From: Oscillospiraceae bacterium
Lineage (GTDB): Bacteria > Bacillota > Clostridia > Oscillospirales > Oscillospiraceae
Reading direction: 5' to 3'
Length of the DNA stretch: 64,000 bases
NCBI GenBank assembly: GCA_902765025.1
Contig: CACWYC010000001.1
Coordinates: 71,586-135,585, forward strand
Shown: positions 1 to 64,000 of the stretch, in pieces
Layout: every line of letters starts with the position of its first letter
Position numbering within the stretch: the stretch's first letter is position 1
Program-made: the position numbers and the translations under genes
The notes under the pieces: generated by a model
Seen by the model: only the letters and a program-made list of their open reading frames with translations
Databases searched by the model: none
Told to the model about the DNA's origin: nothing

Positions 1-57
1 TGGAGGAGATCCGGGAGGACTGACGAAAAATGATCCGGGAAAGGGGGCGCTGATACG

Positions 58-2463
58 GTGAGTCAAGTGGCAAAAATCGCCGTGGAAGCGGCCCCTTACG
101 CCGTGGACAAGCCCTTTTCCTACCTGGTGGGCGACACCGCCGCCAAGGTGGGCAGCCGGGTACTGGTGCCCTTCGGACGGGGCAACCGCACCAGCGAGGG
201 CGTGGTGCTGTCCATCACCGACGAGGCAACCGAGGGGCAGCTGAAAACCATCCGCACGGTACTGGACGAGGAGCCGCTGCTGGGGGAGAAGGAGATACGG
301 CTGGCGCTGTGGATGCACCAGCGGTATTTCTGCACCGTGTATGAGGCGGTGCGCACCATCCTGCCGGCGGCGGTGTGGTACCAGCGCAAGGAGCTGTGGC
401 AGCGCTGCGGCGACGGATTGCCTGACGCCGGGGACGAGCCGCTTTTGGAGCGGCTTTCCGGGGATGCGGTGGCGCTGGACGCGCTGATAGCCGACTTCGG
501 ACCGGGGGTGACGGACGGGCTGCACCGGCTGGAAAAACAGGGCCTGGCCCGCCGGGACGTGCAGTCCCAGCGGAAAATCAGCGACAGGCAGCAGACCATG
601 GCGGCCCTGCGTGTCAACGCGGAGGAGGCCATGGAGCAGGCCCGGCGCAAAGGAAAAAGCGGGCAGAAGATGGCGGACGCCATCGCCTTTTTATCCCGCA
701 ACGGGGCCACGCTGGTCCATGACCTGTGCTACTTTGCCGGGGTGTCCCGACAGACGGTGAACAGCCTGGTGAAGCACGAGCTGGTGACGCTGTGGCAGGA
801 GGAGACGTACCGCATCCGACCCCACGGCAGCGGCGGCGAGGCGGCCCCCATTGTGCTCAACGATGAGCAGCAGCAGGTGTATGACCACGTGCTGGCCCAG
901 ACCGGGAAGGCGGGGGTGACGCTGTTGCAGGGCGTCACCGGCAGCGGCAAGACGCTGGTGTATATCCGCCTGGCCCAGACGCTGCTGGCGCAGGGCAAGT
1001 CGGTGATGATTCTGGTGCCGGAAATTGCTCTGACGCCCCAGATGATGGACCGCTTTTCCGCCTATTTCGGCGACGAGGTGGCCCTTTTACACAGCGCCCT
1101 GCCCATGACGGAGCGGTACGACCAGTGGAAGCGCATCCGCCGGGGGGAGGCCCACATTGTGCTGGGCACCCGCAGCGCCGTGTTTGCGCCGCTATCTCAT
1201 ATCGGTCTCATTGTGCTGGACGAGGAGCAGGAGAGCTCCTACGAGTCGGAGAACGCCCCCAGCTACCACGCCCGGGACGTGGCCAAGTTCCGCTGCGCCC
1301 AGGAGGGGGCCCGGCTGCTGCTGGGCAGCGCCACCCCTACGGTGGAGACGGCATGGCTGGCCCGCCACGGGGAGTACCGGTGGGAACAGCTCCGGCGGCG
1401 GTATAACGACAGGCGGCTGCCCCGGGTGATTATCGCCGACATGCGGCAGGAGCTGAAGCGGGGCAACGTGGGCTGCATCAGTGAGGAATTGCGGCGGGAG
1501 CTGGCGGAAAACCTGTCCCGGGGGGAGCAGAGCATTCTCTTTCTCAACCGCCGGGGCGCCAGCCGCGAGGTGGTGTGCCCGGGCTGCGGCTACGTGCCCC
1601 AGTGCCCCCGGTGCAGCGTGTATCTCACCTACCACAGCGCCAACGGGCGGATGATGTGCCACTACTGCGGCTATTCAGAGCCGGCGGAGGCGATTTGCCC
1701 TGACTGCGGCAGCGCTATGAAGCAGGTGGGCGTAGGCACCCAGAAGGCGGCGGAGGAGCTGGCGCAGCTTTTCCCCGGCGTGGCGGTGCTGCGGATGGAC
1801 GCCGACACGGTGGGCAGCGGCCACGAGGCCATTCTGCGCCGCTTTGATGAGGAGAAAATCCCCATCCTTTTGGGCACCCAGATGGTGGCCAAGGGGCTGG
1901 ATTTTGAAAATGTAACGCTGGTGGGTGTGCTGGCGGCGGACATGGGCCTGTATGTGGACCATTACCGCGCGGCGGAGCGCACCTTCAGCCTGCTGACCCA
2001 GGTGGTGGGCCGGGCAGGCCGGGGCGAGAAGGCGGGCAGGGCGGTCATCCAGACCTTTACGCCGGAGAATGAGGTGATTCTCTCCGCGGCGGAGCAGAAT
2101 TACGACCGGTTTTATGAGGGCGAATGCCGCCTGCGGCAGATGCGCCATGAGCCGCCCTTCGCGGATTTGTTCCGGCTGACCGTCACCGGCATGGACGAGG
2201 GCCAGGTGCTGCGCGCCGCGGTGCGGCTGCGGGACAGCCTGTGCCGGGAGGTGGAAAAGCCTCTGTATGCCGGGGTGCGGGTCATCGGCCCGGCGCCCTA
2301 CCCGGTGGTGCGGGTGAACATGCGCTACCGCTACCGCATTACCGTGGCGGGAAAAAACGACAAGACGCTGCGCTCGCTGATTGCCGCCTATCTGGTGGCC
2401 TTTTCGCAGCAGAAGGAAAACCGTGAACTGCATCTTTTTGCGGATTGCAATTTGATGGATTGA
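58..2463 (+). CDS. priA: Primosomal protein N' (replication restart helicase PriA)
   Basis: Walker A GVTGSGKT, DEEQE motif, two CxxC zinc-binding pairs (CPGC...CPRC...CHYC...CPDC), helicase motif QVVGRAGR; precedes def-fmt. Confidence 0.97.
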   Translation: MSQVAKIAVEAAPYAVDKPFSYLVGDTAAKVGSRVLVPFGRGNRTSEGVVLSITDEATEGQLKTIRTVLDEEPLLGEKEIRLALWMHQRYFCTVYEAVRTILPAAVWYQRKELWQRCGDGLPDAGDEPLLERLSGDAVALDALIADFGPGVTDGLHRLEKQGLARRDVQSQRKISDRQQTMAALRVNAEEAMEQARRKGKSGQKMADAIAFLSRNGATLVHDLCYFAGVSRQTVNSLVKHELVTLWQEETYRIRPHGSGGEAAPIVLNDEQQQVYDHVLAQTGKAGVTLLQGVTGSGKTLVYIRLAQTLLAQGKSVMILVPEIALTPQMMDRFSAYFGDEVALLHSALPMTERYDQWKRIRRGEAHIVLGTRSAVFAPLSHIGLIVLDEEQESSYESENAPSYHARDVAKFRCAQEGARLLLGSATPTVETAWLARHGEYRWEQLRRRYNDRRLPRVIIADMRQELKRGNVGCISEELRRELAENLSRGEQSILFLNRRGASREVVCPGCGYVPQCPRCSVYLTYHSANGRMMCHYCGYSEPAEAICPDCGSAMKQVGVGTQKAAEELAQLFPGVAVLRMDADTVGSGHEAILRRFDEEKIPILLGTQMVAKGLDFENVTLVGVLAADMGLYVDHYRAAERTFSLLTQVVGRAGRGEKAGRAVIQTFTPENEVILSAAEQNYDRFYEGECRLRQMRHEPPFADLFRLTVTGMDEGQVLRAAVRLRDSLCREVEKPLYAGVRVIGPAPYPVVRVNMRYRYRITVAGKNDKTLRSLIAAYLVAFSQQKENRELHLFADCNLMD

Positions 2464-2472
2464 GGTGTGAAT

Positions 2473-2973
2473 ATGGCTTTACGAAAGATTGTTTTGCAGG
2501 GCGACGAGATTTTGAAGAAAAAATGCCGCCCGGTGACGGAGTTCAACGACCGGCTGCATACGCTGCTGGACGACATGACTGACACGCTCATCGACTCCGG
2601 CGGCGTGGGCCTGGCGGCCCCCCAGGTGGGGGTGCTGCGCCGGGTGTGCGTGGTGATGAACGAGGACGAGGAGATTTTGGAGCTGGTGAACCCGGAGATC
2701 ATCTACACCGAGGGGGAGCAGACCGGCCTGGAGGGCTGCCTCAGCGTGCCCGGCAAGTACGGCGAGGTGACCCGGCCCAACTTTGTGCGGGTCCGGGCCC
2801 AGGACCGGGACGGCAACTGGTTTGAGGCCGAGGACGAGGGCCTTACCGCCCGGTGTTTTTGCCATGAAATCGAGCATCTGGACGGACACCTGTTCGTGGA
2901 GCACACCGACCATTTGCTGACCGAGGAAGAGCTGGAGGAGTATATCCGCCGGCAGGAGGAAGAGGAGAACTGA
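2473..2973 (+). CDS. def: Peptide deformylase
   Basis: GVGLAAPQ, EGCLS and HEIEH motifs; ATG at 2473 after GAGG RBS. Confidence 0.97.
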   Translation: MALRKIVLQGDEILKKKCRPVTEFNDRLHTLLDDMTDTLIDSGGVGLAAPQVGVLRRVCVVMNEDEEILELVNPEIIYTEGEQTGLEGCLSVPGKYGEVTRPNFVRVRAQDRDGNWFEAEDEGLTARCFCHEIEHLDGHLFVEHTDHLLTEEELEEYIRRQEEEEN

Positions 2974-3887
2974 TGCGTATTCTGTTTATGGGCACGCCGG
3001 ACTTCGCCGTGGCCTCCCTGCGGGCGCTGGTGGAGGCGGGGCATGAGATCTGCGGCGTGTTCACCCAGCCGGACAAGCCCAAAAACCGGGGACACAAAAT
3101 GACACCGCCACCTGTAAAGGAATATGCCTTGACACAGAACTTGCCCGTGTATCAGCCCTTGAAGATGAAGGACGGCACGGCGCTGGCCATCGTGCAGGAG
3201 CTTAAGCCGGAGCTGATTGTGGTGGCGGCCTACGGCCGGATTCTGCCGGAGGATATTTTGCAGGCGGCTCCCTACGGCGCCATCAACGTACACTCCTCCA
3301 TTCTGCCCCGATACCGGGGCGCGGCCCCCATCAACTGGGCTATTTTGAACGGCGAGACCGTCACCGGCGACACCATTATGTATATGGCAAAAGAATTGGA
3401 TGCCGGCGACATCATCCGCTGCGCCGAGACCGCCATCGACCCCGATGAGGACGCCCAGGAGCTGACGGCGCGGCTGGCGGAGCTGGGGGCCAAAACGCTG
3501 GTGGACGTGGTGGCGGATATGAGCCGGGGCACCGTGGAACGGACGCCCCAGGACCACAGCCGCAGCACCTACGCCCCCATGCTGGACAAGACCCTGTCGC
3601 CCATGGACTTCACCCGCAGCGCCCAGGCCCTCCACAACCAGGTGCGGGGGCTGATTCCGTGGCCCTGCGCCACCATGGAGCTGCAGGGCAAGACGGTGAA
3701 GGTGTTCCGCACCCAGGTGGGGGAGGAGACCGCCGCCGCGCCCGGCACCGTTGTGGCTGCCGATAAGCGGGGTATCGCCGTGGCCTGCGGCGACGGGCGG
3801 GTGCTGCGTATTACGGAGCTGCAGCCCGAGGGCGGCAAGCGGATGGCTGCCGCCGCCTACCTGGCGGGCCACCCCATTGCCCTATGA
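2973..3887 (+). CDS. fmt: Methionyl-tRNA formyltransferase
   Basis: MGTPDFA N-terminus, NVHSSILPRYRGAAPI motif; coupled to def. Confidence 0.97.
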   Translation: MRILFMGTPDFAVASLRALVEAGHEICGVFTQPDKPKNRGHKMTPPPVKEYALTQNLPVYQPLKMKDGTALAIVQELKPELIVVAAYGRILPEDILQAAPYGAINVHSSILPRYRGAAPINWAILNGETVTGDTIMYMAKELDAGDIIRCAETAIDPDEDAQELTARLAELGAKTLVDVVADMSRGTVERTPQDHSRSTYAPMLDKTLSPMDFTRSAQALHNQVRGLIPWPCATMELQGKTVKVFRTQVGEETAAAPGTVVAADKRGIAVACGDGRVLRITELQPEGGKRMAAAAYLAGHPIAL

Positions 3888-5227
3888 GGCGGCCGGAAAA
3901 GCCCGGCGCCCGGGATACGGCGCTGGAGGTGCTGCTGCAAATCGACCGGGCCAACGCCTGGTCCGACGGCAGCCTGAAGCGCACCATCGCCAAAAACGCT
4001 CTGGACAGCCGGGACGCCGCCCTGGCCACGCGCCTTGCCTACGGCGTCATCCAGAACCGGCTGATGCTGGACTACTACATTGGCGTGTGGTGCTCCCAGC
4101 GGCCCGGCCATCTGGAGCCGCTGATTCTCAATATTCTCCGCATGGGCGGGTATCAGATTTTATTTATGGACAAGATCCCCCACCACGCCGCCGTCAGCGA
4201 GGCGGTGGACATGACACGGCGGTGGGGACGGCCCAAGGCCGCGGGCATGGTGAACGCCGTGCTGCGGAAATTCGTCACCAACTGGCTGGACATGCCGCCC
4301 TTGCCACAGGACGACGAGGCCGCGTACCTGTCTATTCGGTACAGCCATCCCAAGTGGCTGGTGGAGCAGCTGTTGGTGCTGCTGGGCCGGGAGGAGGCGG
4401 AGGCGTTCCTTCGGTTGGACAATGAGATTGTGCCCACCACCATCCAGACCAACACCCTGTGCACCACCCCCGAGGCGCTGCAAAAGGAGCTGCACGCCGC
4501 CTCCGTGGCGGCGGAGCCCCACCCCTGGCTGCCGGGCTGCTTCACCATCAGCGGCACCGGCGATTTGGAGAGGCTGGACGCCTTTCAAAAGGGCCACTTC
4601 ATGGTGCAGGACGCCGCAGCCAAGCTGGTGGCGGCGGTGGCATCGCCGGAGAGTACTGACCGAGTGCTGGACATGTGCGCCGCGCCGGGGGGCAAGTCCT
4701 TTGCGCTGGCCATGGCCATGGGGGATAAGGGCGACATTTTAAGCTGCGACATCCACCCCCATAAATTGAAATTGATGGAGAGCGGCGCCGCCCGGTTAGG
4801 CATCCATTCCATGCGCACGGCCCTGGCCGACGGCCGGGAGAACCACGCCGCCTGGGTGGGCATGGCGGACATCGTGGTGGCGGACGTGCCTTGCTCGGGC
4901 CTGGGCATCATCCGCAAGAAGCCGGATATCCGCTATAAGGACCCCAGGGAGCTGGACAAGCTGCCGGCGGTGCAGCGGGCCATTCTGGACAACGGCGCCA
5001 CCTACGTGCGGCCCGGCGGTGTGCTGGTGTACTCCACCTGCACGGTGCTGCCCCAGGAGAACGACGACGTGGTGGACGCATTTTTGGCCGCCCATCCCGA
5101 CTTTTGCCGGGAGCCGTTTACCCTGCCCCAGCCTCTGGGACAGTGCGACGGCAGCATTACCCTGTGGCCCCAGCGCCACGGCACCGACGGCTTTTACATC
5201 TGCCGCCTGCGGAAACGGGCGGAGTAA
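3884..5227 (+). CDS. rsmB: 16S rRNA m5C967 methyltransferase (Sun/RsmB) with NusB-like N-terminal domain
   Basis: DMCAAPGGKS, DVPCSGLG and YSTCT motifs; standard position after fmt. Confidence 0.95.
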   Translation: MRRPEKPGARDTALEVLLQIDRANAWSDGSLKRTIAKNALDSRDAALATRLAYGVIQNRLMLDYYIGVWCSQRPGHLEPLILNILRMGGYQILFMDKIPHHAAVSEAVDMTRRWGRPKAAGMVNAVLRKFVTNWLDMPPLPQDDEAAYLSIRYSHPKWLVEQLLVLLGREEAEAFLRLDNEIVPTTIQTNTLCTTPEALQKELHAASVAAEPHPWLPGCFTISGTGDLERLDAFQKGHFMVQDAAAKLVAAVASPESTDRVLDMCAAPGGKSFALAMAMGDKGDILSCDIHPHKLKLMESGAARLGIHSMRTALADGRENHAAWVGMADIVVADVPCSGLGIIRKKPDIRYKDPRELDKLPAVQRAILDNGATYVRPGGVLVYSTCTVLPQENDDVVDAFLAAHPDFCREPFTLPQPLGQCDGSITLWPQRHGTDGFYICRLRKRAE

Positions 5228-5236
5228 GAGGAACCT

Positions 5237-6268
5237 ATGATTGACATTAAATCCCTCACAATGGAAGAAATCACCGACCTGCTGCACGGATGGGGGGAGC
5301 CCGCCTTCCGGGGCAGGCAGGTGTTTACCTGGCTCCACAGGGGCGTTACGTCCTTTGACGACATGAGCAACCTGTCCAAGCCGCTGCGGCAGAAGCTGGC
5401 GGAGGCGTGCTATATCACCGCCCCCACCGTGGCCCGGCGGCAGGAGAGCGCCCTGGACGGCACCATCAAATACCTGTGGCGGCTGGGGGACGGCAACTGC
5501 ATTGAAACGGTGCTGATGCAGTATCACCACGGCAACACCGTGTGCATTTCCAGCCAGGTGGGCTGCCGCATGGGCTGTGCCTTTTGCGCCAGCACCATCG
5601 CCGGCAAGGTGCGGGATCTGACGCCCTCGGAGATGCTGGATCAGGTGCTGTTCACCCAGCTGGACAGCGGACGGGACATCTCCAACATTGTGCTGATGGG
5701 CATCGGCGAGCCCATGGACAACCGGGAAAACGTGCTGCGGTTTCTGGAGCTGGTGAACCACCCGGAGGGCATGAACATCGGCATGCGCCACATCAGCCTG
5801 TCCACCTGCGGCGTGGTGCCCGGCATCGACGCCCTGGCGGATTTGAACTTGCAGCTGACGCTGTCGGTGTCGCTCCACGCGCCGGACAGCGAGACCCGCA
5901 GCCGTATCATGCCGGTGAACAGGGCATACGATGTGGAGGAGCTGTTTGCCGCCTGCCACCGGTATTTCCAAAAGACCGGGCGGCGCATCAGCTTTGAATA
6001 TGCCATGATCGACGGCGTCAACGACAACGACTGGCAGGCGGACCTGATTGCCAAGCGCATCAAGGGTATGCCGGGCCATGTGAATCTCATTCCGCTCAAC
6101 GACGTGGTGGAGAGCCCGTTTAAGCCCAGCCGCCGGGTGGCGGCGTTCCAGAAACGGTTGGAGTCCCACGGCATCACCGCCACGGTGCGGCGCAGCCTGG
6201 GCGGAGACATTGACGCCAGCTGCGGCCAACTACGCCGCAAGGCGATGGAGGAGGAAGGCAAGCTATGA
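5237..6268 (+). CDS. rlmN: 23S rRNA m2A2503 radical SAM methyltransferase
   Basis: CxxxCxxC (CRMGCAFC), MGIGEP, C-terminal DIDASCGQL. Confidence 0.96.
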   Translation: MIDIKSLTMEEITDLLHGWGEPAFRGRQVFTWLHRGVTSFDDMSNLSKPLRQKLAEACYITAPTVARRQESALDGTIKYLWRLGDGNCIETVLMQYHHGNTVCISSQVGCRMGCAFCASTIAGKVRDLTPSEMLDQVLFTQLDSGRDISNIVLMGIGEPMDNRENVLRFLELVNHPEGMNIGMRHISLSTCGVVPGIDALADLNLQLTLSVSLHAPDSETRSRIMPVNRAYDVEELFAACHRYFQKTGRRISFEYAMIDGVNDNDWQADLIAKRIKGMPGHVNLIPLNDVVESPFKPSRRVAAFQKRLESHGITATVRRSLGGDIDASCGQLRRKAMEEEGKL

Positions 6269-6993
6269 AAGCCTGGGGCATCACGGATACGGGTCTGGTG
6301 CGGGAGGAAAATCAGGATTCCTTTGCCATCGGCTGTGACGGCGGCTGGCAGTGGGCCGTGGTATGCGACGGCATGGGCGGCACCAGCGGCGGCCACGTGG
6401 CCAGCATGACAGCGGTATCCGCCTTTGTGGGCCAGCTCCATGAGCTGCTGCACGAGGGTATGGGCGTGAAGGAGACGCGCCACGCCATGTTCCGGGGCGT
6501 CACCATGGCCAATTTGGCCATTCGCCAGGCGGCCATTGTGGATCCGGCTCTGGAGAAGATGGGCACCACGCTGGTGGGCGTCGTGTGCGGCGAGGACAAG
6601 GTGCTTTGCTGCAACGTGGGCGACAGCCGGGCCTATCACATCACCCCCGGCGGCATCCGCCAGATTACCCGGGACCACAGCGTGGTGCAGAATATGGTGG
6701 ACAGCGGCCAGATTACGGCGGCGGAGGCCAAGCACCATCCCAGCCGCAACCTGATTACCCGGGCTCTGGGGCCCGACGCCAAGGTGCGCGCCGACATTTT
6801 TGAGGAACCGTGGCAGAAGGGTGAATATATCCTGCTGTGCACCGACGGACTGGTGAACACCGTGTCGGAGCAGGAGATGCTCTTTGAGGTCATTCACAGC
6901 GAGGACGTGGAGGGCTGTTTGGAACGGCTGCTGCAAATCGCCAAGGATAACGGCGCCCCGGACAACGTCACCGTGGTGCTGCTGCAAAACTGA
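6265..6993 (+). CDS. PP2C-type Ser/Thr protein phosphatase (Stp1/PrpC family)
   Basis: DGMGG, NVGDSRAY, LLCTDGL and DNVT motifs; directly upstream of the kinase. Confidence 0.93.
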   Translation: MKAWGITDTGLVREENQDSFAIGCDGGWQWAVVCDGMGGTSGGHVASMTAVSAFVGQLHELLHEGMGVKETRHAMFRGVTMANLAIRQAAIVDPALEKMGTTLVGVVCGEDKVLCCNVGDSRAYHITPGGIRQITRDHSVVQNMVDSGQITAAEAKHHPSRNLITRALGPDAKVRADIFEEPWQKGEYILLCTDGLVNTVSEQEMLFEVIHSEDVEGCLERLLQIAKDNGAPDNVTVVLLQN

Positions 6994-7012
6994 GGAAAGG
7001 AGAGGATAGGCA

Positions 7013-8932
7013 ATGGAATCCTATATCGGGAAGCTGCTGGATAACCGGTATCAGCTTTTGGAGCTGATCGGCACCGGCGGCATGTCCAATGTATATAAGG
7101 GAAAGGATTTGCGGCTGAACCGTCTGGTGGCGGTGAAGACACTGAAAAGCGACCTGGCGGAAAACGCCGAGTTCCGCCGCCGGTTCCGGGACGAGTCCCT
7201 GGCGGTGGCCCAGCTCAGCCATGCCAATATCGTCTCCGTGTACGACGTGTCCTCCTTTGAGGGCATTGAATACATTGTGATGGAGCTGATTGACGGCATC
7301 ACGCTGAAGCAGTATATGGAGCGCCGGGGCCAGATGGACTGGCGGGAGGCACTGCACTTCATTTTGCAGATTGCCCACGGCCTTTCCCACGCCCACAGCC
7401 GGGGCATTATCCACCGGGACATCAAGCCCCAGAATATTATGGTGCTGCGGGACGGCAGCGTAAAGGTGGCCGACTTCGGCATCGCCTGCCTGGCCGACGC
7501 CAGCAACACCCTGGCCCAGGAGGCTCTGGGCAGCGTTCACTACATCTCACCCGAGCAGGCCCGGGGCGACCGGGTGGACGAGCGCAGCGACATTTACAGC
7601 GCCGGCGTGGTGCTCTATGAGATGCTGACGGGGCGGCTGCCCTTTGAGGGCGACAACCCGGTGAGCGTGGCCATTCAGCACCTGTCCAGCATGCCCCTGA
7701 ATCCCCGGGAGATCAACGCCTCCATCCCTGAGCCCATGGAGCTGATTTGCCTGAAAGCCATGAACCCGGACCTGGACAAGCGATATCCCACCGCCGACGC
7801 CATGGCGGAGGATTTGGAAAAAATCCGGAAGGACCCCCAGGTGGACCTGGACTACATCCGCTCGGAGATGAAGCCGGTGGTGGACGACGAGCCCACCATG
7901 CCGGTGCCGGTGGCCCAGATCAAACAGTCCGAGCAGAAGCAGCACACCGAGGTTGGCAAAAAAAAGCAGGGCGTGACGGCACAGCAGAAGACCGTGCTCA
8001 CTGTGGTGGGCATCGCCGCGGCGGTGGCGCTGATTGTGCTGCTGTTCACCACGATTCTGGGCAGCTTCGGCGAGGGAGGGGAGAACCATTCCGGCTCCTA
8101 CGAGGTGCCCAATATCCTGGGCTACACCGTGGAGGAAGCCCAGAGCCTGGAACGGATTCAGGACGTGTTTACCATCACCGTCACCGGCACACGGGAGGAT
8201 GCTAACTATCTGCCGGGGCAGATTATTGCCCAGGATCCCGGCGCCGGCACCATGCGAAAAAGCAACCTGGAAATCAGGGTGGTGCTGTGCGCGGAGGTGC
8301 AGCGGACGCTGCTGCCCAACCTGGAGGGCTTGTCCTATCAGAACGCCAAAATCCAGCTCCAGAACCTGGGGCTGAACCTGAACATCCTGTCGGAGGAGTA
8401 TGCCTCCAATGACTATCCCATGGGCGACGTGATTGCCTCATTCCCCGCCGCGGGAACGGAGCTCCACGAGGGCGACACCGTGACGCTGGCCGTCAGCAAG
8501 GGGCCGGATACGATTATGGTGATACCCTTTGTGGGCATGACGTTGCAGCAGGCCACCCAGACCGCCCAGCAGATGGGTCTGGTGGTGGGACGGCCGGTGT
8601 ACCAGTACAGCGGCTACGCCTCTGGCCAGGTCATTGACCAGAGCATCCCCGCCGATACGGAGGTCAGCGGCGGCACGGAGATTGTGTTCACCGTCAGCGG
8701 CGATTACAGCACCCATACGGTGCTCTACCAGGTGCCGGAGACGCTGGCCGGCAAGGCGTCGGTGCGGGCGGAGTTCTACCTGGACGGCGAGCTGGTGGAG
8801 ACCACGTTCCTGGAGAGCCCCAACCCGGAGGATCCCATAGGCTACGACTACACCGGTCTTGTGGACACCACGGCGAAGGCCTACGCCTCCTTTGACGGCA
8901 TCCGCACGGAAGAAGTGGAGATCACCTTTTGA
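7013..8932 (+). CDS. pknB: PASTA-domain Ser/Thr kinase (PknB/PrkC family)
   Basis: HRDIKPQN, DFGIA, YISPEQ kinase motifs, one TM helix, then PASTA-like repeats (VPNILG, LPNLEG, VIPFVG). Confidence 0.93.
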   Translation: MESYIGKLLDNRYQLLELIGTGGMSNVYKGKDLRLNRLVAVKTLKSDLAENAEFRRRFRDESLAVAQLSHANIVSVYDVSSFEGIEYIVMELIDGITLKQYMERRGQMDWREALHFILQIAHGLSHAHSRGIIHRDIKPQNIMVLRDGSVKVADFGIACLADASNTLAQEALGSVHYISPEQARGDRVDERSDIYSAGVVLYEMLTGRLPFEGDNPVSVAIQHLSSMPLNPREINASIPEPMELICLKAMNPDLDKRYPTADAMAEDLEKIRKDPQVDLDYIRSEMKPVVDDEPTMPVPVAQIKQSEQKQHTEVGKKKQGVTAQQKTVLTVVGIAAAVALIVLLFTTILGSFGEGGENHSGSYEVPNILGYTVEEAQSLERIQDVFTITVTGTREDANYLPGQIIAQDPGAGTMRKSNLEIRVVLCAEVQRTLLPNLEGLSYQNAKIQLQNLGLNLNILSEEYASNDYPMGDVIASFPAAGTELHEGDTVTLAVSKGPDTIMVIPFVGMTLQQATQTAQQMGLVVGRPVYQYSGYASGQVIDQSIPADTEVSGGTEIVFTVSGDYSTHTVLYQVPETLAGKASVRAEFYLDGELVETTFLESPNPEDPIGYDYTGLVDTTAKAYASFDGIRTEEVEITF

Positions 8933-9810
8933 GCAGCGGTAGAATTGAGAAAGCCCTCAGCGGCTTCTATTACGTGAATACCGGCGAGACGGTGCTGCGG
9001 TGCCGGGCCCGGGGCAAGTTCCGCCGGGAGGGCACGAGCCCCCTGGTGGGCGACCGGGTGGAGGTGCAGGAGTTAGGCGGCGGCGAGGGCGTGGTGGAGG
9101 CGATTTTGCCCCGCACCAACGTGTTTACCCGGCCGGCTGCCGCCAACATTGACCAGTTGGTGATGATTGCCTCCGGCGCTGTCCCGGTGACGGACCCCTA
9201 CCTCATCGACCGCATCAGCGCCATCGCCGCGCTGAAGGGCGCCCGGGTGCTGCTGGTGCTGAATAAGACGGATTTGGACAGGGCGGATGACCTCTATGCC
9301 GTCTATTCCCGCTCCGCCATTCCGGTGGTGCGCGTCAGCGCCGCCACGGGAGAGGGGCTGGACGGGCTGCGCGCCGCCATCCGGGGCAAGTTGAATGTGT
9401 TTACCGGCAACTCCGGCGTGGGCAAGTCCAGCATCTTAAACGCCCTGTGCCCCGATTTCGCCCTGCCCACCGGCGAGGTGAGTAAGGCCCTGGGCCGGGG
9501 CCGCCACACCACACGACACACGGAGCTGTTCCCCCTGGGGGACGACACCTGGGTCATCGACACGCCGGGTTTCTCCTCCTTTGACGCCCAGGAGGTGGAT
9601 TGGGAGCTGAAATGCCATTTGCCGGAGACGTTCCCGGAGTTTGCACCCTACCTGGACGGCTGCCGCTTTGTGGGCTGCCAGCACGTGAAGGAGAAGGGCT
9701 GCGCCGTGTTGCAGGCGGTGCGGGACGGGGCCATCCCCCGGCAGCGCCACGAAAGCTATGTGCGGCTGTGGAACGAATTGAAGGATTTGAAGGACTGGCA
9801 GCAGAAATAA
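8929..9810 (+). CDS. rsgA: Ribosome small-subunit-dependent GTPase A
   Basis: NKTD, GNSGVGKSS, GRHTT, DTPGF and C-terminal zinc motif CRFVGCQHVKEKGC. Confidence 0.96.
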   Translation: MSSGRIEKALSGFYYVNTGETVLRCRARGKFRREGTSPLVGDRVEVQELGGGEGVVEAILPRTNVFTRPAAANIDQLVMIASGAVPVTDPYLIDRISAIAALKGARVLLVLNKTDLDRADDLYAVYSRSAIPVVRVSAATGEGLDGLRAAIRGKLNVFTGNSGVGKSSILNALCPDFALPTGEVSKALGRGRHTTRHTELFPLGDDTWVIDTPGFSSFDAQEVDWELKCHLPETFPEFAPYLDGCRFVGCQHVKEKGCAVLQAVRDGAIPRQRHESYVRLWNELKDLKDWQQK

Positions 9811-9816
9811 TGGGAG

Positions 9817-9841
9817 AAAGGCGGGGGCGACCCCGCCTTTT
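9817..9841 (+). terminator. Intrinsic terminator after rsgA
   Basis: AAAGGCGGGG-GCGA-CCCCGCCTTTT hairpin plus T tract. Confidence 0.75.
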
Positions 9842-9909
9842 CTGTGGCCGCAGACCTTCACCCCGGGGCGCTTCTCCACATAGGATGGAGTGGAAAGGGG
9901 GGCTGGGCC

Positions 9910-10068
9910 ATGTGGCGACGAGGCGGAAACTGCTGCATCGCGGTGATGGCGGTGGCGCTGGGGGCGGGTATACTCATCGCCTGTATTTTCCCGGTGGGCT
10001 TTTTGACGGTGCTGGTCGCCCTTTTGCTGATTGCCTGCGGCATCGCCTTATTACGGGACAGGAGGTAG
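9910..10068 (+). CDS. Small hydrophobic membrane protein (~52 aa, two predicted TM segments), unknown function
   Basis: ATG at 9910 after a G-rich RBS; mostly hydrophobic; its end carries the RBS of the next ORF. Confidence 0.55.
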   Translation: MWRRGGNCCIAVMAVALGAGILIACIFPVGFLTVLVALLLIACGIALLRDRR

Positions 10069-10073
10069 CGAAA

Positions 10074-10148
10074 ATGCGTATCGTAGTCTGGAAAGCGCCC
10101 CGGCTGTTGCGGGGTGTGCTGCGCACCATCTTCGGCGTGGGCGCATAA
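10074..10148 (+). CDS. spoVM: SpoVM-like amphipathic peptide MRIVVWKAPRLLRGVLRTIFGVGA (24 aa)
   Basis: GGAGGT RBS; size, conserved K-x-P and amphipathic L/I pattern match SpoVM; spoVM lies downstream of prpC-prkC-rsgA in Bacillus. Not in the ORF track. Confidence 0.75.
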   Translation: MRIVVWKAPRLLRGVLRTIFGVGA

Positions 10149-10204
10149 TTGGGAGCGCCGGCTCATATCTTGGCAGTACCATTACGGAATGAGAGGATAC
10201 TGCT

Positions 10205-11695
10205 ATGGAACTGGGCTTGCAATTTGAGGACATTACCTATTTCGAGAGCTTGGAGAGTCACGCCGTCACCCACGAGGAGACGTTGGAAACCGCTATCCCG
10301 GAGTATTGCCCGGATATGAGCCGCATCGTGGAGGCGGTGGGGGAGCTGTTTGTGCAGGAAAAAATCCCGGCGGAGGACCGCTACACCGTGGCCGGGACGG
10401 TGAAGGTGACGGTGCTGTACACCTCCGAGGAGTCGGCGGGACTGAAGAGCCTGACGGTGTCGGTGCCCTTTTCGGCCCGGATGGAGGAGCAGATGGGAAG
10501 CGGACGGACGGTGTTCGTCACCGGGCGGGTGCTGATGCTGGAGGCCCGGGCCATCACGTCCCGGCGGCTCCACATCCGGCTTGTGCCGGAGATTACCGCC
10601 CACACCTTCCGGCCCCAGCAGGCGTCGCTGTGCGTGGGGGTGGAGCCGGAGCCCACGCTGCGGGTGAAGCGGGAGGAGATCACCCTGCCGCTGCTCACCG
10701 GCGTGGCGGAACAGGAAATCAGCTTCACCGGCGAGGCGGCACTTCCGGCGGGCAAGGTGCCGGAGGAGCTGCTGGTGTACCATCTCTGCCCCCAGGTGCA
10801 GCAGGTACAGCGGCTGGGCGGCAAGCTGATGGTGAAGGGGGAGCTGCTGATGCGCTCGCTCTACCGCAGCGGCGATGCCCTGGCGGACTACTGGGAGGGG
10901 GTGCTGCCCTTCTCAGACGTGGTGGACGGAGCCGGACTTGCCGAGGACGGCGAGCTGGTGGTGCTGCCCACGCTGACGGCGGCGGACGCCCGGGCGCTGC
11001 GTCGGGACGGCGCGGGGGCCATCAGCGTCACGGCCCAGATCAGCCTGGCCATCCGGGCCTATCAGCGAAAGACCGTCAGCTATATGGCGGACCTGTACAG
11101 CGTGCGGTACAACACCCATTTGGAGCAGCGGCCTGTGACGGTGCATCTGGATGAGCCGGAGACGGAGCTGATGCAGGAGGCGGTGAGCCGCCTGGAGCTG
11201 GATGCCGGGGCGCCCTTTGTGTATGTGACGGCGTTGGAGTGCGCGCCGGTGACCTCCACGGTGGAGGCGGGCCGCAGCGTGCTGCGGACGGCCATCCGGT
11301 GGCAGGCGCTGTATCTGGACGAGAGCGGCAGCCCCATTACCGTGGGCCGCACCGAGGAGGTGACGGTGCCGGTGGAGGAGATGCGGGGCACGGCCTCCGC
11401 CCGGTGCTGCCCGGTGACGGTGCAGTGCAGCGGTGTGTGCCAGATTCGGGTGCCGGTGACCTTTGCCCTCACCTGGGAGGAGCGGCTCACTGTCAACGGT
11501 CTGACGGCAGTGACCATGGAGGAGACCCAGCGTGGCGGCCCCGCGCCCAGCCTGATTTTGCGGCGGATGCGGCCGGAGGAGACGCTGTGGGACGTGGCAA
11601 AGCAGTACCACACCGACATGGACGCCATCCGCCAGAACAACCAGTTGGAGGGGGACGCCACCGACCGGATGCTGCTGATTCCCCGGGTGCGGTAA
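10205..11695 (+). CDS. SPOCS (DUF3794)-repeat protein with C-terminal LysM domain; SipL/SpoVID-like spore coat morphogenetic protein
   Basis: N-terminal ETAIPEYCPDMSRIV typical of DUF3794 proteins; C-terminal LysM (ETLWDVAKQYHTDMDAIRQNN). Confidence 0.75.
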   Translation: MELGLQFEDITYFESLESHAVTHEETLETAIPEYCPDMSRIVEAVGELFVQEKIPAEDRYTVAGTVKVTVLYTSEESAGLKSLTVSVPFSARMEEQMGSGRTVFVTGRVLMLEARAITSRRLHIRLVPEITAHTFRPQQASLCVGVEPEPTLRVKREEITLPLLTGVAEQEISFTGEAALPAGKVPEELLVYHLCPQVQQVQRLGGKLMVKGELLMRSLYRSGDALADYWEGVLPFSDVVDGAGLAEDGELVVLPTLTAADARALRRDGAGAISVTAQISLAIRAYQRKTVSYMADLYSVRYNTHLEQRPVTVHLDEPETELMQEAVSRLELDAGAPFVYVTALECAPVTSTVEAGRSVLRTAIRWQALYLDESGSPITVGRTEEVTVPVEEMRGTASARCCPVTVQCSGVCQIRVPVTFALTWEERLTVNGLTAVTMEETQRGGPAPSLILRRMRPEETLWDVAKQYHTDMDAIRQNNQLEGDATDRMLLIPRVR

Positions 11696-11836
11696 ACCAG
11701 AATAGCATAGCAGACGCGGCGCAGCGCAGGCTGTGCCGCGTCCGTATTTGCGCGTCCCATGATGGAACGCCGTTTTTTGACAGACGCAACAACGCCCTGC
11801 CACTATGGCAGGGCGTTGCGTATCGATGGGGGAAAA

Positions 11837-13285
11837 TCAGAACTTGTACTCCACGTACAGCTCCCGAACGGCGTTGGGATCGGCGGCCTTGGCAGGGGCG
11901 GCAGGGGCGGCAGGCTCTGCGGGAGCGGGATTGTCCCGCTTTTGCAGGAACTTGGGGGCCACCTGGGGGAACAGAGCCAGGCTCAGCACGTCCTCATCGG
12001 ACTTGGCCAAATCCTTGAACTCGGCGCGGTACTTCTCCAGCTCCGGCTCCAGCAGGTCGGCGGGGCGGCAGGTGATGACATCCTCGGGGGCGATGCCAGC
12101 TTTGGCACGCACCTCGTTGTTCACCTCGCCGGGCAGCTGACCGTACTCGCCCCGCAACATGGCCTTGGACTCCTTGGGGAAGGTCTTGTACCGCTCGCCC
12201 AGGATCACGTTCATCACGGCCTGGGTGCCCACGATCTGGGAGGAGGGGGTCACCAGGGGAGGATAGCCGAAATCCTTGCGGACACGGGGAATCTCCGCCA
12301 GCACGTCGTAATACTTGTCCTCCTTGCCCGCCTCCTTCAGCTGGGAGATCAGGTTGGACAGCATGCCGCCGGGCACCTGGTAGCGCAGGGTGTTGGTGTC
12401 CACACGCAGCACCTTGGGATTCAGATTGCCGGCATCCTGCAGCCGCTGGGCCACCTTGCGGAAGTGGACGGCGGCGTCGCTCATCTTGTCCAGGCTCAGG
12501 CCGGGGTCGCGGGCGGTGCCCTTCAGCGTGGCCACCAGGGACTCGGTGGCGGGCTGGGAGGTACCGTTGGCCAGGGGGGACAGGGCGGTGTCCACGATGT
12601 CCACGCCGGCGTAGGCCGCCATGAGATACACCATGTCGCCGGTGCCGGTGGTGTTGTGAGTGTGGAGGTGGATGGGCACCTTCACGGTCTCCTTCAGGGC
12701 TTTCACCAGGGAGTAGGCGTCCATGGGCAGCAGGAGGTTGGCCATATCCTTGATGCAGATGGAGTCGGCGCCCATCTGCTCCAATTCGCGGGCCAGCTTC
12801 ACGAAGTAAGCCTCGTCATGGATGGGGGAGATGGTGTAGGACAGCGTGGCCTCCACCTGGCCGCCGTACTTCTTGGTGGACTTGATGGCCTGCTCCAGGT
12901 TGCGGACGTCGTTGAGGGCGTCGAAAATGCGGATGATGTCGATGCCGTTCTCAATGGACTTGGCGCAGAAGGCGTCCACCACGTCGTCGGCATAGTGCTT
13001 GTAGCCCAGGATGTTCTGGCCGCGGAACAGCATCTGCAGCTTGGTGTTCTTCACGTGGCTGCGGATGGTGCGCAAACGCTGCCAGGGGTCCTCATTCAGA
13101 AAGCGCATGCAGGCGTCGAAGGTGGCGCCGCCCCAGCACTCCAGAGAGTAGTAGCCGATGCTGTCCAGCAGCTCCAGGGCGGGCAGCATGTCGTCGATGG
13201 TCATGCGGGTGGCCGCCTGGGACTGGTGGGCGTCACGGAGAATGGTATCGGTGATCAGCAGGGGCTTATTAGACAAAAATTCCAT
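11837..13285 (-). CDS. oadA: Oxaloacetate decarboxylase alpha / carboxyltransferase subunit
   Basis: DTILRDAHQS, ECWGGATFD, LHTH, YQVPGGM, GYPPLVTPSSQIVG motifs. Confidence 0.9.
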   Translation of the reverse strand: MEFLSNKPLLITDTILRDAHQSQAATRMTIDDMLPALELLDSIGYYSLECWGGATFDACMRFLNEDPWQRLRTIRSHVKNTKLQMLFRGQNILGYKHYADDVVDAFCAKSIENGIDIIRIFDALNDVRNLEQAIKSTKKYGGQVEATLSYTISPIHDEAYFVKLARELEQMGADSICIKDMANLLLPMDAYSLVKALKETVKVPIHLHTHNTTGTGDMVYLMAAYAGVDIVDTALSPLANGTSQPATESLVATLKGTARDPGLSLDKMSDAAVHFRKVAQRLQDAGNLNPKVLRVDTNTLRYQVPGGMLSNLISQLKEAGKEDKYYDVLAEIPRVRKDFGYPPLVTPSSQIVGTQAVMNVILGERYKTFPKESKAMLRGEYGQLPGEVNNEVRAKAGIAPEDVITCRPADLLEPELEKYRAEFKDLAKSDEDVLSLALFPQVAPKFLQKRDNPAPAEPAAPAAPAKAADPNAVRELYVEYKF

Positions 13286-13299
13286 TACACGATTCCTCC

Positions 13300-14562
13300 T
13301 TAACCGAACAGGGAGATCAGCACGCCCGCGGCGATGGCGGAGCCGATAACGCCGGCCACGTTGGGGCCCATGGCGTGCATCAGCAGGAAGTTGCCGGGAT
13401 TGTACTCCTGGCCCACCTTCTGGCTGACGCGGGCGGCCATCGGCACGGCGGACACGCCGGCGGAGCCGATGAGGGGATTGATCTTTTCCTTCAGGAACAG
13501 GTTCATGAACTTAGCCAGCAGCACGCCGCCTGCGGTACCGCAGCCGAAGGCCACCACGCCCATGCACATAATGGCCAGGGTCTTGGGGCTGAGGAAGGTG
13601 GCGCCGGTGGCGGTGGCGCCAACGGACACGCCCAGGAAGATGGTGACGATGTTCATCAGCTCGTTCTGGGCCGCCTTGCTGAGACGGTCGGTGACGCCGC
13701 ACTCCTTGAACAGGTTGCCCAGCATCAGGCAGGCAATCAGCGGAGCGGCGGAGGGCACCAGCAGGGCCACGAAGATGGTGACCACCACGGGGAAGAAAAT
13801 CTTCTCCTTCTTGCTGACCTCACGCAGGGGCTTCATCACGATCTGGCGCTCCTTCTCGGTGGTGAGCAGCTTCATGATGGGGGGCTGAATCACCGGCACC
13901 AGGGCCATGTAGGAGTAGGCCGACACGGCGATGGGGCCCAGCAGGGCGGGGGCCAGCATGGCGGTAACGAAGATGGCGGTGGGGCCGTCAGCGCCGCCGA
14001 TGATGCCCACGGAGGCAGCCTCGGCGCCGGTGAACAGGCCGCTGAGACGGCAGCCCACGTAGGTCATGAAGATACCCACCTGGGCGGCAGCGCCCAGCAG
14101 CAGGCTCTTGGGGTTGGCAATCAGCGGGCCGAAGTCGGTCATGGCGCCCACACCCATGAAGATGAGGCAGGGATAGATACCCAGCTTGATGCCTAAGTAG
14201 AGAATGTCGATCAGGCCGATGCTGATGCTCTGGCCCACCGCGACACCGCTCAAAACGGCGTCGGACACGCCAAGGGCCTGCATCTCGGAGAGGAACTCGG
14301 CGGTAATGGGTGCGCCGCCGAAGAGATCCCAGTGGACGTGGCCGCCGGCAAAGAGAATCTCGTGGTACATACCGGCGCCGGGCAGGTTGGTGACCAGCAT
14401 GCCGATGGCGATAGGCACCAGCAGCAGCGGCTCAAACTTTTTCGCAATACCCAGAAACAGCAGCACGCAGGCCACCAAAATCATGATGGCCGACTTCCAG
14501 TTGTCACCCTGGAAGAACTGGAAGAAGCCGGTCTGGGCGCAGAAATTCAATATGGCTTGCAT
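13300..14562 (-). CDS. oadB: Na+-translocating decarboxylase beta subunit
   Basis: [51 protein letters not shown]. Confidence 0.95.
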
Positions 14563-14588
14563 CTGTTGACCTCCTTACGGGTGAACCG

Positions 14589-14942
14589 TCAGGCGATCAC
14601 GCACAGGGCCGCGCCGGACTCCACCGTGGCACCCTTGGTGACGGCCACGGAGACGACCTTGCCGTCCCGGGGGCACATGATCTCGTTCTCCATCTTCATG
14701 GCCTCCAGCACCATCAGCACCTGGCCCTTCTTCACGGCGTCGCCGGCCTTGACGTTGACGGCCAGGATGTTGCCGGGCATGGGGGCGTTGATGGCCTCAC
14801 CGCCGGCGGGGGCGGCAGGGGCGGCAGGGGCAGCAGCGGGAGCGGGGGCGGCGGCAGGGGCGGCGGCGGCAGCAGCGCCGGTCAGTTCTTCGATCTCCAC
14901 CTCATAGGCGGTGCCGTTTACATTAACTCTATACTTTTTCAT
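14589..14942 (-). CDS. Biotin carboxyl carrier protein
   Basis: EAMKM biotinylation motif, Ala/Pro linker; start MKKYRVNVNG. Confidence 0.93.
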   Translation of the reverse strand: MKKYRVNVNGTAYEVEIEELTGAAAAAAPAAAPAPAAAPAAPAAPAGGEAINAPMPGNILAVNVKAGDAVKKGQVLMVLEAMKMENEIMCPRDGKVVSVAVTKGATVESGAALCVIA

Positions 14943-14961
14943 GGTGTTTTCTCCTCTTTTT

Positions 14962-15243
14962 TTACACTTTTTTGAAAGATACGATGCGGATCGCGCTGAT
15001 GTCAGTGCCCATCTCCTCGGCAATGGCGGCGGACACGGCGGCTACCATCGCGGGGGAAACCTGGTCACGGTCGGCGGCGGGAACTGCGGTCACGGCGGGG
15101 GCAGGCTGCGCCAGGGCCTTATCGGTTGCACGCACAACCGCGCTCATGGCAGACACCAGAACAATGATGCAAATCAGGCCGATAAACACCGTGCAGATAC
15201 CCATCAGGCACACAAACAGATTGGAATAGTCCATGCGATTCAA
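14962..15243 (-). CDS. oadG: OadG-family decarboxylase gamma/delta subunit
   Basis: N-terminal TM (GICTVFIGLICIIVLV), Ala/Pro linker, VAAVSAAIA motif; first gene of the operon. Confidence 0.8.
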   Translation of the reverse strand: MNRMDYSNLFVCLMGICTVFIGLICIIVLVSAMSAVVRATDKALAQPAPAVTAVPAADRDQVSPAMVAAVSAAIAEEMGTDISAIRIVSFKKV

Positions 15244-15274
15244 ATCCCTCCCATCTTAAAATCTGATTGTTAAT

Positions 15275-15303
15275 AGTATAACAGATGTTTCCGGCAGATA
15301 CAA
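15275..15303 (-). promoter_or_regulatory. SigA-type promoter of the decarboxylase operon
   Basis: Minus strand TTGTAT-17bp-TATACT. Confidence 0.6.
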
Positions 15304-15441
15304 GTCACAAATGCTACAATAAATAAGGTGTGGATTGTGCTATTTCACAGCGGTTCGGCAGATGTGGACAAAAGACCGCAAAAATACCTTTCCAAGGCGT
15401 GGCGAACATGGTAGAATAGGCGGGAAAGGGAGGGGTGACGG

Positions 15442-16116
15442 ATGCAGTACGGACAGGTGAGGGAGGGGCGGTTCCTCTCCCGGCCCAACCGGTTTATCGC
15501 CCACGTGGCGATTGACGGCGCGGAAACGGTGGTGCACGTGAAGAACACGGGCCGGTGCCGGGAGCTGCTGGTGCCGGGGGCCACGGTGTATGTGGAGCGC
15601 AGCGCCAACCCCCAGCGGAAGACGGCCTACGATCTGATCGCCGTGGAAAAGGGCGGACGGCTCATCAACATGGACGCCCAGGCCCCCAACCGTGTGTTCA
15701 GGGAGTTTGCCGGGGTGTTTGACCCCACCGCCGAGGCGGTGCATCCCGAGTTCACCTACGGCCAGTCCCGGCTGGATTTCTGTCTCACCACGCCGGCGGG
15801 GCTCCACCTGGTGGAGGTAAAGGGCGTGACGCTGGAGGAGGGGGGTCACACCCGCTTTCCCGACGCCCCCACGGAGCGGGGCATCAAGCACCTGCGGGAG
15901 CTGGAACGGGCGGTGGCGGAGGGCCACCGGGCCGCGGTGTTCTTCGTCATCCAGATGGCGGACGTGCTGGACTTCGCCCCCAACGACGTGACCCACCCCG
16001 CCTTCGGTGAGGCGCTGCGCCATGCCGCCGCGGCAGGAGTGGAGGTGGCGGCCTACGACTGCGCCGTCACGGCGGACACGCTTTCCATCCGCCGACCTGT
16101 GCCGGTGGTGCTGTGA
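15442..16116 (+). CDS. sfsA: DNA/RNA nuclease SfsA
   Basis: RPNRF, HVKNTGRCRELL, SRLDF, EVKGVTL, FPDAPTERGIKHL. Confidence 0.95.
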   Translation: MQYGQVREGRFLSRPNRFIAHVAIDGAETVVHVKNTGRCRELLVPGATVYVERSANPQRKTAYDLIAVEKGGRLINMDAQAPNRVFREFAGVFDPTAEAVHPEFTYGQSRLDFCLTTPAGLHLVEVKGVTLEEGGHTRFPDAPTERGIKHLRELERAVAEGHRAAVFFVIQMADVLDFAPNDVTHPAFGEALRHAAAAGVEVAAYDCAVTADTLSIRRPVPVVL

Positions 16117-16139
16117 GTACTAATTAGGAGGAAAACGCG

Positions 16140-16481
16140 GTGAATATTCAGATTTTCGGCACCAATAAGTGCTTTGACACGAAAAAAGCCCAGCGCTACT
16201 TCAAGGAGCGCCGGGTGAAATTCCAGTTTATCGACCTGAAGGAAAAGGGGATGAGCCGGGGGGAGCTGACGTCGGTCTGCCAGGCGGTGAAGGGGCTGGA
16301 CAAGTTGCTGGACGATGGCACCAAGGATCAGCAGACGCTGGCGTTGGTGCGGTATCTGGTGCCGGCCCAGCAGCTGGACAAGGTGCTGGAAAACCAGCAG
16401 CTTTTGAAAACCCCCATCGTCCGCAACGGCAAGCAGGCCACCGTGGGCTACTGCCCAGAGGTGTGGAAGGACTGGGAGTAA
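16140..16481 (+). CDS. ArsC/Spx/MgsR family protein
   Basis: QIFGTNKCFDTKKAQRYFKER and LLKTPIVRNG motifs. Confidence 0.88.
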   Translation: MNIQIFGTNKCFDTKKAQRYFKERRVKFQFIDLKEKGMSRGELTSVCQAVKGLDKLLDDGTKDQQTLALVRYLVPAQQLDKVLENQQLLKTPIVRNGKQATVGYCPEVWKDWE

Positions 16482-16579
16482 TTGAAGTACACATTTATGT
16501 ATATTAATCCCGCCTACAAGGCAACAAAAGCTTTGTGGACGGGATTCCTATATATTATCAGCAGAACTGTGGCAGCAGA

Positions 16580-16834
16580 TCATCTCCAATTATTGGCAGA
16601 CATGCTGCGCGGATAAGGCTGGATAATATCGGTTAATCCCAACAGATAGTCGGTGCTCGTATTATAAAGTGCAGCAAGCTGAATGAGCGCGTCTGTAGGT
16701 ATATCCCGTTTTCCCAATTCATAATGAGAATAGCAAACCTGTGAACAATGCAAGTATTCAGCAATATCCTTTTGCAGTAATTCTCTATCTTCTCTCAAAT
16801 CTCGAATTCTTCGGTATGCTTTCATTTGGATCAT
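16580..16834 (-). CDS. XRE-family helix-turn-helix regulator
   Basis: RIRDLREDRELLQKDIAEYL...YSHYELGKRDIP...STDYLLG. Confidence 0.9.
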   Translation of the reverse strand: MIQMKAYRRIRDLREDRELLQKDIAEYLHCSQVCYSHYELGKRDIPTDALIQLAALYNTSTDYLLGLTDIIQPYPRSMSANNWR

Positions 16835-16951
16835 CCCCGTTTTTTGAAATCGGAAAACATACTATTCCAGACAAACGCCATCTAGTGTACGCAAGCTGAG
16901 AATAGATATGCGTCACGGATGATGCCATCTTACCGAAAACAATTTGTTATA

Positions 16952-16980
16952 TTGACATATAAAACAAATTGTTATATAAT
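16952..16980 (+). promoter_or_regulatory. Perfect-consensus SigA promoter overlapped by two palindromic operator-like repeats
   Basis: TTGACA (16952-16957), 17 bp, TATAAT (16975-16980); AAAACAAWTTGTTATAT at 16936 and 16961. Confidence 0.8.
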
Positions 16981-17047
16981 TCTCACGAAATCCGGAGGAC
17001 TTTGCACGGAGTATTCAAATAATAGTTTTGAGAGGAGCACTTTTTCA

Positions 17048-17563
17048 ATGAAAGGTTTTTTTCGTATTTGTGGCGCAAAGATAAACGAACAGAAAAAATG
17101 GTTTACGATTTTGGCAATAGTTGAACTGTTTTTTGCGCTTCTGTTTTTTTTCCTCTTTTGCCAGTTGCCTGTGTATGCGGAATATAGTGGTGTATACTGG
17201 CTATGCTCTATTCTTACAATAGAGTCGGTCATTGCTGTATTCTATCTTCTTTCTCTGCTGGCACGCATTAGGAAATACGAGGCCTTCGGTTGCGTTTGCC
17301 CGGCCTGCGATACTGTTAATATGCGAAATACCAGATTTTGTTCCTATTGCAACGGCGACCTTTCAAATGCACCCAGCCTCATCGAGTACCGCGAGGGGAA
17401 GCCAGCAGTTACAAGGAAGGACAACGCGGTAACGAAAAACGATGCAAAAGAAGCTGAACCGGAAAACGTGGCTGGTGCAAAAAAGTTTTGCCCCGGGTGC
17501 GGAAAAGCGGTGAAATCTGATAGTGTGTTTTGCGATAACTGCGGACGGGATTTGCGAGCATGA
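17048..17563 (+). CDS. Membrane protein with two zinc-ribbon motifs
   Basis: Two N-terminal TM segments, CPAC...CSYC and CPGC...CDNC; RBS GAGGAG before ATG 17048. Confidence 0.75.
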   Translation: MKGFFRICGAKINEQKKWFTILAIVELFFALLFFFLFCQLPVYAEYSGVYWLCSILTIESVIAVFYLLSLLARIRKYEAFGCVCPACDTVNMRNTRFCSYCNGDLSNAPSLIEYREGKPAVTRKDNAVTKNDAKEAEPENVAGAKKFCPGCGKAVKSDSVFCDNCGRDLRA

Positions 17564-18069
17564 AGAAGAACCATCTGTTTCTGCTGACGTTATTTGCTGT
17601 TGCAGCGTTGGCTGCTATATTTTTAACTTCTTTCGCCGGTAATAGACATATTAAGCTTTCGGGAAAACAGATGGACGCCATTTCTATTGTTGTGGAGAAC
17701 CGCGAGCAGTGGAACGATGTTTGGTGTGGCTTTTCCCACTTTGGATTGGCAAATAGAGGTTTGATGTGGGAGAAGGACGGACAATACTATTTTTCCGGGG
17801 GCTACACAGAAGATACAGATAAACAAGAAGAAAGACTCATCGCGGGAAAAGGCCAATCCCTATCTTTCGTGACGTATTGCTTGCCTTGCTGCTACAGAAT
17901 CGATTGGGAGAGTAATACATTGGTACCCATTAGATACGGAAGTAAAGACCTTCAAGAGTGGCTTATGCATGGCCAGGTTTTCGACCCGGAAACGGTTACG
18001 GAGAGTGAATTAACAGAGATTCTGGCAGAGTCCTATAAAGCGTTTCTTGAAAAAAACAATAAGAATTAG
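17560..18069 (+). CDS. Hypothetical membrane-anchored or secreted protein
   Basis: 169-aa ORF overlapping the previous stop (ATGA); basic-hydrophobic N-terminus; low GC. Confidence 0.65.
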   Translation: MKKNHLFLLTLFAVAALAAIFLTSFAGNRHIKLSGKQMDAISIVVENREQWNDVWCGFSHFGLANRGLMWEKDGQYYFSGGYTEDTDKQEERLIAGKGQSLSFVTYCLPCCYRIDWESNTLVPIRYGSKDLQEWLMHGQVFDPETVTESELTEILAESYKAFLEKNNKN

Positions 18070-18128
18070 TCCGCTCACTGAATGTACACGGTAAACAGTA
18101 GGTGGGGTTAAATCCGGACGATAGCAGC

Positions 18129-18158
18129 AAAAAGCCGCGCTTCACAGCGCGGCATTTT
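18129..18158. terminator. Bidirectional terminator between convergent genes
   Basis: AAAAAGCCGCGC-ttcaca-GCGCGGCATTTT. Confidence 0.6.
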
Positions 18159-18771
18159 GTTTGAGCGTCTCCATCAGCCACCAGGTGATGCGTGCCGTCA
18201 GGCCCCACAGGGGATAGGGGAGGCCGCGGTATAGCGGCACCTCCGTGTAGTGGGGCCGCCAGGGATAGTCGGGGCCGATGCCCGCCTCCTCCGCCGGGAA
18301 GCCCGGCAGCTCCATGGGCTGGACGTTGCGGTAAATGGTGGGCGGGTTGTCCCGCAGCCAGGGGAGGGACACCAGAAACGTGTCCGCCACCTCGGCGCAG
18401 GAGGGCCGCATTTCCGCCAGCGCGGCATCATCCAGCCGCCCCAGCACCGGGTACAGCAGTCTGTCGCCCCGGAGATAGAGATAGTCCAGCTGCCCCAGCA
18501 CCTCCACGTGGGCGGGGTCGATGCCCAGCTCCTCCCGGGTCTCCCGCAGGGCGCAGTCCACAATGGACTCGCCCGCCTCCCGGTGGCCGCCGGGGAAGCA
18601 CACCTCGCCGCCCTGGCGGATGGTGCTGCTGCGCACCTCGTACAGCAGGTGCCACACGCCGTCTTTTTCCACCAGCGGCACCAGCACGGCGGATTCGCCC
18701 TTGAGCTGCTGCAGCGTGGGTGTTCTATGGCCGAAGTATTCCCGCAGAGTTTTCATTTCCAAAGCCATCAC
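18142..18771 (-). CDS. Nudix hydrolase, CoA pyrophosphatase family
   Basis: SAVLVPL, GEVCFPGG-x5-E...ALRETREELG, LWGLTARI. Confidence 0.9.
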   Translation of the reverse strand: MMALEMKTLREYFGHRTPTLQQLKGESAVLVPLVEKDGVWHLLYEVRSSTIRQGGEVCFPGGHREAGESIVDCALRETREELGIDPAHVEVLGQLDYLYLRGDRLLYPVLGRLDDAALAEMRPSCAEVADTFLVSLPWLRDNPPTIYRNVQPMELPGFPAEEAGIGPDYPWRPHYTEVPLYRGLPYPLWGLTARITWWLMETLKQNAAL

Positions 18772-18860
18772 CTCATTTCCGTGTCAGTATAGCACATTTT
18801 CGCCTGCACCGCCAGCAAAAAAAGCGCCCCGCCGGGGGCGGGACGCTTTTCGTTATGCCT

Positions 18861-19025
18861 TTAGCAGCAGCCGCAGTTGTTGTCGTTACCGCAGCAGTTG
18901 TTGCCGCAGCAGTTGTTGCAGCCGCAGTTGTTGCCGCAGCCGTTGCCGTTGCCGCAGAACAGCAGGAGGATGATCAGGATGATGATCCAGTTGTTGCCAC
19001 CGAAGCAGGAATTAGAATTACACAT
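18861..19025 (-). CDS. 54-aa Cys/Asn/Gly-rich microprotein MCNSNSCFGGNNWIIILIILLLFCGNGNGCGNNCGCNNCCGNNCCGNDNNCGCC
   Basis: Read by hand on the minus strand; GGAGGT RBS, own terminator (~18817-18850), upstream CATACTAT -10. Not in the ORF track. Confidence 0.8.
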   Translation of the reverse strand: MCNSNSCFGGNNWIIILIILLLFCGNGNGCGNNCGCNNCCGNNCCGNDNNCGCC

Positions 19026-19101
19026 ATTCGTGACCTCCTATGAAGTTTGGCCCCGCATTGGGGTCTCATTCCATAGTATGTGACGGCCGCGAATGTGTGC
19101 C

Positions 19102-19734
19102 TCAGCCCCGGTGGGAGATGCGGTAGCCCAGGGTCAGCAGCGTGTCCACAAAGTGGATGTTCTCAAAGAACACATCGGGCACGGCGGTGGACAGCTCCAC
19201 GTTGGTGAAGTTCCAGAAGCCCCGGATGCCCAGGTCGATCAGTTTGTCGGCCAGGGGCTGGGCCACGTTCTGGGGCACCGTCAGCACCGCCACGATGGGA
19301 CGGTTCAGCTCCACGTAGCTCTCCAGCTCCGTCATGGAACGGATGGTGACGTCCCGGATGGTGGTGCCCACCAGGTCGGGGGAGATGTCGAAGGCGGAGT
19401 CCACCTGGAAGCCGGCCTTGGCAAAGTCAAAGTTTTGCAGCAGGGCGTGGCCCAGATGGCCGGCGCCCACAATGATGAGCCGGTGGCCCAGATCGATGCC
19501 CAGAATGTGAGCGATCTCGGCGCGCAGCTCCGCCACGTTGTAGCCGTAGCCCTGCTGGCCGAACTCGCCGAAGCAGCTTAAATCCTGGCGGATTTGGGAG
19601 GCGGTGATACCCATTTTATCCCCCAGGGAGTTGGAGGAGATACGCACCACGCCCTTGTTGAACAGATCGTCCAAGTAGCGGTAGTAGCGGGGCAGACGGT
19701 GAATCACCGCATCGGAGACTTTTTGCTTTTTCAT
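19102..19734 (-). CDS. rex: Redox-sensing transcriptional repressor Rex
   Basis: RLPRYYR, QIRQDLSCFGEFGQQGYGY, GAGHLG, WNF motifs; true start MKKQKVSD at 19734. Confidence 0.96.
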   Translation of the reverse strand: MKKQKVSDAVIHRLPRYYRYLDDLFNKGVVRISSNSLGDKMGITASQIRQDLSCFGEFGQQGYGYNVAELRAEIAHILGIDLGHRLIIVGAGHLGHALLQNFDFAKAGFQVDSAFDISPDLVGTTIRDVTIRSMTELESYVELNRPIVAVLTVPQNVAQPLADKLIDLGIRGFWNFTNVELSTAVPDVFFENIHFVDTLLTLGYRISHRG

Positions 19735-19816
19735 ATAACAGCCTGCCTTTTCTGTCGTAAAATTGGTGGCGCAGCCGCAGCCGCACCACGAGGATAACGG
19801 TAATAACATTGTGCCC

Positions 19817-19845
19817 ATTGTACCGCAGACAGAATGACTTGTCAA
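19817..19845 (-). promoter_or_regulatory. SigA promoter of rex
   Basis: Minus strand TTGACA-17bp-TACAAT. Confidence 0.75.
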
Positions 19846-19921
19846 CTTTTTTAACAATCTTTTTTGCATCGGCTTGCGAAAGAAAAGGAAGGGACTTGCG
19901 AAAAAATTGCCCGGATTTCCC

Positions 19922-19950
19922 TTTACAAACGGCGCAACACCTGCTATAAT
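19922..19950 (+). promoter_or_regulatory. SigA promoter of tRNA-Arg
   Basis: TTTACA-17bp-TATAAT. Confidence 0.7.
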
Positions 19951-19981
19951 AGCAGGGCTGTCGCGGAAAAGCGGCACGTAT

Positions 19982-20058
19982 GCGCCCGTAGCTCAGTTGG
20001 ATAGAGTGTCAGACTCCGACTCTGAAGGTCGCAAGTTCGAATCTTGTCGGGCGTACCA
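19982..20058 (+). tRNA. tRNA-Arg(CCG)
   Basis: Cloverleaf; anticodon arm TCAGA-CTCCGAC-TCTGA, GTTCGAATC T-loop, encoded CCA. Confidence 0.95.
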
Positions 20059-20059
20059 G

Positions 20060-20108
20060 AACCCGCCTGACCCTGTGCCAAAGTTGGCACAGGGTCAGGC
20101 GGGTTTTC
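20060..20108 (+). terminator. Terminator after tRNA-Arg
   Basis: 22-bp perfect inverted repeat followed by a short T tract. Confidence 0.75.
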
Positions 20109-20380
20109 TTGTTGAGATGGTGCAGGATTCTGCACCATCTCAACAATTCCTGCAAGATCCCACAGAATTTTGCGCAATCCCAGCAAAAGTGGGCATCGGG
20201 TGCCTGGCCAATGGCCAGATTTAGCGGGGATGGCGCGAAAATAGTCGGAGGCGGCGTGGCGGTGGAGAAGAAGCTGAATCCATTGTGAGAAGGGAGAACA
20301 GAGCAATCCGGAACGATGCGTTGCTTCTTAGCACGCTGGATCAAGCGCTGCAGAATCTGAAAGCAGATGGTTGAATAATG

Positions 20381-20409
20381 TTGCGAATACAGTGGAAATG
20401 ATATAAAAT
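20381..20409 (+). promoter_or_regulatory. Candidate SigA promoter of the cas operon
   Basis: TTGCGA-17bp-TAAAAT, about 165 nt upstream of cas3. Confidence 0.5.
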
Positions 20410-20574
20410 CAATTCATACAGTCCGTTTTATTGGACACATTATGCACTAAACTAAAGAATAAAAAGAATAAAAAAGAAGAATAAAAAAGAATAAAAAAGC
20501 AAAGAAAGCGAATCATTTAGGAGAAGATTGAGCGGGTATTTCTCAGCGAGGCGGGATAAGAGGGGGCGAATAAG

Positions 20575-23325
20575 ATGCAGTTGGCATACTCGGACCGCGA
20601 ACGAGCATGGGCGGTATTGACGCTTCTCCCGGGGAAAAGCGGATTTGATGACGGGAAAAAGTGGCTGCCCGTCCGCGTTCACGCACTTGATACAAGAGCT
20701 GCTATGGAGCGGTTATTAAACTCGTGGGTGCCGGAGCGGATCAGGCAACTGCTTCACACCGTAGACCGGCTTTCGGACGTCTGCGCGTTTTTGGCGTTGG
20801 TCCATGACATTGGAAAGCTGACGCCTGCGTTTTTGGGCAATATCCTTCCCAATCTGCCGGAGGTGAGTGAGCGCCTTGGCGAGGCAGGACTGGCGACCGG
20901 GTATCTCAGCAGAAATTCTTTGGTTCGCCACGCTACAGCGGGCGCAGCGATTTTGGCACAGCATTCCTGTCCGGCGGGAATTGTCGCTGTGGTCGGCGCA
21001 CACCACGGTAAGCCCATTTCTACGGAAGATGAACTAGATCTGTGCCACCATATGGAGATACACTCCAGAGACTATTTCGGCGCGGATGGCATAGACAGTG
21101 AGCAGGGACGCCTTTGGGCAGAGGTTCGGAGAATATGGCTCGACGAGTCGCTGCAGCGGGCGGGATTTGAATCGGTGGAAGAACTGCCGCAGCTTGACCT
21201 CCGGGCGCAGATGCTGCTGACTGGGCTTCTGATCGTGGCGGACTGGGTTGCCAGCAATCCTGACTTTTTCCCTCTGATTGACATGGAGGATGATGGCGAG
21301 CGGTTGGATCTAGAGCGCCGCGTTGCTGGGGCGTGGGAACGATTTGATCCCAGGTCGCCATGGAGTCCGCCGTATGTGCTTCCCGACGAGGGCTGGTTTA
21401 AGGATGCTTTTGGTTTTGAGCCGAATCAGGAACAACGAGCAATCACTCACGCGGCACAGAACAGTATGGAACCGGGCATCTATATTCTGGAAGCCCAGAT
21501 GGGCAGGGGCAAGACAGAAGCGGCGCTGGCTGCGGCGGAGGTGCTGGCGGGAAAGCTGAACTGTGGAGGCGTGTTCTTTGGCTTGCCCACGCAGGCAACG
21601 GCGAACGGCGTTTTCCCCAGATTAAAGATATGGGGTGAACGCCAAGCGGAGGACATGGATCTGACCATTCGGCTGGCGCACGGTAACGCCGCGTTGAACA
21701 AAGAGTACTGCGCCCTCTTTGACGAAAAAGCCAACGTGGACGCGGATGGAGAAAGTGGGCTTGTGGTGCATCCGTGGTTCAGCGGGAGGAAACAGGCGCT
21801 GCTGTCGGATTTTGTCATCGGTACCATCGATCAGTTTCTGATGGCAGGATTGAAGCAGAGGCACCTGATGCTGCGGCATCTGGGACTTGCGGGAAAGGTC
21901 ATCATTCTGGATGAGTGCCACGCTTACGATGCCTATATGAATCATTATCTGGATCGCGTGCTGAACTGGCTTGGCGCGTATGGCGCGCCGGTCATCATCC
22001 TGTCCGCTACACTGCCTGCCGCACGGCGGGCAGAGATGATAGACGCCTATCGAAACGTGGATCCCCATGCAGAAAAAAGTGTAGCTTGGAGGGGAAACCG
22101 TGCTTATCCGCTTCTGACCTGGACGCAGGGGGAGACAGTATATCAAGAGGTGATCACGCAGGATGCGCCATCCCGTGAGGTGGCGCTGGGACATCTGGCG
22201 GATGAGGCCTTGGTGTCGTGGCTGAGGAAGATGCTCTCACAGGGGGGCTGCGCGGGCGTGATCGTGAATACAGTTCGGCGAGCGCAGGAGGTAGCGCGGC
22301 AGCTGGAGCGCGCGTTGCCGGATAAGCAGGTGGAGCTGTTCCATTCGCAGTTCCTGATGCCTGACCGTGCCGAAAAGGAGAACCGGCTGGTCAGTCGGAT
22401 TGGGAAAGGATCCACGTCAGAAACACGGAATTCCCTCATCGTAGTGGGGACGCAGGTATTGGAGCAGTCATTGGACATTGATTTTGACTGTATGGCGACA
22501 GACCTTTGCCCAATGGATCTGCTGATGCAGCGCATCGGGCGTCTGCACCGCCACCGCCGCGATGATCGCCCTAAACCTTTGCACCGACCGATTTGCATGG
22601 TGATGGGCGCGGGTGAGACGCTGGACACAGGGAGCAAGGCGGTATACGGCGAATGGCTTTTGACGCGCACAAAGGAACTACTCCCTGACCGCCTGCTCCT
22701 GCCGGACAGTATCCCAACGCTGGTACAAAGCACCTATGAAGCGCCGCGGGAGGATGAATTGGACGGAAAGCAGGACATGTGGGAGAGGTATTCGGAGCAT
22801 CTTAAAATGAAAAAGGAGAGCGCAGATGCTTTCTGCCTTTGCCCACCGGACGAAACCGAAGGGTTCCCTCAGCTAAACACTATCAATGGCTGGCTGGACG
22901 CCGGCGTGACCGACAGCGACACTCGGGCGGAAGCCAGAGTACGCGATTCGGATAGCTCCCTTTCTGTCTTGCTTATGGTGCGGGACGAGGAAGGTGTTGT
23001 ACGCTTTCTCCCCTGGCAGGAACACGGCTGCGCTGTGCCGGGTGACAAACCGCCGGAGGAATCCGTGGCGAGAAGCGTTGCTGCCCAACGGGTGCAGTTG
23101 CCGCGAAGTCTTTCAGTCGGCTACATGGGGGATCATGTTTTTGACGTGCTTAAAAGAGAAAAAATGAAATATTTGCCCGGCTGGCAAAGCGCCCCATGGC
23201 TGCGGGAGGAATTGGTGCTCCTGCTGCGGGAGGATTTGACCCGTGAGCTGTGTGGCTATCAGGTCACTTATGATCGAAAATGGGGATTATGCTGTCAAAA
23301 GGAGACGGACAATGGGAATGGATGA
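20575..23325 (+). CDS. cas3: CRISPR-associated helicase/nuclease Cas3 (type I-E)
   Basis: HD nuclease (VHDIGK, GAHHG, ADW), Walker A QMGRGKTEA, DECHAY, LSATLP, TQVLEQSLDID, QRIGRLHRH. Confidence 0.97.
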   Translation: MQLAYSDRERAWAVLTLLPGKSGFDDGKKWLPVRVHALDTRAAMERLLNSWVPERIRQLLHTVDRLSDVCAFLALVHDIGKLTPAFLGNILPNLPEVSERLGEAGLATGYLSRNSLVRHATAGAAILAQHSCPAGIVAVVGAHHGKPISTEDELDLCHHMEIHSRDYFGADGIDSEQGRLWAEVRRIWLDESLQRAGFESVEELPQLDLRAQMLLTGLLIVADWVASNPDFFPLIDMEDDGERLDLERRVAGAWERFDPRSPWSPPYVLPDEGWFKDAFGFEPNQEQRAITHAAQNSMEPGIYILEAQMGRGKTEAALAAAEVLAGKLNCGGVFFGLPTQATANGVFPRLKIWGERQAEDMDLTIRLAHGNAALNKEYCALFDEKANVDADGESGLVVHPWFSGRKQALLSDFVIGTIDQFLMAGLKQRHLMLRHLGLAGKVIILDECHAYDAYMNHYLDRVLNWLGAYGAPVIILSATLPAARRAEMIDAYRNVDPHAEKSVAWRGNRAYPLLTWTQGETVYQEVITQDAPSREVALGHLADEALVSWLRKMLSQGGCAGVIVNTVRRAQEVARQLERALPDKQVELFHSQFLMPDRAEKENRLVSRIGKGSTSETRNSLIVVGTQVLEQSLDIDFDCMATDLCPMDLLMQRIGRLHRHRRDDRPKPLHRPICMVMGAGETLDTGSKAVYGEWLLTRTKELLPDRLLLPDSIPTLVQSTYEAPREDELDGKQDMWERYSEHLKMKKESADAFCLCPPDETEGFPQLNTINGWLDAGVTDSDTRAEARVRDSDSSLSVLLMVRDEEGVVRFLPWQEHGCAVPGDKPPEESVARSVAAQRVQLPRSLSVGYMGDHVFDVLKREKMKYLPGWQSAPWLREELVLLLREDLTRELCGYQVTYDRKWGLCCQKETDNGNG

Positions 23326-24952
23326 AAAAGAGTTTAATTTGATTGACGAACCGTGGATTAAGGTTAGAACGCCGACGCTGGCGGTAGAAACGGTGTCTTT
23401 GCAAGAGGCTCTGCTTCGCGCACATACTTTTGTTGACCTTGCCGGAGAGCTGCCGACACAGGATATGGCGGTTCTTCGCCTGCTGTTGGCTGTTCTACAT
23501 ACGGTGTTTTCAAGAGTGGACTGCGGCGGCAATCCCGCGCCGATTCAAAAGCCGGGACAGGCGCTGCTTCGCTGGAAAGAGCTGTGGGAAAATGGAATGT
23601 TTCCTGAAAAGCCGATTTGCGATTATCTGAAGAAATGGCATGAGCGATTCTGGCTGTTCCATCCCGAGAGACCGTTCTATCAGGTGCGAACGGCCGAGAA
23701 TGGAACCGTGTATTCCGCTGCAAAGCTGAACGGAGAAATATCAGAGAGCACAAATAAGGCGCGACTCTTTCCAACAAGGGCGGGCGAACAGAAGGGGACG
23801 CTTACTTTTGCAGAGAGCGCACGATGGTTGCTATACGTAAATGGCTTTGATGATACATCGTCAAAACCAAAGGCGAAAGGACTGCCCCCGGTGGGTGCGG
23901 GGTGGCTCGGGAAAATCGGTCTTATTTCTGCAGTGGGAGATAATCTCTTTGAAACATTGCTGCTGAATCTTGTGCTGTTGAAGGGAAAAAATGAAATCTG
24001 GGGTGAGAGCAAGCCAACATGGGAACTGGAAGTGCCGAGACAGTCCGAGCGTACGACCATCCCTCTGCCCGACAATCAAGCGGAATTACTGACGCTGCAA
24101 TCCCGGAGGATCATGCTGAAAAAGGCGGGAAACGCTGTGGAAGGGTATTCCTTGTTGGGCGGCGATGTTTTTCCCCCGGCAGATGCTTTTACAGAGCAAA
24201 TGACGCTTTGGTATCCATATGAAGAACATCATCGCACCGGATTTCGACCACAAAGACACCGTGCGGAGAAATACATCTGGCAGGAGTTTTCACCATTATT
24301 ATATCTCAATGAAAAAGGACGCCGCCCAGGCGTTATTACATGGATTGATACCGTAAAGAAAGCGCGCTGCCTGGATTCAAGGCGATGGATTTCATTTAGG
24401 TCAGCATCAGTTCAGTACGGAGACAAAGACTCTTTAGCTTCGGATGTTGTTGGAGATCAGATTACCTTTCATATGAATCTCATTACTGAAGCGGAAACAA
24501 TTTGGCAAAGGCTGATTGAGCGGGAAATTGGGAGAATCGACGACATTGCCTCAGCCGTCGGCGGGCTGGCGGGAAATCTGGAAAAGGCAGCGGGACATGT
24601 GGAGCGGGACGGCAAGGGGGTTATCGTGCATTCCGCAAAGATGGATTGCGCCAAAACAGCAAGAGAGCAGTATTACCACAAAATCGACGTGCCATTTCGG
24701 GAATGGCTGCGAAAGCTCGACCCTTCGCAGACGGATGTGGAGCGGGACAGGCTGCGCGACGAATGGATTGCCACCGCAAAACAGATTGCATTGGGCATGG
24801 GCAAAGAACTGGTCAAGGACGCGGGAGACATCGCCATGTTGGGGCGCTTCATTGAGGATAAAAAGGGCAGCAATGGCAAAAAGCACTATTCTGCGCCGGA
24901 GGCGTCCATAGAATTTAAACACAATGTCAACAGAATCTGTAAGGAGGGATAA
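23312..24952 (+). CDS. cas8e: Cascade large subunit Cas8e (Cse1/CasA)
   Basis: FNLIDEPWI, HPERPFYQ, ESARWLLYVNGFD motifs; position after cas3. Confidence 0.93.
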   Translation: MGMDEKEFNLIDEPWIKVRTPTLAVETVSLQEALLRAHTFVDLAGELPTQDMAVLRLLLAVLHTVFSRVDCGGNPAPIQKPGQALLRWKELWENGMFPEKPICDYLKKWHERFWLFHPERPFYQVRTAENGTVYSAAKLNGEISESTNKARLFPTRAGEQKGTLTFAESARWLLYVNGFDDTSSKPKAKGLPPVGAGWLGKIGLISAVGDNLFETLLLNLVLLKGKNEIWGESKPTWELEVPRQSERTTIPLPDNQAELLTLQSRRIMLKKAGNAVEGYSLLGGDVFPPADAFTEQMTLWYPYEEHHRTGFRPQRHRAEKYIWQEFSPLLYLNEKGRRPGVITWIDTVKKARCLDSRRWISFRSASVQYGDKDSLASDVVGDQITFHMNLITEAETIWQRLIEREIGRIDDIASAVGGLAGNLEKAAGHVERDGKGVIVHSAKMDCAKTAREQYYHKIDVPFREWLRKLDPSQTDVERDRLRDEWIATAKQIALGMGKELVKDAGDIAMLGRFIEDKKGSNGKKHYSAPEASIEFKHNVNRICKEG

Positions 24953-24953
24953 T

Positions 24954-25571
24954 ATGCCACTGGAAAACCAATTGGACGCGGTGTACAGATACACCGCAAA
25001 GCAGATTGCCGCGCTTTGTGCCGGACCTGACGGCCAAAAAGCCGACTTGGCGGAGCTGCGGCGGGGGCTTGGCAAAGCGCCGGGAGAGGAACCGAGACTC
25101 TGGGGTATGTTTCTCTCTGAGCTGCCGCCGGAGCTGTACGGCAGGGGCGGAGAACCCAGCCGGGGCGAATGGGCGGTCTATACCGCGCTGACATTATTCG
25201 CGCTGCATCAGCAGGGAAGAAAACCGAGCACGGAATCAGTCAATCGGCAGGGCATTCGTCTGGGCCAGGCGGTTGCTGCTCTGGTGGAATATGACGAATC
25301 AGGCAGGCGGGACGACAACTCGTGGGAGCGCATCCGGCGACGGCTCATCATTTCCGCCTCCGCGCAGGACATACGTGAGCTTGCCTATCATCTGCGCACC
25401 CTTGTCCGCATGCTGCGGGATGAGGGGCAGACTCTGGATTATCCGGCACTGGCAAAAGAGCTTTATCTGTGGCAGACGCCGCAGGGAACTGAACGAATCA
25501 AACTGGAGTGGGCGGAGGATTTTCATCGGAACTGCCCCATCGACCGCAAATCAAAGGAGGAAGCGCAATGA
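24954..25571 (+). CDS. cse2: Cascade small subunit Cas11/Cse2 (CasB)
   Basis: LAELRRGLGK, ALTLFALHQQG, LDYPALAKELY, WAEDF. Confidence 0.93.
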   Translation: MPLENQLDAVYRYTAKQIAALCAGPDGQKADLAELRRGLGKAPGEEPRLWGMFLSELPPELYGRGGEPSRGEWAVYTALTLFALHQQGRKPSTESVNRQGIRLGQAVAALVEYDESGRRDDNSWERIRRRLIISASAQDIRELAYHLRTLVRMLRDEGQTLDYPALAKELYLWQTPQGTERIKLEWAEDFHRNCPIDRKSKEEAQ

Positions 25572-26641
25572 AAAACAATCTTTACATCGACATTCATGTT
25601 CTGCAAACCGTCCCGCCGAGCTGTGTGAACCGTGATGACACAGGCAGCCCCAAAACCGCTGTCTATGGCGGCGTCACCCGCGCCAGAGTGTCCAGCCAGG
25701 CGTGGAAGAAGGCGATTCGGGATGTTTTTCGAAATCAACCTATGGCAGATAATCCAAGCAGACGCACCAAGAGAATTGTGGATATGGTCGCCGAGAAAAT
25801 CGCACAGCGGTCTCCCGAGGACGACGCGCAGAAGCTGGCAATCAAGGCGCTGATCAACGCCGGACTGAACGTGGAGGAGAAGCATCCCCAAAAGGGAACG
25901 GATGCGTTGTTTTTCATGAGCGATAGTCAGGCGGCCCAGCTTGCCAAGCTGATTTGCGAAGGAAACGAGGATAAAAAGGCGTACAAAGGAGCCTTGAAAG
26001 AAAAACCCTCTGTGGACATGGTGCTGTTTGGCCGCATGGTAGCAAGCGATCCATCCCTCAATTACGACGCTGCGGCGCAGGTGGCGCACAGCATCTCTAC
26101 CCATGAGGTGCGCAACGAGTTCGACTATTTCACGGCAATCGACGATTTGAGCGACGAGGACAGCGCCGGCGCCGGCCACATCGGTACGACGGAGTTCAAT
26201 TCCTCCACGCTCTACCGCTACGCTACCGTGAACGTCTGTGAGGCAGAGAAATGGCTGGCAAAGGACACACCTCGCGCCATAAGGGACTTTGTGAGCGCAT
26301 TCCTCTCTTCCATGCCCACAGGGAAGCAGAACAGCTTCGCCAATCGCACCGCTCCCGACTGCGTTTATGTCACTGTCCGCAGGGATCAGCCCGTGAATTT
26401 GGTGGGCGCGTTTGAAAAGCCGATTCGTTCGCGGGATGGTTACGCCGCCGCGTCGGAAACGGCGCTGGCAAAGTATGCCGAGGAAACCTACGATCGTTTT
26501 GTGGACAAGCCCGCTCTGGCGTTCTGCGTCAGCAGGCACGGAGAGAACTGGGCAGATGCGGAACACCTGGGGCGGGACCAGCTTCTGGAACGGGTGGAGA
26601 AGGCCGTCCGGGAAGCGTGCCAGCACGGCGAGGTGGACTGA
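25568..26641 (+). CDS. cas7: Cascade backbone Cas7 (Cse4/CasC)
   Basis: IDIHVLQTVPPSCVNRDDTGSPK, RVSSQAWK, LFGRMVA, AHSISTH, DYFTAIDD. Confidence 0.96.
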   Translation: MKNNLYIDIHVLQTVPPSCVNRDDTGSPKTAVYGGVTRARVSSQAWKKAIRDVFRNQPMADNPSRRTKRIVDMVAEKIAQRSPEDDAQKLAIKALINAGLNVEEKHPQKGTDALFFMSDSQAAQLAKLICEGNEDKKAYKGALKEKPSVDMVLFGRMVASDPSLNYDAAAQVAHSISTHEVRNEFDYFTAIDDLSDEDSAGAGHIGTTEFNSSTLYRYATVNVCEAEKWLAKDTPRAIRDFVSAFLSSMPTGKQNSFANRTAPDCVYVTVRRDQPVNLVGAFEKPIRSRDGYAAASETALAKYAEETYDRFVDKPALAFCVSRHGENWADAEHLGRDQLLERVEKAVREACQHGEVD

Positions 26642-27342
26642 TGGCTACCCTGTTGCTCCGCTTGGCGGCACCCCTGCAAAGCTGGGGAGCAGAGTCCAAG
26701 TTCGATACCCGGCGTACCGGCAGGGAACCGACCAAAAGCGGCGTGATCGGGCTTCTGGCTGCGGCGCTGGGCATCCGGCGCGACGCCGACGCAGAAATCC
26801 AAGGGCTGTCAGCCGCGCTTCGCTTCGGCGTGCGCGTGGACCGGGAGGGCGAACTGCTGCGGGACTACCATATGGTTCACAAGGATGAAAAAACAGCCTA
26901 TTTGACAAATCGCTACTATCTCGCGGACGCGGTATTTCTGGTGGGACTGGAGAGCAACGATGCCGCGCTGCTGGAAAAGTTGGAATACGCGCTGCGCCAT
27001 CCTGCGTTTCCGTTGTTTCTCGGCCGCCGCTCCTGCCCGCCTACGCCGCCGCTGTCCCTCGGCGTTCGTGACGGTGAACTGCTGACTGTTTTGCAGGAAG
27101 AACCGCGCATACGTTACGAAGGGAGACCGACGCATAGCGTTCGTATCGTGACGGATGGAATTGCCGGCGAACGCAATACCGGCATACAACGGGATGCGCC
27201 AATGTCGTTCGACTCGCGCCATCGGCGCTTTGCGGAACGCGCTGTGACACAGTGGGGCTTCGTGTCCCTGCCGGATGAAACCCCGTCATATTTCTTTACG
27301 GAGCACGATCCTTTGCGTGAGCTGGGAGGTGAGCAGTTATGA
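26641..27342 (+). CDS. cas5: Cas5e (CasD)
   Basis: LLLRLAAPLQSWG, PTKSGVIGLLAAALG, LFLGRRSCPP. Confidence 0.96.
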   Translation: MATLLLRLAAPLQSWGAESKFDTRRTGREPTKSGVIGLLAAALGIRRDADAEIQGLSAALRFGVRVDREGELLRDYHMVHKDEKTAYLTNRYYLADAVFLVGLESNDAALLEKLEYALRHPAFPLFLGRRSCPPTPPLSLGVRDGELLTVLQEEPRIRYEGRPTHSVRIVTDGIAGERNTGIQRDAPMSFDSRHRRFAERAVTQWGFVSLPDETPSYFFTEHDPLRELGGEQL

Positions 27343-27975
27343 TCCTGTCGCGTATGGAACTGGACCCCACAAAACGGGAAACAAGGCTGGCGCTGGCCGC
27401 GCCAAGCCGATTCCACGGTGCAATCGAGAGCGCCTTTCCCGGAGAACGACGCAGGCGGCTGTGGCGGCTGGATGTTCTGCACGGGACACCCTATCTTTTG
27501 ATCCTCAGTGAGGACCGCCCCGATCTGACCGGCGCGGTTACGCAGTTCGGCGTGTCGGGACATGAGCCACAGTGGGAATCACGGGACTATTCGCCTCTGC
27601 TGACCCGCACTGTGGCGGGAAGCTGTTGGTATTTTCGCCTGACGGCGAATCCTACGCGCAGCAAGTCCCGAGCCGGGGAGAGGGGAAAGGTGCTGGCGCA
27701 CATTACACCATACTTTCAAAGGCAATGGCTCATAGAGCAGAGCAAAAAGCGGGGCTTCGCCATCTGTGAGGACGGATTCGAGGTGGTGAGCAGCCAATGG
27801 CTGCATTTTGACAAAAGGGGACGCAACGCTGTGACACTGCTGTCCGCTACCTTCGAGGGCGTGCTGACTGTGACCGATGAGGTGCTGTTCCGCAAGACAC
27901 TGACTGAGGGCATTGGCCGCGGAAAAGCCTACGGAATGGGATTACTGACGCTTATGCGCGTTTCGGAGACGAACA

Positions 27976-27983
<8 letters not shown>
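27339..27983 (+). CDS. cas6: crRNA-processing endoribonuclease Cas6e (Cse3/CasE)
   Basis: FRLTANPT, FEGVLTV, Gly-rich loop GIGRGKAYGMGLL. Confidence 0.96.
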
Positions 27984-29036
<1,053 letters not shown>

Positions 29037-29149
29037 AAGCAATTGCATTTGCGTAAGCCGTAATACATCATTATACCGTGAGACATTGCATCACGAAAGA
29101 AGATGCTATTCCCGCCGCGAGTGGATGATGCGGCAACCCCGTATAACAT

Positions 29150-29172
29150 CAGCCCAAAGGCTGCTTTTTTTC
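29150..29172 (+). terminator. Probable terminator downstream of the array
   Basis: CAGCC-CAAA-GGCTG followed by CTTTTTTT. Confidence 0.55.
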
Positions 29173-29209
29173 TTCTGTGGGAAATCCCATTTTCGATTCT
29201 CTCAAACGG

Positions 29210-29238
29210 TTGCCAATGGGTACCAATTATGGTACAAT
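29210..29238 (+). promoter_or_regulatory. SigA promoter of glgA
   Basis: TTGCCA-17bp-TACAAT. Confidence 0.6.
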
Positions 29239-29338
29239 TACCGTTGATACAAGGCGCGGTGCGCCATGGAACAGCAATATCCGGTTTCCCCATACAGCGC
29301 AGCGAAGCTGCGTAGTGATGAAAAAGGAGATATCCATT

Positions 29339-31087
29339 ATGCCTACCAAAAAGACCGCTGAAACGAAAGAAACGGCCCCCCTGACCCCGGAGGTCAACGA
29401 GACCGCCACCAAGGCCGCGGAAAAGAAGCCCGCCGCCAGGAAGACCACGGCCAAGAAGCCGGCAGAGAAGAAGCCCGCCGCCAAAAAGGCTGCCCCCAAA
29501 AAGGAAAAGGCGGCGCAAGCCCCTGCCCAGGCAGCGGAATCATCTGTTGCGCCCGCCCAGCCTGTGGAAGCTCCCGCCCAGCCCGCCCCGGTGGAGGAGG
29601 CCCCCGCCCAGCCCGCCGCTCCCGCCATGCCGGAGCCCCGCCGCAGCGTGGCCTTTATCGGCTCGGAGTGCTATCCCTTTGTGAAGACCGGCGGTCTGGG
29701 CGACGTGATGTACGCCCTGCCCAAGGCGTTGATTGCCCAGAACTGTGACGTGAAGGTGATTCTGCCCCGGTATAAGTGCATCCCCCAGAAGTACCAGGAC
29801 AAGATGGTGTTCCGGGGTGATTTCTCCATGGACCTCACCGCCGACGGACGGCGCTATTACGTGGGCATCATGGAGTACGTCTGGGACGGCGTGGTGTACG
29901 ATTTCATCGACAACGAGGAGTTTTTCAGCTGGGGCAATCCCTACACCAACCTGGTGGATGATATCCCCAAGTTCTGCTACTTCGCCAAGGCGGCGCTGGC
30001 GGCGCTGAACTACATGAACTGGGTGCCCGACATCATCCACTGCCACGACTGGCAGGCCGCGCTGGTGCCTGTGTTCCAGCAGGCCATGTTCCAGGGCACG
30101 CCGGTGGCCTCCGCCAAGTCGGTGCTGACCATCCATAACCTGCGCTTCCAGGGCATTTACAACACCCAGACCATTAAATACTGGACCAATCTGCCCGACG
30201 CCCTCTTTGACTACGCCGTGCTGAAGCAGAACTGGGTGGACGCCAACATGCTCAAAGCCGGCCTCAGCTACGCCAGCATGATTACCACCGTCAGCCACAC
30301 CTACGCCGCCGAGATTCAGACCCCCTTCTACGGCGAGGGCCTGGACGCCCATCTGCGCTACCACTCCGGCAAGCTGCGTGGCATCGTCAACGGCATCGAC
30401 TGTGAGCAGTGGGACACCACCACCGACCCGCTGCTGCCGGTGAACTACGGCATCGCCGACGTGGTGGAGAAGAAAAAGGCCGACAAGCTGGCCCTGCAGG
30501 CGGCCCTGGGCCTGGAGCAGGACGAGAACAAATTCGTTATCGGCCTTATCTCCCGCCTCACCAACCAGAAGGGCCTGGACCTCATCAGCGCCATTATGCC
30601 CGCCCTCGTGGACGGCAACACCCAGGTGGTGGTGCTGGGCACCGGCGACAAGGAGTATGAGGACGCCTTCCGCTATTATGAATACGCCTACAAGGGCAGC
30701 GTCTGCTCCAACATCATGTACGACGAGGGCCGCGCCCACCAGATTTACGCCGCTGCCGACGCCCTGCTGGTGCCCAGCCTGTTCGAGCCCTGCGGCCTGA
30801 CCCAGCTCATCGCCATGCGCTGCGGCACCGTGCCCATCGTCCGGGAGACCGGCGGATTGAAGGACACCGTGCAGCCCTACAACGAGTTCACCAACGAGGG
30901 TAATGGCTTCACCTTCGACCGCTATGAGGCGGGACTGCTGCTGGACGCCTGCAACCGGGCCAAAACGGTGTATTTCACCGCCCGTGACCGCTGGGACCAG
31001 ATGGTGGTGCGGGACATGGCCAAGGACGTGTCCTGGGAGAACTCCGCCAAGCAGTACCGCAACCTGTATCTGGAGCTGAAGCCCTGA
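29339..31087 (+). CDS. glgA: Glycogen synthase with ~100-aa low-complexity N-terminal extension
   Basis: KTGGLGDV, HCHDWQ, TIHNL, SRLTNQKG, EPCGLTQL, RETGGLKDTV; RBS AAGGAG before ATG 29339. Confidence 0.95.
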   Translation: MPTKKTAETKETAPLTPEVNETATKAAEKKPAARKTTAKKPAEKKPAAKKAAPKKEKAAQAPAQAAESSVAPAQPVEAPAQPAPVEEAPAQPAAPAMPEPRRSVAFIGSECYPFVKTGGLGDVMYALPKALIAQNCDVKVILPRYKCIPQKYQDKMVFRGDFSMDLTADGRRYYVGIMEYVWDGVVYDFIDNEEFFSWGNPYTNLVDDIPKFCYFAKAALAALNYMNWVPDIIHCHDWQAALVPVFQQAMFQGTPVASAKSVLTIHNLRFQGIYNTQTIKYWTNLPDALFDYAVLKQNWVDANMLKAGLSYASMITTVSHTYAAEIQTPFYGEGLDAHLRYHSGKLRGIVNGIDCEQWDTTTDPLLPVNYGIADVVEKKKADKLALQAALGLEQDENKFVIGLISRLTNQKGLDLISAIMPALVDGNTQVVVLGTGDKEYEDAFRYYEYAYKGSVCSNIMYDEGRAHQIYAAADALLVPSLFEPCGLTQLIAMRCGTVPIVRETGGLKDTVQPYNEFTNEGNGFTFDRYEAGLLLDACNRAKTVYFTARDRWDQMVVRDMAKDVSWENSAKQYRNLYLELKP

Positions 31088-31217
31088 CGGGGCGTGAGGG
31101 ACATCGTGGCCCGCGTCCCGGCGCCGTCATGGCGCTGCTGCCCATACAATTATAATATATAATACAACAGCCGCCGGACGTCCCAGGACGCCCGGCGGCT
31201 GTTACAGATAGAAACTG

Positions 31218-32012
31218 TTATTCCTTTGCGGCGTACTGCTGCCACACCTTGTGGCCCAGCACCACCACACCTGCTGCCATCACGCCCACGATGATTTCCT
31301 CCACGATGGGGGACAGCCCCACCTGGGTCATCACCACTGTGACGGCGTCCATTACCGCGTGGAGGGCCACCGCCAGCAGATAGAGGGACGGCTTGCGCTG
31401 CTTTACCCCGAACCATACCATCACACTGAAACTCAGATGGGCCGCCACGGCGAAAATGCGCTCAACAATGCCCAGCAGGAAGTGCCATGCGGGGGTGGTG
31501 GCCAGGGCAGAGAGCTGCACCTCCAGTTGGGCCAGCTCCGCATCGCCCAGCACTGCGGTGAGGGAGCCGATACCGCCGCGGTTGATGGTGATGGCAAGGG
31601 CCAGGTTGGACAGCATGGACACCACCAGGATGGCCACCGCCTCCACGCCGCCGTGGCCCGCGCCGTACATCAGGGCGTTGGCGTCGTTGCCCATTTTGTC
31701 CTTCAGCACCGTCCGGTAGGCCACCAGACGGCCCGTCTCCTCAAAGAGACCCGGCAGCAGCCCGCCCACCAGGGCCATCAGCGCCGTGCTGGCGGCAATG
31801 CGACTGCCCACCGGGGAGGACAGCAGCAGATTCACCAAGATGGATTCCAGCCCCACGAAGATGATAAAAATGGCGCAGCCCACGAAGAACGGCAGCGTCT
31901 CCGCCTTCATTTTGCGGCGGAAAAGCAGGAACAGCCCCACCGGGATGGCCGCCCCGGCGAAACAGCTGATGGCCATACAGGTAATGGATGCGCTGGATAT
32001 GTATTGCGGCAT
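31218..32012 (-). CDS. YhfC-family intramembrane glutamic-type (PrsW-like) protease
   Basis: Multi-TM; GLFEETGR, GAGHGGVEA, ERI...H and LH motifs. Confidence 0.85.
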   Translation of the reverse strand: MPQYISSASITCMAISCFAGAAIPVGLFLLFRRKMKAETLPFFVGCAIFIIFVGLESILVNLLLSSPVGSRIAASTALMALVGGLLPGLFEETGRLVAYRTVLKDKMGNDANALMYGAGHGGVEAVAILVVSMLSNLALAITINRGGIGSLTAVLGDAELAQLEVQLSALATTPAWHFLLGIVERIFAVAAHLSFSVMVWFGVKQRKPSLYLLAVALHAVMDAVTVVMTQVGLSPIVEEIIVGVMAAGVVVLGHKVWQQYAAKE

Positions 32013-32099
32013 GATGCAACCCTCCATCGGAATAGTCCGTATAGTATGGGACTATTATACCGTCACCGCCGCCGTATTTCCATACCCACGGGAAAAATG

Positions 32100-32738
32100 T
32101 TACCGTTTTTTATCGCGGCGGCGCTTGAGAAAAATGTTCCACACAATAACAGACGCCAGCGGAACGGAGAACACAAGGGCAAAGGTCAGAGGAGGGATTC
32201 CCGCCTGCATGGCACTGGGATAGTTGAGGGCAGCCAGCAGGGAGAATTCTGACACGGCAAAGGTGATACTGGCGGCCAGAGAGCGGCGGCGCATCTCTTT
32301 GCCGGGGAGGGCAAAGTCGAAATAGACGGCCATAGCGCACTCCACCAGCCCGAAGCACAGTAAAATCGCGCCGAAGGGCTGGGGTGGGTGAAAGAGGATG
32401 GGACTGAGAGCCAGGGTCACGCCGATGAGGCCGTTGAGCATAATGAATACCTGCAGCCCCACCAGATTGCGGCTGCTGATGGTCTCCGCCAGCATCTGCT
32501 CCGACACGGTACCCCGCTCCTGCTCGTCAATACGCCGCCCCGCCAGCAGCTCTGTCAGGCTGACACCCAGCGCCTGACAGAGAGGGGAGAACAAGGCCAC
32601 GTCAGGCATGCTTTTGCCCAGCTCCCATTTGGACACTGCCTTGTTGGTGACGCCCAGGCAATCCGCCAGTTCCTGTTGGGTCAAGCCTTTCTCTTTACGC
32701 AGCTCCTTGATGAAATTTCCAATCTTGTCCTGCTCCAT
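32100..32738 (-). CDS. XRE-family HTH regulator with C-terminal TM helices
   Basis: MEQDKIGNFIKELRKEKGLTQQELAD...SKWELGKSMPD followed by hydrophobic helices. Confidence 0.88.
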   Translation of the reverse strand: MEQDKIGNFIKELRKEKGLTQQELADCLGVTNKAVSKWELGKSMPDVALFSPLCQALGVSLTELLAGRRIDEQERGTVSEQMLAETISSRNLVGLQVFIMLNGLIGVTLALSPILFHPPQPFGAILLCFGLVECAMAVYFDFALPGKEMRRRSLAASITFAVSEFSLLAALNYPSAMQAGIPPLTFALVFSVPLASVIVWNIFLKRRRDKKR

Positions 32739-32914
32739 TGCGAAATGTCGCTCCTTCCCGTGTGATCTGTAACAATCATACGCGCCAACCGAAAAAAAGG
32801 CAATCCACGGTTGGTAGAATGGGGTGAAATGGCGCTGGGTTTTCCTGCGGAATACCCGACCATGCGCAACGAACCTTCGTTTTTGGAACCACGCCACCGG
32901 GTATCCGAGCCGCC

Positions 32915-32933
32915 GGGGGCGTCGGCCCCTACA
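32915..32933 (-). repeat. GTAG-type REP-like palindrome
   Basis: Minus strand TGTAG-GGGC-CGAC-GCCCCC. Confidence 0.45.
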
Positions 32934-32937
32934 AATG

Positions 32938-33177
32938 GCCTCGCCGCCGCGTAAAAAAACACAAGACACCCAAAAGGGGAGGTCATCAAAACGGCGGGCG
33001 ACGAGGCTCGCTCGGCGGCTGTCGCCGCCGACACGCACGCGCCCTTGCCAACAGTCCACCGGACTGTCGGCATCGCCGTTGCGCGGCGACCGGGCTTTTC
33101 TCGCCTCGTCGCCGCGTAAAAAAATACTGGACACCCAAAGGGTGTCCAGTATTTTTTGGAGCGGGCGACGAGGCTCG
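32938..33177. repeat. ~165-bp imperfect tandem duplication including the tRNA-Gly 3' end and its terminator
   Basis: GCGGGCGACGAGGCTCG at 32994 and 33161; GCCTCG(C/T)CGCCGCGTAAAAAAA at 32938 and 33103. Confidence 0.75.
33117..33156 (-). terminator. Terminator of the tRNA operon
   Basis: AAAAAATACTGGACACCC-aaa-GGGTGTCCAGTATTTTTT perfect hairpin. Confidence 0.85.
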
Positions 33178-33232
33178 AACTCGCTACCTCGACCTTGGCA
33201 AGGTCGCGCTCTACCAGATGAGCTACGCCCGC
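33157..33232 (-). tRNA. tRNA-Gly(GCC)
   Basis: Reverse complement GCGGGCGTAGCTC...CCTTGCCAAGG...GTTCGAGCCTCGTCGCCCGCTCCA. Confidence 0.96.
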
Positions 33233-33235
33233 GAA

Positions 33236-33311
<76 letters not shown>

Positions 33312-33314
33312 ATA

Positions 33315-33391
33315 TGGCGACCAAGATGGGGCTCGAACCCACGACCTCCAGCGTGACAGGCTGGCGTTCTAACCAACTGAACTACTTGGCC
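33315..33391 (-). tRNA. tRNA-Asp(GTC)
   Basis: GGCCAAGTAGTTC...GCCTGTCACGC...GGTCGCCA. Confidence 0.96.
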
Positions 33392-33397
33392 ATTTTT

Positions 33398-33474
33398 TGG
33401 TGGGAACAACTGGACTCGAACCAGTGACCCCCTGCTTGTAAGGCAGGTGCTCTAACCAGCTGAGCTATGCTCCC
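33398..33474 (-). tRNA. tRNA-Val(TAC)
   Basis: GGGAGCATAGCTC...GCCTTACAAGC...TCCCACCA. Confidence 0.96.
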
Positions 33475-33506
33475 AAGCGACCGCCGATTTCCGAACGGCG
33501 AGGGTT

Positions 33507-33535
33507 ATTATACTAAACCATCCGCCGATTGTCAA
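33507..33535 (-). promoter_or_regulatory. Consensus SigA promoter of the tRNA Val-Asp-Phe-Gly operon
   Basis: Minus strand TTGACA-17bp-TATAAT. Confidence 0.85.
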
Positions 33536-33624
33536 CAGATAATCGGAAAAAAATTTTCCTTTTTCTCATAAAAAAACCTGCCGCCCTGTGCCGGGCGGCA
33601 GGTGAGGGGAGAGGTAACGGGCGA

Positions 33625-34167
33625 TCAATAGTTCTCCGCGTGGAGCTCGAAGTAGGATTGGGGATGGTTGCACACCGGGCACTTCTCCGGCGCCTTGGTG
33701 CCCACCACGATGTGGCCGCAGTTGCGGCACTCCCACACCTTGACCTCGCTCTTTTCAAACACCTTCTGGGCCTCCACGTTCTGCAGCAGGGCGCGGTAGC
33801 GCTCCTCGTGCATCTTCTCAATGGCACCCACGCCCCGGAACTGCTCCGCCAGCTCGTGGAAGCCCTCCTCGTCGGCCTCCCGGGCCATGCGGTCGTACAT
33901 GTCGGTCCACTCGAAGTTCTCGCCGTCGGCGGCGTGGGCCAGGTTTTCAGCGGTGGTGCCCAGCTCGCCCAGGGCCTTGAACCACAGCTTGGCGTGCTCC
34001 TTCTCGTTCTCGGCGGTCTTCAGAAACAGGGCGGAAATCTGCTCATAGCCCTCTTTTTTGGCCACGGAGGCGAAGTAGGTGTACTTGTTCCGGGCCTGGG
34101 ATTCCCCGGCGAAGGCCTCCCGCAGGTTGCGCTCGGTCTTGGTGCCGGCCAGCTTTTTCATATCCAT
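33625..34167 (-). CDS. rbr: Rubrerythrin
   Basis: [28 protein letters not shown]-terminal CRNC...CPVC rubredoxin knuckle. Confidence 0.95.
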
Positions 34168-34214
34168 TGTCAGCGCTCCTTTCAAAGATAATTCCAGTTT
34201 GTACCTCTATCGGT

Positions 34215-34246
34215 TTGAGTATACCGTGGGTGAAAAGGAATTGCAA
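34215..34246 (-). promoter_or_regulatory. Candidate SigA promoter of rubrerythrin (approximate coordinates)
   Basis: Minus strand TTGCAA-17bp-TATACT. Confidence 0.5.
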
Positions 34247-34253
34247 TACTATC

Positions 34254-34817
34254 CTAAAATTTTCCAATTATCCCTACCGCCGCGCCGATGGCGATGAACA
34301 CGATGGGGTGCCAGTCCTTCACCTTAGGCACCCACCGGGTCAGCACCAGCACCGCCGCCGCAAGGGCGATGGCGGGCCAGTTGAAAAAAGCGGGGGAGAG
34401 GGGCAGCTCCGTATGCAGCAGCGTCAGCTGTGCCACCCCCAGGCCTGCTGCCGCCACCATGGCGGTGGAGGCGGGGCGCAGGCCGTAGAAGGCGCTGTTT
34501 ACGTATTTGTTGCTGCGAAAGGCCCGCAAAAAGGCGGCGATGATAAGAATCACCACCACGCTGGGGGTCACAAGGCCCACCGTGGCTGCCAGCGCCCCCA
34601 AAGGCCCGGCGGTGGTGAAGCCCACATAGGTGGCCATGTTGACGCCGATAGGGCCGGGGGTGGATTCGCTGACCGCCAGCATATCCGCCAGCTGGGCCCG
34701 GGTAAACCAACCGGTGCGGTCCGCCATGTCGTTCAAAAAGGGGAGTGTGGCCAGGCCGCCGCCTACGGCGAACAGCCCGGTTTTGAAAAACTCATAAAAC
34801 AGCTGTAACAGTATCAT
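34254..34817 (-). CDS. Short-chain chromate transporter (CHR family), second subunit
   Basis: FFKTGLFAVGGGLA, SESTPGPIGVNMATYVG. Confidence 0.9.
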   Translation of the reverse strand: MILLQLFYEFFKTGLFAVGGGLATLPFLNDMADRTGWFTRAQLADMLAVSESTPGPIGVNMATYVGFTTAGPLGALAATVGLVTPSVVVILIIAAFLRAFRSNKYVNSAFYGLRPASTAMVAAAGLGVAQLTLLHTELPLSPAFFNWPAIALAAAVLVLTRWVPKVKDWHPIVFIAIGAAVGIIGKF

Positions 34818-35356
34818 TTCCGGCCCTCCTGCAGCGATTGGATGACGATGCCCGCCACCGCCGATAGCAGCACGTACACCACCGGGGAAAGGCCGGCGAG
34901 CAGCGTGGCGGCCAGCACGGCGGCAAAGAGAAGAGCGCCCCACACGTCATGGACGGCACTCTTCCACAGCTTTAGCACCGCGTTGAAGATCAGCACGCAC
35001 ACCACCACCCGGATGCCGGCAAAGGCGTGCTGCACCCACGCCACGTGGGCGAAGTTGGTGATGAGCCCCGCCAGGGCCGTGATGATCACCAGGCTGGGGA
35101 ACACCATGCCCAGCGTGGTGAAGATGCCGCCCCAGACGCCCCGCTGCTTCTGGCCGATAAAGGTGGCGGTGTTGACGGCGATGATGCCGGGGGTGCATTG
35201 GCCGATGGCGAAATAGTCCGTCAGCTCCTCATCGGTGGCCCAGCCCTTGTTCTGCACCACCTCCCGCTGCAAAATGGGCAGCATGGCCATGCCGCCGCCG
35301 AAGGTCATCACCCCCACCTTGGCAAAGGTGATAAACAGATCCCATAGTTCTCTCAT
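34814..35356 (-). CDS. Short-chain chromate transporter (CHR family), first subunit
   Basis: FAKVGVMTFGGGMAM, GQCTPGIIAVNTATFIG. Confidence 0.9.
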   Translation of the reverse strand: MRELWDLFITFAKVGVMTFGGGMAMLPILQREVVQNKGWATDEELTDYFAIGQCTPGIIAVNTATFIGQKQRGVWGGIFTTLGMVFPSLVIITALAGLITNFAHVAWVQHAFAGIRVVVCVLIFNAVLKLWKSAVHDVWGALLFAAVLAATLLAGLSPVVYVLLSAVAGIVIQSLQEGRK

Positions 35357-35366
35357 ACCGTAAACC

Positions 35367-36353
35367 TCAATCCATATAGCCGTACAGGCCCCGCACCGAC
35401 ACCTCGCCGCTTCGCAGCGTTTCGGTGCTGCCGTCGTCGTTGGCCACCACAAGACCGTATTGCGCATCCACCGTAAGGGCCGTGGCGGTGGTAACAGAGC
35501 CGCCTTCCAGAAGCTGCACCCGCTTGCCGGTGGTGAGGCAGCGGCTGCGATATGCCTCCAGCCATGCTTCGGGACGGAACAGCACCTCTCGGCGCAGCGT
35601 GTGAAGCTGCCGCACCATCTCCGCCGCCAGCGCCGCACGGGGGATGACGGTGGACAGCGCCATGTCCAACGACCCGGCAATGCTTTGCAGCTCCTCCGGG
35701 AAATCGTCTGGCTGCTGGCGGCAGTTGACGCCGATGCCCACCACCACGTAGTCCACCAGTCCGCTCTCCGCCTCCACGGACAGCTCCGTCAGGATGCCGC
35801 AGATTTTCCGCCCCGCCAGCACCAGGTCATTGGGCCACTTGATGCCGGGGGCCTCGCCCCCCAGCCGCTCCACTGCCCGGCTCACCGCCACGGCGCTGAG
35901 GGCCGTCAGTGGCAGCAGCGCGTCCGGGGCGCACTCGGGCCGCCACAGCACGGATAAATACAGCCCCTGTCCGGCAGGGGAGAGGAAGCTGCGGCCCCGG
36001 CGGCCCCGGCCGGCGGTCTGGTTGTCGGCAATGACCACCGTGCCGTCGGCTGTGCCTTGGGCGGCCAGCAGCTTGCAATAGTTATTGGTGGAGTCCACGG
36101 TGGACAGCACGTGGACGGGAGCGGGATACTCCCCCAGCGCGGCAGATACCAAAGCCTCGTCCAGCCTGTCACTGCTGCGCAGCCGGTAGCCCAGGCCGGA
36201 ACGGGCCTCAATGTCGTACCCCTCCCGGCGGAGGGCCTCCACCGCCTTCCACACCGCCGCCCGGCTGACGCCCAGGGCCTGGCTCAAGCGCTGACCTGAG
36301 ACAAATTCTCCACCCGCCTGGGCCAAAACGCGATATACCTCTGTGTACGCCAT
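35367..36353 (-). CDS. birA: Bifunctional biotin ligase/repressor BirA
   Basis: N-terminal HTH (SGQRLSQALGVSRAAVWK), DSTN, QTAGRGRRGR, KWPND, KICGIL, GIGVN. Confidence 0.95.
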   Translation of the reverse strand: MAYTEVYRVLAQAGGEFVSGQRLSQALGVSRAAVWKAVEALRREGYDIEARSGLGYRLRSSDRLDEALVSAALGEYPAPVHVLSTVDSTNNYCKLLAAQGTADGTVVIADNQTAGRGRRGRSFLSPAGQGLYLSVLWRPECAPDALLPLTALSAVAVSRAVERLGGEAPGIKWPNDLVLAGRKICGILTELSVEAESGLVDYVVVGIGVNCRQQPDDFPEELQSIAGSLDMALSTVIPRAALAAEMVRQLHTLRREVLFRPEAWLEAYRSRCLTTGKRVQLLEGGSVTTATALTVDAQYGLVVANDDGSTETLRSGEVSVRGLYGYMD

Positions 36354-36403
36354 TGCCACACCGCCTTTCTGATATAGTGCCACTTTACCACGGTTGCCCA
36401 CGG

Positions 36404-36435
36404 TTGTAAACATTTTTGCAGATACCCGTTGACAA
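36404..36435. promoter_or_regulatory. BirA operator 1 (overlaps the bioY -35 TTGACA)
   Basis: TTGTAAAC-N16-GTTGACAA matches the Firmicute BirA consensus. Confidence 0.8.
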
Positions 36436-36455
36436 TTAAGGCCGACGGGGCTATA

Positions 36456-36487
36456 TTGTAAACCAGATTTGTTTGGGAGGTTTACAA
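36456..36487. promoter_or_regulatory. BirA operator 2 (overlaps the bioY -10 end and RBS)
   Basis: Perfect TTGTAAAC-N16-GTTTACAA. Confidence 0.85.
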
Positions 36488-36489
36488 CT

Positions 36490-37026
36490 ATGAAGCTGCG
36501 CATGATGATATATACCGCCGTGTTCGCGGCACTTACGGCGGTGGGGGCCTTTTTGCGGCTGCCCATGTGGCCGGTGGCCATTACGCTGCAATTCCTGTTC
36601 ACCGCTATGGCGGGGGTGCTGCTGGGGGCCAAGTACGGCGCATTGAGCCAGGCGGTGTACGTGGCGGTGGGCCTGGTGGGCATCCCGGTGTTCACCATGG
36701 GCGGCGGCATCGGCTACGTGTTCCAGCCCTCCTTCGGCTTTTTGCTGGGGCTGATTCCGGCGGCGGCGGTCATCGGCGGCCTGTCCGCCAGGGCCAAATC
36801 CCCCTGGCGCATCGGCCTGGCGTGTCTCGCGGGGCTGGGGGTGCTGTACCTGGTGGGCCTGCCCTACATGGCGCTGATCCTTAACGTCTATATGGACCGG
36901 GGCATGTCCGCCTGGGATATTATATATAAGGGTATGCTGCTGTTCCTGCCCGGCGATATGCTGAAAATCGTGGTGACGGCGGTGCTTTGTCCCGTTCTTC
37001 GTAAACGCCTCCTGTTGGCCCAATAA
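36490..37026 (+). CDS. bioY: Biotin ECF transporter S component BioY
   Basis: PVAITLQ, GLVGIPVF, GYVFQPSFGFLLG, FLPGDMLK; divergent from birA. Confidence 0.93.
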   Translation: MKLRMMIYTAVFAALTAVGAFLRLPMWPVAITLQFLFTAMAGVLLGAKYGALSQAVYVAVGLVGIPVFTMGGGIGYVFQPSFGFLLGLIPAAAVIGGLSARAKSPWRIGLACLAGLGVLYLVGLPYMALILNVYMDRGMSAWDIIYKGMLLFLPGDMLKIVVTAVLCPVLRKRLLLAQ

Positions 37027-37090
37027 AGCCGTTGTGCAACGTGCCCAAATTCCAATGCGGAATTTGGACACATATTGGAAAAGAAAAATG

Positions 37091-37119
37091 TTGCAATTTG
37101 CCACACGGGCCAGTATAAT
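37091..37119 (+). promoter_or_regulatory. SigA promoter of the leader ORF-uracil permease unit
   Basis: TTGCAA-17bp-TATAAT. Confidence 0.8.
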
Positions 37120-37148
37120 AGGCGAGAAAATTGAGAGGAGGGGACACC

Positions 37149-37226
37149 ATGACCAACGTGCGCAGACAGTTGACGATGGATCGTGGCCTCTTTGTTTCCC
37201 TTTTCACCGATAGTGTTTCTTTTTGA
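37149..37226 (+). CDS. Putative attenuator leader peptide MTNVRRQLTMDRGLFVSLFTDSVSF (25 aa)
   Basis: Strong RBS GAGAGGAGG; U-rich 3' half; TGA forms the start of the terminator stem. Not in the ORF track. Confidence 0.6.
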   Translation: MTNVRRQLTMDRGLFVSLFTDSVSF

Positions 37227-37252
37227 CCGGTATTTTTACCGGTCATTTTTTT
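37224..37252 (+). terminator. Intrinsic terminator (attenuator) in the 5' leader of the uracil permease
   Basis: TGACCGGTA-TTTT-TACCGGTCA followed by 7 T. Confidence 0.8.
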
Positions 37253-37322
37253 ATGCTGTCGGATCAAGATTCGGTTGGCAATAGTTTAGATAGGACAAAT
37301 GAAGAAAGAGAGGATTACAAGA

Positions 37323-38660
37323 ATGAAGAAAGAGCTTGGCCAGGAGGCCATCTACGACGCCCGTGAGCTGGGCGTACCCCGCATGCTGGTGCTGGGACTG
37401 CAGCACCTGTTCGCCATGTTCGGCGCCACCGTGCTGGTGCCCATCCTGGTGTCCGGCTACGGCCTGCCCCTGTCCATCCAGACCACGCTGCTGATGGCGG
37501 GTCTCGGCACGCTGCTGTTCCACATCTGCACCAAGCTGAAGGTGCCCGCCTTCCTGGGCTCCTCCTTCGCCTATCTGGGCGGCTTTGAGGCTGTGGCCCA
37601 GCTCAACTCCGGCAAGTACGCCGACATGAGCGGCGACGAGAAGCTGGCCTACGCCCTGGGTGGCGTGGTCGTCGCCGGCGCGCTGTACCTGGTGCTGGCC
37701 CTGCTGTTCAAGGTGGTGGGCGCCAAGAAGGTCATGCGCTACTTCCCGCCCATCGTCACCGGCCCCATGATCATCATGATCGGCCTGAACCTGGCGGGCT
37801 CCGCCATCAACAACGCCCAGACCAACTGGTGGCTGGCACTGGTGGCCATCGCGGTCATCATCGTGGCCAACATCTGGGGCAAGGGCATGATCAAGATCAT
37901 CCCCATCCTGCTGGGCGTGGTGGTGAGCTACATCGTGGCTCTCATCTTCGGCCAGGTGGATTTCACCGCCGTGTCCCAGGCCAACATCGTGGGCCTGCAG
38001 AAGTTCACCATTGCCAAGTTTGACCTGACTTCCATCCTGGTGATGGCCCCCATCGCCATCGCCGCCATGATGGAGCACATCGGCGACGTGTCCGCCATCT
38101 CCTCCACCACCGGCCGCAACTTCATCGAGGATCCCGGCCTGCACCGCACCCTGATGGGCGACGGCCTGGCCACCGCCTTCGCCGCCCTGTTCGGCGGCCC
38201 CGCCAACACCACCTACGGTGAGAACACCGGCGTGCTGGCCCTGAGCCGGGTGTACGATCCCCGGGTCATCCGCCTGGCTGCCGTGTACGCCATCATCCTC
38301 AGCTTCTCCCCCAAGTTTGACGCTCTGGTCAACTCCATTCCCGCGGCCATCGTGGGCGGCGTCAGCTTCATCCTGTACGGCATGATCTCCGCCGTGGGCG
38401 TGCGCAACATCGTGGAGAACCGGGTGGACCTCACCAAGAGCCGCAACCTGATTATCGCCGCCGTCATGTTCGTCAGCGGCCTGGGCTTCAGCGCTGTGGG
38501 CGGCATCACCTTCATGGTGGGCGACGCGGCCATCACCCTCACCGGCCTGGCCATCGCGGCCCTTGCCGGTGTGGCCCTCAACGCCGTCCTGCCCGGCAAC
38601 GACTACGAGTTCGGCGCCAACCCCGCTGCCGACAAGTCCGCCGACATGGGCAGCTATTGA
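37323..38660 (+). CDS. uraA: Nucleobase:cation symporter-2 (uracil/xanthine permease, UraA/PyrP-like)
   Basis: QHLFAMFGATVLVP, FLGSSFAY, EHIGD, NTTYGENTG signature. Confidence 0.92.
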   Translation: MKKELGQEAIYDARELGVPRMLVLGLQHLFAMFGATVLVPILVSGYGLPLSIQTTLLMAGLGTLLFHICTKLKVPAFLGSSFAYLGGFEAVAQLNSGKYADMSGDEKLAYALGGVVVAGALYLVLALLFKVVGAKKVMRYFPPIVTGPMIIMIGLNLAGSAINNAQTNWWLALVAIAVIIVANIWGKGMIKIIPILLGVVVSYIVALIFGQVDFTAVSQANIVGLQKFTIAKFDLTSILVMAPIAIAAMMEHIGDVSAISSTTGRNFIEDPGLHRTLMGDGLATAFAALFGGPANTTYGENTGVLALSRVYDPRVIRLAAVYAIILSFSPKFDALVNSIPAAIVGGVSFILYGMISAVGVRNIVENRVDLTKSRNLIIAAVMFVSGLGFSAVGGITFMVGDAAITLTGLAIAALAGVALNAVLPGNDYEFGANPAADKSADMGSY

Positions 38661-38854
38661 TTGGTAAACGGCATCGTTTTCCATAATTACAGATTATTTC
38701 CCTTGCCATAATGCGTGCTGCGTCTGCGGCACGCATTTTGGCTTTCCAAGTCCTTCCCTCAGACGGCAAATTGTGCTGAATATCGTCTTGACAGGCCGAT
38801 TTTGCTGTGTTACACATAAAAAAGTGTAAGGTAAAATGGGTTAAAGGGGGCTGC

Positions 38855-40219
38855 ATGATGAAGCGCTGGGAGCGGATAAAAGATGACGGTCTGCCAATGC
38901 TGGTGGTCAATCGGGTGATGCTGGGCGTTGTGATTCTGATTTCCGTATTCCTGATTGTCACCATGCTGCAGACGTACCACCAGTTCCTGGACCTCTCCCA
39001 GGCCACGGAGCAGTATATTGATTTGCAACAGGCGGCCAATAGCCTGCGGGATGCCTCAGACTATCTCACCGAGAAGGTGCAGCGCTTCACCGCCACCGGC
39101 GACAGAACCCAGATGGACGACTATTTTGAAGAGGTATTCACCACCCGCCGCCGGGAGAACGCCGTAGCGGTCATGGAGCAGGGGCAGCCCGACAGCGCCG
39201 CCCTTGCCGACTTGCGGAACGCCATGCGGGAATCTGTGGCGCTGACAGAGCGGGAGTATTACGCCATGCGCCTGGTGGTGGAGGCCACGGGGATGAAGGA
39301 CTACCCGGCGGCGCTGGATGAGGTGACGCTGTCCGCCGCAGACGCAGCCCTCCGCCCTACCCAGATGTGTGAGCTGGCCCGGGATATGGTACATGATGAC
39401 ACGTATTTCCTGGCTAAGGAGGAGATTTGGCGGAGCATGGAGCGCAGCGTGATGGCCCTGGAGGACGCCACCCACCAGGTGTGGCGGGATGCCATCGTGA
39501 AATTGCGGCGCCATATCCGCACCGTTTTCATCCTCATCCTTGCGCAGGTGGTGCAAATCGTGGCTATGGTGATGATGACGGTGCGTCTGGGCATCCGCCC
39601 GGTGCTGACGGCGGCCCGCCGTATCCGGGAGGACAGTCCCATTCCCGTGTCCGGCGCCCTGGAATTCCGGGTTCTGGCCAAGAGCTACAACAAGATGTAT
39701 GACGCCTACAAGCGCAGTATTGAGAATCTGAATTTCAAGGCGTCCCACGACGCCCTGACCCATGTGTATAACCGTGAGGGCTATGACTTGATCCTGTCCA
39801 CGCTGGATCTGCACTCCACCACCATGCTGCTGGTGGATGCCGACCATTTTAAGAAGATTAACGACACCTACGGCCACGAGACCGGCGACAAGGTGTTGCA
39901 GCGCATCGCCACCGCCCTCCGCCGCTGCTTCCGCTCTGACGACTACGTCTGCCGCCTGGGCGGTGACGAGCTTGCGGTGCTGATGGTGCATGCTGACAGC
40001 TCCCTGGATCAGCTGATTACCCAAAAGGTGGGGCGTGTCAACGAAATGCTGGCCGACAGCAGCGACGGTATGCCTGCCGTTTCCGTCAGCGTGGGCGTGG
40101 CCCACGGCGGCGATGCCCGGGACGCCGCGGAGCTGTACCGCCACGCCGACATGGCGCTGTACGAGACCAAGGAGAATGGCCGCGCCGGCTGCTCGTTTTA
40201 CCAGAACACCGTCGCGTGA
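38855..40219 (+). CDS. Membrane-anchored GGDEF-domain protein (GGDEL variant)
   Basis: Two TM helices flanking an extracytoplasmic domain; DALTHVYNR, DADHFKKINDTYGH, RLGGDEL, ADMALYETK. Confidence 0.88.
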   Translation: MMKRWERIKDDGLPMLVVNRVMLGVVILISVFLIVTMLQTYHQFLDLSQATEQYIDLQQAANSLRDASDYLTEKVQRFTATGDRTQMDDYFEEVFTTRRRENAVAVMEQGQPDSAALADLRNAMRESVALTEREYYAMRLVVEATGMKDYPAALDEVTLSAADAALRPTQMCELARDMVHDDTYFLAKEEIWRSMERSVMALEDATHQVWRDAIVKLRRHIRTVFILILAQVVQIVAMVMMTVRLGIRPVLTAARRIREDSPIPVSGALEFRVLAKSYNKMYDAYKRSIENLNFKASHDALTHVYNREGYDLILSTLDLHSTTMLLVDADHFKKINDTYGHETGDKVLQRIATALRRCFRSDDYVCRLGGDELAVLMVHADSSLDQLITQKVGRVNEMLADSSDGMPAVSVSVGVAHGGDARDAAELYRHADMALYETKENGRAGCSFYQNTVA

Positions 40220-40363
40220 ATTACCGGCAACAACTAACTGCAACAAGGCTGTTCTCCCCGGAGAACAGCCTTGTTTCTTGACTTTTTCGCCAAAATGGGT
40301 ATAATGTCCTTTCGATGGGCCCGATGGGCCCTCCCATTTTTGGCACGAAAGGGGCGGACAGCC

Positions 40364-41140
40364 GTGGAAAAGAAAAAAGCACCGTGGATTTACTATGTAG
40401 TGCGGTGGCTGGTGTGGCTGTTCTCCCCTAAATTCCGCATTGTGGGGCAGGAAAACCTGCCGGAGGGCGCCTGCGTCATCGTGGGCAACCACTGCCACGC
40501 CTACGGCCCCATCGCCGCGGAGATCTACACCCCCGGCCTCCATTACACCTGGTGCACCGGCGAGATGATGGAGCGCGGCGAGGTAGCGGACTACGCTTTT
40601 CGGGATTTCTGGTCCATGAAGCCCAAGTGGACGCTGTGGTTTTTCCGCCTGCTGAGCCACGCCATTGTTCCATTGTCGCTGCTGGTGTTCCGCAACGCCT
40701 ACACCATCCCCGTCTACCACGACAGCCGCATTCTCACCACCTTCCGCCAGACGGGGCAGCACCTTGCCGAGGGCGCGCGCATCACCATCTTTCCGGAGAC
40801 GTACACGCCCCACAATAACATTGTGTATCAATTCCAGTATCGGTTTCTCGACCTGGGCAGGATGTACCGAAAGAAGGTGGGGCGGGATTTGCCCTTTGTG
40901 CCTATGTACCTGGCCCCCAAGCTGAAAACCGTGTATTACGGCAAGCCCATCTATTTCGACCCCGACGCCCCTCTGGATGAGGAGCGGCAGCGGGTGTGCC
41001 GCGCCCTGATGGACGCGGTGACGGATATGGCGGTGGCGCTGCCCAGGCATAAGGTGGTGCCCTATCCCAACGTGTCCGCCCGCCACTTCCGCTACAACAC
41101 TCCCCTTGAGGTATATGACCATGACCAAAACGCTCTATGA
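40364..41140 (+). CDS. PlsC-like acyltransferase family protein
   Basis: IVGNH block I and IFPE block III; the HX4D aspartate is replaced (NHCHAYGP). Confidence 0.7.
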   Translation: MEKKKAPWIYYVVRWLVWLFSPKFRIVGQENLPEGACVIVGNHCHAYGPIAAEIYTPGLHYTWCTGEMMERGEVADYAFRDFWSMKPKWTLWFFRLLSHAIVPLSLLVFRNAYTIPVYHDSRILTTFRQTGQHLAEGARITIFPETYTPHNNIVYQFQYRFLDLGRMYRKKVGRDLPFVPMYLAPKLKTVYYGKPIYFDPDAPLDEERQRVCRALMDAVTDMAVALPRHKVVPYPNVSARHFRYNTPLEVYDHDQNAL

Positions 41141-41804
41141 CTACCGGGGTTTTTCGCTGCGCAAGCTGAACGAGCCCCGCTTTGCCCACGCCAAGCTGCT
41201 GCTGGGTTGGGTGGTGTATTTCTGCCTGTATTTCATCACGGAGAATCTGATTCCCGTTTCTCGCTGCCACGTGGTTCACTCCGCCCTGGACGATAGGATC
41301 CCCTTCAATGAGTGGTTTGCCATTTTCTATGTGGGCTGGTTTTTCTTCGTGTTCGGCGCCCTGGCTTTCACGTTATTCTACGACGTGCCCCGGTTCCGGA
41401 AGATTCAGCTCTTCATTATGGGTACCCAGGCCATCGCCATGGTGTGCTATATCGTCTATCCCACGGTGCAGGATCTGCGTCCGGCGGCGTTCCCCCGGGA
41501 AAATCTGCTGACCTGGGTCATGGGCATCATCTACGCCTTCGACACCCCCACCGGCGTGTGCCCCTCCCTCCATGTGGGATACTCCATCGGCATATTGTCC
41601 ACCGTGTTGAAGGACAGGGACCTGCCCGCCTGGCTGCGGTGCGCCGCCACGGTGTTCGTGGTGATGGTGTGCCTGGCGGTGTGCTTCGTCAAGCAGCATT
41701 CTACCATCGATGTGCTGGCGGCGATGCCCATGTGCCTCGTCGTAGAAGCGGCGGTGTACGGCAAGGACTACTGGCTGCCCAGATTCCGGCACAAAACCGT
41801 ATAA
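41115..41804 (+). CDS. PAP2-superfamily membrane protein
   Basis: Multi-TM; LDDRIPF, CPSLHVG, KQHSTID motifs. Confidence 0.82.
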   Translation: MTMTKTLYDYRGFSLRKLNEPRFAHAKLLLGWVVYFCLYFITENLIPVSRCHVVHSALDDRIPFNEWFAIFYVGWFFFVFGALAFTLFYDVPRFRKIQLFIMGTQAIAMVCYIVYPTVQDLRPAAFPRENLLTWVMGIIYAFDTPTGVCPSLHVGYSIGILSTVLKDRDLPAWLRCAATVFVVMVCLAVCFVKQHSTIDVLAAMPMCLVVEAAVYGKDYWLPRFRHKTV

Positions 41805-41807
41805 ATT

Positions 41808-41839
41808 AAAAGCGTTTCCCACATCGGGAAACGCTTTTT
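41808..41839. terminator. Bidirectional terminator
   Basis: AAAAGCGTTTCCC-acatc-GGGAAACGCTTTTT. Confidence 0.8.
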
Positions 41840-41843
41840 GACG

Positions 41844-42287
41844 TTATAAGATACCTATTTCCACCAAATCGGGCACCTGGCTTTCGCCGTATACGATGAC
41901 GCCGTTTTGCCGCAGCAGCTCCGCCGTCACGCCCCAGCCGTCGGTTAGCGTGTGGGTAAAGGTGCCGTCATAGATCTGCCCGCTGCCGCAGGCAGGGCTC
42001 CGCTCCTTCAAAATGGCCATTTTTGCGCCGTAGAGGCCCGCAAGCCGCGCCACCTCCGCCGCGCCCCGGCGGTATTCCGCCGTCACGTCCTGCCCGGCAG
42101 CGTTGATTACCCTGTCGTCCCGGCGCTCCGAGGGGATGCGGGGCGTGGGCAGGCCGCCCATCGCCTCGCCGCAGACGGGAATCAGCGTGTGGCGCCCCAG
42201 CAGCGCCAGAACGGCATCGTGGGGCTTGCTCTCGCCGTCGTAGCGGCACCCCACCCCCAGGAGACAGGCGCTTACCAGAATGATCAC
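41844..42287 (-). CDS. DUF523 / 2-thiouracil desulfurase (TudS) family protein
   Basis: ILVSACLLG-x2-CRYDG, VC-x-E-x2-GGLPTPR, ILKERSPACG; GTG start overlaps the upstream stop. Confidence 0.85.
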   Translation of the reverse strand: MIILVSACLLGVGCRYDGESKPHDAVLALLGRHTLIPVCGEAMGGLPTPRIPSERRDDRVINAAGQDVTAEYRRGAAEVARLAGLYGAKMAILKERSPACGSGQIYDGTFTHTLTDGWGVTAELLRQNGVIVYGESQVPDLVEIGIL

Positions 42288-42757
42288 AGCGCCAGCTCCT
42301 TTCCGTTCAGTGCGGCGTAGGTCAGCGTGTCGCCGGCGTATTGCAGTTTCAGCGAAAAGAAGGGGGAGGGGTCGTGGATGAGCCGGAGGAAGATTTTGTC
42401 CCCCTCCCACTGGGGCAGGGCCGCCAAATCGTCCTTGTGGAGCCATTCCAACACGCCCTCGTCGCATTCCCGCACCGTGCCGGTGAAGCCGGTGGCGGTA
42501 AAAAGGTGCATATATTCCCCCTCCCAGACGTCGCTGACAAAGGTGACGATGCCCCGGTATTGGTAGTCTGTCAGCGTCAGGCCAGTTTCCTCCTGCACCT
42601 CCCGCAGCAAGCACTCTTCCGGGCTTTCCCCCTCCTCGCACTTGCCGCCCACGCCGATCCACTTGTCGTGGTTCAGGTCGTTTTCCTTTTTTACCCGGTG
42701 CAGCATCAGATATTCGCCCCGGTTGTTTTCAATATAGCAAAGGGTGGTGTTCTTCAT
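42284..42757 (-). CDS. Nudix hydrolase, MutT/MutX-like 8-oxo-dGTPase
   Basis: TTLCYI, KWIGVGGK-x-E-x-GESPEECLLREVQEETGL, LPQWEGD. Confidence 0.9.
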   Translation of the reverse strand: MKNTTLCYIENNRGEYLMLHRVKKENDLNHDKWIGVGGKCEEGESPEECLLREVQEETGLTLTDYQYRGIVTFVSDVWEGEYMHLFTATGFTGTVRECDEGVLEWLHKDDLAALPQWEGDKIFLRLIHDPSPFFSLKLQYAGDTLTYAALNGKELAL

Positions 42758-42850
42758 GGCCCGTCCTCCCAAAATTTTTTTGCTATTATACCATAGGTTT
42801 TGCCTTTTGCCCAGCCCTGTGGTAAAATAGGGAGAAAAGGAGGGGATTGC

Positions 42851-43066
42851 ATGGAGGAAATCAGACCCGGGCGCTACCGCCATTTCAAGGGGAACGAATA
42901 CCGCGTGCTGGGCATGGCCCGCCACTCGGAGACCATGGAGCCCATGGTGGTGTACCAGGCGCTGTACGGCGAGGGCGGCCTTTGGGTGCGTCCGGCGGCT
43001 ATGTGGAACGAGCGGGTTGTCCGGGACGGCTACGACGGCCCCCGGTTCACATTCATCGAGCCATGA
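42851..43066 (+). CDS. DUF1653 family protein
   Basis: GRYRHFKGNEY, HSET-x-E-x-MVVYQALY, WVRP-x2-MW, PRF. Confidence 0.9.
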   Translation: MEEIRPGRYRHFKGNEYRVLGMARHSETMEPMVVYQALYGEGGLWVRPAAMWNERVVRDGYDGPRFTFIEP

Positions 43067-43575
43067 CCTACCGGCTCATCCGCTCCCGCCGCCGCACGGT
43101 GGCCCTGGAGATCACCCGGGAGGGGGAAGTGGTGGTGCGTGCGCCGCTGCGGATGCCCCAGCGGGACATTGACGCTTTTGTATCGTCCAAGGAACGGTGG
43201 CTGGCGGAGCATTTGGCCCGGCAGCAATCGTACCGGCAGGCCCATCCGCCCTTGACCGAGGAGGAAAAGGAGACGCTGCGCCGCCGGGCCAAGGCGTATC
43301 TGCCCCCGCGGGTGGACTACTACGCCGCCCTCATGGGGGTGACGCCCACGGCGGTGCATATCACCTCCGCCCGCACCCGGTTCGGAAGCTGCTCGGGGAA
43401 GAACAGCATCAGCTTTTCGCTGTACCTCATGCAGTACCCCGACGAGGCCATCGACTATGTGGTGGTACACGAGCTGGCCCACATCCGCCACCATGACCAC
43501 AGCCCCGCGTTCTACGCCGAGGTGGCAAAGGTGATGCCAGACTACCGGCAGCGTCAGGCCCTGCTGCGGCCGTAA
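43063..43575 (+). CDS. YgjP/DUF45-type zinc metallopeptidase
   Basis: RSRRRT, RFGSCS, YVVVHELAHIRHHDHS. Confidence 0.9.
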   Translation: MTYRLIRSRRRTVALEITREGEVVVRAPLRMPQRDIDAFVSSKERWLAEHLARQQSYRQAHPPLTEEEKETLRRRAKAYLPPRVDYYAALMGVTPTAVHITSARTRFGSCSGKNSISFSLYLMQYPDEAIDYVVVHELAHIRHHDHSPAFYAEVAKVMPDYRQRQALLRP

Positions 43576-43633
43576 ATCATGAAATTCCGGGCCAATACCC
43601 GGGAATGAATACATAAGGAGAACAAACGAAACG

Positions 43634-44662
43634 ATGAAAAGGATTTTTGCTTTACTGTTGGCTTTAACACTGGTATTGTTGATGACTGCCTGCGGCGGAA
43701 ACGCCCCTGCCACCGCCCCGGAGACCGAGCCGGAAACGGTGAGCGAACCCCAGGGCACAGACGTGAACATCTACGTGCTGTCCGGCCCCACCGGCATCGG
43801 AGCCATGAATCTCTGGGCCCGCTCCGACGCAGGGGAGACCGCCAACACCTACCATTTTACCATGCCCGGCGCCAACGATGAGGTGGTGGCGGCGGTATCC
43901 GGCGGCCAGGTGGACATCGCCTGCGTGGCCACCAACCTGGCGGCGACGCTGTACAACAAGACCCAGGGCGGCGTGTCCGTGCTGGCGGTGAACACGTTGG
44001 GCGTGCTGTCCATCCTGGCCCCCGGTGAGGCCCCTGCCGCCATTGGCGACCTGAAGGGCCGCACCATCTATTCCCCCGGCCAGGGGGCCAACCCGGAGTA
44101 CGTTCTCCGTTACGTCCTCACCGGCAACGGACTTGACCCCGACAGCGACGTGGACATTCACTTCGTGGGCGAGGGCAGCGAGCTGATGACCGTCTGGCAG
44201 AGCGACCCGGAGGCCCTCATCATGGCGCCCCAGCCGGTGGCCACCAGCCTTATGATGCAGACAAAGGACAGCGAGCTGCCCGCTGTAAAGGCGTTTGACA
44301 TGACAGAGGAGTGGGACAAGATTGCCGGTGGCGACAGCACCTTGATGATGGGCTGCGTTATCGTCAACAATCAGTTCCTGGCGGAGCATCCCGATGCGGT
44401 GGCCCTCTTCCTGGACGAGTACGCCGCCTCTATTGAGACCTCCCAGACCGACGTGGAGGGCACGGCAGCCCTGTGCGAGCAATACGGCCTCATTCCCAAG
44501 GCGGCCCTGGCGGCCAAGGCCATCCCCCAGTGCGGCTTGACGTTCCTCACCGGCGATGCGATGAAGGCGGGCCTTTCCGGCTACCTGCAGGTGATGTTCG
44601 ACGCCAATCCCAAGAGCGTAGGCGGCGCCATGCCGGCGGACGACTTCTACTATGGGACGTAA
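43634..44662 (+). CDS. NitT/TauT-family ABC substrate-binding lipoprotein
   Basis: Lipobox LLMTAC; GPTGIG, VNTLGVL, GQGANPEYVL. Confidence 0.85.
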   Translation: MKRIFALLLALTLVLLMTACGGNAPATAPETEPETVSEPQGTDVNIYVLSGPTGIGAMNLWARSDAGETANTYHFTMPGANDEVVAAVSGGQVDIACVATNLAATLYNKTQGGVSVLAVNTLGVLSILAPGEAPAAIGDLKGRTIYSPGQGANPEYVLRYVLTGNGLDPDSDVDIHFVGEGSELMTVWQSDPEALIMAPQPVATSLMMQTKDSELPAVKAFDMTEEWDKIAGGDSTLMMGCVIVNNQFLAEHPDAVALFLDEYAASIETSQTDVEGTAALCEQYGLIPKAALAAKAIPQCGLTFLTGDAMKAGLSGYLQVMFDANPKSVGGAMPADDFYYGT

Positions 44663-45395
44663 CGGCTGGCGATACGCTGCTGCGGCGGTGTTTTGGCTGG
44701 CGGTGTGGCAATTTGCCGCCGCAGCCGCCAACCGGACGCTGCTGATCCCCATCCCCACGCCGCTGGATACGGCGGCGGCCCTGTGGCGCTTTGCAGGGCA
44801 GGGCAGCTTCTATCTGACGGTGGGGGCCTCACTGCTGCGGATTCTGGCGGGGTTTCTCTTGGCCCTTATCGTAGGCACGGTGTGCGCCGTGCTATCCGCA
44901 AAATGGGAGTGGTTCCGGGTACTCACGGCCCCGGTGCTGAGCCTGATTCGGGCCATCCCGGTGGCCAGCTTTACCATTCTGGTGTTTCTCTGGGTCAGCC
45001 GGGGCCGCATCCCCAGCGCCATCAGCTTTTTCACCGTGCTGCCCATTGTGTGGGCCGATGTGGAGAGCGGCATCCGCACGGCGGACAGGCAGCTTTCCGA
45101 GATGGCCCGGGTGTTCGGCATGGGCCGCTGGCAGATTCTGCGGCGCATCACGCTGCCGGAGGCGGCGCCCTTCTTTCGCACCGCCGTGGCCGGGGGCCTG
45201 GGCTTTGCCTGGAAATCCGGCGTGGCGGCAGAGGTGATCTGCCGCAGCCAAACGTCCATCGGCAACCTGCTGTGGGCGGGCAAAACCTCCGTCAGCTATG
45301 ACGAGGTGTTTGCCGTCACGCTGGTGATTGTGCTGCTCAGCGCCGCTCTCCAATGGGTGGCCCGGCGGATTCTGAAAGGGGGCGGCGAACCGTGA
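44652..45395 (+). CDS. NitT/TauT-family ABC permease
   Basis: IRAIPVAS, EMARVFG EAA-like loop, GFAWKSGVAAEV. Confidence 0.88.
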   Translation: MGRNGWRYAAAAVFWLAVWQFAAAAANRTLLIPIPTPLDTAAALWRFAGQGSFYLTVGASLLRILAGFLLALIVGTVCAVLSAKWEWFRVLTAPVLSLIRAIPVASFTILVFLWVSRGRIPSAISFFTVLPIVWADVESGIRTADRQLSEMARVFGMGRWQILRRITLPEAAPFFRTAVAGGLGFAWKSGVAAEVICRSQTSIGNLLWAGKTSVSYDEVFAVTLVIVLLSAALQWVARRILKGGGEP

Positions 45396-45952
45396 TTACC
45401 CTGGAAAACGTGACCTTCGGCTACACGCCCCGTCGGATGCTCATAGAAAACCTGTCCCTGACGGCAGCACCCGGGCAGCCTGTCTGCCTGTGGGGCCCCT
45501 CCGGCTGCGGCAAGACCACGGTGCTGCGCCTGGTGATGGGGCTGGAAAAGCCCCGCTCGGGTCAAATCATCCGCCCGGAGGGATTGCGGATATCGGCGGT
45601 GTTCCAGGAGGACAGGCTGATTCGCACCAAAACCGCCCTGGAAAACGTGACCCTCTTTGCCCCGGAAACCGCAGCGGAGGAAATGCTGCGCCGCCTGGGA
45701 CTGGGCGATGGGCTCCACCAGCGCCCGGCGGCCCTGTCCGGCGGTATGCGGCGGCGGGTGGCCCTGGCCCGGGCGTTGGCCCACCCCTTCGAGGCGCTGG
45801 TGCTGGACGAGGCCCTCACCGGCCTGGATGACGACACCAAGGCCGTCTGTCTGGAGGCCATCCGTGAGGCGGCGGCAGGGAAATACCTGCTGCTGGCCAC
45901 CCACGACAGGGCCGAGGCGGAAGCCCTGGGCGCCACCATTGTCAGACTATAA
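45392..45952 (+). CDS. ABC ATP-binding protein (NitT/TauT family)
   Basis: GPSGCGKTT, VFQEDRL, LSGGMRRR, LDE. Confidence 0.9.
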   Translation: MITLENVTFGYTPRRMLIENLSLTAAPGQPVCLWGPSGCGKTTVLRLVMGLEKPRSGQIIRPEGLRISAVFQEDRLIRTKTALENVTLFAPETAAEEMLRRLGLGDGLHQRPAALSGGMRRRVALARALAHPFEALVLDEALTGLDDDTKAVCLEAIREAAAGKYLLLATHDRAEAEALGATIVRL

Positions 45953-46321
45953 AATAAAAGAGAGGCGCAAACAGCGTCTCTCTTTTACTTCGTCAGAATA
46001 ATTTTTGAGGAGGTTGACTGTCAGCAACTGCGCGGAGCGACCCGCGCAGCTGCGGCAGCCTTTGAGGATAGAAAGGAAAAGCAATTCAGTAATGAATTAC
46101 AATGCGTACATTACACCATAAGGAAAAAATTATAAAGCGACAATATATCATTCTACCATGACAAAATGTAATGTATGTACCGAAAACGGGTATTTGACGG
46201 GCTGCCTGTTCATAATTTGCCCAAATATAGGTGAATTGCTGTGAATTCAGAAAGATAACTTGCATTTATCGTAGCCATATAGTATACTCATCGATGAAAT
46301 TATGTCATGGGGAGGCGGGCC

Positions 46322-47194
46322 ATGGACAGCAAAAAACTGGAAGCGCTGGTGACAGCGGTGGAGCTGGGCAGCTTTACCCAGGCGGCGGCCCAACTTGGCT
46401 ACACCCAGTCCGGCATGACCCACATGATGAACAGCCTGGAAAAGGAGCTGGGCTTTGCGGTGCTGGTGCGCTCCCGCAGCGGCGTGCATCTCACGGCGGC
46501 AGGGGAGCGGGTGTTCCCTTTGGTCAAGGACTGCCTGCGGTCCCACCGGATGTTGGAGCGGGAAATCCGCATGGTCAACAGCCGCAAGGAGGATGCCATC
46601 CGGGTGGCCGCCTATGGCAGCATTGCCACCCATTGGCTGCCGGCAGTAATACGGCAGTTTCGCGCCGAGCACAAAGAAATCAGCGTGGATTTGCGTGTTG
46701 GCCCCGTAGAGGAGGTGTTCCGTGCCGTCCGGGAGGGCAGGGCAGACGTGGCCTTTGCCAGCCGCCGCGACAGCAGTGACCTGGGCTGGCTCCCGCTGAA
46801 GGACGACCCGCTTCTGGCGGTGCTGCCCCAGGACTATGACGTGCAGGGGGCGGACAGCTTTCCCATGGAGGCCTTTTCCGGCAAGGATTTTTTCCTGCCT
46901 GCCATGGGCTTTGAGGTGGACATTCTGCCCCCTTTAAGCCGCCGGGGCGTCACCCCCAATATCCAGAATACCCAGGTCAGCGACAGCGCCGTCATCTCCC
47001 TGGTGGAGCAGGGCCTGGGGCTCAGCATCCTGTCGGAGCTGGTGCTGACAGGCCGCCGCGACGCCGTCCAGGCACTGCCCCTAATGCCGCCTGCGGTTCG
47101 GGAGCTGGGCATCGCCTACCGCAGCAACGAGCCCCTCTCTCCCTTGATCCGCCAATTCATGCGCGTGGCCCAGGAGGCCATACAAAATCTTTAA
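46322..47194 (+). CDS. LysR-family transcriptional regulator
   Basis: GSFTQAAAQLGYTQSG-x-THMMNSLEKELG HTH plus substrate-binding domain. Confidence 0.93.
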   Translation: MDSKKLEALVTAVELGSFTQAAAQLGYTQSGMTHMMNSLEKELGFAVLVRSRSGVHLTAAGERVFPLVKDCLRSHRMLEREIRMVNSRKEDAIRVAAYGSIATHWLPAVIRQFRAEHKEISVDLRVGPVEEVFRAVREGRADVAFASRRDSSDLGWLPLKDDPLLAVLPQDYDVQGADSFPMEAFSGKDFFLPAMGFEVDILPPLSRRGVTPNIQNTQVSDSAVISLVEQGLGLSILSELVLTGRRDAVQALPLMPPAVRELGIAYRSNEPLSPLIRQFMRVAQEAIQNL

Positions 47195-47209
47195 GCAACG
47201 AGGAATGTT

Positions 47210-48607
47210 ATGTTACAGTTTCATCCGCTGGAGCAGCGGGATATCCCCCATTTGAGAGCATATTACGCCCGGTGCAGCTACCGCCTGTGTGAGTACGCCG
47301 TGGGCACCAAATATATGTGGCGCGGTTATCTCCACCCGGCCTGGGCGGAGGAGGCGGGCTGCCTCATCATCCGCAACACCATCGAGGGCAAGGTGCAGTT
47401 TGACTATCCCATTCCCGGCGAGAACGGCGACGAGGACGCCGCCCTCACCGCCATAGAGCGTTACTGTACCGCCCAGGGCATCCAGCCGGTGCTGTCGGTG
47501 GTGCCGGAGGTGAAAGCGCCCCTTTTGACCGCCCGCTATCCCCGGGTGGAGGTGGTGAATCTCCGTGTGTGGAAGGATTATATCTATCGCGCCCAGGATT
47601 TGATTTCCTTCGCCGGACGCCATTACAGCGGCCAGCGCAACCATATTCACCGCTTCCGCCGGGAACATCCCGACGCCTTTTTCCGTCCTATTACGGAAGA
47701 GGACGGCGCGCTGCTGGCCCGGTTCTGGGAGGATTACGACGCAGAGTTCAGCAAGGAGGACAAGCTGGCCCAGTGGGAACTGGAGGAGGCCCGGGAGATG
47801 TTCGCCCAGCTGGGCACCGGGGCCTTTATCGCCGGCGGCATGATGGACGGCGACAGGCTCATCGCCGTGTGCCTGGCGGAGAAGTGCGGCGATACGCTGG
47901 TGGACCACATCGAAAAGGCGCTGTACTCCTACGACGGCGTCTACCCCACCATGGTGCAGGAATTCGCCGCCCACTACGCCGCCGACTGCCAGTGGATCAA
48001 CCGGGAGGACGACGCCCGGGACAAGGGGCTGCGCACCTCCAAGCTGCAATATCTCCCGGCGGAGCTGGGCAGCAAGTACTACTTCTCCGTGGGCAACGAG
48101 CTGGAGCTGCTGCCCGCCATCCCCACCCTCCACACCGACCGCCTGACCCTGGACGCCCTGATAGAGGGGGACAAGACCGCCTACAACGCCCTGTGTCTGG
48201 ACGATGACCGCAACCGCTGGTGGGGCTACGATTATCGCACCGACCTCCAAGGCCCATTGACAGAGGACTATTTCCTGGACGTGACCCGGGAGGACTTCTC
48301 CCGCCGCCGGGCTGTGAATTTCGCCCTGCGGCTGGACGGACAGTGCATCGGCGAGGCGGTGCTGTATAACTGCGACTGGCGGGGCGGCATGGAGCTGGGC
48401 TGCCGCGTGGCTCCGGCCCATGCTGGCCACGGCTACGGCACGGAGGCCTTTGCTGCCGTGGCGGAGTGGGCGCTGTACCGCCTGGGGCTTGCCAAAGTGG
48501 TGGCAAAGTGCTATCGTGAAAACGAGGCATCCTTCCGCATGCTGTCATCCTGTATGCGCAAGATGGGGGAGGACGACACCTTCTTCTATTTTGAGAAAAC
48601 AGTATAA
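47210..48607 (+). CDS. DUF2156 (aminoacyl-PG synthase C-terminal-like) domain fused to a RimJ/RimL GNAT domain
   Basis: DYIY...FAGRHYSGQRNHI, HIEKA, INREDD-x2-DKGLRTSKLQY, then RLTLDAL...HAGHGYGTEA...NEASFRM. Confidence 0.8.
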   Translation: MLQFHPLEQRDIPHLRAYYARCSYRLCEYAVGTKYMWRGYLHPAWAEEAGCLIIRNTIEGKVQFDYPIPGENGDEDAALTAIERYCTAQGIQPVLSVVPEVKAPLLTARYPRVEVVNLRVWKDYIYRAQDLISFAGRHYSGQRNHIHRFRREHPDAFFRPITEEDGALLARFWEDYDAEFSKEDKLAQWELEEAREMFAQLGTGAFIAGGMMDGDRLIAVCLAEKCGDTLVDHIEKALYSYDGVYPTMVQEFAAHYAADCQWINREDDARDKGLRTSKLQYLPAELGSKYYFSVGNELELLPAIPTLHTDRLTLDALIEGDKTAYNALCLDDDRNRWWGYDYRTDLQGPLTEDYFLDVTREDFSRRRAVNFALRLDGQCIGEAVLYNCDWRGGMELGCRVAPAHAGHGYGTEAFAAVAEWALYRLGLAKVVAKCYRENEASFRMLSSCMRKMGEDDTFFYFEKTV

Positions 48608-48640
48608 ATCCCCAATTCACAGAGAAAGGGGGGATAGCCG

Positions 48641-49582
48641 GTGGCTGTCAAAAGAAAGAGAAAGCGCTACCGCGGCAGACGTCTGCGGCCCCAATTTATT
48701 CTATTTTGCGCCGTAATGGTGGCGCTGGTGTGTGGCTTGGTGCTTCTGCTGCGCCGGGCTCCCGTGTTTCGCCATGACAATGCCACGGCTGTCCCAAGCG
48801 GCGATCCTGTGGCGGGGGAGGTATCCACTATTCCGGCGGGCTATATCTCGGCAGAGGGCGACATCCACAGCGGCTCGCTGATTCTGGTGAGCAACGACCA
48901 CCCCTACACCTTCCCGGCGGAGGTGGAGCTGGTGACCACGTTGGAGCAGAATATCAGCGGCTACATGGCCCGGGACTACACGGTGAAGCAGGAAAAAGCG
49001 GCCTTTACCGCCTTTGACAGCCTGTTTCGCGCCTTTGCCGCCGCCACCGGCAAGCAGGACGTGAATATTTCCTCCGCCTACCGCAGCTACGATGAGCAGC
49101 AGGAGGTGTACGCCGCCTCCGCCGCGGAGAATGGGCGGGATCACGCCGACAGTTACGTGACCCAGCCGGGCTGCAGCGAGCACCACACCGGCCTGGCGGT
49201 GGATTTGACCCGCTACGATGTGCGGACGGGGCATTCCTACGACTTCACCGGCGATGGGGAGTATGGATGGATTCACACCCATGGCCCGGAGTACGGCATC
49301 GTCATGCGCTACGCCGCGGATAAGGAACCCATCACCGGCATTGCCGAGGAGAGCTGGCACTTGCGGTACGTGGGCGTACCCCACGCCGCCTACATGGCGG
49401 AGCACAACCTGTGCCTGGAGGAATATTTAGACCTGCTGCGGGACTACCCGGTGTCCAATCCGCTGCGGTACAACGGTTTCTACATGTACTTCTGCCCGGA
49501 TGGACAGCTCCTGGTGCCGGAGAGCGGCGATTATACCGTTTCCGGCAACAACGTGGACGGCTTTATCGTCACGGTACAATAA
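48641..49582 (+). CDS. M15B D-Ala-D-Ala carboxypeptidase (VanY-like) with N-terminal membrane anchor
   Basis: SAYRSYDEQ, PGCSEHHTGLAVD, ESWHLRYVG. Confidence 0.9.
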   Translation: MAVKRKRKRYRGRRLRPQFILFCAVMVALVCGLVLLLRRAPVFRHDNATAVPSGDPVAGEVSTIPAGYISAEGDIHSGSLILVSNDHPYTFPAEVELVTTLEQNISGYMARDYTVKQEKAAFTAFDSLFRAFAAATGKQDVNISSAYRSYDEQQEVYAASAAENGRDHADSYVTQPGCSEHHTGLAVDLTRYDVRTGHSYDFTGDGEYGWIHTHGPEYGIVMRYAADKEPITGIAEESWHLRYVGVPHAAYMAEHNLCLEEYLDLLRDYPVSNPLRYNGFYMYFCPDGQLLVPESGDYTVSGNNVDGFIVTVQ

Positions 49583-49629
49583 TGCAGTAACATCACCGGC
49601 GGATGATTTCGCCGGTGATGTTTTGCCCA

Positions 49630-50067
49630 TTACAGGAATTGCCGCATCTCCATACCCAGCTGCTCCTCCACCGCCACCAGTGTGCGGCACAGCGCCCGGG
49701 CGGGCACCTCGGCCCCCTTGTACTGGTCCAGATACCCCCGCAGCGACTTGGCGCCCATGTGGCACCCGTCGGAAATCAGGGACGCCACCGATTTGTCGCT
49801 GTGGTCTACGGTGAGATGGGCGGCGGTTTTCATCTCCGCCATCTTCCGGGCCACGGGATGGGGCTCCTTCTCGTTGCCGCCGCACTTTTCCAGCATGGTC
49901 TGTACCTCCCGGCCAATCCATTCGTGCTGTTGGCGGCTGGTGTTCAGCAGCGCTTTCAGGGCCGGGGCCTGGGCGTGCTCCCGCACGCCGTCCAGGGAGT
50001 CGGTGGCCATCTTCACCCCGGCGTCGCACTCCTTCAGCAGATGCAGTGTATCGTTGTTGGTCATCAT
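49630..50067 (-). CDS. Conserved hypothetical protein (helical, ferritin-like; possibly sporulation-associated)
   Basis: DTLHLLKECDAGVKMA...DGCHMGAKSL; host-like codon usage, RBS AAGGAGG. Confidence 0.65.
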   Translation of the reverse strand: MMTNNDTLHLLKECDAGVKMATDSLDGVREHAQAPALKALLNTSRQQHEWIGREVQTMLEKCGGNEKEPHPVARKMAEMKTAAHLTVDHSDKSVASLISDGCHMGAKSLRGYLDQYKGAEVPARALCRTLVAVEEQLGMEMRQFL

Positions 50068-50076
50068 GTGCCCTCC

Positions 50077-50256
50077 TTAAAAAGCCTGGGGGCGGTCCTC
50101 AAAGGAGAGATTTTCCGCCTCCCGCTGTAAATCGTCCATGGTGCGGATGCCCAGCCCCCACAGCTTTTCCTGGGCCTGGGGCGACAGGGCATAAAAGTAC
50201 TCATAGGCGGCGGCGTCGCCGTTCAAAAGATCGTTCAAATCCGTATTCTGCCACAT
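50077..50256 (-). CDS. Small hypothetical protein (59 aa)
   Basis: ATG at 50256 with GGAGGT RBS; abuts the next ORF. Confidence 0.6.
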   Translation of the reverse strand: MWQNTDLNDLLNGDAAAYEYFYALSPQAQEKLWGLGIRTMDDLQREAENLSFEDRPQAF

Positions 50257-50308
50257 AAAAAACACCTCCGCGCCTATTATGCGCGAAGGTGCCTCTTTTA
50301 TACGGCGT

Positions 50309-51589
50309 TTACCGCTGATATTCAAACTCCAAGTCGTACATGGACACGATGTCGCCGTCCTGGATGCCCATGGCCTCCAACTGGTCGAACAGGCCGGATT
50401 GGCGGAGCATCTTATCGAAATACATACGGCTTTCGTAGTCGGAAAAATTGATGTTGCCCATAAGCCGTTGCAGCCAGGGGCCCTCCACCAGCCAGGTGTT
50501 GTCCTCCCGCTCAATGTGGAGCGGCTCGCTGGTGTCCACCTGGGGCGGACGGGGCACGTACTCCGGCTCGTACACCGTGACGGGGGGCAGCTCCTGGAGC
50601 CGCTGGCCGATGAGCTGCACCAGCTCCCGGGTGCCCTGGTGGGTGGCGGCAGACATGGCCAGCACCGGGTAGCCCAAGGCGGCCACATGGGCCCGGAAGT
50701 CCTCCAAAAGCTGGGGGTCGGACAACAAATCCGTCTTGTTGGCCACCACGATCTGGGGCCGGGTGGCCAGGTCGGGGGAGTACTGCTTCAGCTCCTCGTT
50801 GATGGCGTCAAAGTCGGCGATGGGGTCCCGGCCCTCGCTGCCGCTGACGTCCACCAGATGCACCAGCAGCCGGCAGCGGTCAATGTGCCGCAGGAAGTCG
50901 TGGCCCAGGCCGGCGCCCTCGCTGGCGCCCTCGATGATGCCCGGAATGTCCGCCATCACGAAGCTGACGCCGTCGTCCACATACACCACGCCCAGATTGG
51001 GGTAGAGAGTGGTGAAGTGGTAGTTGGCGATTTTGGGATGGGCCTTGCTTACCACGGACAGGAGGGTGGATTTGCCCACGTTGGGGAAGCCCACCAGCCC
51101 CACGTCCGCCAGCAGCTTCAGCTCCAGCACCACGTCGTGGGCCTCGCCGGGCAGGCCCGCCTTGGCGAACCGGGGCACCTGCCGGGTGGGGGTGGCGAAA
51201 TGCTGGTTGCCCCAGCCGCCCCGGCCGCCCTTGCACAGCACGAAGGGCTCGTCGGTGGACATATCCTTGATGATCTCATTTGTCTCCGCGTCGCGGACAA
51301 GGGTGCCCCGGGGCACCCGGATGGTGAGATTCTCGCCGTCCCGGCCGCTCTTGCGTCCGCCGGCGCCGTCCACACCATTTGACGCCACATATTTGCGCTT
51401 GTAGCGGAAGTCCATCAGCGTGGACATGTGGTCGTCCACCACCAGGATGATGGAGCCGCCGTCACCGCCGTCACCGCCGTCGGGGCCGCCGGCGGCCACG
51501 TATTTCTCCCGGTGGAAGGCCACCGCGCCGTTGCCGCCGTTGCCGGCCCGGCAGGTGATGCGGGCCTTATCAATAAAACCAGTTGCCAT
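50309..51589 (-). CDS. obgE: GTPase ObgE/CgtA
   Basis: GGPDGGDGG Obg fold, GFPNVGKST, YHFTT, DIPG, NKTD, DUF1967 tail. Confidence 0.97.
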   Translation of the reverse strand: MATGFIDKARITCRAGNGGNGAVAFHREKYVAAGGPDGGDGGDGGSIILVVDDHMSTLMDFRYKRKYVASNGVDGAGGRKSGRDGENLTIRVPRGTLVRDAETNEIIKDMSTDEPFVLCKGGRGGWGNQHFATPTRQVPRFAKAGLPGEAHDVVLELKLLADVGLVGFPNVGKSTLLSVVSKAHPKIANYHFTTLYPNLGVVYVDDGVSFVMADIPGIIEGASEGAGLGHDFLRHIDRCRLLVHLVDVSGSEGRDPIADFDAINEELKQYSPDLATRPQIVVANKTDLLSDPQLLEDFRAHVAALGYPVLAMSAATHQGTRELVQLIGQRLQELPPVTVYEPEYVPRPPQVDTSEPLHIEREDNTWLVEGPWLQRLMGNINFSDYESRMYFDKMLRQSGLFDQLEAMGIQDGDIVSMYDLEFEYQR

Positions 51590-51690
51590 AGTGAAATACC
51601 TCAAATTCAGTGTACCATTTTCCGACCCATTTTATCCGAAATGCCGCCATCCGTCAAGAGGCGGTGGGGAGAGCGTTTTATCAGAAGAAA

Positions 51691-51721
51691 AAAAGTTCCC
51701 AGCCATCGGGCTGGGAACTTT
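51691..51721 (-). terminator. Terminator after rpmA
   Basis: AAAGTTCCCAGCC-atcg-GGCTGGGAACTTT with a T tract on the minus strand. Confidence 0.7.
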
Positions 51722-51730
51722 GCACATCAA

Positions 51731-52015
51731 TTACTCGGCGGGGTAAACAGAGACCTTCTTACGATCCTTGCCCAGACGCTCGAAACGGACTACGCCGTCA
51801 GCGGTGGCAAACAGAGTGTCGTCGGTACCGATGCCCACGTTGGTGCCGGGATGAATGTGGGTGCCGCGCTGGCGCACCAGAATGTTGCCAGCCAGAACGA
51901 ACTGACCGTCAGCCCGCTTGGGCCCAAGACGCTTGGACTCAGAGTCACGGCCGTTCTTGGTGGAGCCCATACCTTTTTTATGGGCGAAGAACTGCAGACC
52001 AATGTTCAACATCAT
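51731..52015 (-). CDS. rpmA: 50S ribosomal protein L27 with Prp-cleaved N-terminal extension
   Basis: LQFF|[15 protein letters not shown]. Confidence 0.98.
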
Positions 52016-52056
52016 TCAGTACATCCTTTCTATAAGATGATCGGGGAGAAGGGGGC

Positions 52057-52386
52057 TTACGCCTCCATCACTTCGATATGTTCCGGATACTCGTCGTGAA
52101 GCTCCGTCAGGTAGACCATGAGGCCCGCCAGCAGATTCTGACAGGTGGACTCAGCCGTCTGCCCCAGGCCCCCGGGAAGCCGGAGGGCGATGGTGGCGGT
52201 GTCTTCATTGACTTTCACCGAGGCGCACAGCCCCATCACGTCGTTGATGGTGGCGTTCACCAGGCGCACGGCGCTGGTGATGGCGGCGCAGACGATATCC
52301 TCGCCCGCCTCGCCGTAGCCGCTGTGGCCCACTGCATCAAATCCGATGATGCGGCGTTCCTCTGTGAGGAATGTTACGGTCGTCAT
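52057..52386 (-). CDS. prp: Ribosomal-processing cysteine protease Prp
   Basis: GHSGY...DIVCAAIT; located between rplU and rpmA. Confidence 0.93.
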   Translation of the reverse strand: MTTVTFLTEERRIIGFDAVGHSGYGEAGEDIVCAAITSAVRLVNATINDVMGLCASVKVNEDTATIALRLPGGLGQTAESTCQNLLAGLMVYLTELHDEYPEHIEVMEA

Positions 52387-52389
52387 GCC

Positions 52390-52701
52390 TTAGAAAGAAA
52401 TCTTGCCGATTTCCACCTTGGTGTAAGGCTGACGATGACCCTGGCGTTTACGATAGCCCTTCTTGGGGGTGTACTTGAAGATACGAATCTTCTTGCCCTT
52501 GCCGTTCTTCACGACCTTGGCGTCCACCTTCGCGCCCTCCACCACGGGAGTGCCGAACTTGGTGTTCTCACCATCGACGATGGCCAGAACCTGATCGAAA
52601 ACCACGCTGTCACCAGCCTCAACGGGCAGCTTCTCGATGAACAGAGTGTCACCCTCGCTGACGTTGTACTGCTTACCACCGGTTACGATAATAGCCTGCA
52701 T
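52390..52701 (-). CDS. rplU: 50S ribosomal protein L21
   Basis: [24 protein letters not shown]. Confidence 0.98.
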
Positions 52702-52729
52702 TTGTGTGTTGCACCTACCTTTCCTTTAT

Positions 52730-52792
52730 GACGGACTCGCTGTCGGGGGCGTCCGGAGCCATGTCCGGCTCTTATGACCCATTCAAAGCGGC
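52730..52792 (-). promoter_or_regulatory. Probable L21 leader RNA
   Basis: Structured 5' UTR upstream of rplU (GCCGC...hairpin...ACAGCGAGTC); family assigned from position and recalled shape. Confidence 0.5.
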
Positions 52793-52866
52793 TTTCCTAT
52801 TATAGCGATGTAACTGCCTTTTGTCAACAAATTTCCGGGATATTTTTTATCTATTTCGCTGAAATG

Positions 52867-53337
52867 TTACGCCTCGGGGTAGGCAAGCTGCCCCTCCGTC
52901 CAATGGGCGATGACGCCACCATACCAGCGGCAGCATTCCCGGCCCAGGTCCACGTCAAGATTCACGTAGTTGCCGCATTCCCGGGGGCTTTTGCCGGGCA
53001 TGGGGCCGCTGTATTCCGCCGCCTGGGCGAACACACGCTGCACCAGGGCGATGGCCTGGCCGTCGGTGAGGCGGGCGCTGTCAAAGAGGAAGTAGAAGCC
53101 CGTCTGGCAGCCCATGGGGCCGAAGTAGATGACGGCGTCCTTCTCCGGGCTGTTGCGCAAAAAGGTGGCGATGAGATGCTCCACCGAGTGCATCTGGGCG
53201 TTGGTCAGTAAATCGCCGGTATTGGGCTTCTTAAACCGCAGGTCGAAGGTGGTGACGCTGCCGTCCCGGCGGCTGAGATACAGCCCCGGCACCAGCACGT
53301 CATGATTGACAGTAAAGCTGGCAATGCGCTCCATCAT
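52867..53337 (-). CDS. luxS: S-ribosylhomocysteine lyase (AI-2 synthase)
   Basis: IASFTVNH, HSVEH, GPMGCQTGFY, ECGNY. Confidence 0.95.
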   Translation of the reverse strand: MMERIASFTVNHDVLVPGLYLSRRDGSVTTFDLRFKKPNTGDLLTNAQMHSVEHLIATFLRNSPEKDAVIYFGPMGCQTGFYFLFDSARLTDGQAIALVQRVFAQAAEYSGPMPGKSPRECGNYVNLDVDLGRECCRWYGGVIAHWTEGQLAYPEA

Positions 53338-54008
53338 TACACCTCCAGATGATCCAGGAAGGCCATAACGGCCTCGTTGAGCTGGGCCATAGCGGTGGGG
53401 AAATTGAAGAAATAATCCTGCTTCACCACCAGACAGTCGGACACCGACTTGATGGCCATACACTTCACGCCGTTGCGGTAGCACACCTGGGCCACGGCGC
53501 AGCCCTCCATCTCGCACAGCAGGGGGTGGAAGTTGTCCCGGATGAAGTCCACCCGCTGCCCCGGCACGGCAAACCAGTCGCCGGTGGCCACAAGGCCGGT
53601 GCGGTACTGGAGCCCGGCGGCCTCCATGGCGGCCCGGGCCTTCTCCTGGTAGGCGGTGGGCAGCACCTTGCGATTTACGGTGGCAATCAGCCCCAAAGCG
53701 TCGGGGCCGTCCACGGCGCTGGTGTCAAAATCGTGCTGCATAAAGCCCTCCGCCAGCACCAGCGTGCCGATGGGCACCTCCTCAAAGCAGCCTGCCACAC
53801 CGGCGTTGAGGATCAGGTCGGGGTGGAAGCGGTCGATGCAGAGCTGGGCGGCCATGGCGGCGTTCACCTTGCCCACGCCGCCGCAGCAGGCGATGACGTT
53901 CTGGCGGATATGGTAGAATTTCACCCCCGCCACCTCGTCCATAGGGGCGGCGTCCCCCACCAGGCTGGCGATTTCCGAGGGCATGGCGTAAAAGAGCGCA
54001 ATTTTCAC
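53337..54008 (-). CDS. mtnN: 5'-methylthioadenosine/S-adenosylhomocysteine nucleosidase
   Basis: GVGKVNAA, NAGVAG, TGDWF, EMEGCAVAQV, KSVSD; coupled to luxS. Confidence 0.93.
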   Translation of the reverse strand: MKIALFYAMPSEIASLVGDAAPMDEVAGVKFYHIRQNVIACCGGVGKVNAAMAAQLCIDRFHPDLILNAGVAGCFEEVPIGTLVLAEGFMQHDFDTSAVDGPDALGLIATVNRKVLPTAYQEKARAAMEAAGLQYRTGLVATGDWFAVPGQRVDFIRDNFHPLLCEMEGCAVAQVCYRNGVKCMAIKSVSDCLVVKQDYFFNFPTAMAQLNEAVMAFLDHLEV

Positions 54009-54127
54009 TGGATATTCCTCCCGACTTCATATCAGCCACTATATTAAAATGCCACCCTGCCAATGTCAAGTTGCAAATCGGGCGTATATCCGTTAAAATA
54101 GGAGAAAAGAGAGGGGAGGCGAGGGAC

Positions 54128-55303
54128 GTGTCCGTATGGGGCGTGGTATGTGAGTTCAATCCGTTTCACAATGGGCATGGGGCGCTGCTGTCGGCGCTGC
54201 GCAGCCGGGGCGCGGAAACCATCGTTTGCGCCATGTCCGGCAACTTCGTCCAGCGGGGCGAGCCGGCCATCGTGTCCAAGCTGGCCCGGGCGGAGATGGC
54301 CGTACGGGGCGGGGCGGATCTGGTGCTGGAGCTGCCTACCCCCTGGGCCACCGATACGGCGGAGCGCTTTGCCCGGGGCGGCGTGGCGGTGCTGGCTATG
54401 GCGGGCTGCGACGCCATCGCCTTCGGCAGCGAGAGCGGCGACACGGCGGCGCTGCATAAGGCGGCGGAAATCACCGCTGCCCGGGACTTCCCCCGGCTGG
54501 TAACGGAGCGCATGACGGACGGCACGCCCTACGCCGCGGCCCGCCAGCAGGCGGCAGAGACCCTGGGCGTGGCACAGGGCCTTTTGCGCTGTCCCAACGA
54601 CATTTTGGCGGTGGAATACTTGAAGGCGGCGGCAGACGTTGGAGTTTACATAACACCAATCGCCATCCCCCGCATCGGCCCGGCCCACGACGGCGGGGCT
54701 GTGGAGAACATCGCGTCGGCATCCTTTATCCGACAGCTGTTTTACGAAATGGATGACAAGGCATTCTCCTTTATACCGCATCACGGGGCGGAAATACTGC
54801 GCCGGGAGAGGGAAAAGGGCACATTTCCGGTTGACATAATCAATGCAGAGCGGGCCGTACTGGACCGCCTGCGGCGGATGACGGAGGCGGACTTTGCCCG
54901 CTACGACAGCGGGGGAGAGGGGCTGTATCGGCGGCTGCATCATGCCGCGGGCGAGGCGGTATCTTTGGCCGAGCTGCTGGAAGCCGTCAAAACCCGCCGC
55001 TATCCCACCGCCCGGCTCCGGCGGATGATACTGCGCTGCTACCTGGGCTTATCGTCCACGCCGGAGCGGGTGCCCTATCTCCGGGTACTGGCGGCCAATG
55101 AGGCGGGGCGGCGCCATCTGCGCAAGCTGCGCCACGCCGGCGCGCCGGTGCTGACCAAGGCGGCGGACGTGGCGGCCCTGGGCGCCGAGGCGGAGGCGCT
55201 GCTGCGGCAGGAGGCGATGTACACAGATTTGTACGCCCTGTGCTGCCCGGCGGTACAGCGGCCCGGCGGCGAGTGGCGCATCACCCCCTATATGACCCCG
55301 TGA
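54128..55303 (+). CDS. tmcAL: tRNA(Met) cytidine acetate ligase (HIGH nucleotidyltransferase)
   Basis: EFNPFHNGH, MSGNFVQRGEP, FGSE, PNDILAVEY, SASFIR. Confidence 0.9.
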   Translation: MSVWGVVCEFNPFHNGHGALLSALRSRGAETIVCAMSGNFVQRGEPAIVSKLARAEMAVRGGADLVLELPTPWATDTAERFARGGVAVLAMAGCDAIAFGSESGDTAALHKAAEITAARDFPRLVTERMTDGTPYAAARQQAAETLGVAQGLLRCPNDILAVEYLKAAADVGVYITPIAIPRIGPAHDGGAVENIASASFIRQLFYEMDDKAFSFIPHHGAEILRREREKGTFPVDIINAERAVLDRLRRMTEADFARYDSGGEGLYRRLHHAAGEAVSLAELLEAVKTRRYPTARLRRMILRCYLGLSSTPERVPYLRVLAANEAGRRHLRKLRHAGAPVLTKAADVAALGAEAEALLRQEAMYTDLYALCCPAVQRPGGEWRITPYMTP

Positions 55304-55404
55304 CAACCGGAAGTTGACAAAAAAGGCGGGAGGGCAACGCCAGGTTGCTTTACAATCCCCTCCATTTGTGCTACCATACCACCGCATGAAAGGAGAGACA
55401 TACC

Positions 55405-56136
55405 ATGTTAAATGTATCTCACGTTACCAAGAATTACGGCAAGGTGCTGGCGTGTAACGACGTTAGTTTCACCCTGGACGACGGCAGCGTCACGGTACTG
55501 CTGGGGCCCAACGGCGCCGGTAAGAGCACCATTATGAAGGCCATCATCGGCTTCTTGCGCTATAAGGGCGAGATTACCGTTGACGATATTCCCAATAAGT
55601 CCGTCCGCGCCCGGCGGATTCTGGGTTACATCCCGGAGCTGCCCTCCCTGTACCCCAACCTGACGGTGGCGGAGCACATGGAATTTCTGGCCCGGGCCTA
55701 CCGCCTGGAGAATTACAAGGGCCGCATTGACCAGCTGCTGGAGCGTTTCGAGCTGGCGGATAAGCGGAAAAAGTTCGGCGATGAGCTGAGCAAGGGCATG
55801 CAGCAGAAGCTGAATCTCTGCCTGGGCCTGCTGCCCCAGCCCCAGGTGCTGCTGCTGGATGAGCCCATGATCGGCCTGGATCCCCACGCCATCAAGGAGC
55901 TGAAATCCGCCATTGAGGAGATGCGGCAGGAGGGGCGGACGCTGCTGGTCAGCACCCACATCATCGACAGCGTGGATATGCTGTGGGACCGCACCCTCAT
56001 CATGCAGGGCGGCACCATCCGCGCCAACATGCAGCGCCATGAGCTGGCGCAGGACGGCCGCACGCTGGAGCAGCTGTTCTTCGACGTCACCGAGGGCGTG
56101 GAGCGCAGCCATATGACCGGGGAGGCGGCGGAATGA
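55405..56136 (+). CDS. ABC exporter ATP-binding subunit
   Basis: GPNGAGKST, LSKGMQQK, LDEPMIGLDP. Confidence 0.93.
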   Translation: MLNVSHVTKNYGKVLACNDVSFTLDDGSVTVLLGPNGAGKSTIMKAIIGFLRYKGEITVDDIPNKSVRARRILGYIPELPSLYPNLTVAEHMEFLARAYRLENYKGRIDQLLERFELADKRKKFGDELSKGMQQKLNLCLGLLPQPQVLLLDEPMIGLDPHAIKELKSAIEEMRQEGRTLLVSTHIIDSVDMLWDRTLIMQGGTIRANMQRHELAQDGRTLEQLFFDVTEGVERSHMTGEAAE

Positions 56137-57815
56137 AGCTGTTTTTCTACTATGCCTTCCACTCCTTTGTCAACCAGATTCGCAAGGTGCTGAAAACATG
56201 GGTGGCGGTGTTCTTCCTGGTGTGCATCGTCATCGGCGCCGCCATCGGCTTTGGCGCCGCGAAAATCAGTGACTTGAAGGACGCCCAGGACGCCATCGAC
56301 GCCCAGACGGAGATGGTGGACGATGTGGAGCTGCCGCCAGAGCTGGAGGAATTCAGCGAGGGCGCCACCATGGAGGAAACCCTGGGCATCAACCGCCATC
56401 AACTGGTGGAGCTGATTGCCGGGGCGGTGATTCTGGCGGTGTTCGTCATCGAAATCGCCGGGGCCGATAAGAACGGCAGCAAAATCTTCCTCCCCGCCGA
56501 CGTGACGCTGCTGTTTGCCGCCCCCATGCGGCCCCAGTCGGTGCTGCTGTTCCGGCTGATGACCCAGCTGGGCATGGCGCTGCTGGGCAGCGTGTATCTG
56601 CTGTTCCAGCTGCCCAACCTGACCCTGAACCTGGGCCTTTCCACCGCGGCGGCATTGAGCATCATCCTCACCTGGTTTGCCACCATCTTCACCGCCAAGC
56701 TGACCCAGGTGCTGCTGTACCTGCTGTGCTCGTCCCATGAAAAGCTGAAGGCCAATCTGCGCCGCATTCTCATCGCCGTGCTGGCGGTGGTGCTGGCGGG
56801 CTATCTGGCCTTCTGGCAGTCTTCCGGCCTTGCCCCGGCGGCAGCGGCGGCCCAGCTGTTCTGCGCCCCCTGGACCCGGTTTATCCCCCTGTGGGGCTGG
56901 CTGAAGGGCGTGGCCATCTTCGCCGCCGAAGGCCCCCTGTGGGCGGCGGTTGTGTGCCTTATCGCCACGGCCCTGGGCTGCGTGGGGCTGATGGCTCTGT
57001 CGCTGCACCTGAACGTGGACTTCTACGAGGACGCCATGGCCCAGTCGGAGCAGACGGCGGAGCGCATGGCCCGCATCCAGGCCGAGCAGCCCTCCCGGGT
57101 ACTGCTGCGGCGGAAAAAGGACCGCAGCGACCGGCTGCGCCGGGACGGCCTCAACCACGGCCGGGGCGCCAACGTGTTCTTCTTCAAGACCATGTATAAC
57201 CGTTTCCGCTTCGCCCATCTGGGCTTTCTGACCAAGACCACCGAGACGTATCTGGCGGCGGCCATCGCCGTGGCGGTGTTTTGCCGCATGGCACTGGATG
57301 TGTACAGCATCCTGCCGGTGGCGCTGGTGCTGTCGGCCTGCGCGTTCTTCCGGGCCCTGGGCGACCCGCTGCCCGAGGACGTGGAAAACGACTACTTCCG
57401 CCTGGTGCCGGAGCAGACCGGCACCAAGCTGTGGTACTCGCTGCTGGGTGGCGCGGCCTGCTGCGCGCTGGACGTGCTGCCGGCCATGGTGGTGGGCGGC
57501 ATCGTGATGAAGGCCCAGCCCTGGCAGATGCTGGCCTGGACGGCCTTTGCCGTGTCGGTGGACTTCTTCTCCTCCACGGTGGGCACCTTCATCAGCGTGT
57601 CGCTGCCCGCCTCCATGGATAAGACGGTGCGGCAGGTGATCATGATCATGTTCGTTTACTTCGGTCTGGTGCCCAATGCGGGCATCATGGTGCTGGGCAT
57701 CGTGCTGCACCACGTCACCGCCGCCGCCATCATCGCCGCCGGGGTCAACGTGGGCCTGGGCCTTATCTTCTTCGCCCTGTCGCCCCTGTTTTTGCCGCCA
57801 CAAGGCGGGAAATAA
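56133..57815 (+). CDS. Putative ABC exporter permease
   Basis: Many TM helices; overlaps the ATPase stop; ADVTLLFAAP and DFYED motifs. Confidence 0.8.
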   Translation: MKLFFYYAFHSFVNQIRKVLKTWVAVFFLVCIVIGAAIGFGAAKISDLKDAQDAIDAQTEMVDDVELPPELEEFSEGATMEETLGINRHQLVELIAGAVILAVFVIEIAGADKNGSKIFLPADVTLLFAAPMRPQSVLLFRLMTQLGMALLGSVYLLFQLPNLTLNLGLSTAAALSIILTWFATIFTAKLTQVLLYLLCSSHEKLKANLRRILIAVLAVVLAGYLAFWQSSGLAPAAAAAQLFCAPWTRFIPLWGWLKGVAIFAAEGPLWAAVVCLIATALGCVGLMALSLHLNVDFYEDAMAQSEQTAERMARIQAEQPSRVLLRRKKDRSDRLRRDGLNHGRGANVFFFKTMYNRFRFAHLGFLTKTTETYLAAAIAVAVFCRMALDVYSILPVALVLSACAFFRALGDPLPEDVENDYFRLVPEQTGTKLWYSLLGGAACCALDVLPAMVVGGIVMKAQPWQMLAWTAFAVSVDFFSSTVGTFISVSLPASMDKTVRQVIMIMFVYFGLVPNAGIMVLGIVLHHVTAAAIIAAGVNVGLGLIFFALSPLFLPPQGGK

Positions 57816-57821
57816 ATCATC

Positions 57822-57856
57822 AAAAAAGGACTGTTTCCGCAGAAACAGTCCTTTTT
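57822..57856. terminator. Bidirectional terminator
   Basis: AAAAAGGACTGTTTC-cgca-GAAACAGTCCTTTTT. Confidence 0.8.
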
Positions 57857-57873
57857 CTTTCACAAAAATATGC

Positions 57874-58128
57874 TTACCGCCGCAGCAGCTCCAGCCGCTC
57901 CAACGCCTCGTCGTACAGGTCCTCCAGCTCCTCGTGGCGCTCGGCCCAGTCGGCAAAAGCGTCGCTGTCCTCGTCGGCGGGCTCGTTTTCGTCCATCTCG
58001 GCCCGACGCTCGGCCAGGAAGGACAGGTATTCCACCAGCTCCTCCGCGTTCATCTCGTCAATATCGGCGTCCCAAAACACGGCAATCTCCCCCTTTTTTC
58101 CTGAAAATTTTTCCACAGTATATCCCAT
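57874..58128 (-). CDS. Small acidic hypothetical protein
   Basis: 84-aa ORF with host-like codon usage, ending at a terminator. Confidence 0.65.
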   Translation of the reverse strand: MGYTVEKFSGKKGEIAVFWDADIDEMNAEELVEYLSFLAERRAEMDENEPADEDSDAFADWAERHEELEDLYDEALERLELLRR

Positions 58129-58296
58129 TATGTACCATAATGCAAGGCCATCCCGCCATTAAAAATGAACTAGCGATAATATGCGCTGCGGCAGTTGCTT
58201 TTTCTATGGAAAGAGTGTAGAACGAAATGTCATTTGATAATAGGTGGCTTATGCCATTTTTTCGCCCCAGCGGGCGGATAGAGAGGAATTGCACCC

Positions 58297-61200
58297 ATGA
58301 GACATACTTTTACTGCGAACTGGATAAAGCGCCTTTGCTGCGCGGCGCTGTGTGCGCTGACGCTGCTTGCCGTGCTGCCCCGCAGCGCCGCTGCGGCCGA
58401 CGATCTGGCGCTGCACCGCATCGCCGCGCTGACCGAGGATTTGCTGGCGGAGAATGACGGCTACGACGCCGTGCTGTACGACAACACCAGCGGCCTGCCC
58501 ACCTCCGAGGCCAACGACATCGTGGAGACGGCGGAGGGCTTCATCTGGATTGGCAGCTACAGCGGCCTCATTCGCTACGACGGTCTTAACTTCGAGCGGG
58601 TGGACTCCACCGCCGGCATCGCCAGCGTGGTGAGTCTTTTCGTGGACAGCCACCAGCGTCTGTGGATCGGCAGCAACGACAGCGGCGTGGCGGTGATGGA
58701 CAAGGGCGAAATCCGCACCTATACCCGCGCCGACGGCCTGCTGTCCAACTCCGTGCGCTCCATTGTGGAGGACTCCACCGGCACCGTGTACATCGCCACC
58801 ACCGAGGGCATGGTCATGGTGGGAGAGGACATGGTGCTGCGGCAGATAGAGGACCCGCTGATTCTTGGGGAATACCTGCGGGAGGTGGTCATTAGCCGCA
58901 ACGATGTGATTTACGGCGTGGGCCTGAGCAACACCGTCTACACCATCAAGGGCGGCAAGGTGCTGGACGCCTTCCAGGGCGGTGACGAGGCCATCATGTC
59001 CCTGCTGCCCGACCCGGACCACCAGGGCTACGTCTACCTGGGCACCGACCAGTCCGTCATTTATTACGGTGACATCAGGGCCGGCCTCCACGGCGAAAAG
59101 CGCATTGACGTGTCCCCTCTGGAGCACATCAACGATATGTGCCTCGTCAACGATATACTTTGGGTCTGCGCCGACAACGGCATCGGCCTGGTGACGGAGG
59201 ACGGCTTCCATCTCCTGCAAAACCTGCCCATGGATAACTCGATTGACCATATTATGGTGGACTATGAGGGCAACCTCTGGTTTACCTCCTCCCGCCAGGG
59301 CGTGATGAAGATTGTGCCCAACCAGTTTGTGGATTTGTTCGCCCGGTTTGACCTGCCCGCGGCGGTGGTGAACTCCACCTGCCGCTACGGCGACATGCTC
59401 TTTATCGGCACCGACACCGGCCCCCTGGCCCTCACCGCAGACGGCGAGGTGAATGCCGTGCCCATCGCCGGCGCCCGCACCGCCTCCGGCGAGGATTTAG
59501 AAGAGACGGATTTACTGGCGCTGCTGGCCCAGTGCCGCATCCGCTCCGTGATTTCCGACAGCCGGGGCAACGTGTGGTTCTCCACCTACAGCAAGCGGGG
59601 CCTGGTACGCTATGACGGCCATGAGGCGGTGTGCTTCACCAGTGCCGACGGCCTGCCCTCCGACCGTATCCGCGCCGTGTACGAGCGGCAAAACGGCACC
59701 ATCATGGCGGCCTGCCGCGGCGGCGTGGCCATCATCGAGGGCGACGCGGTGACGGCGGTGTACGGCGAGGAGAGCGGCATCGTCAACACGGAGATTCTCA
59801 CCGTGGCGGAGACGGCGGCGGGAGAGATGCTGCTGGGCTCCGACGGCGATGGCATCTACGTGCTGACCGACGGCGAGAAGGCCCGCCATATCAGCACGGA
59901 TGACGGCCTGGCCTCCGACATCGTCATGCGTATCAAGCCCGATTGCACCCAGGATGTGTGCTGGATTGTCACCAGTAATTCCCTGGCCTACATGACCGCC
60001 GACGGCGCCGTCACCACGGTGAGCCGCTTCCCCTATTCCAATAACTTTGACCTCTATGAGAACAGCCGCGGCCAGATCTGGGTGCTGAGCAGTAACGGCA
60101 TCTACGTGGTGGACGCCGCCGAGCTGCTGGCAAACGGCGACATTAACCCCACCTATTACGGCCGCAATAACGGCTGCTCCGTCATCACCACCGCCAACTC
60201 CTACAGTGACCTGACGGCGGAGGGGGAGCTGTATATCGCCGGCACCACCGGCGTGGCCCGGGTGAACATCGAGACGCCCTTTGACGTGGACGCCCACACC
60301 AAAATGGCGGTGCCCTATGTCAGCGTGGGCGGACAGTATTTCTATGCCGATGAGAACGGCGTCATCAACGTGCCCGCCGGCAACGCCAAGCTGACGGTGT
60401 ACGGCTACGTATACACCTATTCGCTGCTGGACCCCCAGATTATCTATTGCCTGGAGGGGCTGGACAGCCAGTACACCACCGTCAACCGCAGCGCTATGAC
60501 GCCCATTGACTACACCAATCTCCCCGGCGGCACCTACCGCTTTGTCATGCGCCTCCAGGACCAGACCGGTCTGGCGGACAGCGAGGCGTCGGTGACCATC
60601 GTCAAGCAGATGGAGCTGCGGGAGCACCTGTGGTATCGCATCGGCCGCGCGCTGCTGGGCATGGCTGTCATCGCCGCCGCGGTGCTGATTTACACCCGCC
60701 GCAAAACCCGCCTTTTGGAGCAGAAGCAGAAGGAAAACCGGGTCTTCATCCGGGAGATGACAGAGGCATTCGCCAAGACCATCGATATGAAGGACAAGTA
60801 TACCAACGGCCACTCCATCCGCGTGGCCCACTATACCGCCATGCTCACCCGGGAGCTGGGCTACGATGAGGAGACGGTGGAGAAGTATTACAACATCGCC
60901 CTCCTCCACGACATCGGTAAAATCGGTATTCCTGAAGAGGTGCTGAATAAGCCCGGCAAGCTGACGGACGAGGAGTATCACATCATCCAGTCTCACGCCC
61001 AGCTGGGCTACAACGTGCTCAAGGACATCAGCATCATGCCGGAGCTGGCCATCGGCGCCGGCGCCCACCATGAGCGGCCCGATGGCAAGGGCTATCCCCA
61101 GGGCCTCAAGCAGGATGAAATCCCCCGTGTGGCCCAGATTATCGCCGTGGCCGACACCTTCGACGCCATGTATTCCAACCGCCCCTACCGCCCCCGCATG

Positions 61201-61398
61201 AACTTCGACAAGGTGGTGGAGATTATCCGGGGCGCCGCCGGCACCCAGCTCACCCCCGACGTGGTGGACGCCTTCCTGCGTCTGGCCGAGCAAGGCAAGC
61301 TGCGGGCCAAAAACGACACCGAGGGCAGCGGCAGCTTCGAGGAGATCGACAATCTGAACCGTGGCAGCCAGAGCGAAAAGCAAGACAAAACCGAATAA
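58297..61398 (+). CDS. HD-GYP phosphodiesterase with extracytoplasmic two-component-regulator propeller and Y_Y_Y sensor domains
   Basis: Signal peptide, propeller repeats (GLPTSEAN, IWIG, DGLLSN), YTNLPGGTYRF, TM helix, HDIGK, HHERPDGKGYP, ADTFDAM. Confidence 0.9.
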   Translation: MRHTFTANWIKRLCCAALCALTLLAVLPRSAAAADDLALHRIAALTEDLLAENDGYDAVLYDNTSGLPTSEANDIVETAEGFIWIGSYSGLIRYDGLNFERVDSTAGIASVVSLFVDSHQRLWIGSNDSGVAVMDKGEIRTYTRADGLLSNSVRSIVEDSTGTVYIATTEGMVMVGEDMVLRQIEDPLILGEYLREVVISRNDVIYGVGLSNTVYTIKGGKVLDAFQGGDEAIMSLLPDPDHQGYVYLGTDQSVIYYGDIRAGLHGEKRIDVSPLEHINDMCLVNDILWVCADNGIGLVTEDGFHLLQNLPMDNSIDHIMVDYEGNLWFTSSRQGVMKIVPNQFVDLFARFDLPAAVVNSTCRYGDMLFIGTDTGPLALTADGEVNAVPIAGARTASGEDLEETDLLALLAQCRIRSVISDSRGNVWFSTYSKRGLVRYDGHEAVCFTSADGLPSDRIRAVYERQNGTIMAACRGGVAIIEGDAVTAVYGEESGIVNTEILTVAETAAGEMLLGSDGDGIYVLTDGEKARHISTDDGLASDIVMRIKPDCTQDVCWIVTSNSLAYMTADGAVTTVSRFPYSNNFDLYENSRGQIWVLSSNGIYVVDAAELLANGDINPTYYGRNNGCSVITTANSYSDLTAEGELYIAGTTGVARVNIETPFDVDAHTKMAVPYVSVGGQYFYADENGVINVPAGNAKLTVYGYVYTYSLLDPQIIYCLEGLDSQYTTVNRSAMTPIDYTNLPGGTYRFVMRLQDQTGLADSEASVTIVKQMELREHLWYRIGRALLGMAVIAAAVLIYTRRKTRLLEQKQKENRVFIREMTEAFAKTIDMKDKYTNGHSIRVAHYTAMLTRELGYDEETVEKYYNIALLHDIGKIGIPEEVLNKPGKLTDEEYHIIQSHAQLGYNVLKDISIMPELAIGAGAHHERPDGKGYPQGLKQDEIPRVAQIIAVADTFDAMYSNRPYRPRMNFDKVVEIIRGAAGTQLTPDVVDAFLRLAEQGKLRAKNDTEGSGSFEEIDNLNRGSQSEKQDKTE

Positions 61399-61433
61399 GG
61401 CAAAAGCCCCGCCGGACCGGCGGGGCTTTTGCC
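61399..61433 (+). terminator. Terminator after the HD-GYP gene
   Basis: GGCAAAAGCCCCGCCGG-a-CCGGCGGGGCTTTTGCC. Confidence 0.75.
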
Positions 61434-61562
61434 TGTGTCAACACGCAGTTGCGCAGAAACTCGGCATGGCAACCACAAGTTGCTGGACAAAGGAATCATT
61501 AGGGGGTATACTCACGGTAACAACGGCGCCATCTCGGCGCCTTTTGAGAGGAGAGACAGGAT

Positions 61563-62294
61563 ATGCAAGACAAACCCATGCTGGAAATCCGCCATTTTTC
61601 CAAGTCCTACGGCGGGGGAAAGAAGGCGGTGGACGACCTTTCCCTCCAGGTGATGCCCGGCGATATCTATGGCTTCATCGGCCACAACGGCGCCGGTAAA
61701 TCCACCACCATTCGCGCGGTGGTGGGTGTGCTGGATTTCAAGGAGGGGGAGATTTTCATCGGCGGCCACTCCGCCAAAACGGAGCCCCTTGCCTGCAAGC
61801 AAATCACCGCCTACATTCCCGACAACCCCGACCTGTATGAAAACCTCACCGGCATCCAATACCTGAACTTTATTGCGGACGTGTTCGCCATCGGCGCCCG
61901 GGAGCGGGAGGAGCGCATCCGCCGCTACGCCGACGCCTTTGAGATGACCGCCGACCTGGGCAATCTCATCAGCGCCTATTCCCACGGCATGAAGCAGAAG
62001 CTGGCCATCATCTCCGCGCTGATTCACGAGCCCCGCCTGCTGGTGCTGGATGAGCCCTTTGTGGGCCTGGACCCCAAGGCGACCTTTACCTTGAAGGAAA
62101 TCATGCACCAAATGTGCGACCGGGGCACCGCCATTTTCTTCTCCACCCATGTGCTGGACGTGGCGGAAAAGCTGTGCAACAAGGTGGCCATTATCAAGCA
62201 TGGCCGCCTCATCGCCGCCGGCCCCATGGCCGAGCTGACCGAGGGTCACTCCCTGGAGGAGGCATTCTTGGAGGTGGACGGCGATGAGAGGTAG
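61563..62294 (+). CDS. ABC exporter ATP-binding subunit
   Basis: GHNGAGKST, YSHGMKQK, LDEPFVGLDP, STH. Confidence 0.93.
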   Translation: MQDKPMLEIRHFSKSYGGGKKAVDDLSLQVMPGDIYGFIGHNGAGKSTTIRAVVGVLDFKEGEIFIGGHSAKTEPLACKQITAYIPDNPDLYENLTGIQYLNFIADVFAIGAREREERIRRYADAFEMTADLGNLISAYSHGMKQKLAIISALIHEPRLLVLDEPFVGLDPKATFTLKEIMHQMCDRGTAIFFSTHVLDVAEKLCNKVAIIKHGRLIAAGPMAELTEGHSLEEAFLEVDGDER

Positions 62295-63882
62295 CCTTCT
62301 GCTGCTGCAAACCATGCTCCGGGCCACCGGCCGTTGGAATATATATCGCCACACTGCCGACGAAAAGCTGCGGCGGAAAATCGTGATGGGCTGCGTGGGT
62401 CTGGTGGTGCTGTACGCCATGCTGGTGTTTTACAGTGGCGCCATGGCTTTCGGCTACGGCGAGATCGGCCTCCAGGACGTGGTGCCGGGGGTGTGCGCGC
62501 TGACGATCAGCGCCCTGGCGTTCATCATGACTATCTTCCGCACCAACGGCTATCTCTTCCGCTTCCGGGAGTATGACATGGTGATGTCCCTGCCCTTTTC
62601 CGCCAGGACGGTGGCCCTCAGCAAATTTCTGCTGATGTATATGCGTCTGCTGCCCTGGTATCTCAGCCTGTCGCTGCCCATGCTGGTGGGTTACGGCGTA
62701 TACGCCCGGGCGGGTCTGTGGGTGTACCCTGTTTGGGTGGTGCTGACGCTGGCGCTGCCCATCATCCCCATGGTGGCGGCGTCCTTTGTGGGCTTTCTCA
62801 TCGCCCGCGTCAGCGCCGGCTTCCGCAAGACCAACATCGTCCAGACCGTTCTCACCTTCCTCTTCGTGCTGCTTTGCTTCTCGCTGCGGTTTATCATTGA
62901 GGACATTTTCCGTGATGACGCCGTGGACACGGTGCTGACCCAGGCGGCGGAGGCCTTGGACGGTGTGGTGTCCAACTATCCGCCGGCGGCCTGGTTTACC
63001 GGCGCCGTGACGGGGGAGAACTGGCTGGGCGGGCCGCTGCTGCTCCTTGCCAGCGCCGCGCTGCTGGCTCTGGTGTTCTGGATTGTGGGCGGCGCCTACC
63101 GCAACATCAACTCCGCCCTCCAATCCCATGCCGCCGGTAAGCGGTTTTCCATGAAGGCGCAGCATCAGCGCAGCGTCGAGGCAGCCATCGCCTACAAGGA
63201 GCTTCGCCGTCTGCTGGGCTCCACCAGCTATATGGTCAACGGTGCCATGGGCGAGGTGCTGGCGGCGCTGCTGGGCGTGGCCACGCTGGTAGTCGGCTTC
63301 GACAAAATCGTGGCCCTGGTCACCAACAACGCCCCCTTCGACCCGGCCATTCTGCATCCCGCCATTCCCTTTATCGTCTATTTCCTCATCGGCATGATGG
63401 CCACCACCGCCTGCTCACCGTCGCTGGAGGGCAAAAACTTCTGGATTCTCCAGAGCCTGCCCCTGTCCATGCAGACGGTGTACCGGGGCAAAATGCTGTT
63501 CAATATGGCGCTGACGGTGCCCTTCATGGCCTTTGCCACTCTCTGCCTGTGTCTGTCGGCCCACGTCAGCGCAGCCCATACGGCGCTGTATCTGCTGCTG
63601 GGGCTGGCGCTGTGTGCCTTCTCCACCTCTTGGGGCTGCGTGTGCGGCGTTCGGTTCCGCAAGCTGGACTGGGTCAACGAGATGGAGGTCATCAAGCAGG
63701 GTACGGGGGTGGCGCTGTACCTGCTGCCTAATATGTTCGTGGTCATGGGCCTCACGGTGCTGGTGGTGGTGCTGGGCCGCAGGATGGACCACGCTGTGCT
63801 GGCCCTGCTCTTTACGGCCATCGCCGCGGTGCTGGCGCTGTTGAGCTATCTTCGGGTGATGAAGCTGGCGGAGAAGGAGTAA
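62284..63882 (+). CDS. ABC-2 type exporter permease
   Basis: Multi-TM; SLEGKNFWILQSLP; overlaps the ATPase. Confidence 0.85.
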   Translation: MRGSLLLLQTMLRATGRWNIYRHTADEKLRRKIVMGCVGLVVLYAMLVFYSGAMAFGYGEIGLQDVVPGVCALTISALAFIMTIFRTNGYLFRFREYDMVMSLPFSARTVALSKFLLMYMRLLPWYLSLSLPMLVGYGVYARAGLWVYPVWVVLTLALPIIPMVAASFVGFLIARVSAGFRKTNIVQTVLTFLFVLLCFSLRFIIEDIFRDDAVDTVLTQAAEALDGVVSNYPPAAWFTGAVTGENWLGGPLLLLASAALLALVFWIVGGAYRNINSALQSHAAGKRFSMKAQHQRSVEAAIAYKELRRLLGSTSYMVNGAMGEVLAALLGVATLVVGFDKIVALVTNNAPFDPAILHPAIPFIVYFLIGMMATTACSPSLEGKNFWILQSLPLSMQTVYRGKMLFNMALTVPFMAFATLCLCLSAHVSAAHTALYLLLGLALCAFSTSWGCVCGVRFRKLDWVNEMEVIKQGTGVALYLLPNMFVVMGLTVLVVVLGRRMDHAVLALLFTAIAAVLALLSYLRVMKLAEKE

Positions 63883-63893
63883 ACGTTTTGACG

Positions 63894-63940
63894 AAAAAAG
63901 TGCCTGTGGATACGGCGAAACCGTATCCACAGGCACTTTT
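63894..63940. terminator. Bidirectional terminator
   Basis: AAAAAAGTGCCTGTGGATACGG-cgaa-ACCGTATCCACAGGCACTTTT. Confidence 0.8.
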
Positions 63941-63954
63941 ATATTGCCATTACA

Positions 63955-64000
63955 TTACAGCAGCATGACGCCCGCCTTTTCGCAGGTGTCTACGGTGTCC
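63955..64000 (-). CDS. C-terminal end of a gene running off the window (…DTVDTCEKAGVMLL*)
   Basis: Open frame ending in TAA just before the terminator; too short to identify. Confidence 0.4.
   Translation of the reverse strand, partial: DTVDTCEKAGVMLL

Follow-up and report, generated by a model that had tools for sequence, protein, structure and literature searches.

The window, by which the whole 64,000-nt stretch of DNA analysed is meant, derives from the draft genome of a gut Clostridia bacterium (54 contigs, 97.9% complete) and carries the complete attack machinery of a CRISPR-Cas system of type I-E together with 13 old spacers, its spacer-acquisition genes and leader having been lost. 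With effector genes intact, adaptation genes absent and an array present, the locus probably persists as an interference-only type I-E system with a fixed 13-spacer memory, belonging to the Cas2-DnaQ subclade of Clostridia. Type I loci confined to interference have been described before; what is new is the recurrence of junctions that join cas1 to the first base of the first repeat. Loss of adaptation with retention of interference turns adaptive immunity into an innate immunity of fixed specificity, and spacers of such lineages in gut metagenomes represent old rather than recent encounters, which changes how spacer content is read. Two sequence signatures mark frozen arrays of this kind, namely a cas1 stump abutting repeat 1 and heterogeneous repeats.

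Interference genes and the lost adaptation module

The interference genes follow the order expected of type I-E, from Cas3 through Cas8e (Cse1), Cse2, Cas7 and Cas5e to Cas6e (Table 1). Cas3 matches the Pfam families Cas3_HD, DEAD, Helicase_C and Cas3_C, and PF09481, PF09485, PF09344, PF09704 and PF08798 score far above their cut-offs. Catalytic motifs are present in Cas3 (HD motif LVHDIGK, Walker A GRGKT at residue 310, DECH at residue 446) and in Cas6e (the invariant His26). Across cas3-cas6e (20575-27983), 463 of 468 near-invariant residues are kept, near-invariant positions being alignment columns at least 95% conserved among 30 relatives. Neighbouring genes abut or share 1-14 nt, the start of cas8e being adopted from the gene call of assembly L082.

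Table 1. Coordinates of the features of the CRISPR-Cas locus and its surroundings in the window.
Feature	Position	Strand	Basis or remark
tRNA-Arg(CCG), directly upstream of the CRISPR-Cas block	19982..20058	+	ARAGORN; Rfam tRNA 67.5 bits
Strong terminator hairpin, 20-bp stem, closing the tRNA unit	20060..20105	+	Sequence scan
Two sigma-70-like promoter candidates 5' of cas3, TTGCGA-17-TAAAAT and TGGACA-17-AAGAAT	20381..20460	+	Consensus matches only
cas3, 916 aa, HD nuclease + SF2 helicase + C-terminal domain	20575..23325	+	Pfam Cas3_HD 1.6e-36; 151/152 near-invariant columns kept
cas8e/cse1, 546 aa	23312..24952	+	Pfam 2.4e-99; 87/88 columns kept
cse2/cas11, 205 aa	24954..25571	+	Pfam 1.9e-33; 19/20 columns kept
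cas7, 357 aa	25568..26641	+	Pfam 1.7e-114; 98/100 columns kept
cas5e, 233 aa	26641..27342	+	Pfam 1.5e-48; 56/56 columns kept
cas6e, 214 aa, crRNA endoribonuclease	27339..27983	+	Pfam 7e-56; 52/52 columns kept
cas1 pseudogene remnant, 240 nt	27976..28215	+	Three blocks aligned to intact cas1 of L002
cas1 remnant block A, codons 1-24	28047 (end), from 27976	+	Alignment to L002 cas1
cas1 remnant filler, 6 nt	28048-28053	+	
cas1 remnant block B	28054-28080	+	Alignment to L002 cas1
cas1 remnant block C, codons about 122-167	28080-28215	+	Alignment to L002 cas1
CRISPR array, 14 repeats of 29 nt CTATTCCCCGCGCACGCGGGGGTGATCCC and 13 spacers of 32 nt	28216..29037	+	61-nt period
Spacer 2, target in a gut phage family's gene for the terminase large subunit	28306..28337	+	35 IMG/VR contigs and GenBank MT835607.1
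Spacer 8, 32/32 match, PAM AAC	28672..28703	+	Two IMG/VR contigs (L202, L203)
Spacer 13, 31/32 match, PAM AAC	28977..29008	+	Viral contig L202, also matched by spacer 8
Probable decayed 15th repeat CTATTCCCGCCGCGAGTGGATGATGCGGC, in the trailer	29106..29134	+	Read directly from sequence
Terminator-like hairpin CAGCCCAAAGGCTG, then T7 run	29150..29172	+	Likely end of the cas-array transcription unit

The adaptation module that would adjoin the array is reduced to the cas1 remnant, and where a leader would be expected, cas1 sequence runs up to the base before repeat 1. Alignment to the closest relative (L002), in which cas1 is intact, resolves three deletions, all within the adaptation module: 81 bp replaced by a 6-nt filler, a frameshifting loss of 184 bp, and a loss of about 1.35 kb that removed the 3' half of cas1, cas2-dnaQ and the leader. 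The anatomy given in the preliminary description (full-length cas3, cas8e, cse2, cas7, cas5 and cas6 with catalytic motifs, a destroyed cas1, no cas2, and an array followed by a terminator) was thus recovered throughout. Its absent AT-rich leader requires rewording: the leader is indeed gone, but no long AT-rich leader exists in relatives from this clade, where just 10-44 nt separate the cas2-dnaQ stop codon from repeat 1, a distance measured in the present analysis rather than derived from the literature. The leader of these relatives ends in TTTTTAG(T).

Gene set and order from cas3 to cas6e are shared with the type I-E system of E. coli K-12 (cas3-casABCDE-cas1-cas2-leader-array), as are the palindromic 29-nt hairpin repeat, here in the same orientation as the cas genes, the 32-nt spacers, the 61-nt period and the AAN-type 5' PAM (AAC at the protospacers matched here), whose last base matches that of the repeat. 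In contrast to E. coli, cas1, cas2 and the leader are missing, cas3 apparently lies in one operon with the Cascade genes, and the array abuts the cas1 stump and hence has no leader promoter. Judged by Cas3-Cas6e sequence similarity (71-81% to L002), the locus may be placed among the Cas2-DnaQ type I-E systems, in which Cas2 (PF09707) is fused to an RNase_T/DnaQ exonuclease (PF00929), as in L002 and nearly all Clostridia relatives. This subclade, which is Streptococcus thermophilus CRISPR4-like, reportedly figures in work of Drabavicius and colleagues (in 2018) and of Sinkunas and colleagues (in 2013). Cas6e of L002 is 81% identical to that of the window and the PAM is likewise of AA type, whereas the fusion gene itself has been lost entirely from the window.

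Cas1, Cas2 and the leader are needed for the addition of new spacers. Searches of the whole genome (97.9% complete) with PF01867, PF09707 and PF09827 found no Cas1 or Cas2, and the array is the only one in the genome. Four independent ENA assemblies (L082-L085), produced with different assemblers, agree with the window at every one of the 30 nt upstream of repeat 1, and their spacers are the same 13 or a subset of them, with nothing else; across the five assemblies the only change in allele or spacers is the loss of spacers 5-7 in two (L083, L084). The junction is therefore no artefact and the array is frozen. That misassembly or misbinning removed cas1, cas2 and leader, as a 54-contig draft and the tendency of CRISPR arrays to break assemblies might suggest, is scarcely credible, since the junction also sits inside a 192-kb contig and the two further deletions internal to cas1 are inexplicable by misjoining.

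Furthermore, point substitutions affect seven of the 13 non-terminal repeats, against 0-10% variant repeats in most relatives with an intact module, and the terminal repeat 14 is degenerate; mutated repeats are a signature of arrays no longer refreshed. A 7-bp hairpin is predicted in 13 of the 14 repeats, which matched no Rfam CRISPR-DR family at the gathering score. The earlier claim that the system cannot adapt is accordingly well supported by a genome lacking Cas1 and Cas2, a single array, mutated repeats and no new spacers in the four further assemblies.

Natural systems without adaptation genes include a conserved I-B cas operon of Clostridioides difficile, termed 'partial', as well as Tn7-associated I-F3 and type IV systems without cas1-cas2, where interference or guide use goes on with existing spacers. 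Like the window, these loci keep effectors and array without cas1/cas2. However, they usually have a second complete locus or a supply of spacers in trans and keep the leader, whereas the present genome has no Cas1 at all and its leader is deleted to the base.

Recurrent junctions at the first repeat

In six independent alleles, at least five of them in related bacteria besides that of the window, cas1 sequence leads straight into the first base of a repeat. A human-gut species carries one such allele in 18 contigs, nearly half of those found. In this polymorphic species the median non-modal repeat fraction is 0.67 behind cas1 deletions versus 0.12 behind intact modules (p = 2.6e-6).

The leader-repeat 1 bond is the point attacked by the Cas1-Cas2 integrase. 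Because the final deletion in the window ends exactly there, it may have arisen when the leader-repeat junction underwent a break or a strand transfer. It is possible, although this is put forward tentatively, that the adaptation module was destroyed by its own enzyme, through attack of Cas1-Cas2(-DnaQ) at this bond. Two routes could be envisaged: a chromosomal 3' end inside cas1 might be used as a 'prespacer', or a nick left at the bond might become a break. Under either, the left end of the deletion would vary in position within cas1, and its right end would fall exactly on the repeat's first base. A self-inflicted event of this type would recurrently convert adaptive loci of type I-E into interference-only loci that are frozen, leaderless and operon-fused, able to persist for long periods and to reach high frequency, as with the 18 contigs of the human-gut species. 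By analogy, intramolecular transposition or autointegration produces adjacent deletions that end exactly at the transposon end; one end is variable and the other is fixed at precisely the bond on which a DDE or integrase-type enzyme acts, a part that Cas1-Cas2 might play here. No demonstration of deletions made by Cas1-Cas2 and ending at the repeat is known to us or was found in the literature searched. If the integrase itself makes these junctions, adaptation modules carry an intrinsic risk of self-destruction, which would help explain the frequent loss or silence of CRISPR adaptation in nature.

Transcription of the operon and array

The tRNA-Arg(CCG) gene is a possible island insertion site. 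As its unit is closed by a terminator, the cas operon needs its own promoter downstream, and the candidates 5' of cas3 are followed by an A-rich tract (20454-20508). Between cas6e and repeat 1, no terminator-like site was found on the + strand, in agreement with the preliminary description, and no promoter-like -35/-10 pair scoring at least 8/12 was found on that strand within 27000-28320. Co-transcription of the cas operon and the array is plausible from the sequence because the gap between cas2-dnaQ and array in relatives is so short; the array of the gut species' allele A begins 17 nt into cas1. The lack of promoter- and terminator-like sites, the very short leaders of relatives and the abutting or overlapping cas genes all fit read-through. 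To be set against this, and to be added to the preliminary description, is a weak terminator-like hairpin inside the array, in repeat 3/spacer 3 (28353-28369).

A cryptic promoter of the array's own, inside cas6e, the cas1 remnant or spacer 6, appears improbable. Candidate elements do exist, namely TGGTATTTT at 27627 in cas6e and, at 28566-28574 in spacer 6, TGCTATAAT, a perfect extended -10 that could drive crRNAs 7-13, and intact relatives likewise need either a promoter within dnaQ or read-through. The spacer 6 element cannot serve spacers 1-6, however, the locus is kept in L083 and L084 despite the lack of spacers 5-7, and the absence of a -35/-10 pair from 27000-28320 also speaks against such a promoter. 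Under read-through, a single transcript would start between 20106 and 20574, cross the tightly packed cas3-cas6e operon, continue over the cas1 remnant to the array and end at the terminator at 29150-29172. Cas6e would then cleave every repeat hairpin, releasing 61-nt crRNAs for loading by Cascade, which would locate protospacers with a 5'-AAC PAM and recruit Cas3.

Spacer targets and the case for retained function

In IMG/VR, exact matches to 23-27 specified bases were sought for seven spacers, which covered eight of the 13, all among spacers 1-8 and 13, because one degenerate pattern served both spacer 1 and spacer 5, which are variants of one protospacer. Five of the eight gave no match on these terms. 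The PAM of the spacer 2 protospacer is AAC at every site (35/35 in IMG/VR, and in MT835607.1); all but one of the 35 IMG/VR contigs differ from the spacer at 2-3 PAM-distal positions.

Within the host genome, a related 32-mer with an AAC PAM (C12:76598-76629) matches spacer 5 at 25 of 32 positions. This site could suggest that the locus has been repurposed for gene regulation through partial self-targeting instead of defence, a role raised in the preliminary description. Such a role is very unlikely and finds no support: the site, the sole notable self-match, is mismatched at seed positions 3, 4 and 7, for every other spacer the match to the genome is 22 nt at most, and cas3 is intact although silencing alone would not need it. 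The site also lies in an apparent resident integrative element with integrase-like and type I R-M-like ORFs (called by eye). Together with the seed mismatches, this gives it the look of a target that is tolerated or has escaped.

It has to be considered whether the locus is a decaying relic, silent or useless and heading for loss, its genes intact for want of time since the deletion. Strains of the lineage differ by less than 0.2%, repeats are decaying, with the stem of repeat 4 weakened (-8.5 vs -13.2 kcal/mol), and the five unmatched spacers point the same way. In addition, dN/dS against L002, the intact-cas1 comparison proposed earlier, is 0.11-0.22 but cannot isolate the post-deletion period; the cas1 remnant is biased towards third positions in the same way (9, 5, 21), so most divergence predates the loss, which is young relative to the L002 split. 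Against this, three deletions and eight repeat substitutions accrued while 7.4 kb of cas ORFs stayed open with their near-invariant residues, and only one of the eight substitutions hit the 7-bp stem (binomial p is 0.04 when 14 positions are counted as stem and 0.09 when 12 are). The same architecture is found in L004, which has the same kind of deletion and intact cas3-cas6e, and it also persists in the 18 gut-species contigs, whose repeats are very decayed. A relic is thus unlikely, though less so than a cryptic promoter.

The claims that the locus can still target and is retained by selection gain only indirect support, read from sequence, from conserved residues, stem-sparing repeat substitutions, three spacers matching viruses, AAC as the PAM throughout and Cascade genes left intact in other deletion lineages. 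Continued selection on the interference genes is hinted at by the confinement of all three deletions to the adaptation module and, in L085, by three substitutions in the 240-nt cas1 remnant versus two in 1410 nt of cas5-cas6e (Fisher p = 0.024), within-lineage variation being tiny and the selection tests resting on a handful of substitutions. Of 14 contigs of the gut species with a deletion allele, 13 have kept cse2-cas6e intact.

Interference genes and loss of the adaptation module

Six genes, cas3 to cas6e, lie consecutively on the plus strand and are all of type I-E by Pfam; since neighbours overlap or abut, they look like one translationally coupled operon. When each protein was aligned with 30 relatives, the near-invariant columns (at least 95% conserved) were kept at 151 of 152 positions in Cas3, 87 of 88 in Cas8e, 19 of 20 in Cse2, 98 of 100 in Cas7, 56 of 56 in Cas5 and 52 of 52 in Cas6e. 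In addition, Cas3 carries its HD, Walker A (GRGKT) and DECH motifs, and the invariant His26 is present in Cas6e.

Features of the locus and left ends of the further deletion alleles
Feature	Position	Strand	Remark
tRNA-Arg(CCG)	19982-20058		upstream of cas genes
Strong terminator	20060-20105		upstream of cas3
A-rich tandem tract	20454-20508		directly upstream of cas3 ribosome-binding site
cas3	20575-23325	+	Pfam
cas8e	23312-24952	+	Pfam
cse2	24954-25571	+	Pfam
cas7	25568-26641	+	Pfam
cas5	26641-27342	+	Pfam
cas6e	27339-27983	+	Pfam
Collinear block 1	27961-28047		L002 8388-8474, local alignment
Collinear block 2	28054-28080		L002 8556-8582, local alignment
Collinear block 3	28080-28215		L002 8766-8901, local alignment
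CRISPR array	28216-29037		14 repeats of 29 nt, 13 spacers of 32 nt
Spacer 1	28245-28276
Weak terminator-like hairpin	28353-28369
Spacer 5	28489-28520
Extended -10 in spacer 6	28566-28574		array sense direction
Decayed 15th repeat (probable)	29106
Hairpin and T7 run	29150-29172		after array
Lys/Ala/Pro-rich N-terminal extension	29339-29650		glycogen synthase gene
Allele L004	cas1 codon about 52		sheep-colon MAG
Allele A	cas1 codon 6		human-gut species; 18 contigs, close to half of those recovered for the species
Allele L148	cas1 codon about 28
Allele L161	cas1 codon about 255
Allele L146	cas1 codon about 285

Local alignment to the closest relative, L002, showed the 240 nt that separate cas6e from repeat 1 to be a cas1 remnant. 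L002 comes from a Clostridia MAG (Cas6e 81% identical), and in it an intact cas1 is followed by cas2 fused to an RNase_T/DnaQ exonuclease, and then by the array. The alignment falls into three collinear blocks, and three deletions are therefore recognized relative to L002: the first took out 81 bp of cas1, with a 6-nt filler in its place; the second, of 184 bp, shifted the frame; and the third, of about 1.35 kb, comprised the remainder of cas1, cas2-dnaQ and the leader. The preliminary description, which saw interference genes present and the adaptation module lost, is thus borne out by Pfam and by the alignment. Its suggestion to look for another cas1 or cas2 was followed across the entire 2.06-Mb genome (54 contigs, 97.9% complete), where Cas1 (PF01867) and both Cas2 families had no match even at E = 10; control genomes did match. 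A k-mer scan of the genome found no second CRISPR array: read directly, the candidate on contig C3 consists of protein-coding tandem repeats and those on C21 and C33 of GC-rich tandem repeats, and the candidates on C12 and C30 were dismissed on context.

The array itself ends in a degenerate fourteenth repeat. Exact-protein look-up of Cas6e retrieved contigs of the same lineage from four independent ENA assemblies (L082-L085), all with the same 30 nt preceding repeat 1, which counters the possibility of an assembly artefact. Spacers 1-13 are retained in order in L082 and L085, only spacers 5-7 are missing from L083 and L084, and none of the four contains a new spacer. With no Cas1 or Cas2 in the genome and interference genes intact, the earlier reading of a frozen, interference-only system is well supported. 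Furthermore, eight substitutions are spread over seven of the 13 non-terminal repeats, and variant repeats amount to 0-10% in most relatives with intact modules; such heterogeneity fits an array no longer renewed by copying of repeat 1. Within one polymorphic human-gut species, the median proportion of non-modal repeats was 0.67 behind deletion alleles versus 0.12 in intact alleles (Mann-Whitney p = 2.6e-6), and the window array stands at 0.54. That repeat heterogeneity marks frozen arrays is statistically clear and constitutes a new element of this work. In kind, the locus counts as a degenerate I-E system, and type I loci lacking adaptation were known before.

Deletions ending on the leader-repeat bond

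The right end of the third deletion is the base before repeat 1, the sequence reading ...ACCGT up to the junction and CTATTCCCC beyond it. The same junction was sought in 80 GTDB and 80 metagenome loci, and five further independent alleles in which cas1 runs into repeat 1 were recovered, giving six with the window, four of them known from single contigs. At each of the six junctions, 0-1 nt separates the cas1 homology from the start of repeat 1; the left ends are all situated in cas1, never in cas2-dnaQ, and the cas genes of the deletion alleles are intact. Allele A and the intact allele of its species occupy one chromosomal locus; in the contigs with allele A (L115-L165) the three bases immediately before repeat 1 vary (GGG, AGG, GCC, GGT) and the preceding 70 nt are nearly invariant. 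Losses ending at repeat 1 are one kind among several. Internal cas1 losses with the leader kept are indicated by tblastn coverage for L028, L052 and L060, and possibly for L043, L063 and L106; in L103 cas1 passes into foreign sequence, and in L031 unrelated DNA follows cas6e. No description of exact cas1-to-repeat deletions was found in the literature searched. Both the recurrence of deletions ending exactly on the leader-repeat bond and the persistence of such alleles with intact Cascade genes are new.

In I-E integration, the leader-repeat bond is the first one attacked by the Cas1-Cas2 integrase, and we infer that attack on this bond may have given rise to the exact deletions. Slippage or microhomology was rejected as an origin, the junctions sharing just 0-2 nt. 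If a cas1-derived spacer had recombined with the sequence it came from, a PAM would be expected 33-35 nt to the left, yet AAN occurs at -35 to -33 in none of the six junctions; the test is weak, since about one site in 16 shows AA by chance and self-spacers that survive may be without a PAM. Moreover, of the 2360 spacers across all retrieved loci, none stems from cas1, cas2 or dnaQ. Selection alone for an intact first repeat would be satisfied by any endpoint in the 10-44-nt leader, yet six of six fall on the same bond. Self-spacer recombination and repeat selection thus fare worse than integrase attack.

Four points are nevertheless problems for the integrase idea, among them the restriction of the left ends to cas1 and the support of four alleles by a single contig each. 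L146 and L161 have in common an internal 357-nt cas1 deletion, but differ in their right junctions and carry unrelated arrays, which requires either that strains recombined, that an integrase acted in trans, or that the mechanism was independent of Cas1. Allele A, in turn, is interspersed with intact alleles on the tree of upstream cas genes and has diverse arrays, implying either recurrence at the same site or spread by recombination; spread is favoured because the cas8e and cas7 alleles are mosaic. In this species (L115-L166), identity among alleles splits cas8e into two groups, at about 64% and about 98%, and cas7 likewise, at about 83% and about 98%, which indicates mosaic recombination or diversifying selection on Cascade. 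The public record of one metagenome contig, L135, includes Nextera adapter sequence (CTGTCTCTTATACACATCT...) at its end (1000-1041), an artefact.

Transcription of the array

No promoter-like pair scoring at least 8/12 was found on the plus strand between 27000 and 28320, and no terminator-like site from cas6e to repeat 1. The AT-rich leader that the preliminary description reported as missing has indeed been deleted from the window, but it was never long in this clade: in about 55 Clostridia relatives repeat 1 follows the cas2-dnaQ stop codon after 10-44 nt, with a conserved TTTTTAG(T) at the end of this gap. The gap is about 93 nt in Rothia relatives, which lack the DnaQ fusion. The array promoter of the clade must lie inside or upstream of dnaQ, which makes co-transcription of the array with the cas operon a reasonable ancestral state. 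On sequence grounds, the proposed read-through from the cas operon would be plausible, the weak terminator-like hairpin near the start of the array being a caveat. A second caveat is spacer 6, among those missing from L083 and L084: a further transcript, serving crRNAs 7-13, could begin from the perfect extended -10 element (TGCTATAAT) that it holds. Many short leaders of Cas2-DnaQ I-E relatives (L005-L081) comprise a small hairpin and then a T-rich run ending in TTTTTAG, resembling a terminator set directly before the array.

Possible continued use, targets and genomic setting

Several indirect lines, the viral matches of spacers 2, 8 and 13 among them, point to an interference system that may still be in use. 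All three deletions fall within the 2.3-kb adaptation part and none within the 7.4-kb interference part. Of the eight substitutions in the repeats, only one lies in the 7-bp stem (binomial p = 0.04 if 14 stem positions are counted, 0.09 if 12), and the hairpin fold is still predicted for 13 of 14 repeats. L085 differs by three substitutions in the 240-nt remnant and by two in the 1410 nt spanning cas5-cas6e (Fisher p = 0.024). For all six genes, comparison with L002 gives a pairwise dN/dS of 0.11-0.22, which has little power for the post-deletion period: the cas1 remnant shares the third-position excess (9, 5, 21), so most divergence predates the loss. A regulatory role, the other option raised initially, found no support.

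In 35 IMG/VR contigs and in GenBank MT835607.1, a terminase large-subunit gene (Pfam Terminase_3, Terminase_6N) holds a match to spacer 2; the PAM is AAC every time, and 34 of the 35 contigs differ from the spacer at 2-3 PAM-distal positions. AAC is likewise the PAM of the 32/32 matches of spacer 8 in two viral contigs and of the 31/32 match of spacer 13 in one of these two. Under the I-E rule the final PAM base becomes the final repeat base, and the repeat ends in C, as AAC predicts. Exact scans of IMG/VR gave no match for spacers 1/5, 3, 4, 6 and 7, and whole-array BLAST against GenBank phages was swamped by repeat matches. Spacers 1 and 5 are identical at 27 of 32 positions, all five differences being transitions. 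A third variant of this site, agreeing with spacer 5 at 25 of 32 positions, occurs in the host genome (C12:76598-76629, minus strand); its PAM is AAC, but it has seed mismatches at positions 3, 4 and 7; because integrase-like and type I R-M-like ORFs were spotted there by eye, the region looks like a tolerated resident mobile element. An apparent self-target is also seen within L002, where spacer 10647-10678 matches 58-89 of the same contig at 32/32 with an AAC PAM, in a terminator-like palindrome about 900 bp upstream of cas3.

A relative of Cas6e is encoded by none of 36 congeneric and none of 24 same-order species, and for this reason the locus is probably a horizontally acquired island beside a tRNA gene. 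An empty insertion site was sought by DNA search of congeners, a genus too divergent at the DNA level to inform. Between the strong terminator and cas3 lies an AT-rich stretch with two promoter-like sites. The A-rich tract is unusual, being composed of AAAGAATAAAAAG-like units 9-13 nt apart, and is absent upstream of cas3 in L002. Downstream of the array, the glycogen synthase gene encodes an N-terminal Lys/Ala/Pro-rich extension of about 100 aa, containing tandem repeats of 15 nt, with a weak match to histone-H1-like HC2.

Follow-up and report, generated by a model that had tools for sequence, protein, structure and literature searches.

The locus and its leader

The window (that is, the whole 64,000-nucleotide stretch of Oscillospiraceae DNA that was analysed) contains a nucleobase permease gene preceded by a compact leader that consists of a promoter, a short ORF, and an intrinsic terminator (Table 1). 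The permease scores 331 bits against TIGR00801, above the cut-off of this NCS2 family model, and 325 bits against the uracil permease model NF007995, which is below its equivalog cut-off of 477 bits. The best PDB match is Escherichia coli UraA (~220 bits), and in the alignment the equivalents of UraA Phe73, Glu241, and Gly289-Glu290 are kept and His245 aligns with Asp; we take these to be the substrate residues of UraA. The designation "uracil permease" should be read as a best-match name, with uracil as the probable substrate by similarity. The start of the gene was set at 37323 because an upstream ATG (37299) is absent in relatives, and since a terminator closes the gene at its 3' end, the permease is regarded as a single-gene unit.

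Table 1. Features of the permease locus, in coordinates of the window
Feature	Coordinates	Strand	Details
Promoter, sigma-70-type	37091..37119	+	TTGCAA 37091-37096, 17 bp spacer, TATAAT 37114-37119
Shine–Dalgarno (SD) sequence of leader ORF, GAGAGGAGGGG	37133..37143	+	5 nt before ATG
Leader ORF, 25 codons plus TGA, predicted peptide MTNVRRQLTMDRGLFVSLFTDSVSF*	37149..37226	+	ATG 37149, TGA 37224-37226
U-rich/pyrimidine-rich 3' part of leader ORF	37187..37223	+	Proposed UTP-sensitive pause region
Intrinsic terminator (putative attenuator)	37224..37252	+	9-bp stem TGACCGGTA/TACCGGTCA, loop UUUU, U7 tail
Outer helix, CCGAUAGUGU 37207-37216 / AUGCUGUCGG 37253-37262	37207..37262	+	Encloses the terminator in the MFE fold
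Permease Shine–Dalgarno region, AAAGAGAGGA	37305..37314	+	Strongly conserved in relatives as GAAAGAGAGGA
NCS2 nucleobase:cation symporter, uracil-permease type, 445 aa	37323..38660	+	Putatively regulated gene
Terminator 3' of permease gene	38710..38737	+	

The leader ORF has 7 U in its first 38 nt and 21 in its last 40 nt, 31 of the latter being pyrimidines. Bases 1–3 of the terminator stem are the leader stop codon (TGA), and 70 nt separate the terminator from the permease ATG. No promoter was found in these 70 nt, and the spacer sequence is not conserved. The −35/17 bp/−10 arrangement of the leader promoter is shared by the 43 related leaders listed. The first-pass annotation had described the promoter, the strong SD, the 25-codon ORF with its U counts, the stop codon inside a 9-bp stem, the U7 tail, and the distance to the permease, and every one of these elements was recovered where it had been placed. 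It had also seen neither a PyrR box nor a purine riboswitch, which is borne out by an Rfam search at E ≤ 10 that returned terminator-driven noise only.

Conservation of the leader ORF and its register

In an alignment of the regions 5' of orthologous permeases, the layout of upstream ORF (uORF), U-tract, and stop codon in the stem is kept in ~70 non-identical leaders. It spans several genera of the Oscillospiraceae and extends to a second family of the order, is carried by many gut and rumen Oscillospiraceae, and invariably lies directly upstream of the permease orthologue. Cultured candidate carriers include Hominicoprocola fusiformis CLA-AA-H269, Brotocaccenecus cirricatena CLA-AA-H272, Oscillibacter sp. 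MSJ-31, and Neopoerus faecalis.

The reading frame was assessed in 74 non-identical Oscillospiraceae leaders; these are related by descent, and the counts that follow therefore overstate independence. The frame set by the SD and ATG is open and ends between −3 and +9 nt from the start of the stem in 70 of the 74, as against 2/74 for the +1 frame and 1/74 for the +2 frame, most off-frames having earlier stops. This register is kept across 33 different 5' arms (TGACCGGTA, TAACCGGTA, GACCGATG, CGTCGGTAG, GACAATCAC, and others), with the stop codon at either the foot of the arm (TGA/TAA) or its top (GAC CGG TAA). Among related leaders the uORFs are 17–36 codons long and encode divergent peptides, with the register retained; a GGAGG-like SD stands ahead of the leader ATG, and both SD and ATG are conserved. 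In distant orthologues (68–74% identity) and in family f88, the stop codon is found at the foot of the stem, in the loop, or a few nucleotides before the stem.

Because the stem includes the stop codon, a terminating ribosome that stalled there would block the hairpin, as would be expected of a TnaC-type leader in which the nascent peptide arrests the ribosome at its stop codon in response to a ligand such as uracil and so masks the terminator. Arrest peptides are defined by their C-terminal residues. Here the C-termini vary freely (...SVSF, ...VIAK, ...VFPF, ...SFDR, and ...VSRR), as do the stop codon and the length, and what is conserved is nucleotide composition, so that we hold peptide-mediated arrest to be highly improbable.

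The permease leader is the single case returned by a genome-wide, rule-based scan for an SD, a short ORF, a stop codon in a stem, and U-richness. Nor was a second leader of this kind found in the genome with R1, a covariance model built from the leader, and none was found upstream of the upp gene. When R1 was run on 400 genomes of the class, the top 20 matches outside the family were inspected and rejected: 0/20 lie before a permease homologue, and most are the SD and the Lys-rich, then hydrophobic N-terminus of ordinary ORFs. The model is unspecific at class distance, and its tally of 189/399 is therefore meaningless.

Nucleotide composition of the leader tail

The host genome is 61% GC and U-ending codons are rare in it. 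The proportion of U at third positions is 0.69 in the last 13 codons of the uORF versus 0.10 in the adjacent permease genes, and the same is seen for individual amino acids: GTT makes up 92% of Val codons in the tail versus 7% in permease genes, ATT 82% of Ile codons versus 10%, and TTT 82% of Phe codons versus 17%. Enrichment for U occurs at every codon position and in all amino-acid classes, including Ala, Thr, Pro, Cys, Asp, and Asn; the residues of the tail are mixed (V, S, F, I, D, A, and P), with V, S, F, and I dominant. In the family profile, an A-rich stretch gives way sharply to a U-rich one at about −42 nt relative to the stem, with 50–78% U from −33 nt. Within the genome, the U content of the 40 nt upstream of the leader terminator (0.525) is the highest among 181 strong predicted terminators, for which the mean is 0.21 (sd 0.08). 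These leader features exceed chance expectation. Because synonymous sites are driven to U, the selection acts on the RNA and not on the peptide; U in the tail is selected at the RNA level.

This bears on the prosaic possibility that nothing is sensed, the ORF being either fortuitous or an ordinary gene for a small protein, with its own terminator, and the permease being expressed by constitutive leakage or from its own promoter. The peptide does start with basic residues and end with hydrophobic ones, like many small membrane peptides, and the covariance model cross-matches the N-termini of membrane proteins. However, the peptide is poorly conserved, yet its synonymous sites are driven to U; the hydrophobic stretch, of ~12 residues with an internal Asp, is too short for a membrane helix; the spacer is unconserved, with no promoter found in it; and the layout always stands directly 5' of a permease orthologue and nowhere else in the genome. 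A leader without any sensing function thus appears very unlikely.

A second possibility shares the chase between ribosome and polymerase and differs in the signal. Here the attenuator would depend on the ribosome but would sense translation capacity or the supply of charged tRNA instead of UTP: the rare U-ending Val, Phe, Ile, and Ser codons would set the pace of the ribosome, and fast decoding would give more read-through. Any ribosome-chase mechanism fits the same anatomy, and the codons of the tail, in which V, S, F, and I dominate, are indeed rare for the genome. Such codons could slow the ribosome, which may hinder its catching up or may yield a sensor of translation rate. Against this reading, the regulated gene is a nucleobase permease and not an amino-acid or translation gene, U is enriched in all codon positions and amino-acid classes and not in the codons of one amino acid, there is no antiterminator for stalling to favor, and the genome relies on uracil salvage. 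We consider a sensor of translation capacity unlikely.

RNA structure of the leader

The terminator is the sole conserved helix in an RNAalifold consensus of 52 leaders, with compensatory changes at 7/8 of its pairs, and no conserved antiterminator appears in that consensus. Across the family, the 5' arm pairs inconsistently with upstream RNA (mean 0.39). The window leader itself folds very stably (z = −7.3), and the family as a whole is weak (median z = −1.0); with the terminator alone conserved, a family-wide antiterminator or SD-sequestering helix was rejected. So was the outer helix around the terminator as a family feature, being identical in leader L010, partial in L005, and confined to the nearest relatives. 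No riboswitch aptamer was found either, given a predicted 5' untranslated region of ~20 nt, no Rfam family, and no conserved helix other than the terminator. Likewise, an Rfam search that covered 20 regions 5' of orthologues in other families yielded no RNA family and no PyrR element.

In 90% of MFE folds the purine-rich SD is paired with the pyrimidine tract; this predicted pairing may be an alternative reason for the composition of the tract. Short motifs also recur in the tail, namely GTTTC/GTTTCC and GATATTGTTTC, and the NusG-type pause motif TTNTTT is modestly enriched (47/71 leaders versus 36 ± 4 in shuffles). One could thus imagine an RNA-binding protein or small RNA acting in trans on the GUUUC/UUNUUU motifs or on the helix between SD and tract, with the ORF secondary; the recurrent strings, the frequent SD-tail pairing with the stable fold of the window leader, and the slight excess of TTNTTT would all be accommodated. 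Such a factor would leave unexplained the frame and the stop-in-stem register, found in 70/74 leaders and across 33 stems; the family z-scores are weak, the terminator is the only conserved helix, and PyrR is absent. Regulation by a trans-acting factor is, in our judgment, decidedly unlikely.

PyrR, Rho, and the pyrimidine genes of the genome

The first-pass annotation had called the leader a candidate PyrR-independent attenuator, and genome searches agree: both the PyrR protein and the PyrR RNA element are absent from their results. The best match to the PyrR model NF003545 reaches 39 bits (cut-off 140), and the ORF concerned reads as hypoxanthine phosphoribosyltransferase (Hpt). The RNA element RF00515 gave nothing at the leader and, genome-wide, four weak matches of ≤31 bits (cut-off 54). 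These were rejected as pyr leaders, since each either is a copy of an intergenic repeat or is located 3' of a gene, and none adjoins a pyr gene; there is thus no PyrR RNA element at a pyr gene. In the family as a whole, PyrR-like genes are found in 25/121 genera, with 0/9 for leader-bearing genomes versus 25/112 for the others, an association in the expected direction that is not significant (p about 0.12). Loss of pyrB (4/9 leader-bearing versus 19/112 others) is likewise in the expected direction and not significant.

The upp gene is present in the genome, and neither pyrB nor pyrF was found there; the same holds for a genome of the same genus. Uracil salvage accordingly looks essential for the organism, to judge from its gene content.

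A rho gene was not found in this 98%-complete genome. The genome shows no purine bias (50.4%), for which its lack of Rho accounts, so that this measure is uninformative on coupling. The missing gene also comes close to refuting the idea that the pyrimidine-rich tail, left untranslated, would serve as a loading site for Rho-dependent attenuation. Rho of Bacillus subtilis favors RNA that is T-rich and has C over G (PMC13323073), which speaks for the idea; nonetheless, the tract measures ~42 nt as compared with the >150 nt reported for B. subtilis Rho targets (PMC13323073), and a canonical intrinsic terminator directly follows it. We regard Rho-dependent attenuation as scarcely tenable.

Comparison with known systems

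A close parallel in logic would be the pyrBI attenuator of E. coli and Salmonella with its pyrL leader peptide, which, as Turnbough and Switzer reportedly set out in 2008, is UTP-sensitive and coupled to translation. UTP-sensitive attenuation of pyrBI is also mentioned in a passage of PMC6524683. Both systems have a promoter, a leader ORF (translated in pyrBI, predicted here), and a U-rich tract before an intrinsic terminator. Both do without an antiterminator hairpin or a regulatory protein, the hairpin being blocked by the ribosome itself (as we propose for the present leader), and in both low UTP would lead to read-through into a gene of pyrimidine supply. They differ in that there is no sequence homology and the host belongs to a Clostridia lineage. 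The pyrL ORF (44 codons) passes through and beyond the terminator, whereas the uORFs described here have 17–36 codons and end in the 5' arm; and the gene controlled is aspartate transcarbamoylase in pyrBI and uracil permease here.

In stop-codon geometry the nearest match is rph-pyrE of E. coli, where the upstream ORF ends at or before the attenuator hairpin and a trailing ribosome suppresses termination at low UTP. That upstream ORF is a full-length gene, rph, instead of the dedicated mini-ORF seen here, and its stop codon lies a few nucleotides before the hairpin, whereas that of the window leader is inside the stem. Within the Bacillota, tet(M) of Tn916 also has a ribosome on a short leader with rare codons that must keep pace with the polymerase if the terminator is not to form. 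Under tetracycline it responds to the status of translation or to charged tRNA, not to a nucleotide pool, and there is no U-tract logic. Unlike the trpL, hisL, and pheL attenuators, the present leader has neither a conserved second helix to act as antiterminator nor a run of codons for an amino acid tied to the regulated gene.

In Bacillus and other Bacillota, PyrR-mediated attenuation in response to uridine nucleotides controls the pyr operon and pyrP (PMC6524683). Such systems share with the proposed attenuator the control of a uracil permease through early termination in its leader; in them PyrR binds a conserved anti-antiterminator hairpin, whereas no PyrR, RF00515 element, or antiterminator was found here. 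The E. coli upp-uraA and codBA genes are controlled at initiation, by UTP-sensitive reiterative transcription and start-site choice (PMC6524683), and resemble the present case in that a gene for uracil salvage or uptake is under direct control of the UTP pool without a repressor. Reiterative control requires at least three consecutive non-template T residues at the start of the transcript (PMC6524683). The window leader lacks the T-run needed for this mechanism, which is the second control of pyrBI: its start reads GAAAATTGAG, with TT only, and reiterative transcription in the window was rejected. A run of T3–T5 is found at the start in 14 of the 43 related leaders listed, and a sub-clade of leaders starting with GAAAATTTTGA may combine attenuation with reiterative control.

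We found no description of a leader of this kind in Clostridia in the literature searched, the coverage of which was incomplete. That literature has PyrR in the Bacillota and coupled, UTP-sensitive attenuation only in enteric bacteria, in keeping with the original remark that the arrangement would be unusual for the phylum.

Proposed mechanism

With its parts, the register kept among relatives, and the selection for U at the nucleotide level described above, the leader is, we believe with some confidence, a ribosome-operated transcription attenuator resembling those of pyrBI and pyrE that most likely reads the UTP (pyrimidine nucleoside triphosphate) pool. The initial proposal of a coupled pyrimidine sensor thus gains support from the conserved layout, the U at synonymous sites, and the missing PyrR; translation dependence and the nature of the signal are its predicted parts.

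Transcription would start ~7 nt after TATAAT and give a leader RNA with the short 5' untranslated region mentioned earlier. When UTP is high, the polymerase would move fast through the U-rich last ~40 nt and the terminator with no ribosome near; the 9-bp hairpin would form, and the transcript would stop at the U7 tract before the permease. When UTP is low, the polymerase would dwell at the many U positions (21/40), and a ribosome loaded at the strong SD would catch it up. By the time the polymerase reaches the U7 tract, that ribosome would occupy the last codons or the stop codon of the leader. Since the stop codon constitutes bases 1–3 of the stem, it would cover the whole 5' arm, which would lie inside its mRNA channel, so that no hairpin could form and read-through would allow the permease to be made. 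Imported uracil would be converted to UMP by Upp and UTP would be restored, closing a negative feedback loop. More speculatively, the finished pyrimidine tract could pair with the SD and shut off the late loading of ribosomes.

The steps are not equally secure. Dependence on the ribosome is strongly supported, and read-through would rely on translation of the leader. The geometry has published support: a passage of PMC4824070 describes a terminator situated a few base pairs after a translated gene as almost fully repressed by the ribosome. UTP is the probable signal, and pausing of the polymerase in the U-tract, with a ribosome close behind, is what the mechanism predicts. In B. subtilis, RNA polymerase outruns the ribosomes in what is termed runaway transcription (PMC13323073), and close coupling should therefore not be assumed in the Bacillota.

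Implications for pyrimidine supply in Oscillospiraceae

UTP-sensitive coupled attenuation is a textbook mechanism that is experimentally known only from enteric bacteria. A conserved leader of the pyrBI/pyrE kind in Clostridia that abound in the gut and rumen would be a case in which repressor-free repression evolved convergently. If the proposal is true, tight functional coupling of transcription and translation is used for regulation in Clostridia, unlike the runaway transcription of B. subtilis, and the leader is a natural reporter for coupling in anaerobic gut Bacillota: a compact device with which one may ask whether ribosomes closely trail RNA polymerase in this phylum. It would also allow genes under pyrimidine control to be annotated from a simple sequence signature in uncultured Bacillota without PyrR.

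For the organism itself, the presence of upp and the failure to find pyrB and pyrF point to a dependence on external uracil, which is relevant to growing it in culture and to cross-feeding in rumen and gut. In the broadest form of the proposal, which we regard as evenly poised between true and false, a protein-free race between polymerase and ribosome would replace PyrR at the uracil permease of gut and rumen Oscillospiraceae and would mainly govern pyrimidine supply in lineages such as this one, where pyrB, pyrF, PyrR, and Rho have been lost.

Anatomy of the permease leader

The first-pass annotation described a leader with a promoter, a Shine–Dalgarno (SD) sequence, a U-rich short ORF and a stop codon within a terminator stem, 70 nt before a permease gene, and re-reading the sequence reproduces every one of these parts, U counts included. 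Within the leader ORF, U is scarce at the start, at 7 of the first 38 nt, and common at the end, where 21 of the last 40 nt are U and 31 are pyrimidines.

Features of the permease leader and its surroundings (window positions)
Feature	Position	Strand	Details
Promoter	-35 TTGCAA 37091-37096; -10 TATAAT 37114-37119	+	17-bp spacer; from sequence
Leader SD	37133-37143	+	GAGAGGAGGGG; from sequence
Leader ORF	ATG 37149; stop TGA 37224-37226	+	product MTNVRRQLTMDRGLFVSLFTDSVSF
Terminator	end 37252	+	stem TGACCGGTA-uuuu-TACCGGTCA, then U7; stem bases 1-3 are the leader TGA
NCS2 permease	ATG 37323	+	445 aa; 70 nt past U7 end; from sequence
Outer helix (MFE)	37207-37216 / 37253-37262		10 bp with G-U pairs; encloses terminator and U tract
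GGDEF diguanylate cyclase	38807-40219		470 aa; past the permease terminator; own promoter-like site at 38809
Hairpin	37044-37068		perfect 9 bp, CCAAATTCC-aatgc-GGAATTTGG; no U tail
birA	35367-36710	-	
Two TTGTAAAC boxes	36395-36460		flank near-consensus promoter TTGACA-17-TATATT of the 185-aa ORF
185-aa ORF	36469-37026		divergent from birA; no NCBIfam match

The 40 nt upstream of the leader terminator have a U fraction of 0.525, the highest among the 181 strong predicted terminators of this genome (61% G+C; mean 0.21, sd 0.08). When the whole genome was scanned by rule for an SD and short ORF with its stop in a terminator stem, the permease leader was the sole U-rich case, and a covariance model built from the leader matched its own genome at the permease locus only.

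On the other side of the leader promoter, between it and the stop of the upstream gene, lies a hairpin that may act as a weak terminator or offer a palindromic site for a protein. On sight we take the product of the 185-aa ORF for a membrane protein of the BioY type; the two boxes around its promoter make it a probable biotin uptake gene under BirA control.

Conservation of the layout

The first-pass annotation had proposed aligning the regions upstream of orthologous permeases for a conserved layout, and such conservation is found. We compared 80 loci with permeases 81-99% identical to that of the window, taken from rumen and gut Oscillospiraceae (Vescimonas, Hominicoprocola, Brotocaccenecus, Oscillibacter sp. 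CAG:241, Neopoerus and many MAGs). Nearly all share a promoter with a 17-bp spacer, a short 5' UTR, a strong SD and a leader stop codon within the terminator 5' arm; leader ORFs span 17-36 codons (mode 24), and the terminator-to-permease spacer is 41-160 nt, mostly 45-90.

When the ATG behind the best SD is taken as the start, the first stop in that frame falls at -3 to +9 nt from the stem start in 70 of 74 non-identical leaders, as against 2/74 in the +1 and 1/74 in the +2 frame, where stops mostly come earlier; these sequences are related, so the counts overstate independence. The stop sits either at the stem foot, where TGA or TAA forms stem bases 1-3, or at the upper end of the 5' arm (GAC CGG TAA, CGT CGG TAG). 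Altogether 33 different 5' arms keep this register, among them some from stems that bear no relation to that of the window, such as GACAATCAC and CGTCGGTAG. A trans-acting factor that controls termination through U-rich motifs could not account for the conserved frame and stop register. The idea that this is just a small gene whose terminator leaks is contradicted by the poorly conserved peptides, which have little in common beyond basic residues at the start and an end rich in V, F, I and S, by the lack of an internal promoter and by the placement of the layout exclusively before the permease.

Sampling was then widened through the permease protein at the level of the order and through the covariance model at the level of the family. 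The layout recurs at 68-74% identical orthologues in other genera of the family, with the stop at the stem foot (L157, L159), at the loop start (L158) or a few nt before the stem (L114, L115), and in a second family, f88 (L118-L120), where it lies in the loop or distal 5' arm. In the sampled families f2, f3, f99, f100 and f103, and at orthologues of 54% identity or less, neither the layout nor an Rfam element was found. At the f100 orthologues L129 and L130 the leader is conserved, about 190 nt long and closed by a terminator-like hairpin, with no uORF or Rfam match, and f2 orthologues L125-L127 have a T5 run right behind the -10 (TATGAT-ATTTTTAATTG); both arrangements may represent further pyrimidine controls not yet described.

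At class level, the top 20 matches of the covariance model outside the family (L093-L112) fell on the starts of ordinary ORFs, most of which encode a basic-then-hydrophobic N-terminus, and a permease homologue lay downstream of none of the 20. Such cross-matches call for caution with profile-only searches for leaders that combine an SD with Lys-rich and U-rich segments.

Selection on the U-rich tail

We counted codon positions over the final 13 codons of each of 71 distinct leader ORFs and in the permease genes at the same loci. U occupies positions 1, 2 and 3 in 33%, 51% and 69% of leader-tail codons versus 14%, 40% and 10% in the permease genes. The synonymous preference of the tail is the inverse of that of the permease genes, with U-ending codons at 92% versus 7% for Val, 82% versus 10% for Ile, 82% versus 17% for Phe, 59% versus 5% for Ser, 63% versus 10% for Ala and 65% versus 4% for Thr. 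Lys codons make the first half of the ORF rich in A; composition changes sharply about 42 nt before the stem, and in the profile of the relatives U reaches 50-78% from -33 nt toward the stem.

The inverted synonymous choice and the U bias therefore indicate that the RNA (or DNA) sequence of the tail, rather than the peptide, is under selection, and such a bias is what a device counting U incorporation would need. Nucleotide-level selection argues against both a functional small protein and an arrest peptide, the latter being unlikely also in view of the variable C-termini. A translation-rate or charged-tRNA sensor of the tet(M) kind would have the same anatomy and would account for the rare codons, but it leaves unexplained both the U enrichment over all amino-acid classes and the pairing with a nucleobase permease in a salvage-dependent organism.

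RNA structure

Across 52 leaders, the only helix that RNAalifold retains is the terminator, with compensatory changes in 7 of 8 pairs. When each leader was folded up to the terminator loop, the 5' arm had no consistent pairing partner across leaders, and there is thus no antiterminator. The predicted outer helix around the terminator is limited to the closest relatives.

The window leader folds very stably (z = -7.3), its SD region pairing with the pyrimidine tract; this pairing recurs in 90% of MFE folds across the family, where fold energies scarcely beat those of shuffled sequences (median z = -1.0). A purine-rich SD pairs with any pyrimidine tract, and closure of the SD by the completed tract is offered here only as a layer that may sharpen the switch.

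Pyrimidine genes and the permease substrate

The genome (2.06 Mb, 98% complete) bears out the suggestion that the leader is not of PyrR type: it has no PyrR protein, the top match (39 bits) being an ORF that reads as Hpt, and none of its pyr genes has a PyrR RNA element. The strongest of the weak PyrR-RNA matches, C1:57698-57817 and C45:8858-8948 (both outside the window), are two copies of an intergenic repeat about 150 nt long with two or three terminator-like hairpins (GTGACG..CGTCAC-T6; CAAAAAACGGC..GCCGTTTTTTG); no pyr gene adjoins them. Nor is the leader a riboswitch, a T-box or a classical amino-acid attenuator, and Rho-dependent attenuation is very unlikely, as no rho gene was found in the genome.

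Because upp is present (C7:50421-51038, 284 bits) while aspartate carbamoyltransferase (pyrB; top match 75 bits, cut-off 237) and OMP decarboxylase (pyrF; the sole OMPdecase-family Pfam match is a ribulose-phosphate 3-epimerase) were not found in the genome, the organism is probably a pyrimidine auxotroph relying on salvaged uracil. pyrB is present in 98 of 121 genera of the family, and is missing also from one genome of the same genus and from two other leader-bearing genera. Leader-bearing genera differ from the others in the expected direction, though not significantly, in PyrR (0/9 versus 25/112) and in missing pyrB (4/9 versus 19/112).

The permease exceeds the NCS2 family cut-off. Among specific profiles it matches that of uracil permease best, at 325 bits and above RutG and xanthine permease, and its closest solved relative is E. 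coli UraA (about 220 bits). The UraA Phe, Glu and Gly-Glu positions, which we take to be uracil ligands, are retained. We call the permease only likely uracil-type, since the profile score lies under the 477-bit equivalog cut-off and UraA His245 aligns to Asp.

A proposed mechanism and its relation to known attenuators

Once the stop codon has entered its A site, a ribosome would hold the next dozen or so nt in its mRNA channel and so cover the whole 9-nt 5' arm, and polymerase at the U7 tract would be about 29 nt past the stop, almost touching the terminating ribosome. Termination would be preventable only by a ribosome directly behind polymerase, and UTP-limited dwelling over 21 U in 40 nt would give that ribosome time to catch up; Upp would close the feedback loop. 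With no ribosome present, a shortage of UTP would be expected to raise termination at a U tract, if it changed it at all, as established kinetics have it, and the leader ORF would therefore give the switch its useful sign. In one study (PMC4824070), termination was nearly abolished a few bp past the stop of a translated gene and recovered with distance, position-function data that agree with the need for a closely following ribosome.

Runaway transcription of the B. subtilis type (PMC13323073) is the chief biological reason for caution on coupling. Coding-strand purine content is 50.4% over 747 long ORFs of the genome, that is, without purine bias, which fits the loss of this bias reported in Rho-less Bacillota (PMC13323073); with Rho missing, it is uninformative on coupling.

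Judged by its sequence, the leader has the anatomy of a pyrBI/pyrE-type attenuator. The sequences establish the parts, their constant register, the selection for U and the lack of PyrR, Rho, a riboswitch and an antiterminator; pausing, coupling, the UTP response and the uracil substrate are inferred. The leader would work like those E. coli leaders by analogy, not homology, and differs from them in four respects: its stop lies within the terminator 5' arm, the regulated gene is a permease, the phylum is another one, and in the window it lacks initiation-level control. In a full-text literature search of incomplete coverage, no leader of this kind was found described for Clostridia. Related leaders L012, L016, L017, L020, L022, L023, L028, L031, L032, L044 and L047 start GAAAATTTTGA (one GAAATTTTTGA), with a T4-T5 run near the predicted start site, about 7 nt past the -10, where the window has TT only. 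This sub-clade has the sequence required for UTP-sensitive reiterative transcription and, like pyrBI, may be under two UTP-dependent controls at once.
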